This document shows, one piece after another, positions 1-39,033 of a stretch of 39,033 bases of DNA; within the stretch, counting starts at the first letter, position 1, and each line of letters starts with the position of its first letter. This DNA comes from an uncultured bacterium (GTDB lineage Bacteria > Chlamydiota > Chlamydiia > Chlamydiales > JAAKFR01). The notes under the pieces were generated by a model. The model was not told the DNA's origin and ran no database searches. It saw nothing but the letters and a program-made list of their open reading frames with translations. Location of the stretch: contig CAZXQV010000001.1 of assembly GCA_964643195.1 (NCBI GenBank), positions 1 to 39,033 of the forward strand, written 5' to 3'. Position numbers and translations under genes: made by a program.

Positions 1-2261
1 ACTACCACCCCCACGGTGAGCAGGTGATCTATCCGACACTTGTGCGTATGGCGCAGGATTGGTCGATGCGTTACTCGCTGATCGACGGTCAGGGTAACTT
101 TGGATCGATTGACGGAGATCCTCCAGCTGCGATGCGTTATACGGAAGCGCGTCTGCGAGGTAGCGCTCTCCAATTGATGGAAGATCTCGATAAAGAAACT
201 GTCGACATGATTCCCAACTACGATGAGACCAAGAGTGAACCAACAGTTTTTCCTGCCAAATTTCCCAATCTCTTGTGCAATGGTTCTTCTGGTATTGCTG
301 TTGGTATGGCTACCAACATCCCTCCTCACAATTTGAATGAACTGATTGCAGCTACGCTACTTGTTTTGCATGATAAACAAGTTACAATCGATGAGATCAT
401 GAAAGTGATGCCAGGTCCCGATTTTCCAACGGGTGGTGTGATCTGTGGGACTGCAGGCATCCGTGAGGCTTATCATACAGGGAGAGGACGCATCGTTTTG
501 CGTGGCAAAATGCGCGTCGAGCCACACCCTGACAAGCCTCATTGTGAACGGATCATCGTTGATGAGATTCCCTACAGCGTGAACAAATCGCGGTTGATCG
601 AACACATCGCTGACCTAGTGAATGAAAAGACGATGACAGGACTTTCCGATGTACGTGATGAATCGGACAAAGATGGACTACGCATTGTTTTTGATGTGAA
701 AAAAGGTGAGATGGCCGATGTCGTGATCAACCAGCTCTACAAATTCACCGATCTTCAGGTCACATTTGGCTGCAACATGCTCGCACTCGACAAGAATTTG
801 CCGAGAACTATGAACATTAAGCAGATGATTCAAGCGTGGATCTATCACCGCATCGACGTCATTCGCAGAAGAACACGCTATGAATTGACGAAAGCAGAAG
901 CGCGTGCGCATATTTTAGAAGGCTACCTGAAGGCGATTGATAATCTTGACGAAGTCGTCAAAATCGTACGTAAGAGCCCTAACCGCGATGTCGCGAAGGC
1001 GGAACTGATTGAGCGCTTTGACTTTACTGACAAACAAGCACACGCGGTTCTCGATCTTAGACTCTATCAATTGACTGGCCTCGAGCATGATAAGATTCAA
1101 GATGAATACCACCAGCTGCTTGAGAAGATTGCATATTACAAGAGTGTATTGGCTAGTGAAGAGCTTGTGAGAGGCATTATCTGCGATGAGCTTGCAGAGA
1201 TTGCTGGCAAAGCGCAGAGAGCTGAGCGTCTGACACAGATTGTCCAAGCAGAAGGTGATTTTAACGTCGAAGATTTGATCGCTGACGAACCTGTGATCAT
1301 CACTTTCTCGGAAGATGACTATGTGAAGCGTATGCCGATCTCTCTATTCCGTGAGCAGAAGCGGGGAGGAGCGGGTGTTGCAGGTATTGACATGCGCAAA
1401 GAGGATAGTTTAAAGGCTATTTACACAGCGACAACGCATGACTATTTGCTCTGCTTTACCAACTTTGGACGCTGTTATTGGTTGAAAGTTTGGCAGATTC
1501 CTGAGGGCGAAAGACGCTCTAAGGGCAAACCTTTGATCAATCTTCTTGAAGATATAATGCCTGGTGAGCGGATTGCTACGATCTTGCAGACCAAGGATTT
1601 TGAAGGGGATCGCTTTGTATTAACAGCAACAGCGAATGGCACTGTAAAGAAGACAGAGATCAGTGCCTTTAGCAATCAAAGACGCAAAGGGGTTCGGGCT
1701 GTTGAGATTATTGAGGGTGATGAGTTGATCGCTGCGAAGATGCTGCAGGGGGATGAGCAGGTGATGCTGTTCACCTACATGGGTATGGCGGTACGATTTG
1801 ATCATACACAAGCACGTCCGATGGGCCGGACGGCTCGGGGTGTGCGTGGAGTGCGCTTGAAGAACGAGGGTGACCGATTGGTCGGCTGTGAGGTGATTGC
1901 TTCGGAGCAACAGAGCATTTTGATTGTTTGTGAAAATGGTTATGGCAAGCGCTCGCTAGTCGAAGAGTTCCGTCAAACCAATCGTGGTGGTAGTGGAGTG
2001 CGCTCGATTATCACAAGCGAAAGAAATGGTAATGTGATTGGTGCGGTGACTGTGGCTGATGATGATGGTGTGGTTTTGATGTCGCAAGAGGGGCAGACTG
2101 TGCGCATCAGCATGCATGATGTGCGTGTGATGGGTCGTTCGACCCAGGGTGTGAAGCTTGTGAACTTGAAAGAGGGCGACAAGTTGCTGGGTCTTGTCAA
2201 GTTAGAGGCTCAGGAGATTGTAGAAGAGGAGCTTGCAGCGGCTGTTGAAGAAAGCCAATAA
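1..2261 (+). CDS. gyrA: DNA gyrase subunit A (5' end lies outside the window)
   Basis: The frame is open from nt 3 ([24 protein letters not shown], then [21 protein letters not shown]). This is the canonical GyrA region after the active-site Tyr. The C-terminal repeated beta-pinwheel blades (GGxGV, RxxGRxxxGV) are present. tmk-holB follow, as in Chlamydia. Confidence 0.95.
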
Positions 2262-2886
2262 ACCCTACTCTGGATTTTTTCTGACTCTTGAAGGTGGAGA
2301 GGGGTGTGGTAAAACTACGCTCGCTGAGAAGCTCAAAGTTGAGTTAGTGAATAGAGGCACCCAAGTACTTCTGACTCGTGAGCCAGGCGGTACAAAGCTG
2401 TCTGAGAAGATCCGAGAGCTAGTGTTGGATCCCAATCTCGGATTGCCGATTTGTGAAAGAGCTGAGATGATGCTCTACCTAACGGCACGTGTACAGCAGC
2501 TGCATGAGCGCATTTTGCCGGCATTGCATCGAGGCCAGCTCGTGATCTGCGACCGATTCAATGACTCAACGCTCGCTTATCAAGCCTACGCTCGTCATCT
2601 AGGTATTGGTACAGTAGAAGAAATCTGCAATCTAGTTTGTGAGAATGTGACTCCTGATTGTACACTTCTTCTAGACCTTGACCCGAAGGTGGGGCTTTCA
2701 AGGCGGAAGCAAAAGGATCGGTTAGAGAGTGAAGCATTGCAATTTCATATGGATGTGAGGCAGGGTTATCTTCATCTACACGACAAATATCCTGAGAGAA
2801 TCAACTTGATCGACGCCTCTCAAACAATCGAAGAAGTTTTTCAAGAGGCCTTTAAAATAATCGAAAACAGATGCTTGAACGTCTAA
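2233..2886 (+). CDS. tmk: thymidylate kinase
   Basis: P-loop [14 protein letters not shown], followed by TREPGGT and DRF motifs. The length is right for Tmk. The start is uncertain: TTG at 2233 or at 2245, and the gene overlaps the gyrA stop. Confidence 0.9.
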
Positions 2887-3686
2887 AAAAGCTTCCCTCA
2901 GCACTTCTGCTTATTGGTGAATATAAGAGACTTGAGAATTTCATTCGCTCTAAAATCCAAAGTCAGAAAAAAGAGCATGTCGATGTGCACCACTACTTTC
3001 CTGAGGGTAAGAGCGGGATGCATCCTATAGATTCATTGAAAGAGCTGCAGAGTCAGGCGGCGCTTGAGCCTATGGAGGCACCTCTTAAATTCTTCATCAT
3101 TCACGATGCGGAGCGGATGCTGCCTACGAGCAGCAATGCTTTGTTAAAAACGCTCGAGGAGCCACCAGCGAAGACTATTTTGATATTGCTGACGAATCAC
3201 GAACAGCAGCTTTTGCCGACGATCCGTTCACGCTGCCAAACCTTCCGTTTCCCATTGCCTGCAAAAAAGGAAGAGCCTCTATTGGACAAGTTGCACGCGG
3301 CTTTTCTTGGGGATGAGGGAGCGATGCTAGAGCTAGACGCTGTTTTGGAAAAAGAGCGCAAAGTTTGGGAGAAGGAGCTGCTTGCTGGGCTGCCGAAAGA
3401 GACGACGCTTCTCCAGAAGGAGGCCATCATCAAGGAAATTGAGGGCACTGTCTCGATGCGTTATCAAACGCGCGTTTTTGCACTTTTTGAAGAACTATTG
3501 ATTTGGCAGAGAGATGAGGTAGCAAAAAGAGTGGGTTCCCCCCATTTGCTCGGAGATCGAGAGGTTCCGTTTCGTCCACTTTCGGCGCTTGTGAATGCTG
3601 TTTCGAAAGGGAGCGTTGCGATTCAGCGGGGGATGAAGCTTACATCAGTACTGGACTACATAGTCAATTCTAGCGCAATTTTGTAA
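2871..3686 (+). CDS. holB: DNA polymerase III delta' subunit
   Basis: NALLKTLEEPP and LPTIRSRCQ motifs typical of HolB/clamp-loader delta'. The start overlaps the tmk stop. Confidence 0.85.
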   Translation: MLERLKKLPSALLLIGEYKRLENFIRSKIQSQKKEHVDVHHYFPEGKSGMHPIDSLKELQSQAALEPMEAPLKFFIIHDAERMLPTSSNALLKTLEEPPAKTILILLTNHEQQLLPTIRSRCQTFRFPLPAKKEEPLLDKLHAAFLGDEGAMLELDAVLEKERKVWEKELLAGLPKETTLLQKEAIIKEIEGTVSMRYQTRVFALFEELLIWQRDEVAKRVGSPHLLGDREVPFRPLSALVNAVSKGSVAIQRGMKLTSVLDYIVNSSAIL

Positions 3687-3689
3687 CGC

Positions 3690-3732
3690 CTATGTTGCGT
3701 TCAATCAACTGCGTTGATGAACAGCAACATAG
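3690..3732. terminator. Intergenic hairpin between convergent genes (possible bidirectional terminator)
   Basis: ctatgttgcgttcaatcaac-tgc-gttgatgaacagcaacatag forms a stem of about 19 bp with one bulge. It lies between the holB stop (3686) and the esterase stop (3761). There is no clear U-run. Confidence 0.4.
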
Positions 3733-3760
3733 ATATATGATATGCGTTAACAAGCCATGA

Positions 3761-4447
3761 TCAAACAAAAAGCTTGTTGAGGAAGGGCTGCAGCTCCAGC
3801 AATAAAGAGAAGGGCACTTCGTGGCCGCCATTGAATGTGATCATTTTGCCTTTCAAACCACCGGCAAGCAGTAGCTTCTCTAATTTCTCTGCAAGCAGAT
3901 AGGGCAATACATCATCATTCTTTCCATGGCTCATGAAAAAAGGAAGTCCTTGGTGTTTCCTACAAAGATCTTTCCATTCTGCTTCATGCACAACTGTTCC
4001 AGATAAAATGACCAATGCTTTTATCTGTTCAGAAAAAGTGAGCGCAGTCTCAATGGCCATTACAGCTCCTTGACTAAAGCCGCCCAGCACCAATTTGTCA
4101 TGAGGTGTCTTTAATTCATCCAAAAAGAGAGAAAGCTTCTTCGACGCTCTTGATAAATCGGGAGAAAGTCTTTTGTTGATCTCATCAAACTGTTTTTTTT
4201 CTGCTGCTTCTCGGATTTTTATCACATCGACAGGAAACCAGCCATAGCCTGTATAGTCAGGACCAAAAACAATCTTTTCAAAGCCATTTGGAAAGATCCA
4301 ACGTGGTCCTGGACAGACACGAGATAAAGGCGCTAAATCTGAATGAGTAGAACCATATCCATGGAGCAATACAACCGTACCAAGAGCGGAATCGCCCGGT
4401 ACTTCGATGCAATCGATTCCACCGATTTTGATTTCGTTGAACTTCAT
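3761..4447 (-). CDS. phospholipase/carboxylesterase-family alpha/beta hydrolase
   Basis: HGYG oxyanion region, GFSQGA nucleophile elbow, later NDDV and GGHEV (Ser-Asp-His triad order). About 228 aa, as in the PF02230-type esterases. Confidence 0.8.
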   Translation of the reverse strand: MKFNEIKIGGIDCIEVPGDSALGTVVLLHGYGSTHSDLAPLSRVCPGPRWIFPNGFEKIVFGPDYTGYGWFPVDVIKIREAAEKKQFDEINKRLSPDLSRASKKLSLFLDELKTPHDKLVLGGFSQGAVMAIETALTFSEQIKALVILSGTVVHEAEWKDLCRKHQGLPFFMSHGKNDDVLPYLLAEKLEKLLLAGGLKGKMITFNGGHEVPFSLLLELQPFLNKLFV

Positions 4448-5088
4448 TTACAACGCTCCTGAACAAGGGGCCAGTTAATGTTATTGAAAAAGGCTTCGAT
4501 GTAGCCTTTGCGGTCCAGCCCATAATCTGAAAGATAGGCATGTTCCCAAACATCCATGATCAAAATAGGCTTTCCTCCAGCCAAGTGACCATGATCATGC
4601 TCAGCAACCCAAAGATTGACAAGACGCCCAGAAACGGGGTCACTATAGAGAATGACCCAACCAATACCGCGCATCAAGCCTGTTGCTCGGAAATCTTTTT
4701 CCCAATTTTCCAAGCTGCCAAAATCGGCAACAATCTGCTTTGCAAGAGCACTATCGGGATTGATAGAAGAGCCATGACCACCTAGATTTTCGAAGTAAAG
4801 CTCGTGTAAGCGCATCCCATCAAAATCCCACATCAATCGTCTTTTATACTCAGAAAACTCAAGTGAATCCTGTTTATTTTCATCGCGAAGCTGATTGAGC
4901 TTTTCCAAAAAAGTGTTTGTTGTTCTGACATAGCCCGCATAGAGCGTAAAATGCATCTGGAGTAATTGATTGGAAAATCCAGGCATTCCATAGAGATTGC
5001 TGAAATCGCGAGCAGCATAGGGTTTTGGAGGAACAGCAAAAGAACATAGCAATAAGGCCAAATTGACTAAGATTAATAGTTTTCGCAT
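4444..5088 (-). CDS. Fe/Mn-family superoxide dismutase with N-terminal signal peptide
   Basis: C-terminal DVWEHAYLSDY plus INWPLV signature of Fe/Mn SOD. N-terminal hydrophobic leader MRKLLILVNLALLLCSFA. There is a 4-nt ATGA overlap with the downstream esterase gene. Confidence 0.85.
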   Translation of the reverse strand: MRKLLILVNLALLLCSFAVPPKPYAARDFSNLYGMPGFSNQLLQMHFTLYAGYVRTTNTFLEKLNQLRDENKQDSLEFSEYKRRLMWDFDGMRLHELYFENLGGHGSSINPDSALAKQIVADFGSLENWEKDFRATGLMRGIGWVILYSDPVSGRLVNLWVAEHDHGHLAGGKPILIMDVWEHAYLSDYGLDRKGYIEAFFNNINWPLVQERCK

Positions 5089-5151
5089 AAAAAAACACTA
5101 TACCTAAACTAGCCTGGCATTGCAATATTAGATTTTTTCAAGGAGAACAAA

Positions 5152-5661
5152 ATGAGACGAGAAGTAACAATTCAGGGTAAGATTTTTCACTTAGCAGGAA
5201 AAGAAACAGCACTTGGGAAGAAAGCTCCTGACTGTACACTGGTCAATAGCGAAATGCAGGATGTGAAACTCTCTTCACTTTTTGGGAAGGTGACTCTGCT
5301 CATTGTTGTTCCTTCAGTCGATACCGCAGTTTGTAGCATTGAGGCAAAGCGTTTTAACACAGAGCTTGCCCTCATGAGTTCAGCTGTGCAGCCTCTTCTT
5401 GTTAGTATGGATCTGCCTTTTGCGCAGAAGCGCTGGTGCGGTGCTGAGCATGTAGAGAGGCTCAAAATGCTTTCTGATTTCCGACATAAAGAGTTGGGAG
5501 AGAAATATGGTTTGCTAATCAAAGAGTTAGGTATTTTGACGCGGGCTATTTTCTTGATCGATGAGGAGGGTGTTGTGCGTTATGTGCAAATTGTGGATGA
5601 GGTTTCGAATGAGCCTGATTACGACCGAGCGCTCGATGAAATCGATCATCTGCTTTTATAG
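5152..5661 (+). CDS. tpx: thiol peroxidase (atypical 2-Cys peroxiredoxin)
   Basis: PSVDTAVCSIEAKRFN active-site context, a second Cys in QKRWCGAE, and 169 aa. An AGGAG-like SD (aaggagaac) lies upstream. Confidence 0.9.
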   Translation: MRREVTIQGKIFHLAGKETALGKKAPDCTLVNSEMQDVKLSSLFGKVTLLIVVPSVDTAVCSIEAKRFNTELALMSSAVQPLLVSMDLPFAQKRWCGAEHVERLKMLSDFRHKELGEKYGLLIKELGILTRAIFLIDEEGVVRYVQIVDEVSNEPDYDRALDEIDHLLL

Positions 5662-5739
5662 CCGATTCAATTTGAATGGATCATTTTCACCGCGTCAAAG
5701 CTCTCGGGCTTGCTGTCAATCACGTAGAATTTTAGCCTA

Positions 5740-6648
5740 CTATTCCTTTTTCAAAAGCTCGGGACCGACACCCATCGCATGCATTCCGTTGTCAACGTAA
5801 AGCGTTACACCCGTAATTGCTGATGCTAGGCTCGACACCAAAAACGCTGCTGTATGACCCACTTCCCTTGCTTGAATAGGACGGGGAAGCGGCGCTCCTG
5901 CCTCTGCGTAGTCAATCATCTTTTCGATAAAGCCAATTGCCTTTGCAGCGCGGCTTCCCCACGCTCCCGCTGAAATCGTATTCACCCGGAAACCCCACTT
6001 CCGGCCAGCTTCAAATGCCAGCATCCGTGTGTCGCTTTCTAATGCAGCTTTCGCTGAACTCATCCCGCCGCCATAACCGGGCACTGCCCGTTCAGAAGCG
6101 AGGTAAGTCAGAGAGAGTGTAGACCCACCCTCATTCATCATAGGGCCGAAATGCTGCAGCAAACTCACAAAAGAATAGGCAGAAGCGCTGATAGCTGCTA
6201 AGTAACCTTTGCGCGAAACTTCTAATAGGGGACTCTTAATCTCAGGACCATTCGCCAAGCTATGGACCAAAATGTCGATATTGCCAAAATCTCTCTTCAC
6301 AGCTCCTGCTACTTCAGAAACCGTATATCCTTCGGCATTCACATAACGCTTGTTTTCACGGATCTCTTGAGGCACATCTTCAGGAGTGTCAAACATCGCA
6401 TCCAAAGCATACACCTTGGCAAACTCCATCAAAGAGCCATCGCTCAATTTGCGCGATTCATCAAACTTTCCACTTTCCAGAGCGTGCGTAAAAATCTTCA
6501 GAATCGGAGTCCATGTACCGACCAAAATCGTTGCGCCGGCCTCAGCAAGCGCTCTTGCTATCGCCCATCCAAAACCGTTGTCATCACCAATGCCCGCAAT
6601 AAAGGCACGCTTTCCTTTCAAATCAATATTGAGCATCTTTTCCTCCAA
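5740..6648 (-). CDS. fabI: enoyl-ACP reductase (NADH), chlamydial/plant-type FabI
   Basis: [17 protein letters not shown]ossmann motif, [26 protein letters not shown] catalytic region, and the ITG-TLYVD--- tail. It recalls chlamydial FabI almost residue for residue. The start could be the second Met (6636). Confidence 0.93.
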
Positions 6649-7396
6649 ACTCTACGACTCCCTCTACCCATTCATTGGTGAAGGGATGAACAAATTTTAT
6701 TTTTCTCGCATGCAAAAGGGGTCTGAATACTTTCGCTTGCTCCCGATTTCCATAGTCAGCATCCCCAATGATGGGACAACCTAGCTCCTTCATGTGCAGA
6801 CGCAACTGGTGCGTTCGGCCTGTCTCTGGAAACAGACGGATCTCAGCACTATTCCGATTGCGCTTCGCCACACTCCAGCGCGTGATCGATGTCAAACCCT
6901 CGTTAGCCTTTCTCCACAAAACAGCACCCTCACGCCTTTTGTGCACAGCCATCTTCATCCGGATCACACCAAAATCGGCTTGCGGAGGAGGAGAAACCAG
7001 CGCTCGGTATTCCTTTTCTACCTTATGCTCAAAAAAAAGAGCCTCAAGTTTTGCCTGTGCCTCCATCGTTTTAGCGCAAACGATGACGCCCGTCGTATCA
7101 CGATCCAAACGGTGTACCGGAAGATGAGGTAATTTTTCTGATGCAAGTCCCGGTGGTTTATTGTAGATCGCAAGATGCTCATCTTCAAAGACAACTTTCA
7201 GTTTAGGCTGCTCTGTTGTTACATAGAGATGGATCACGTCGCCCTTTTTCAAGCGAACGGAACAGAAGCGCTCGACCTGTCCATTGACTCGGCAGCGATT
7301 ATTCTCAACGAGCCAGCGTACTTGCTTGGCGGGGAGCTCTACTTTACTTTTTAAAAAAGTAAGTAGCTTTTCTGATTTCTCCATTGACCATCTCAT
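6623..7396 (-). CDS. RluA-family 23S rRNA/tRNA pseudouridine synthase
   Basis: N-terminal S4-like segment, catalytic [10 protein letters not shown] motif and RTHQLRLH motif. Confidence 0.88.
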
Positions 7397-7421
7397 AATA
7401 ATCGAATATTCTACCCTCTCG

Positions 7422-8357
7422 ATGAAATACTTAATAGTGAAAACTTCCTCTCTTGGGGATATCCTCCAGAGCTTTCCGGTGGCCTCGTTCCTCCGGAATA
7501 AATCCCCTTACGGCGAGATCAGCTGGCTTGTTGAAGAAAAATTTGCCTCTTTAGTCCGTGCTCACCCAGAGGTGGACCATGTAATCACGATGAAAAGACG
7601 CTTTAAAATACCGCTCTCTTTCGGTCTTAGAGCAAAGAGTTATGATGTGCTTTTTGACCTACAGGGCAACTGCAAATCCGCGCTTTTGACTCTCTTCGCC
7701 GATGCCAAGGCAAAGGTGGGATTTGCTTGGAAAGATTTGGCAGAAATGCCGAGCGGCTTTGCCACCAATGTCAAATTCACCATTGAAAAAGGCAAAAATA
7801 TCGGGGAGGACTACCTCTCTTTAGCTCAGAACTATTTTCATGATTTTACTCCTTTTGTAGCCAAACCCTTTCTTTTTCCTCTTACAGAAAAGGAAGAAGG
7901 AGAGATCGCTATTCTCCCAAGAGGAACTTTGGTTTGTCCTGGAGCTGCTTGGCCCAGCAAGCGACTGCCCTTGGAGAGTTGGGGACCGATTTTAGAGAAA
8001 GTCGAGGGTCCTATCCAATTTGTGTGGGGAAACGAAACGGAGAAGGCATTTGTAGAAAAGCTTGAGAAGTATGGGATGGTCTTGCCAAAGCTCACGCTTG
8101 CTCAATTGCAGAATTTAATGGCAAGAAGTGTGAGGGTAATTGCAATGGACTCTCTGCCTCTTCATCTGTGTGCCACAACCGGCACGCCTGCCTTTGCCTA
8201 TTTTGGGCCGAGCTCCATGCAAAAGTTCTTGCCAAAAGGTTGTCATGGAGTCCAGGGGAGTTGCCCCTTCCATGTGACTTTTGAAAGGCGCTGTCCAAAA
8301 TTGCGCTCCTGCTCTGCCCCTTGCATTAAAAACTCAGCTTACGCACTTTTTCTCTGA
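7422..8357 (+). CDS. glycosyltransferase family 9 (LPS heptosyltransferase-like)
   Basis: N-terminus MKYLIVKTSSLGDILQSFPV is the typical GT9 start. PGAAWPSKRLP and D-LPLHLCATTGTP motifs are present. The start is set at ATG 7422, because the longer ORF from 7284 overlaps the rlu gene on the other strand. Confidence 0.8.
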   Translation: MKYLIVKTSSLGDILQSFPVASFLRNKSPYGEISWLVEEKFASLVRAHPEVDHVITMKRRFKIPLSFGLRAKSYDVLFDLQGNCKSALLTLFADAKAKVGFAWKDLAEMPSGFATNVKFTIEKGKNIGEDYLSLAQNYFHDFTPFVAKPFLFPLTEKEEGEIAILPRGTLVCPGAAWPSKRLPLESWGPILEKVEGPIQFVWGNETEKAFVEKLEKYGMVLPKLTLAQLQNLMARSVRVIAMDSLPLHLCATTGTPAFAYFGPSSMQKFLPKGCHGVQGSCPFHVTFERRCPKLRSCSAPCIKNSAYALFL

Positions 8358-8481
8358 CCGAGAGGGATTGCTGCAGCCAATCTACAGCCGATCACTCCTT
8401 GATCAACTCGCAAGGAGTTGGCCTTCCTTGTGATCGTTGTATCTTGACCACATCAATCCCTCTCGGTCAGAGAAAAAGTGC
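8343..8481. repeat. 28-bp perfect inverted repeat with 83-nt structured spacer
   Basis: gcactttttctctgaccgagagggattg (8343-8370) and its exact reverse complement (8454-8481). The left arm contains the GT9 stop codon. The spacer holds a second imperfect palindrome (gatcactccttg...caagga...gtgatc). Confidence 0.85.
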
Positions 8482-8491
8482 CTAAGGTGAG

Positions 8492-9559
8492 TTAAAAATT
8501 CAAGTGAGACTCGACCAGCTTGATCGCAAGCTCGACTTTCTCTGTGTCATGGCCATCTATTTTCGCAACAAAAGAGCTGATCATGTGCATCGCTTCAAAA
8601 GTGGGATAGGGTGCATAAAGACTTGGGATCTCCGCCTCTCTCAAGGCCTCAATCACCTCTTGAGACGGTTTGTATTTGCCGGTAAAGATAAAACCCTGCT
8701 CCGGCTCTCCACTTTGGTGCATTTCGAGCAACGCATAGACAATGTCTTCACGAGTAGCTGGCGTAACAAGCAGCTGGTTTGCAGCTGTCATCTCCTTAAA
8801 AGTCGTAGCTGATGTGGCAACAAGACGAGGATGACCAAAATGTCTATAGTGATACTTCTCCCCAGAAAGCATTTTGGTTTTAAACAAGATTTCAAAATCC
8901 TCCATAGATGGTGTATTGAGCAGCTTGTTATAGGGGATCGCTCCAATCAACGGAATCTTCCAGCGGTCTAAGGCTTTTGTCATGTAATCCATAATCATCT
9001 GGCGCTTATCATCCAGCACGCGGTTGAGAATCACTCCAGAAACCTTCACGCCCATCTGATCACAAAGCGCTTTATTGAGATAGAGCTCATCAAAAGCGCT
9101 GCCAAGTCCACCTTTTGCAATGATGATGACATCGAGTCCCAGCTGTTTCGCTACTTTGGCATTATTGAGATCTATGATCGACCCAACACCCACATGGCCC
9201 GTTCCTTCCACGATTGTAAAATCATTCGCCTCACTGATGTGTTTGTAGCTCTCATCGATCCGCTTTTCCAAGTCGCTTGTCGAAATTCGCCCATCTAAAA
9301 AATTGCGGGTGAAGCCTCTAGGAAGAATCACTGGACTCATATGCGAATATTTGGCAGGCAGGTTGAAGTGTTCTTTGAATAGAACCACATCTTTATCGAC
9401 AAGTAGACAATCTTCTAGTTTAACATGTTGTTGTCCAACGGGTTTCATAAATCCCAGTTTGGTATAACGCTTTTGAAGCATAGCAATCATCCCTAAACAG
9501 ATGGTTGTTTTGCCCACGTTCTGACCCGTTGCTGCAATAAAAATGCCTTTCTTTGCCAT
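8492..9559 (-). CDS. P-loop (BioD/CobQ-like) plus DRTGG-like domain protein, resembling the N-terminal half of phosphotransacetylase
   Basis: GIFIAATGQNVGKTT P-loop, EGTGHVGVGS, and a C-terminal region LLVTPATREDIV in the position of the DRTGG motif. The function is not assignable from sequence alone. Confidence 0.6.
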   Translation of the reverse strand: MAKKGIFIAATGQNVGKTTICLGMIAMLQKRYTKLGFMKPVGQQHVKLEDCLLVDKDVVLFKEHFNLPAKYSHMSPVILPRGFTRNFLDGRISTSDLEKRIDESYKHISEANDFTIVEGTGHVGVGSIIDLNNAKVAKQLGLDVIIIAKGGLGSAFDELYLNKALCDQMGVKVSGVILNRVLDDKRQMIMDYMTKALDRWKIPLIGAIPYNKLLNTPSMEDFEILFKTKMLSGEKYHYRHFGHPRLVATSATTFKEMTAANQLLVTPATREDIVYALLEMHQSGEPEQGFIFTGKYKPSQEVIEALREAEIPSLYAPYPTFEAMHMISSFVAKIDGHDTEKVELAIKLVESHLNF

Positions 9560-9589
9560 CGTCCAGATGGTATTCTGCTCTTCCTTAGA

Positions 9590-10558
9590 ATGGAACTCAA
9601 AAAATGGTTTTTAGAAAATGGACGGGAGCTCGCCTTCCGGAAAGAGAGAACAGCCTATCGGGTCTGGGTCTCTGAAGTGATGCTGCAGCAGACGCAAGCT
9701 TCTGTTGTTGTTCCCTATTTTGAACGCTGGATGGAGGCATTTCCAACTGTGGAAGCCTTGGCAAGTGCGCCGATTGAGCAGGTTCTCAAATTATGGGAGG
9801 GGCTTGGCTACTATTCAAGAGCGCGCAATTTGCACAAAGGAGCCCAGGAGATCGTGCGGCTTGGCGCTTTTCCAAAAGATTTGGAAAGCATCAGCGGGAT
9901 TGGTCCTTATACAGCTGGAGCGATCCGTAGTTTTGCTTTCAAAGAGAGGGCTGCAGCAGTTGATGGCAATGTATTGAGGGTGATGTCACGTTTTTTGGGG
10001 GAGGGAGGAGAGATCGATAAACCTCACGTGCGTAAAAAGCTAACAGAGGCTGTTGAAGCCTTTCTACCAGAAGAGGAGCCTTGGGTTGCGATGGAGGCGT
10101 TGATCGAACTCGGTGCTCTTGTCTGCCAAAAGCGGCCTAAATGTAGCGGTTGTCCTCTCCAAGGCGGCTGCCAAGCTTTTCGGCATGGATTAGAGCTGCC
10201 GAAACGATCTCCAAGAGCAAAAACCATCTTTTTGGAGAGGACTGTGGCTGTGATTGAGTGCGAAGGCTTCCTTTTTGTGAAGCAAGGGGAGAGAGGTCAG
10301 GTGATGGCTGACCTCTATGAGTTTCCCTACCTAGAGGGGAATAGGGTATGGACCGATTTTGATCTGGGTTTGAAGCTTGAGTATGTAAAAGCGCTGCCTG
10401 AAGAGAAGCATAGCTTCACGAAATACCGTGTCACTCTCTATCCTCATTTTTTGAGAGCGAAGATGCGCTCTAATGAGGGGTGGAAAAAAAGGGAGGAGTT
10501 GGGCAAACTACCTTTTTCATCAGGCCATAAGAGAATCTATGAAAATCTTACATACTGA
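9590..10558 (+). CDS. mutY: A/G-specific adenine DNA glycosylase
   Basis: VSEVMLQQTQ, GLGYYSRARNLH, the HhH GIGPYTAGAI, a 4Fe-4S Cys cluster C-x6-C-x2-C-x5-C (CQKRPKCSGCPLQGGC), and a C-terminal NUDIX-like domain. Confidence 0.92.
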   Translation: MELKKWFLENGRELAFRKERTAYRVWVSEVMLQQTQASVVVPYFERWMEAFPTVEALASAPIEQVLKLWEGLGYYSRARNLHKGAQEIVRLGAFPKDLESISGIGPYTAGAIRSFAFKERAAAVDGNVLRVMSRFLGEGGEIDKPHVRKKLTEAVEAFLPEEEPWVAMEALIELGALVCQKRPKCSGCPLQGGCQAFRHGLELPKRSPRAKTIFLERTVAVIECEGFLFVKQGERGQVMADLYEFPYLEGNRVWTDFDLGLKLEYVKALPEEKHSFTKYRVTLYPHFLRAKMRSNEGWKKREELGKLPFSSGHKRIYENLTY

Positions 10559-18375: not shown

Positions 18376-19284
18376 TTAAAAACGGATTTCGCCGATCACG
18401 CTTGCTTCAATAGAAGAGGCAAAGCCACCTTCTACAGTCAAAGCCATCTTTTCACAGTCAACTAGAGAGGCTCCCACCGCATATCCCCAATACTTGTTGG
18501 TTTTTAAGTCAACAAGTGTTGCTGAGTTTGGAATGCCAGGAGCTTGTACACCATCGCTTTGCAGCTTTGCACTGCCCAGGTAGGCCTTTGCTCCAGACCA
18601 ACGCACCGCCACATAAGGCACAAGCAAATTGATGCGGTGCGCAATCCCTAAGCCCACTTGCCAGTCAAGATACTTAATTCCATATCCACCAGCAGTAAAG
18701 TGTTGGCGGTAACGCTCATCCGTACCTACGTCGTTGTTATACTCATCATAAAACTGCAAAGTAGGACGAGACTGCAAGTACTGGAACTCAGCACCGACAG
18801 AAGTGCATCCACACTCCCAAATCGTACCGCGTGCTCCAATGCTCCAAGCAAAATTTGTATTAGTTGTTAGATGGAAAAGCGCGTCACCAGTCTGATTAAC
18901 AGGTGAGGGACCACTTGCTTGCCAAATACCTTGGTCACCCCAGAACTGGAGCTGTGTTGTTCCAAGAGTAGCGTAGATATCAAAGCGGTCCCAGAAGTTA
19001 CCTACTAAATAGGCCGCATTGCTGATCACACGTGTTGTATCCACGTCTTTACTCTCAGAATCATCCGTTTCCATATAACGGTTGAATTGGTAGTCTCCCC
19101 AAAATCCAAACCGTACGCTAAATGCGTCGCACCAAGTGAGGCAAGGATCACACATGTCACCACAGTGTCCCTCCCAGAAGATACCATCGCATAGCAAACT
19201 AGCAGCCGCTGGGTTCCCAACTGGCAACGCTTGCACAGCGCCGCAAGAGAGAACAGCCAACATTGTCATGAACTGTTTTTTCAT
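18376..19284 (-). CDS. MOMP-like (chlamydial major outer membrane protein family) cysteine-rich porin
   Basis: Signal peptide, then LPVGNPAAASLLCDGIFWEGHCGDMCDPCLTWCDAFSVRFGFWGDYQFNRYMETD. This closely parallels the Chlamydia MOMP N-terminus ([46 protein letters not shown]). There is a C-terminal Phe and alternating beta-strand pattern. Confidence 0.88.
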   Translation of the reverse strand: MKKQFMTMLAVLSCGAVQALPVGNPAAASLLCDGIFWEGHCGDMCDPCLTWCDAFSVRFGFWGDYQFNRYMETDDSESKDVDTTRVISNAAYLVGNFWDRFDIYATLGTTQLQFWGDQGIWQASGPSPVNQTGDALFHLTTNTNFAWSIGARGTIWECGCTSVGAEFQYLQSRPTLQFYDEYNNDVGTDERYRQHFTAGGYGIKYLDWQVGLGIAHRINLLVPYVAVRWSGAKAYLGSAKLQSDGVQAPGIPNSATLVDLKTNKYWGYAVGASLVDCEKMALTVEGGFASSIEASVIGEIRF

Positions 19285-19564
19285 CGCTTACCTCTAAACT
19301 AGTTTCGTATTTTCTTTAGTCCATTAATCATTCCCAGCGTCAACTCATCAACAGATTACATCCTACTTGATGATGGCGAAAGAGAGTTTACAATCGTCTA
19401 TAAAGCCTCTTTGGCTACTGTTGAATGAAAGCACTGAGTCCAATCATCCAGCACAATAGCAGAATGGTTTGTTTACAGCAAAGGTTGCGTTGAGTTTTTT
19501 TATGATCATTTCGAAGTATTTATCTGAGAATAGTTTGGATGTGTTTTATAGTCTATGCAGTTTG

Positions 19565-19713
19565 GATTGATAATTTTGCTTGCGCCAAAGCTCTCGGGCC
19601 TGAACGATCCTAAATGATTCAATGTTAAAAACATGTGTTCATTTAGGATCGTTCAGTCGGGAGACTTTAGCGTGGGTGAAACGCTGTAATAACTCACAAA
19701 TTGATTGGGTATA
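19565..19713. repeat. MITE-like repeat, degenerate copy C (core conserved, termini eroded)
   Basis: gcgccaaagctctcgggcctgaacgatcctaaatgattcaatgttaaaaacatgtgttcatttaggatcgttcagtcgggagactttagcgtgggtgaaacgctg aligns with the interior of copy A. The terminal 25-30 nt are only weakly recognisable. It abuts the stop of the OppA-like gene. Confidence 0.75.
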
Positions 19714-21261
19714 CTATCTTCTGGCCAGATTGGCATATTTGAAGTCGAGATCGCAGAGTTCAGAAATATAGACGTCATGCACATGTTCTTTCTTCAAGTA
19801 GCATGCAGTCGAATGATAAAGAGGCACAATCGGAAACTCCTGCAGCAAGAGTTCTTCAGCCTTCTTCAAATAATGCTCCCGCTCGTTCACATTCTCTTCA
19901 GCTTCGTCGAGTAGCGTGATAAAATCGGCACTTTCCCAGCCAGTATCATTATTGCCATATCCATTCTCATCATTGCGCTTGCGGTAAAGATCAAGAAGGC
20001 TTTTCGGGTCTAAAAGGTCGCTCACAAAGCCCCGCCCTCCCACCTGATAATCTCCTTTGGCTAAATGATCGAGAAAAACATTCCACTCATAGCTCTGTAA
20101 ATTGATTTTGATGCCGAAAGTCTCACTCCACTCTTGCTGCACAACCTGAGCTGTTTTCTGACTCTTCTCGCTCTTGCTGAAAATCAAAGAAATAGGAGGC
20201 ATCGTTTCTCGCGTCCATCCCTCTTCAGCAAGTGCTTGTTCAAAAAGTAGCTGGGCAAGCGTTGGGTTCCCAATCTCTGATTCCAAAATTGCAGAGGCAA
20301 AATCCTCTCCCATGCAAGGAGGAATCAGGCTTTTAGCCACGATCTGCCCCGCTTGTAATACATCATCAACAATCGCTTTGCGGTTGATCGCTAAAGCAAA
20401 CGCTTTGCGCATCTTGAGATTATGAAAAGGAGCTGCTGCGGTATTGAATTTATAGCAGAAGGTTCCAGCGATCGGCGTGATAAAGAGGTCGCTCCGCTCT
20501 TTCAATGTAGGTAATGCTTCAGGGGGAATACTCGAATTGGGAGAGCCAGCCCAGTCTAACTCGTTGTTTTCATACATGTTAAGTTCTGTATGTTCATCTT
20601 CGATCATTGTGATAACGATTTCTTCAAGTTGCACGGCATCCGCATCCCAATAGAGAGGATTTTTCTCCACAACCAGTTCGCTTGATTGCTCCCAATGGAC
20701 AAGCTGGAAAGGACCATTTGTTGCATCACCACCCATGTGGGGAATAGGTGCGCAGATCGGTTGAGCGATGAGTTGAAGAAAATAGGGCTGATGATGTTCG
20801 AGCTCAACGACCAATTTGTAAGGCCCTTCTGCCCACACAGCCACATCTTGAATTGGAATTTCGCCATTTTTGGCAGCCATAGCACCTTTAATCATAAAGA
20901 GGTGATAGGCGAGCTCTGCTGGAAAGTTGGGATGCAAGAGAGATTTCCAGGCAAATTCAAAGTCGTAAGCTGTTACAGCTGTTCCATCTGTCCAAACAGA
21001 GTGACGCAGCTCAAAAGTATAGAGTTTGCCTTTTTGCTCGACACTTTTTGCAACAGAGCAGACTGGGCCGTCCCTTGTCAGACGCATTAAACCATCATAG
21101 AGCATCTTCCCGGTAGTCATCGTAGGGATGTCGCGCACAAGGCGGGGATCTAAACTGGTCGGTTCACTATGAAAATTGAGTCGTAACTGCTGCTGTTTAG
21201 GAAGAGCAGAGTCCTTACAGCCAAGAATTAGGAGAAGAGGTAAAAGTAGAAGATATTTCAT
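19714..21261 (-). CDS. ABC transporter substrate-binding lipoprotein, family 5 (oligopeptide/dipeptide, OppA-like)
   Basis: Lipobox LLLILGC. It has the typical SBP-5 length (515 aa) and segments such as NPLYWD, ELNMYENNELDW, RKAFALAINR and GWxxD. Confidence 0.85.
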   Translation of the reverse strand: MKYLLLLPLLLILGCKDSALPKQQQLRLNFHSEPTSLDPRLVRDIPTMTTGKMLYDGLMRLTRDGPVCSVAKSVEQKGKLYTFELRHSVWTDGTAVTAYDFEFAWKSLLHPNFPAELAYHLFMIKGAMAAKNGEIPIQDVAVWAEGPYKLVVELEHHQPYFLQLIAQPICAPIPHMGGDATNGPFQLVHWEQSSELVVEKNPLYWDADAVQLEEIVITMIEDEHTELNMYENNELDWAGSPNSSIPPEALPTLKERSDLFITPIAGTFCYKFNTAAAPFHNLKMRKAFALAINRKAIVDDVLQAGQIVAKSLIPPCMGEDFASAILESEIGNPTLAQLLFEQALAEEGWTRETMPPISLIFSKSEKSQKTAQVVQQEWSETFGIKINLQSYEWNVFLDHLAKGDYQVGGRGFVSDLLDPKSLLDLYRKRNDENGYGNNDTGWESADFITLLDEAEENVNEREHYLKKAEELLLQEFPIVPLYHSTACYLKKEHVHDVYISELCDLDFKYANLARR

Positions 21262-21472
21262 TCTCGCGACAGTCTAGATGAGGTCAAGTTTTCAAACCAG
21301 AGAAATAAGATTATGATAACGATCGAATATAGACATCACTTTTATTCACGAAAATTAAACTCCCACCCCTAAAAAAGCAGCTGCTTTCAAATGGTTCTGA
21401 TAAGAGAGCATATAGGCGCGCCTATATTCAACAGTTGACAAAAGAGTCTTGATGTAAGATACTCTTCGCAAT

Positions 21473-23173
21473 ATGTTTAAAAAATCTTTGATTCTAACTT
21501 TTCTCTTGCCTGTAGCCTTACTTGCAGCCCCTTCAAAACGGCGGATGCTCGATGAACTCAACTTTGTCAAGGGAGTTTTTGAAATTAAATACGCTCCCTT
21601 AAAGTGGAAAGAGGAATATGCAGGTTTCAATTTAGACCAGAAGATTGGGGAAGCCGTATCGCGTATTCATGCCTTGCCCTCTCCCGATTTGAAAGAGTAT
21701 CACTATATTCTAAAGAATTTCTTCAATGAAACAAAAGATTACCATGTGGGAGTCAGTTTCTATGCGACTGAAGAGGCATCGCTTCCTTTTCAGGTCAAAG
21801 GAGCTGAAGGTCGGTTCTTTTTTGTTGATATCGATCGCCTCTGCTTGCCCCTTTCTGAGTTTCCTTTTAGCGTCGGTGATGAGATCTTGCTTTTTGATGG
21901 AAGGCCTATTCAAGAAGTAATTGAGGAACTGCGCAAGCAGGAGCTTGGAGAGAACACAGAGAAGACTGACCTCGGATTGGCTGAAATGCTATTAACGAAT
22001 AGACGAGCAGCACATGGCCAATATGTTCCTTCGGGTCTTGTTCAGATTGTTGGTCAACGTCAAGGCGCTTCTAAACCACAAGCTGTAGATCTTGAATGGT
22101 TTTACTATCCAGAGCGCATCCAAGGTTTTGATCCAGTCATACGCTGCAGCCCCGATTTTTCTAAATGGCGGCTCAATCCGCGTGAATCGGTGAAGGCGGA
22201 GAAGTTTTTTGAGCGTTTGATGCTTTTTAGAGGGTGGCAGGGTTCACATGTAGGCTGTTCTCTTTCAGAAAATAAACATGCTCTTGGAGCGCGCGTCAGT
22301 TTCATTCCGAGATTGGGAAAAAAGGTTTGGTCTTCACCCAAAGATTCTATATTTGATGCCTATACTTTCACTGCATGTAACCATAAATTTGGTTATATCC
22401 GCATTCCTCATTACATGGGTGATGAAGAAGAGATCGAAGAGTTTTGTAAAATTATGAAGCAATTTCAACGGACTACAGAGGCTCTTGTCATCGACCAGAT
22501 TAATAATCCGGGGGGGTCGATCTTCTATCTCTATGCGCTTGTAGCGGCGCTCACTGACAAAGTGCAAGTCGAAGCGCCCAAGCATCGCTTGATGTTGACC
22601 CAAGAAGAGGTTTACATGGCCATCTCGATTCTTGACGCGCTTGAAGGAGTGGAATTGCTCTCAGACGCAAAAGCAGTGCTTGGAGAAACTTTGGGGGGCT
22701 ATCCGATTTCTCTAGAGACACTCTCCCTGATGCGCCAATTTTGCAATTTTGTTTTGGATCAGTGGGCACAGGGTAAAGTGTTTACAGAGCCAACCCATCT
22801 CTTCGGCGTCGACAAAATTAAAAAGCATCCTCTTGGAAACTATTCAAAACCTGTGCTTCTTTTGACCAATTCTCTAGATTTTTCCGGAGGGGATTTCTTT
22901 CCTGCCATGCTGCAGGATTCGAAGAGGGCTACCATTTTGGGAACGCGCACGGCAGGAGCTGGGGGGTATGTCACCGGGACCGTCTATCCCAATAACACGG
23001 CTGTTGCAGGCTTTCATTTGACCGGTTCTATTGCTGAGCGTATCAATAAACAGCCGATTGAGAATTTGGGTGTCCTGCCAGACATTGAGTATGAGCCAAC
23101 TGCTTTTGATATGCAGCATAACTACTCCGAATATGCCCAGAAAATCATTGATACTCTTCTAAAGATTATCTAA
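21473..23173 (+). CDS. CPAF-like secreted S41-type serine protease (chlamydial protease-like activity factor homolog)
   Basis: Signal peptide, then FEIKYAPLKWKEEYAGFNL, DYHVGVSFYATEEASLPFQVK-AEGRFFFVDI, ALVIDQINNPGGSIFYLYAL, APKHRLMLTQEEV, DFSGGDFFP (the Ser in the CPAF S499 context) and GTRTAGAGGYV. All parallel C. trachomatis CPAF. Confidence 0.88.
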   Translation: MFKKSLILTFLLPVALLAAPSKRRMLDELNFVKGVFEIKYAPLKWKEEYAGFNLDQKIGEAVSRIHALPSPDLKEYHYILKNFFNETKDYHVGVSFYATEEASLPFQVKGAEGRFFFVDIDRLCLPLSEFPFSVGDEILLFDGRPIQEVIEELRKQELGENTEKTDLGLAEMLLTNRRAAHGQYVPSGLVQIVGQRQGASKPQAVDLEWFYYPERIQGFDPVIRCSPDFSKWRLNPRESVKAEKFFERLMLFRGWQGSHVGCSLSENKHALGARVSFIPRLGKKVWSSPKDSIFDAYTFTACNHKFGYIRIPHYMGDEEEIEEFCKIMKQFQRTTEALVIDQINNPGGSIFYLYALVAALTDKVQVEAPKHRLMLTQEEVYMAISILDALEGVELLSDAKAVLGETLGGYPISLETLSLMRQFCNFVLDQWAQGKVFTEPTHLFGVDKIKKHPLGNYSKPVLLLTNSLDFSGGDFFPAMLQDSKRATILGTRTAGAGGYVTGTVYPNNTAVAGFHLTGSIAERINKQPIENLGVLPDIEYEPTAFDMQHNYSEYAQKIIDTLLKII

Positions 23174-23186
23174 GCTTTGCTCACTT

Positions 23187-24110
23187 ATGAAATTACTATT
23201 AGCTCAGCCTAGAGGTTTTTGTGCAGGAGTCGTACGTGCGATTGAGATTGTAGAACGCGCTCTTGAACTTTATGGCGCTCCTATCTATGTTAAACATGAG
23301 ATCGTGCACAACCGTCACGTCGTTGATAGGTTGCGTAAAATGGGCGCCATTTTCGTCGATGATTTAAAGGAGGTTCCTGAAGGGGAGAGGATTATTTATT
23401 CCGCCCATGGTGTCTCTCCACAAGTGCGTCATCAGGCGAAAGAGCGCTCCCTCATTGAGATTGATGCTACATGTGGTCTTGTTACGAAGGTGCACTCAGC
23501 AGCTAAGCGGTTTGCTTCCAAAGGTCGTCACATCATTTTGATTGGTCATAAGGATCATGTTGAGACGATAGGGACAGCGGGAGAGGTGCCAGAACAAACA
23601 ACGATTGTGGAAGATGTAGGTGATGTAGAAAAGCTTGAATTTCCTCCTGATGCTCATCTCGCCTATTTAACGCAGACGACTTTAAGTCTCGATGATGTAG
23701 CTGAGATGGTAGCTGCTCTTAAGAAAAGGTTCCCCAAGATTGAGACACTGCCGAGCTCATCGATCTGTTTTGCGACTACGAATCGGCAGATGGCTCTCCA
23801 TTCGATTGCAGAAAGTACAGATCTTGTTTTGGTCATTGGTGACCCCATGAGCTCAAATTCGAATAGGCTTTGTGAGGTCGCTCATAAAAGGGGAGTCCCA
23901 GCTTACCTTGTGAATCATGAGAGTGAGATCGATCCTTCATGGTTTTCAGGAGTTTCAGTGATCGGATTGACTGCTGGAGCTTCTACCCCTGAAGAAATTG
24001 TGCAGTGCTGTATTGACAAACTAAAGGCATTCGGTGTAACAGAAGTAGAGGATGTGGTCTATACGCGTGAAGACGTGGTCTTCCAGTTGCCCTCCGCCCT
24101 ACAAAGATGA
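23187..24110 (+). CDS. ispH: 4-hydroxy-3-methylbut-2-enyl diphosphate reductase
   Basis: LAQPRGFCAGVVRAI, HEIVHN, SAHGVSP, DATCGLVTKVH, the equivalent of SSICFATTNRQ, and SNSNRL motifs of IspH/LytB. Confidence 0.95.
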   Translation: MKLLLAQPRGFCAGVVRAIEIVERALELYGAPIYVKHEIVHNRHVVDRLRKMGAIFVDDLKEVPEGERIIYSAHGVSPQVRHQAKERSLIEIDATCGLVTKVHSAAKRFASKGRHIILIGHKDHVETIGTAGEVPEQTTIVEDVGDVEKLEFPPDAHLAYLTQTTLSLDDVAEMVAALKKRFPKIETLPSSSICFATTNRQMALHSIAESTDLVLVIGDPMSSNSNRLCEVAHKRGVPAYLVNHESEIDPSWFSGVSVIGLTAGASTPEEIVQCCIDKLKAFGVTEVEDVVYTREDVVFQLPSALQR

Positions 24111-25063
24111 AAAAAGCACTGCTTGGCAACTACAAAAATCCTCACGAGAGGCGAATCCTTCGCGGATTTACCCATTTTCTCCTTTGGCAGATTGGGTATT
24201 ACAATGATCCTTATCCACAAGAGCCGCCCCCTTCAGATTTTTCCTTTCCAAATCCCCAAGATGACGTAGATTATAACAAACCACTCGCGACATGGATTAA
24301 CCACTCCACTTTTTGGATTCGCGGGTGTGGTAAAGACTTTTTGGTAGATCCGATCTGGAATGAACGCTGCAGCCCTTTTAATTTTATCGGACCCAAACGT
24401 CGGCATCAGCCTCCTATTAAGTTGGATGGATTTGCAAAACTAGATTATGTGATCATCACTCATAACCATTATGATCACATGGATAGGCCAACTATTTTGA
24501 AACTGTATGCGCTTTATCCCCATATTTGCTGGATTATTCCAAAGGGTGTGGAGAGCTGGTTTAAACGCCACTTGCCAAAGGCTAAAAGATTGGAACTGGA
24601 TTGGTGGCAGTCCCAGTGTGATGATGGTGTGCGTTTTACAGCTGTTCCAGCTCAGCATTTTTCAGGAAGAGGACTCTTTGATCGCAATCGTACAGTTTGG
24701 ATGGGGGTGGTGGCTGAGATTGGTGGTAAGCAGATTTATTTTGCTGGAGATACTGGCTACAACGATGCAGATTTCAAGGAGATTGGAGAGAAGTTTGGGA
24801 AGATGGATCTCTCACTCATTCCGATTGGAGCCTATGCACCACGACGTTTTATGAAGAGTGTGCATATCAATCCGGATGATGCAGTGCAGATTCACCAGGA
24901 GGTGAAGTCGAAGCAAAGTCTAGGAGGGCATTGGTGGACATTCCGTCTTTCAGTAGAGATTCCAGATAGGCCGCCTTATGATCTTTTTTCAGCACTCGAA
25001 AAGCGGGGGATTGACCCTCTTGCCTTTCGAGTTGTAGAACCCGGCGATTCCATTAATTGGTAG
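24107..25063 (+). CDS. metallo-beta-lactamase-fold hydrolase (NAPE-PLD-like)
   Basis: HNHYDHMD (HxHxDH) zinc motif, then later GDTGY and H residues. There is a 4-nt overlap with the ispH stop. Confidence 0.75.
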   Translation: MKKALLGNYKNPHERRILRGFTHFLLWQIGYYNDPYPQEPPPSDFSFPNPQDDVDYNKPLATWINHSTFWIRGCGKDFLVDPIWNERCSPFNFIGPKRRHQPPIKLDGFAKLDYVIITHNHYDHMDRPTILKLYALYPHICWIIPKGVESWFKRHLPKAKRLELDWWQSQCDDGVRFTAVPAQHFSGRGLFDRNRTVWMGVVAEIGGKQIYFAGDTGYNDADFKEIGEKFGKMDLSLIPIGAYAPRRFMKSVHINPDDAVQIHQEVKSKQSLGGHWWTFRLSVEIPDRPPYDLFSALEKRGIDPLAFRVVEPGDSINW

Positions 25064-25132
25064 CTTGGAAAGGACCCTTTATCCATGCAAAAATTTGATT
25101 TTTTAATTATATGATTCTATATACTGATCTTT

Positions 25133-25726
25133 ATGATCATTCTACTCAACCTCAGGGTCACCCTTTACCGTCTTGCACATTTCATCCACACACTCTTTTG
25201 CTATTATCCCAAATTTCTCTCGACTGACCTTAGAATGGCCTCTCAATATTTTTTGCGTGGGCCTTATAAGTTGACAGAAGAATACGGGGAAACCCCTCTC
25301 GCTACTCTCGATAAAATAGCACGTGAATTTCGAATACTTTCAAAAGATACAGTTCTAGAGCTCGGCTGTGGGACTGGTCGGACTTGTTTGTGGCTACGCT
25401 CTTTTATCGGTTGTCGTGTAATTGGCGTTGATCATTCAAAAGCTTTGATTCAAAAAGCTCAACGCTTGGGCTCTGCTGTGGAATTCCGCTGTGAAGATAT
25501 ACTGAAGACAGAGCTCAATGCTAATATTCTCTATTTTTATGGAACTTCATTTTCCGATGATTTTATTAGAAAGTTGACCAAGCGCATCAAGGATCAAAAG
25601 GTGATCACAGTGAGTTTTCCTCTCTGTGATTATGACAAACGCTTTCGTATTGAGAAAACAATCACAGGCAGCTTTCCTTGGGGAAAAACAGAAATTTACT
25701 TAAATGTAGTTCAAGAGTATAGCTGA
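25133..25726 (+). CDS. class I SAM-dependent methyltransferase
   Basis: Motif I VLELGCGTGRT, then GVDHS. The start is uncertain (ATG 25133 or ATG 25235). The last three codons, tat-agc-tga, lie inside repeat copy D. Confidence 0.7.
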   Translation: MIILLNLRVTLYRLAHFIHTLFCYYPKFLSTDLRMASQYFLRGPYKLTEEYGETPLATLDKIAREFRILSKDTVLELGCGTGRTCLWLRSFIGCRVIGVDHSKALIQKAQRLGSAVEFRCEDILKTELNANILYFYGTSFSDDFIRKLTKRIKDQKVITVSFPLCDYDKRFRIEKTITGSFPWGKTEIYLNVVQEYS

Positions 25727-25882
25727 ATCAGTAGAAAATTGCAGCGTTTCACCCACGCGAAAGTCTCGCGACTGAGCGATCCTAAATGACCCAATGTTAG
25801 GAACATGGGGTGATTTAGGATCGCTCAGTCGCGAGAGCTTTGGCGCGGTCAAACACTGCAATTTTGTACTGATTCAGCTATA
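25718..25882. repeat. 165-bp palindromic MITE-like repeat, full copy D
   Basis: Same termini as copy A (2 mismatches in the left TIR). The arms are swapped relative to copy A, while the central loop keeps the same orientation. It sits between two convergent genes, both of which end inside its termini. Confidence 0.92.
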
Positions 25883-27196
25883 GAGCTGACGAACAAGATC
25901 CTGCTCCATGCGCAGCAGTTGTGCTAAAATCTCATTCCAATTTTTGAACTCGCGTGTGCGCTCGTCAATCGTCCGTGTGCTCTCCTCTCCCTCTGTTCTG
26001 TGTAGGCTAGATTTATGTTCCGCCCAGGAACGCTCGCCTTCGCAGAAGCTAGACTGAACCTGACCCATCGCCTTATTCATCTCAGACATCGAGAAGCACA
26101 TCTTGCTAAGATTATCGAAGACTTTCGCACGTTTCATCCCCTCAAAACCACTATAGACCATTTTCAACTTATCCAGGATAAAATCTCCGCCGACGTGACC
26201 GATGATCGGCAACGCTCCAGAAACCAAACCGAGTACGCCTGCTCCTACACCTGCAAAAAGAAGCAATTTCGCTTGGCTTTTATACTGTTTGACAACACTC
26301 TCCATCCAGACGATTTGGTAGTGCCTCTCCTCGAGTCTTGAAGTGCGCTCCTGATGGTTGTCTTCCACTTCAAGCTTCATCAGCTCGATGAAAAGCAGCA
26401 TCACATCGAAATGAGAGACACGCACTCCAAAGAATCCTGATAGATCGGAATCTTGCATCATCGTGCGCAAGAAACTTTCAAAATCGGCGTTCTTGTTCGG
26501 CTGAAAACGTCTCTCCGCTACGCGCTCTACTTTCTCTGATCCAACGATCTTATTCTTTTTGTCCCGTTTGAAATTGCGCTTTTTATGTGGTGATTGTTCA
26601 GGATCCTTATTCAATCTGTGAAAGGGGCTATTTTCAGTAGATTGATTCTGAAGAGGCTGATCAGTTATTCCCCGTCTAGAAGTGCCCTTTTCTTCAGCTA
26701 TTCTGCTCTTTTCATGACGCAAACTACTCATCTGAGAGGGTGGTACAGTTTGAGATTTACCCAAGTTGGGCTGCGTAGATTGTTTTGCGACTTCAAAAGA
26801 GCGAGGTTCCCTATTCTCTTTTCCTAAGGACATTTTAGGGGGGTGGTCGGATTTAGAGGTGTGCGTTTTCGTTGAAATCTTTGAATCCTGGTCACTATGA
26901 ACTAACTCCACTTTAGAAGTTTTGGTTTCTTCAGATTTTGCTTCAGAGTTCTTCATCAGATCACTCTTAGAGTATTCCCTACTCTCTTTTTTCTCAGAAG
27001 TCCGCTCTTTACCGCCTTCTTGCTCGTTATCGATTCCAAAAGGGCGGCGTAGTACATCTTTTTGTTGGGGCGTAGGATTGCAAGTTATGATAATCGTTTG
27101 TGCTAGCACAGTCACCATGATCTCTGCAGGAGTGCGCACCCCTCCTTCTGGTGAAGGAGATGTAAGTTGTTGTGTTTGAGCTGTTTCTGTTATCAT
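25874..27196 (-). CDS. copD: T3S translocator, CopD/YopD-like (single central TM, C-terminal amphipathic/coiled region)
   Basis: Last gene of the chaperone-translocator operon. The N-terminal half is long, hydrophilic and low-complexity. There is one hydrophobic segment, LLLFAGVGAGVLGLVSGALPIIG, then a predicted helical tail. ATGA overlap with the upstream gene. The assignment rests on architecture and position, not sequence identity. Confidence 0.65.
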   Translation of the reverse strand: MITETAQTQQLTSPSPEGGVRTPAEIMVTVLAQTIIITCNPTPQQKDVLRRPFGIDNEQEGGKERTSEKKESREYSKSDLMKNSEAKSEETKTSKVELVHSDQDSKISTKTHTSKSDHPPKMSLGKENREPRSFEVAKQSTQPNLGKSQTVPPSQMSSLRHEKSRIAEEKGTSRRGITDQPLQNQSTENSPFHRLNKDPEQSPHKKRNFKRDKKNKIVGSEKVERVAERRFQPNKNADFESFLRTMMQDSDLSGFFGVRVSHFDVMLLFIELMKLEVEDNHQERTSRLEERHYQIVWMESVVKQYKSQAKLLLFAGVGAGVLGLVSGALPIIGHVGGDFILDKLKMVYSGFEGMKRAKVFDNLSKMCFSMSEMNKAMGQVQSSFCEGERSWAEHKSSLHRTEGEESTRTIDERTREFKNWNEILAQLLRMEQDLVRQLYS

Positions 27197-28635
27197 CGAT
27201 TTACCTTCTGATCGGCTCTAAAGAGCTCTGTTTCGAATTCAAGTAGGTTGGCAAGATCTTCAAAGAGCTTTTCTAGACGGTGCATGCTGCTCTCCACCAT
27301 CTCCTGCAAATCTTCACGTCTATGTTTGAGCTCTGCCAAACGGATTTGATGCTCACGGATCTTCGCTAATCGATTTCTATGTTTGTAATTGCTCACGCCT
27401 TCACCGAAACTGGTCGTCCCATAACCCATCATGATGACACCACCCATGACCATTTGAGAGGCTTCCATTGCCTGCTTCACTGCAGTAAATCCACCGAAAA
27501 CCACCGCTGCACCACTTAAAATGAAGCAGAGGACTGTGATGCCGATCTGCATCCACATGATTATCGAACGCTTCTGCTCAGGTGTGCCTGGAAGTTTTTC
27601 TGCAATCTTCTCCCAAGCTCCAGTCAACTGCATCAACTGGTTGGTGACCATGATGAGCCCGGCAAACAAAAGCAGCGCTCCTGCAACAACTCCGACTCCA
27701 GTCATGATGAGCGCAATCCCTGTCATGATGCCGAGAAAGCTTGTGAACCAAGAGAAAACCTGTGTCGCAACAGACCAGCGCTTGGTCGATTTTTCATCAT
27801 CGATCGCCTTCTTCATTTCAGCAAGCCGCTCCACGTGTGTCTTGTCGGTCTCTTCCTGGTTAAGACGGATCTGCTGCTTCGTCTGGTAATGCGAGCGCGA
27901 GTCGGAGATAAGGCCCATTTTCGTCAAAATGTAGTAGAGCGCGAAAATTCCCATTCTAGGTCTAACTAGAAAAGGTTTGTTACAAGAGGGCTCCATTTTT
28001 GTGTAAGTGTGAACCTTTGGGAGAGCAGGAATTGGAGTGGCTCTCACTCCTTGGCCGCGCAAGTCGTCTTCAATCTCGTAGGTCCAATTGCGCTTTCTCT
28101 CTTCACCCTGGTCAAGAGAATCCCGGACGCGGACTTCCGCTTGCTGATGGGTTTGCGTGCTCACTTCACCGCGTTTGCAAAGAGGGGAGCTCGTTTCACG
28201 CTTATATCCTCTTTCTACATCTTTGTTGGGCAGCGGCGTTGTTTTAGAGTGAGAATGCTCTATATGGGGCTTTTGTTGAAAGGGTTTTGGCAGGGGAGGC
28301 ATTGCAATCCGGGTCAGCATCCGAGGGAGTGATTGCTCAACAGACCTCTCTATGCGGTTTGCAAAAGAGGTCTCGTATTTTTTTTGATTGGCTTCAAGAA
28401 CGCGCGCTTTGAGCGTAGACGTTTGCTTAGCTTCTACTCCTACTTCTACTTCTACTTTATGGTTCTCCTGGAGCTGCTTTCTTATTTCCATTAACTTCGA
28501 AGAAGATGCTTTTTGCTCACTGCATGAAAAATCATGCGTTTGGCCTTTGATTGTGCCCTTTTGTTCATCTTTAGGACATTCGGGCTCAAGATCAATGGCC
28601 GCCTCACCGATTGCCCAGGCGGGAATGGCTAACAT
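27193..28635 (-). CDS. copB: T3S translocator, CopB/YopB/IpaB-like (two TM segments)
   Basis: It immediately follows a class II TPR chaperone gene. The N-terminal half is hydrophilic. Two long hydrophobic segments are present (FTSFLGIMTGIALIMTGVGVVAGALLLFAGLIMV; IIMWMQIGITVLCFILSGAAVVFGGF), then a C-terminal coiled coil (RLAELKHRREDLQEMVE...). Confidence 0.7.
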   Translation of the reverse strand: MLAIPAWAIGEAAIDLEPECPKDEQKGTIKGQTHDFSCSEQKASSSKLMEIRKQLQENHKVEVEVGVEAKQTSTLKARVLEANQKKYETSFANRIERSVEQSLPRMLTRIAMPPLPKPFQQKPHIEHSHSKTTPLPNKDVERGYKRETSSPLCKRGEVSTQTHQQAEVRVRDSLDQGEERKRNWTYEIEDDLRGQGVRATPIPALPKVHTYTKMEPSCNKPFLVRPRMGIFALYYILTKMGLISDSRSHYQTKQQIRLNQEETDKTHVERLAEMKKAIDDEKSTKRWSVATQVFSWFTSFLGIMTGIALIMTGVGVVAGALLLFAGLIMVTNQLMQLTGAWEKIAEKLPGTPEQKRSIIMWMQIGITVLCFILSGAAVVFGGFTAVKQAMEASQMVMGGVIMMGYGTTSFGEGVSNYKHRNRLAKIREHQIRLAELKHRREDLQEMVESSMHRLEKLFEDLANLLEFETELFRADQKVNR

Positions 28636-29093
28636 GGTTGCAACTCCCGGGCTAATTCGAAAGCAATCAAAGCTTCCTTCTCGTTGCCGATCGCTTTATA
28701 ACAATCATGAGCATAGAGGTGAGGCGCAGGGTTAGTATGATCTAAAAGAGTGACCACAGCATAAGCTTGGAGGGCCTTTTCAAAACGCTCTAAAAGCTGC
28801 AAGCAAGCTCCAAGCCCCATCCAAAAGCGCGGCTGATAGGGGTCTAGAATGATGAGGAAGCGAAATCCATTAGACGCTGCTTTGAATTCATCATCAGCAT
28901 AAAGAGTATAGGCTTCCGTATAGAGCTCTTCCATTTCATCGTCAGAGATATCAAAGGCGAGCTTCAATGTTTCACTTTTCAGCAGTTTATTCGGGATGAA
29001 GTCCTCAAGATAAGCATCAAAATCGTCAGGGAAGGGATTGTCTTCCCCACGGATCTTCCCAACTCTCGCGATAACCTCTTCTATCTTACTCAC
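28629..29093 (-). CDS. class II type III secretion chaperone (TPR; LcrH/SycD/Scc2-Scc3 family)
   Basis: FRFLIILDPYQPRFWMGLGACLQLLERFEKALQAYAVVTLLDHTNPAPHLYAHDCYKAIGNEKEA parallels SycD/LcrH (Y-SRFFLGLGACRQ...A--Y...P-F-AAEC). GTG start overlaps the upstream stop by 1 nt. Confidence 0.88.
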   Translation of the reverse strand: MSKIEEVIARVGKIRGEDNPFPDDFDAYLEDFIPNKLLKSETLKLAFDISDDEMEELYTEAYTLYADDEFKAASNGFRFLIILDPYQPRFWMGLGACLQLLERFEKALQAYAVVTLLDHTNPAPHLYAHDCYKAIGNEKEALIAFELARELQPC

Positions 29094-30202
29094 TATGGCC
29101 TCATGTTATGGATGATCGTGTCGATGACCTCTTTCAGCAATTTCAGAACGTTAGAACGTGCTTGGTGGCATTGAGAAGCCTCTTGTAGGTAGCGCTGCAT
29201 GTCGGTGCGCTCCAACTGAGTGATTTTTTCCATGCTATCCTTGCGCATCTGGATATTCTCTTTCAGTAGATGCTTCTCACTCTCTTCCCATTTGTACTTA
29301 CCTTCAGGAAGGTCGACGCCGATTTCGCGTGCACGGTCGACGAGTTCTTTCATCTGGGGATCATTACTCCAATCGATTGCCTTCCCAGCATTGTTGATTT
29401 TCGCCATCAAAAGGCTTAGTGTATCGATCTTATCAGTACGGTCTTTAATTTTGATGTAGAGCTGGTGCGCTTCAGCTTCTGCTTGGCCAAGGATCCGTGC
29501 CATCAATGCCATGAACTTGACATAGATGTTGTCGATCGACTCCAAGTTCACTGTCTGATTGGGTGGTGTCGTTGTCGAAACTTTTTTGCCCAGCACCTTG
29601 TTGATCGAGGCATGAGGTTGCTTTTTCTTCTGATCACCCGGCTGTTGATCCCGCTTTTGACCGCCACCTGCTTCACGCTCTTCGACCTTGAGGCTATTGC
29701 TATTCTTCTCAATATTTTTCTGGGTAGTTGGCGGAGTGGCGACTTGCACTGTCGCTGGTTGGTTGACTGGCACAAGAGGCTCAGTCTGCTTCGCAGCTGC
29801 GCTATTCATAGCGCTGGCCAAGGAGAAGAGGGAGCGGTGGACTTCTGGTTTTTGTGCCGCCATTTTGGCAACATCCGCTCTCCTATTTGCGCCAACTGGC
29901 TCTTGATTGCTTGGTTGAGATTCCTCTTGCAGCACTCTCAGCATGACATGGATGTCATTCATCAACTGGATTTGATCAGGCGGAATGTGAGAGAAGGTTT
30001 TCCCCTCTGGCATCTTGGCATCCGCGATCATCTTCGGTAGCGCTCGAGCCAGTTCAAAGAGTTGGGTCAGCATTTCGCTATTGGGAAGGAGAGTGACCAT
30101 GTGGAGACCTAATTCACCTTCGACAGAAGGGGGCATCATGCCGATTGGACCGATTTCTCCCTCCATGCCGATCGTTGGCATTGGTAAGACAGTGGATGTC
30201 AT
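29093..30202 (-). CDS. hypothetical T3S-associated protein, first gene of the translocator operon (occupies the LcrV/tip-protein position)
   Basis: Strong SD (aaggagaaaaaaATG). It is translationally coupled to the chaperone gene. The N-terminus is Pro/Gly/Met-rich, the middle is low-complexity and charged, and the C-terminal ~140 aa look helical or coiled. No enzymatic motif. Confidence 0.6.
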   Translation of the reverse strand: MTSTVLPMPTIGMEGEIGPIGMMPPSVEGELGLHMVTLLPNSEMLTQLFELARALPKMIADAKMPEGKTFSHIPPDQIQLMNDIHVMLRVLQEESQPSNQEPVGANRRADVAKMAAQKPEVHRSLFSLASAMNSAAAKQTEPLVPVNQPATVQVATPPTTQKNIEKNSNSLKVEEREAGGGQKRDQQPGDQKKKQPHASINKVLGKKVSTTTPPNQTVNLESIDNIYVKFMALMARILGQAEAEAHQLYIKIKDRTDKIDTLSLLMAKINNAGKAIDWSNDPQMKELVDRAREIGVDLPEGKYKWEESEKHLLKENIQMRKDSMEKITQLERTDMQRYLQEASQCHQARSNVLKLLKEVIDTIIHNMRP

Positions 30203-30328
30203 TTTTTTCTCCTTAAGAATTTTCTAGAGAATATAGGGTACATCTTCGCGGATTTTATCGCAAATAGAGGCAAGAAAGTAGAAAAGTTTATCTTATAATA
30301 TATATAATTTATTTTATTAAACCAGAGA

Positions 30329-30358
30329 TTGACCAGAATTGTCATGGTAGGGCAGAAT
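30329..30358 (+). promoter_or_regulatory. candidate sigma-66/70-type promoter for the tRNA-Leu pair
   Basis: TTGACC (30329-30334), 18-nt spacer, CAGAAT (30353-30358), about 13 nt before the first tRNA. Confidence 0.35.
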
Positions 30359-30371
30359 CGTCCCTCCATCT

Positions 30372-30453
<82 letters not shown>

Positions 30454-30473
30454 ATTGGTTTTTAGTTTTGTGC

Positions 30474-30557
30474 GCCCTGGTGGTGAAATTGGTAGACACG
30501 CTAGCTTCAGGTGTTAGAGCTCTCACGGGCATGTAGGTTCGAGTCCTATCCAGGGCA
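30474..30557 (+). tRNA. tRNA-Leu (anticodon CAG)
   Basis: Acceptor gccctgg/ccagggc plus A. Anticodon stem-loop ctagc-ttCAGgt-gttag. Long variable arm. The T-arm is identical to that of the first tRNA. Confidence 0.93.
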
Positions 30558-30574
30558 CATTACCGAACGTTTTG

Positions 30575-30802
30575 TCAAAAAGACCTAAATGTCCGGCTTT
30601 TTTTATTTTCTATCTCATTCTGAAACAACCAGATAAGAGCAACTACTTCGCTCAATCCAGTGGTTCGATATTTCCCATCTTCAAAAACCAGTTTTCCAGT
30701 GAATATTGAACCAAGAAGTTTTTTTCTAATATGTCGAGATGCTTGGCTGTAGTGCAAGTCGAGGTTGCCCGAAAGAGACATGTCATAGCGAGAGTGCTTC
30801 AT
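30575..30802 (-). CDS. hypothetical small protein (possible gene remnant)
   Basis: ORF only (75 aa from ATG 30802). No motif recognised and no clear SD. It lies directly after the tRNA pair at the edge of the islet. Confidence 0.3.
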   Translation of the reverse strand: MKHSRYDMSLSGNLDLHYSQASRHIRKKLLGSIFTGKLVFEDGKYRTTGLSEVVALIWLFQNEIENKKSRTFRSF

Positions 30803-30811
30803 CCTTTTTAG

Positions 30812-30871
30812 CAACTCACCTTACCTGGACGATGATGATTCAAAAGCAGTCCCTCAGAGGTAAGGTGAGTT
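30812..30871. repeat. hairpin formed by two inverted copies of the aactcaccttacct motif
   Basis: caactcaccttacctggac (30812-30830) and aggtaaggtgagtt (30858-30871), with a 31-nt loop. The same motif bounds the 31745-33038 segment. Confidence 0.8.
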
Positions 30872-30927
30872 AGCAAAATAGAATTCTTTGCTGGTGTTAT
30901 TTGGGAATATTGGCTAAAAATGACGTC

Positions 30928-31704
30928 ATGAGAAAATTTTCTTTAGAAATAGGTGAAATCTCCTATCTGGTAGAAGGAGAAGGTGCTCAAGGTTTTCTAC
31001 TCGTACATAACTCGGGGGGAAGCCATGAGATGATGAGTCATACAACAGCTCATTTCTCGAAAAAAGGAAGAGTCATTGTTCCAGATCTTCTCGGACATAG
31101 TCTCAGCGACTCTCCTAAAATGGAATACACTTTAACTGTTTTTGCAGAAAGCTTGATTCAGCTTTGCAAGCATGAGAAAATGAAGAGAGTCATTTTGATT
31201 GGCCTGAACTATGGAGCAAATATCGGCATTGAGATAGCCAAGATGGTTCCGGAGCTTGTTTCCCACCTGATTCTCATAGAGCCGCCGATTTTCATGGAAC
31301 CTTGGATTGTCAAAGTTGTGGAGCAGCAAATCCAAGAGCTGGTGAATCCTCGTGAAAATTGGGCTCAAGAGAGTGTCGATTCGACTATTGTAAAAGTGGC
31401 TGAGCTTGAACGGGGGATTGCCCTGAAGGCTTTGAAGGCAACTCCTCACTTTGTCAAAATCTCAACGTATAAACATCTTTTAGCATGGGATAAAGAGCAT
31501 GTATTTAACTGCTTGATTCCTACATTGATGATTCAGGGATCAAAGCCGTTTTGTGCTGAGGAAAAGGCGCGCACGGTTTTCTCACATCTCCAGGTTGGTC
31601 GTGTTGTAGGTTCTGGACCTTGGCTTAATCTAGAAGTCCCTACCCAAGTGCATTCTATGATCGATAGATTTCTTGATTTAATGAGTGCTTGGTCCAAACA
31701 ATGA
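30928..31704 (+). CDS. alpha/beta-hydrolase-fold protein with non-canonical nucleophile elbow
   Basis: LVHNSGGSHEMM (HG-like region), PDLLGHSLSD and GLNYGANIG in the place of GxSxG. The C-terminal His region is VPTQVHSMI. The start is ATG 30928 (or TTG 30901). Confidence 0.7.
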   Translation: MRKFSLEIGEISYLVEGEGAQGFLLVHNSGGSHEMMSHTTAHFSKKGRVIVPDLLGHSLSDSPKMEYTLTVFAESLIQLCKHEKMKRVILIGLNYGANIGIEIAKMVPELVSHLILIEPPIFMEPWIVKVVEQQIQELVNPRENWAQESVDSTIVKVAELERGIALKALKATPHFVKISTYKHLLAWDKEHVFNCLIPTLMIQGSKPFCAEEKARTVFSHLQVGRVVGSGPWLNLEVPTQVHSMIDRFLDLMSAWSKQ

Positions 31705-31744
31705 TCGATCAACCCCGAGAGCTTTGAGGACAGGTCAAAATTAT

Positions 31745-31771
31745 CAACTCACCTTACCTGGACTTTGTACA
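31745..31771. repeat. left 27-nt inverted repeat bounding a 1.29-kb segment
   Basis: caactcaccttacctggactttgtaca. Its reverse complement occurs at 33012-33038 with 1 mismatch. The first 19 nt also occur at 30812-30830. Confidence 0.85.
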
Positions 31772-31781
31772 AAGTCGAGAT

Positions 31782-32711
31782 TTAAATCTTGCAATTAGTA
31801 TCAGCTATATACCTAAGATCGGTATCAAGCATTTTTGAAGTCAAACTTAATAGCCATTGACTAACTGAATTCATGTATTGGGGAATATTGCCTTCAAAAG
31901 ATGGAGGGGTGGATTTGAGTGTTTTCAACCTTTCGTGGAGAGATGCCAATAAGTTTCGTATTTCCACGACCTGCGTGCTCTCAGATGAATCCTGAAAGCT
32001 TTGTAAGCAATTTCGAATAGGTATCATCACTTCAATAATATGACGCCATTGTGGATTATACTTTGGCAAGGGACCTAAGATCTTTAGCAGCTGTTCTCTT
32101 TTTGACAATCGGTATCGTTGCTCATTCCTCACAAGCGATCGATCCAATAATCCACTCAACCACAACTCTTGTAGAATCTCGGCTAGATTTCGTTTGGAAT
32201 AACCAATCTCCATAGTATCTGAAATTGAAAAGGGAATGTCTTCATGAGTCAGAAAAAATGTAACAATATCTGCTCGTGCTCCTGTTCCAAACAAAGATCT
32301 AGCTCTCATATTGAAAAGTGCTGGAGAGTCCAAGGAGCGCAAATAGGACTTATGGCTTAGTTTGATCGCTAATGGTGTGGTTTTTTGAAAAACTGGCCAC
32401 TGAGCACGAGAAACAGAATTTAGAGTGGAAGAATATTTGGAAAATGCCTCTAGAACGCTGAAATCATACTTTTTTATAAGAGATTTCAATCGGCTAACAG
32501 AAATAAAATGATGGTATTGAGAACACCAATCTAAAGATTCATCTCGTAATCGAGGATCTGTCTCAGCTAAAATCGCAGTGAGTACAATGAGGTCTTCTAA
32601 AGAGATCAAACAATTTTGATGTTTCCTCTTATGTCCTTGAACACCTAGTTCTGTCCATAGGCTCCACGCAAGGTCCAAAAGACGTTGATCTAATTCTTTA
32701 ATCAGGTGCAT
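31782..32711 (-). CDS. hypothetical protein with central winged-helix-like segment
   Basis: 309-aa ORF. Residues ~150-205 (GARADIVTFFLTHEDIPFSISDTMEIGYSKRNLAEILQELWLSGLLDRSLVRNEQRYRL) look like a MarR/wHTH fold. Its start is overlapped by the end of an upstream ORF fragment. Confidence 0.6.
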   Translation of the reverse strand: MHLIKELDQRLLDLAWSLWTELGVQGHKRKHQNCLISLEDLIVLTAILAETDPRLRDESLDWCSQYHHFISVSRLKSLIKKYDFSVLEAFSKYSSTLNSVSRAQWPVFQKTTPLAIKLSHKSYLRSLDSPALFNMRARSLFGTGARADIVTFFLTHEDIPFSISDTMEIGYSKRNLAEILQELWLSGLLDRSLVRNEQRYRLSKREQLLKILGPLPKYNPQWRHIIEVMIPIRNCLQSFQDSSESTQVVEIRNLLASLHERLKTLKSTPPSFEGNIPQYMNSVSQWLLSLTSKMLDTDLRYIADTNCKI

Positions 32712-32904
32712 AGAGGACCTCTAGCGCTTTATCAAGTTCGCTCGCAAAAACCTGTGATACATCATGACCCAGACACCAATTCTTTGCCTTTTTAAGTTCT
32801 TTGTCAGAAGGTTTTAAAGCTATTAGATCAGCAAAGTGTTTGCTCCTGGGTCCTTTTTCCCGCCTAATCGATAAGATAATCTGCTCGATTCGAGCATTTA
32901 AACT
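32698..32904 (-). pseudogene. start-less ORF fragment (68 codons) overlapping the start of the 309-aa gene
   Basis: The open frame reads SLNARIEQIILSIRREKGPRSKHFADLIALKPSDKELKKAKNWCLGHDVSQVFASELDKALEVLYAPD*. It is bounded upstream by TGA and has no ATG/GTG/TTG. Its stop lies 11 nt inside the downstream gene. Confidence 0.3.
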
Positions 32905-32949
32905 TCATGATAATAGAATAGAATTTCTTTTTCAATAAGGATTCTTGGC

Positions 32950-32992
32950 AGAGTCGGCTGGAAGTAGACACGCTAGCTTCAGTATGTTAGCT
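32950..32992 (+). pseudogene. tRNA-Leu(CAG) fragment (D-arm to anticodon arm)
   Basis: gtagacacgctagcttcag (32964-32982) is identical to 30491-30509 of the intact tRNA-Leu(CAG). The flanks are partly similar (...tatgttagc versus gtgttagagc). There is no acceptor or T-arm. Confidence 0.7.
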
Positions 32993-33011
32993 TAATGATT
33001 TATTTTTTGAA

Positions 33012-33038
33012 TGTACAAAGTCCAGGTAATGTGAGTTG
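33012..33038. repeat. right 27-nt inverted repeat bounding the 1.29-kb segment
   Basis: tgtacaaagtccaggtaatgtgagttg is the reverse complement of 31745-31771 with 1 mismatch. It ends one nt before the stop codon of the CPBP gene. Confidence 0.85.
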
Positions 33039-33860
33039 TTAATCGATCTTTTGAGGGGAGGGTGCCCACTTTCTTAAACGGATCGAATCGTATGTTGCAA
33101 ATAGCGACAGAACAATAATCCCAACTACTCCAGGAACACTCACCCAGAAGAGGTTAGGGTCGATAAAAATGAGAATCGAAACTCCCGCCACGGCATTCAT
33201 CGTTCCATGAAAAATGGCCGGATAGATTACAGGCAGATTGCGCGCTCTATAGGCACACAGTAAAGGAGACAATGCCATACAAAATAACACCATCATCCCC
33301 ACGCCTAAATAGGGCATCTCAGGATAATTTAAGCCAAAAAGTACAACAAGGGGCGCATGCCAAAGCCCCCACAATAAACCGATCAATAAGGAAGCCTTCA
33401 AAAAACCATGATGCTTCAACTTTTCCCAAAGATACCCTCTCCACATCAACTCTTCCCCAAGCGCTGCAACCATATTCACAGATACCCCAGCCAAAATCGC
33501 GATTAGAGAAAAGTAAACAGAAGCAACTACGATGAAAAGCGCTGGAGGCAATGATCGAAACAAAGGCGGCAAAGAATAGCGAATCTGATCAAATCCGGCA
33601 TATTGTGCAAAAGGAAGGCTAACTAATGAGATAACTAAGACAACAAGAAGCGCTTTTAAACAAACCTTCAAAAATCTCCAAGTTGGCTTTGCAAGAATAG
33701 GAATCTTAAATCCCTCATTCTTAGCAAAAATCAGAGCGAGCACTCCAGGTAGCCACATCAAAACAAACCCGAAGGCCACAAAAGGAATGTGTACCTGTCC
33801 ATATAGTGTATAAAGGATCACAAAAAGGCCAGTCAGTCCATAGAGTAAAGCATACTTCAT
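33039..33860 (-). CDS. CPBP-family (CAAX/Abi) intramembrane metalloprotease
   Basis: Multi-TM protein with GEELMWRGYLW, LWGLWHAP and IFHGTMNA motifs. Confidence 0.85.
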   Translation of the reverse strand: MKYALLYGLTGLFVILYTLYGQVHIPFVAFGFVLMWLPGVLALIFAKNEGFKIPILAKPTWRFLKVCLKALLVVLVISLVSLPFAQYAGFDQIRYSLPPLFRSLPPALFIVVASVYFSLIAILAGVSVNMVAALGEELMWRGYLWEKLKHHGFLKASLLIGLLWGLWHAPLVVLFGLNYPEMPYLGVGMMVLFCMALSPLLCAYRARNLPVIYPAIFHGTMNAVAGVSILIFIDPNLFWVSVPGVVGIIVLSLFATYDSIRLRKWAPSPQKID

Positions 33861-34090
33861 TTTTTCAATAACCAGAGTACAAGGTTTATAATCACCGTCA
33901 GAAAGAGGCTTAACAAAAAAGAGGTCATTAAAGGAAGGTAAAGAACAAATTTCTCGCCCCCAAACTTCATATCACCTGGAAATTTTCCAACGGCCAGGCC
34001 AATTTTGGTCCCACCCCAAATCAATGTCCCAATAAATGAAACTCCTAAACCAAAGAATAGGAGCCATTTACTAATTGCTAAACTATCCAT
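33857..34090 (-). CDS. DUF2905-family small membrane protein
   Basis: 77 aa, with GKFPGDMKFGGEKFVLYLPLMTSFLLSLFLTVIINL matching the l-lPGDi-----n--fyfPi-tsi--S pattern. 4-nt overlap with the CPBP gene. Confidence 0.7.
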   Translation of the reverse strand: MDSLAISKWLLFFGLGVSFIGTLIWGGTKIGLAVGKFPGDMKFGGEKFVLYLPLMTSFLLSLFLTVIINLVLWLLKK

Positions 34091-34206
34091 CGCTTTAGAG
34101 AATTATCGCACTTAAAAAAAATGTCAACTGATAATTTGTTCTCGCACTATAATTAAAAAAATCACTATAATTAAAACTGGTTCAGGTCATCAAGAGAGGG
34201 AGCTCG

Positions 34207-34662
34207 ATGAAAATTATCAGATGCGCGCTATTAGCTGTCTTTGCAACGCTCCCAGCGCTTCAATTTGCTCAGCCACAAGTGGAAGTTTATGAAAGCGAAT
34301 TTGCTGAAGATTCTAACAATCATATACATGAAGAATGGCATCTTCGACCTTATGATGAGGAATTTCGAGAAGAAGAGAATCCATACGTTCAAATAGATGG
34401 GCTTGAGAGCGAGACATTTATTGAAGAGTCGAATGGGGGTGAGTACTACGAAGATGAAGAATATCCAGTTTCAACACAAGATGAGATTAATCGTGGGGGA
34501 GTTGGAAGAGTCTATGTCTATTATGGAACCGGCAGACCGAGAGCCTACTACAACCGCCGCTACTTTTATCATAGAAAAGGGTATCCTTATGGCCCTTACT
34601 ACTATCGCTATTACTACTACCCGTATCAGCGCTCAGCTCGTTACTATCAGAGAGGTTGGTAG
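34207..34662 (+). CDS. secreted bipartite low-complexity protein (acidic middle, Tyr/Arg-rich tail)
   Basis: SD gagggag, signal peptide MKIIRCALLAVFATLPALQFAQP, an E/D-rich region, and the tail YYNRRYFYHRKGYPYGPYYYRYYYYPYQRSARYYQRGW. Confidence 0.7.
   Translation: MKIIRCALLAVFATLPALQFAQPQVEVYESEFAEDSNNHIHEEWHLRPYDEEFREEENPYVQIDGLESETFIEESNGGEYYEDEEYPVSTQDEINRGGVGRVYVYYGTGRPRAYYNRRYFYHRKGYPYGPYYYRYYYYPYQRSARYYQRGW

Positions 34663-39033: not shown

Follow-up and report, generated by a model that had tools for sequence, protein, structure and literature searches.

Introduction

Among the repeats described so far, the Correia elements of Neisseria (Correia/NEMIS/CREE) come closest to the element analysed here. 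They carry terminal inverted repeats of the form TATAG[CT]GGATTAA..., use a TA target and occasionally end in CA (PMC2649163; PMC2229807). Their 155-bp form contains stop codons in all frames (PMC2229807), and a 26-nt inverted repeat, TATAG[CT]GGATTAAC/A..., has been described for Correia/CREE copies (PMC2649163). In Coxiella burnetii, copies of QMITE1 and QMITE2 extend 1-50 bp into the 3' ends of functional genes, and a QMITE in enhC provides C-terminal residues and the stop region (PMC5896051). The RPE of Rickettsia is a further palindromic repeat of an obligate intracellular bacterium that is found inside annotated genes, where it is read through in frame and becomes an internal protein segment. 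TA-duplicating IS families include IS630/Tc1-mariner and, in the IS5 group, IS427. A full-text literature search found no paper describing MITEs in Chlamydiae, a result that is not proof of absence.

The element described here resides in an uncultured member of the Chlamydiales, a phylum different from that of Neisseria, and works like a Correia element without being a member of the Correia family. Both have long inverted repeats, use TA as the target and carry TA at each end, both include an occasional CA-ended copy (here CATAGCTGAATCA, at the end of a topoisomerase I gene on contig C11), and no mobilising transposase is known for either. Stops in all frames are common to the 155-bp Correia form and the element here, and the sizes are ~105-157 bp and 165 nt, respectively. 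The published Correia core TATAGCGGATTAA matches the local TATAGCCGATTCA at 11 of 13 positions and the local TATAGCTGAATCA at 10 of 13 (PMC2649163). This likeness is limited to the first 13 nt; the remainder of the 26-nt Correia repeat (GTACAAAATTGCAG) differs and, unlike Correia elements, the chlamydial element is almost fully palindromic over its whole length.

Comparison with the other systems yields similarly partial likenesses. Like the Coxiella QMITEs, the element is a MITE of an intracellular bacterium situated at gene 3' ends, but the sequences and end structures are unrelated; moreover, QMITE copies can give rise to sRNAs and to longer basic peptides, whereas the element here adds only 0-10 residues. 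It shares with RPE a palindromic form and a location inside annotated genes, but instead of being read through it only caps genes, with stops within 19 codons. MITEs derived from IS630/Tc1-mariner or IS427 also combine TA target duplication with terminal inverted repeats, but no DDE_3 was found in this genome, and the DDE_Tnp_1 transposases of this genome and of its sister species have unrelated ends. By the generic features of a bacterial MITE, the element is shorter than 300 bp, non-coding, bounded by terminal inverted repeats and present in many copies, with TA duplication seen across species. Its behaviour is that of an ordinary MITE, not a new mechanism.

Results

A palindromic element at gene 3' ends

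The window (the whole stretch of DNA analysed, 39,033 nt) contains four copies of the element, namely copy A, a 48-nt fragment, copy C and copy D, all of which are located at gene 3' ends. Copy D (25718-25882) is a full-length, near-perfect palindrome of 165 nt with 81-nt arms that are 85% complementary; it starts with TATAGCTGAATCAGTA and closes with its reverse complement, both termini being perfect. This 16-mer has five exact matches in the window (14626 plus, 14790 minus, 17632 plus, 25718 plus and 25882 minus), compared with an average of 0.36 expected from the shuffled window. As RNA, copy D has a predicted fold of -121 kcal/mol (z = -18). The inverted termini of the element fit TATAGC[C/T]GA[A/T]TCA. 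Within 81-nt arms overall, the terminal inverted repeats are perfect over 16 nt in copy D and reach 97% over 36 nt in copy A. Reading inward from each terminus, stops occur in all three frames (TAG at +2, TGA at +6 and TGA at about +31 to +55), and every frame is closed within 19 codons from either end.

Copy A (14626-14790) is full length and intergenic between convergent genes, separated by 57 nt from one of their stops and by 14 nt from the other, that of the minus-strand gene at 14805. Copy C (19546-19710) is diverged, 68% identical to copy A, and 3 nt separate its right end from the stop of a minus-strand gene (19714-21261). The 48-nt fragment (17632-17679, plus strand) is a left half, 98% identical to copy A. 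Beside it, a minus-strand gene (17881-18306) encodes a 141-aa methyltransferase that looks 3'-truncated, its domain match running up to the last residues; the right half of this element and the end of that gene may have been lost together by one deletion.

Three genes end within the element

An earlier note on this DNA had reported that three genes read the terminal TAT-AGC-TGA of the element in frame as Tyr-Ser-stop, and the three ORFs are confirmed. A class I SAM-dependent methyltransferase gene (25133-25726, plus strand, 197 aa; Pfam Methyltransf_25/31/11, with Methyltransf_25 at 5e-11) ends in ...VQEYS-stop, the last three codons occupying 25718-25726. A CopD-like gene (25874-27196, minus strand, 440 aa), the last in a putative T3SS translocator operon and with orthologs in 23 of 24 genomes of the family, ends in ...RQLYS-stop at 25874-25882 (minus strand), an end identical at the protein level to the inferred native one. 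A CPBP/Rce1-like intramembrane protease gene (16852-17640, plus strand, 262 aa; Pfam PF02517, 2e-22) ends in ...SAHYS-stop, supplied by the first 9 nt of the 48-nt fragment. The CopD-like protein has no family match of its own in Pfam or NCBIfam, and its label is based solely on its neighbours, a TPR_3 chaperone and a weakly SseC-like protein.

In all three genes the codons T-AGC-TGA fall, at the DNA level, within the inverted repeat of the element; the 16 nt from the Tyr codon onwards are a perfect repeat terminus, and the repeat runs on for 48-165 nt. The methyltransferase and CopD-like genes form a convergent pair throughout the chlamydial family, and copy D alone closes both members. That its symmetric termini end both genes, as the earlier note had proposed, is borne out at the DNA level.

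Empty sites and native gene ends

For comparison we used relatives of the genome of the window (G000), including two of the same genus, G001 and G002, of which G002 is the sister species. In most relatives nothing lies between the methyltransferase and CopD-like genes, whose 3' ends overlap by 13-74 nt, and the copy D site is empty in G001. CopD-like orthologs without the element end in RQLYS, RQLYN, RALYQ or RMLYQ before the stop, and the G001 protein ends in RQLYS-stop, encoded by TAC AGT TAA. These ortholog ends indicate that Tyr-Ser-stop is native to the CopD-like protein and that insertion in its Tyr codon left the protein unchanged. Ortholog alignment, proposed earlier as a check, gave a divided answer: the CopD-like protein already ends in Tyr-Ser-stop without the element, the outcome that places the similarity in the gene, and the methyltransferase and CPBP orthologs do not end in YS.

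Taking the element and one TA out of G000 gives ...gttcaagagTAgagctgacg..., which is colinear with the uninterrupted sites of G001, G015, G003, G004 and G019, each with one TA there. Read on the minus strand, this single TA belongs to the Tyr codon of the conserved QLY motif. In the reconstructed empty site the methyltransferase ends in ...VQE-TAG, the CopD-like gene ends in CTC-TAC-TCT-TGA (LYS-stop), the two genes overlap by 10 nt, and the same TA starts both the plus-strand stop codon and the minus-strand Tyr codon. Removing both TAs instead would leave the CopD-like protein without its conserved Tyr, which supports the TA-duplication model. From this cross-species comparison of filled and empty sites, we infer that the element duplicates its TA target. 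The left copy of the duplication would be 25718-25719, formerly the TA of the methyltransferase stop TAG, and flank conservation ends exactly at the T of 25718; the right copy would be 25881-25882, which on the minus strand forms bases 1-2 of the CopD-like gene's native Tyr codon, within the QLY motif that holds a single TA in all relatives. The flanks of the genome copies show no direct repeat other than TA, and therefore any target duplication would be the terminal TA itself. At copy D a candidate duplication of 3 nt (GAG) was ruled out, other copies being without flank repeats. As for a same-species empty allele, the reconstructed 26-mer GTAGTTCAAGAGTAGAGCTGACGAAC is absent from the metagenome contigs.

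By the reconstruction, the methyltransferase, formerly ending in ...VQE-TAG, gained YS. CPBP orthologs end 2-4 residues before the G000 protein, at TAG or TAA, which fits ...SAH-stop plus YS, and the CPBP protease probably gained the same two residues. An OppA-like protein likewise reads ...SVRIR followed by YS in G000, compared with ...SARIR-stop (TAG) in G015, ...ARIQ-stop (TAG) in G002 and ...ARLL-stop (TAA) in G001, and for the NlpC-like and SET-domain proteins the ortholog ends lie within 1-4 residues of the reconstructed native ends. Among copies with both ends, reconstructed empty sites place the target TA in the native stop codon in four of five paired Tyr-Ser-stop cases, the fifth being the CopD-like gene. 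Where the stop is instead the TAG at +2, the protein is unchanged in two of three paired cases, and in a few insertions 8-57 codons are lost. Of the methyltransferase, CopD-like and CPBP genes, none has had a native C-terminus of any size replaced. The suggestion that native C-termini had been replaced in the manner of the Rickettsia elements is consequently not upheld: insertion left the CopD-like protein as it was, two added residues are the only change in the methyltransferase and probably in the CPBP protease, and there is no read-through.

Genome-wide distribution

The assembly comprises 1.39 Mb in 250 contigs (~80% complete, 43.8% G+C), and a simple longest-ORF procedure gave 1345 genes covering 92% of the genome. 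With up to one mismatch to the 13-nt core, the genome contains 218 termini and its reversed control 8. Both termini are present in about 29 copies of 140-200 nt, besides many shorter copies or solo ends; conservation begins abruptly at the first T of the terminus, and the older copies in this genome are 80-91% alike. Exact copies of the terminal 14-mer number 78 in this genome; the ~400 other Chlamydiota genomes that were sampled, both same-genus genomes among them, have 0-1 each, which is the level of the control. The element represents a lineage-specific burst.

A terminus supplies the stop of a gene, in any frame, in 35 of 218 cases (16%): 13 at TAG +2, 11 at TGA +6 (the Tyr-Ser-stop frame) and 11 deeper. 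Genes running into the element end 1-19 codons inside it and gain 0-10 residues. Ten of the 11 predicted proteins with a -YS C-terminus end inside a terminus. The Tyr-Ser-stop frame accounts for 5% of all termini and, among seven cases checked, all but the CopD-like gene fit a target TA in a stop codon. The earlier count of three in five window termini used as stops holds for the window, but these three, all in one frame, are an unrepresentative local cluster when set against the genome-wide figures; at genome rates the chance of at least three in five is 0.03 for any stop and 0.001 for the Tyr-Ser-stop frame, in a window chosen after the fact.

Some termini depart from this general picture. 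The topoisomerase I gene (G000 C11:6212-8719, minus strand) ends in ...GKHS-stop within the CA-ended terminus CATAGCTGAATCA. In 15 of 218 termini the preceding bases are GCTA, far more often than base composition predicts, as in ATCGGCTA directly followed by TATAGC; examples are G000 C26:4876, C125:2178 and C7:4859. Such GCTA-TATAGC junctions are elements inserted exactly at the terminal TA of another, giving tandem arrays. Predicted start codons lie inside an element terminus in six cases genome-wide, and by analogy with Correia elements the element may supply 5' ends or promoters too.

Proximity to stop codons compared with chance

The null consisted of TA sites drawn at random from non-coding DNA as a whole and from stop codons. 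With intergenic and stop-codon TA, 4.1% of sides are expected to fall on a stop-codon TA. Of all termini, 16% lie in the 20 nt following a stop, compared with 5.6% under the null (P = 2e-8), an enrichment of about 3-fold. Stop-supplying termini, also 16%, compare with 6-12% under the null, the range being set by the length of C-terminal tail deemed dispensable. Weighting the null by a weak T-A preference in the flanks (at -2 and -1, beyond which no longer target motif was found there) still leaves the near-stop enrichment unaccounted for. Termini face 3' rather than 5' gene ends by 119 to 82, and those of full-length copies by 35 to 17; a third of gene-facing sides face a 5' end.

Within the spacers that are occupied, five sides read into a terminus compared with 4.9 expected from a random TA, and eight lie within 20 nt of a stop compared with 4.4 expected. 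Positions within occupied spacers fit a random TA, and therefore the enrichment reflects which spacers are occupied, that is, short 3' ones, rather than an aiming at stops. The earlier idea of preferential insertion into gene 3' ends survives weakly, in the 119 to 82 excess and the roughly 3-fold enrichment near stops, but not in the placement of elements within the spacers hit. Likewise, in the genome-wide survey that had been suggested, coincidence with stop codons exceeds that of random non-coding TA but equals that of random TA within occupied spacers.

A second MITE family in the sister species

A separate palindromic MITE of 162 nt is present in the sister species G002, with TIR TATAGTCAAATCGGTTGA, TA ends, ~140 termini and near-identical copies; G001 has neither MITE family. 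The spacer between the methyltransferase and CopD-like genes, occupied by copy D in G000, holds one copy (L003:1317-1478, G002:C7) at a distance of 16 nt from the CopD-like stop. Another G002 terminus lies ~80 nt past the CPBP stop. This young burst shows the same 3' bias as that of G000 (36 to 16, ~2:1), whereas tight apposition to stops is seen in 2 of 36 sides in G002 and 21 of 35 in G000 (Fisher P = 6e-7). The contrast fits selection having filtered the older G000 copies, and a different target preference is also compatible with it. Cross-species hot spots were suggestive in three of five hand-picked loci, but were dropped after 31 G002 elements had been sampled without bias: the two families shared gene ends in 6 of 16 (baseline 0.22, P = 0.11).

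Search for a parent element

No transposase with matching ends was found in the G000 assembly, which is ~80% complete and in which repeats would often be unassembled. TIR pairs 0.9-3 kb apart enclose ordinary genes and no transposases, and DDE_3 (PF13358) was not found in this assembly. The DDE_Tnp_1 genes on C222, C247 and C151 were rejected as parents as they are without the TIR. The short contigs C247 and C151 carry transposase fragments beside other ORFs; judged by eye, those on C247 resemble a group II intron reverse transcriptase and those on C151 a primase/helicase-like protein. In G002 an intact IS of 1237 bp is present as two 100% identical copies on C3 (L074:1381-2617 and L077:1095-2331), encoding a 383-aa DDE_Tnp_1 transposase between TIRs CAGGGAAATTGCATGAAGAAAT; it too was rejected as a parent, its ends being unrelated to the MITE termini. 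A scan of the locus of a DDE_Tnp_1_2 match in G002 found no terminal motif of the G002 element.

Discussion

We consider it likely that the element is a non-autonomous, TA-duplicating MITE of Correia type whose association with gene ends is a by-product. This reading takes the structure, the reading frames, the empty sites in relatives and the genome-wide counts as observed, and adds TA duplication, the mode of transposition and a selective filter as deductions. The element would insert at a TA dinucleotide and duplicate it. With a terminus that reads inward as TA followed by TAG, C and TGA, any gene entering either end would be closed in 1-19 codons. Tyr-Ser-stop would arise when the target TA occupies codon positions 1-2, and in tolerated insertions of this kind the TA would nearly always come from a TAA or TAG stop codon; the stop would then become TAT (Tyr), with the element adding AGC-TGA. 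At copy D the target TA would have lain in the 10-nt overlap of the convergent genes, in the methyltransferase TAG and the CopD-like Tyr codon at once. After duplication one TA would have remained with each gene, each closed by one symmetric terminus, and the outcome would be a methyltransferase longer by YS and an unchanged CopD-like protein. In a compact genome, ~90% coding, purifying selection would keep insertions only in short 3' spacers, stop codons and last codons.

The strongest competitor, which we nevertheless regard as unlikely, is active targeting, in which the transposase mobilising the family would prefer sites at or just after stops, for example through a structure or a protein complex. 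It would accommodate the share of termini overlapping a stop or within 20 nt of it (32%, compared with ~11% under a random-TA null of non-coding DNA, stop and last codons), as well as the reproducible 3' bias in all termini, in full-length copies and in G002. The 15 termini that abut the end of another element point in the same direction, as does the resemblance of the copy D target CAGCTCTA to the TIR end CAGCTATA. Against this, placement within the spacers hit matches a random TA, no fixed offset separates stops from the terminus, and no flank motif is present save the weak T-A preference. The far closer approach of G000 copies to stops, which could itself be taken as a sign of targeting, is missing from the young, near-identical G002 burst, and that difference fits selection acting over time on older copies. 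A fuller version of this proposal, more doubtful still, is that the family truly prefers insertion at or within ~20 nt of stops, editing C-termini and separating convergent genes, and that the Correia-like core TATAGCnGAnTnA may indicate a transposase type shared with Neisseria. If so, the genus would be a natural system in which to find the transposase, as an old burst, a young burst of a sister family and neither are represented by one species each.

Compared with a tolerated by-product, the idea that the element has been domesticated, and is kept by selection between convergent genes as a stop combined with a hairpin that acts as a bidirectional terminator or as an RNA-processing site, is highly improbable. 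It would draw on the very stable symmetric hairpin that transcripts of both strands would form, on stops in all frames at both ends, on the 3'-end location of all four window copies, on the independent arrival of a different MITE in the same methyltransferase/CopD-like spacer of G002, and on the precedent of Correia elements as RNase III substrates (PMC2649163). The hairpin is strong, but its flanks (...GCTATAgagctgacg) lack a T-run, so that no U-tract would follow it; one small internal stem followed by a weak T-rich tail is the sole such case in the element, which is not a canonical intrinsic terminator. Rfam returned only sub-threshold matches to miRNA-precursor hairpin models, that is, a generic long hairpin. 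Nor does the distribution match a selected function, since G001 and most relatives lack an insertion at this site, their genes overlapping instead, the family was not found in the other genomes sampled, reuse of gene ends across species is not significant, and a third of gene-facing sides face a 5' end. The stop-plus-terminator cassette put forward in the earlier note thus finds no support in a lineage-specific element without a U-tract, inserted where relatives' genes overlap.

That Tyr-Ser-stop belongs to the genes themselves, with a coincidental likeness to the repeat terminus, is very unlikely: native CopD-like orthologs do end in ...QLY[S/N/Q]-stop, and their DNA on the opposite strand (TGTAGAGCTG or TGTATAGCTG) resembles the TIR, but all three G000 genes match a perfect 16-nt terminus that continues into 48-165 nt of repeat, orthologs of the methyltransferase, the CPBP protease and the OppA-like protein lack the YS ending, and 10 of the 11 -YS proteins of the genome end in a terminus, so this reading is refuted for the methyltransferase and CPBP and holds for the CopD-like gene at the protein level only.

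Insertion of a TA-duplicating MITE into tolerated sites leaves the current understanding of MITEs unchanged; its significance lies in the genome that carries it. The recurrent -YS protein ending of this genome is explained, as 10 of 11 instances come from the element, and many gene ends here are chimeric, which bears on the annotation of this MAG and on ortholog comparison. The locus also provides a worked example of how a TA-duplicating element with TA-TAG-C-TGA ends lands on a stop codon or a convergent overlap almost without cost. Together with the separate family of the sister species, it documents dense, species-specific MITE bursts in environmental chlamydiae.
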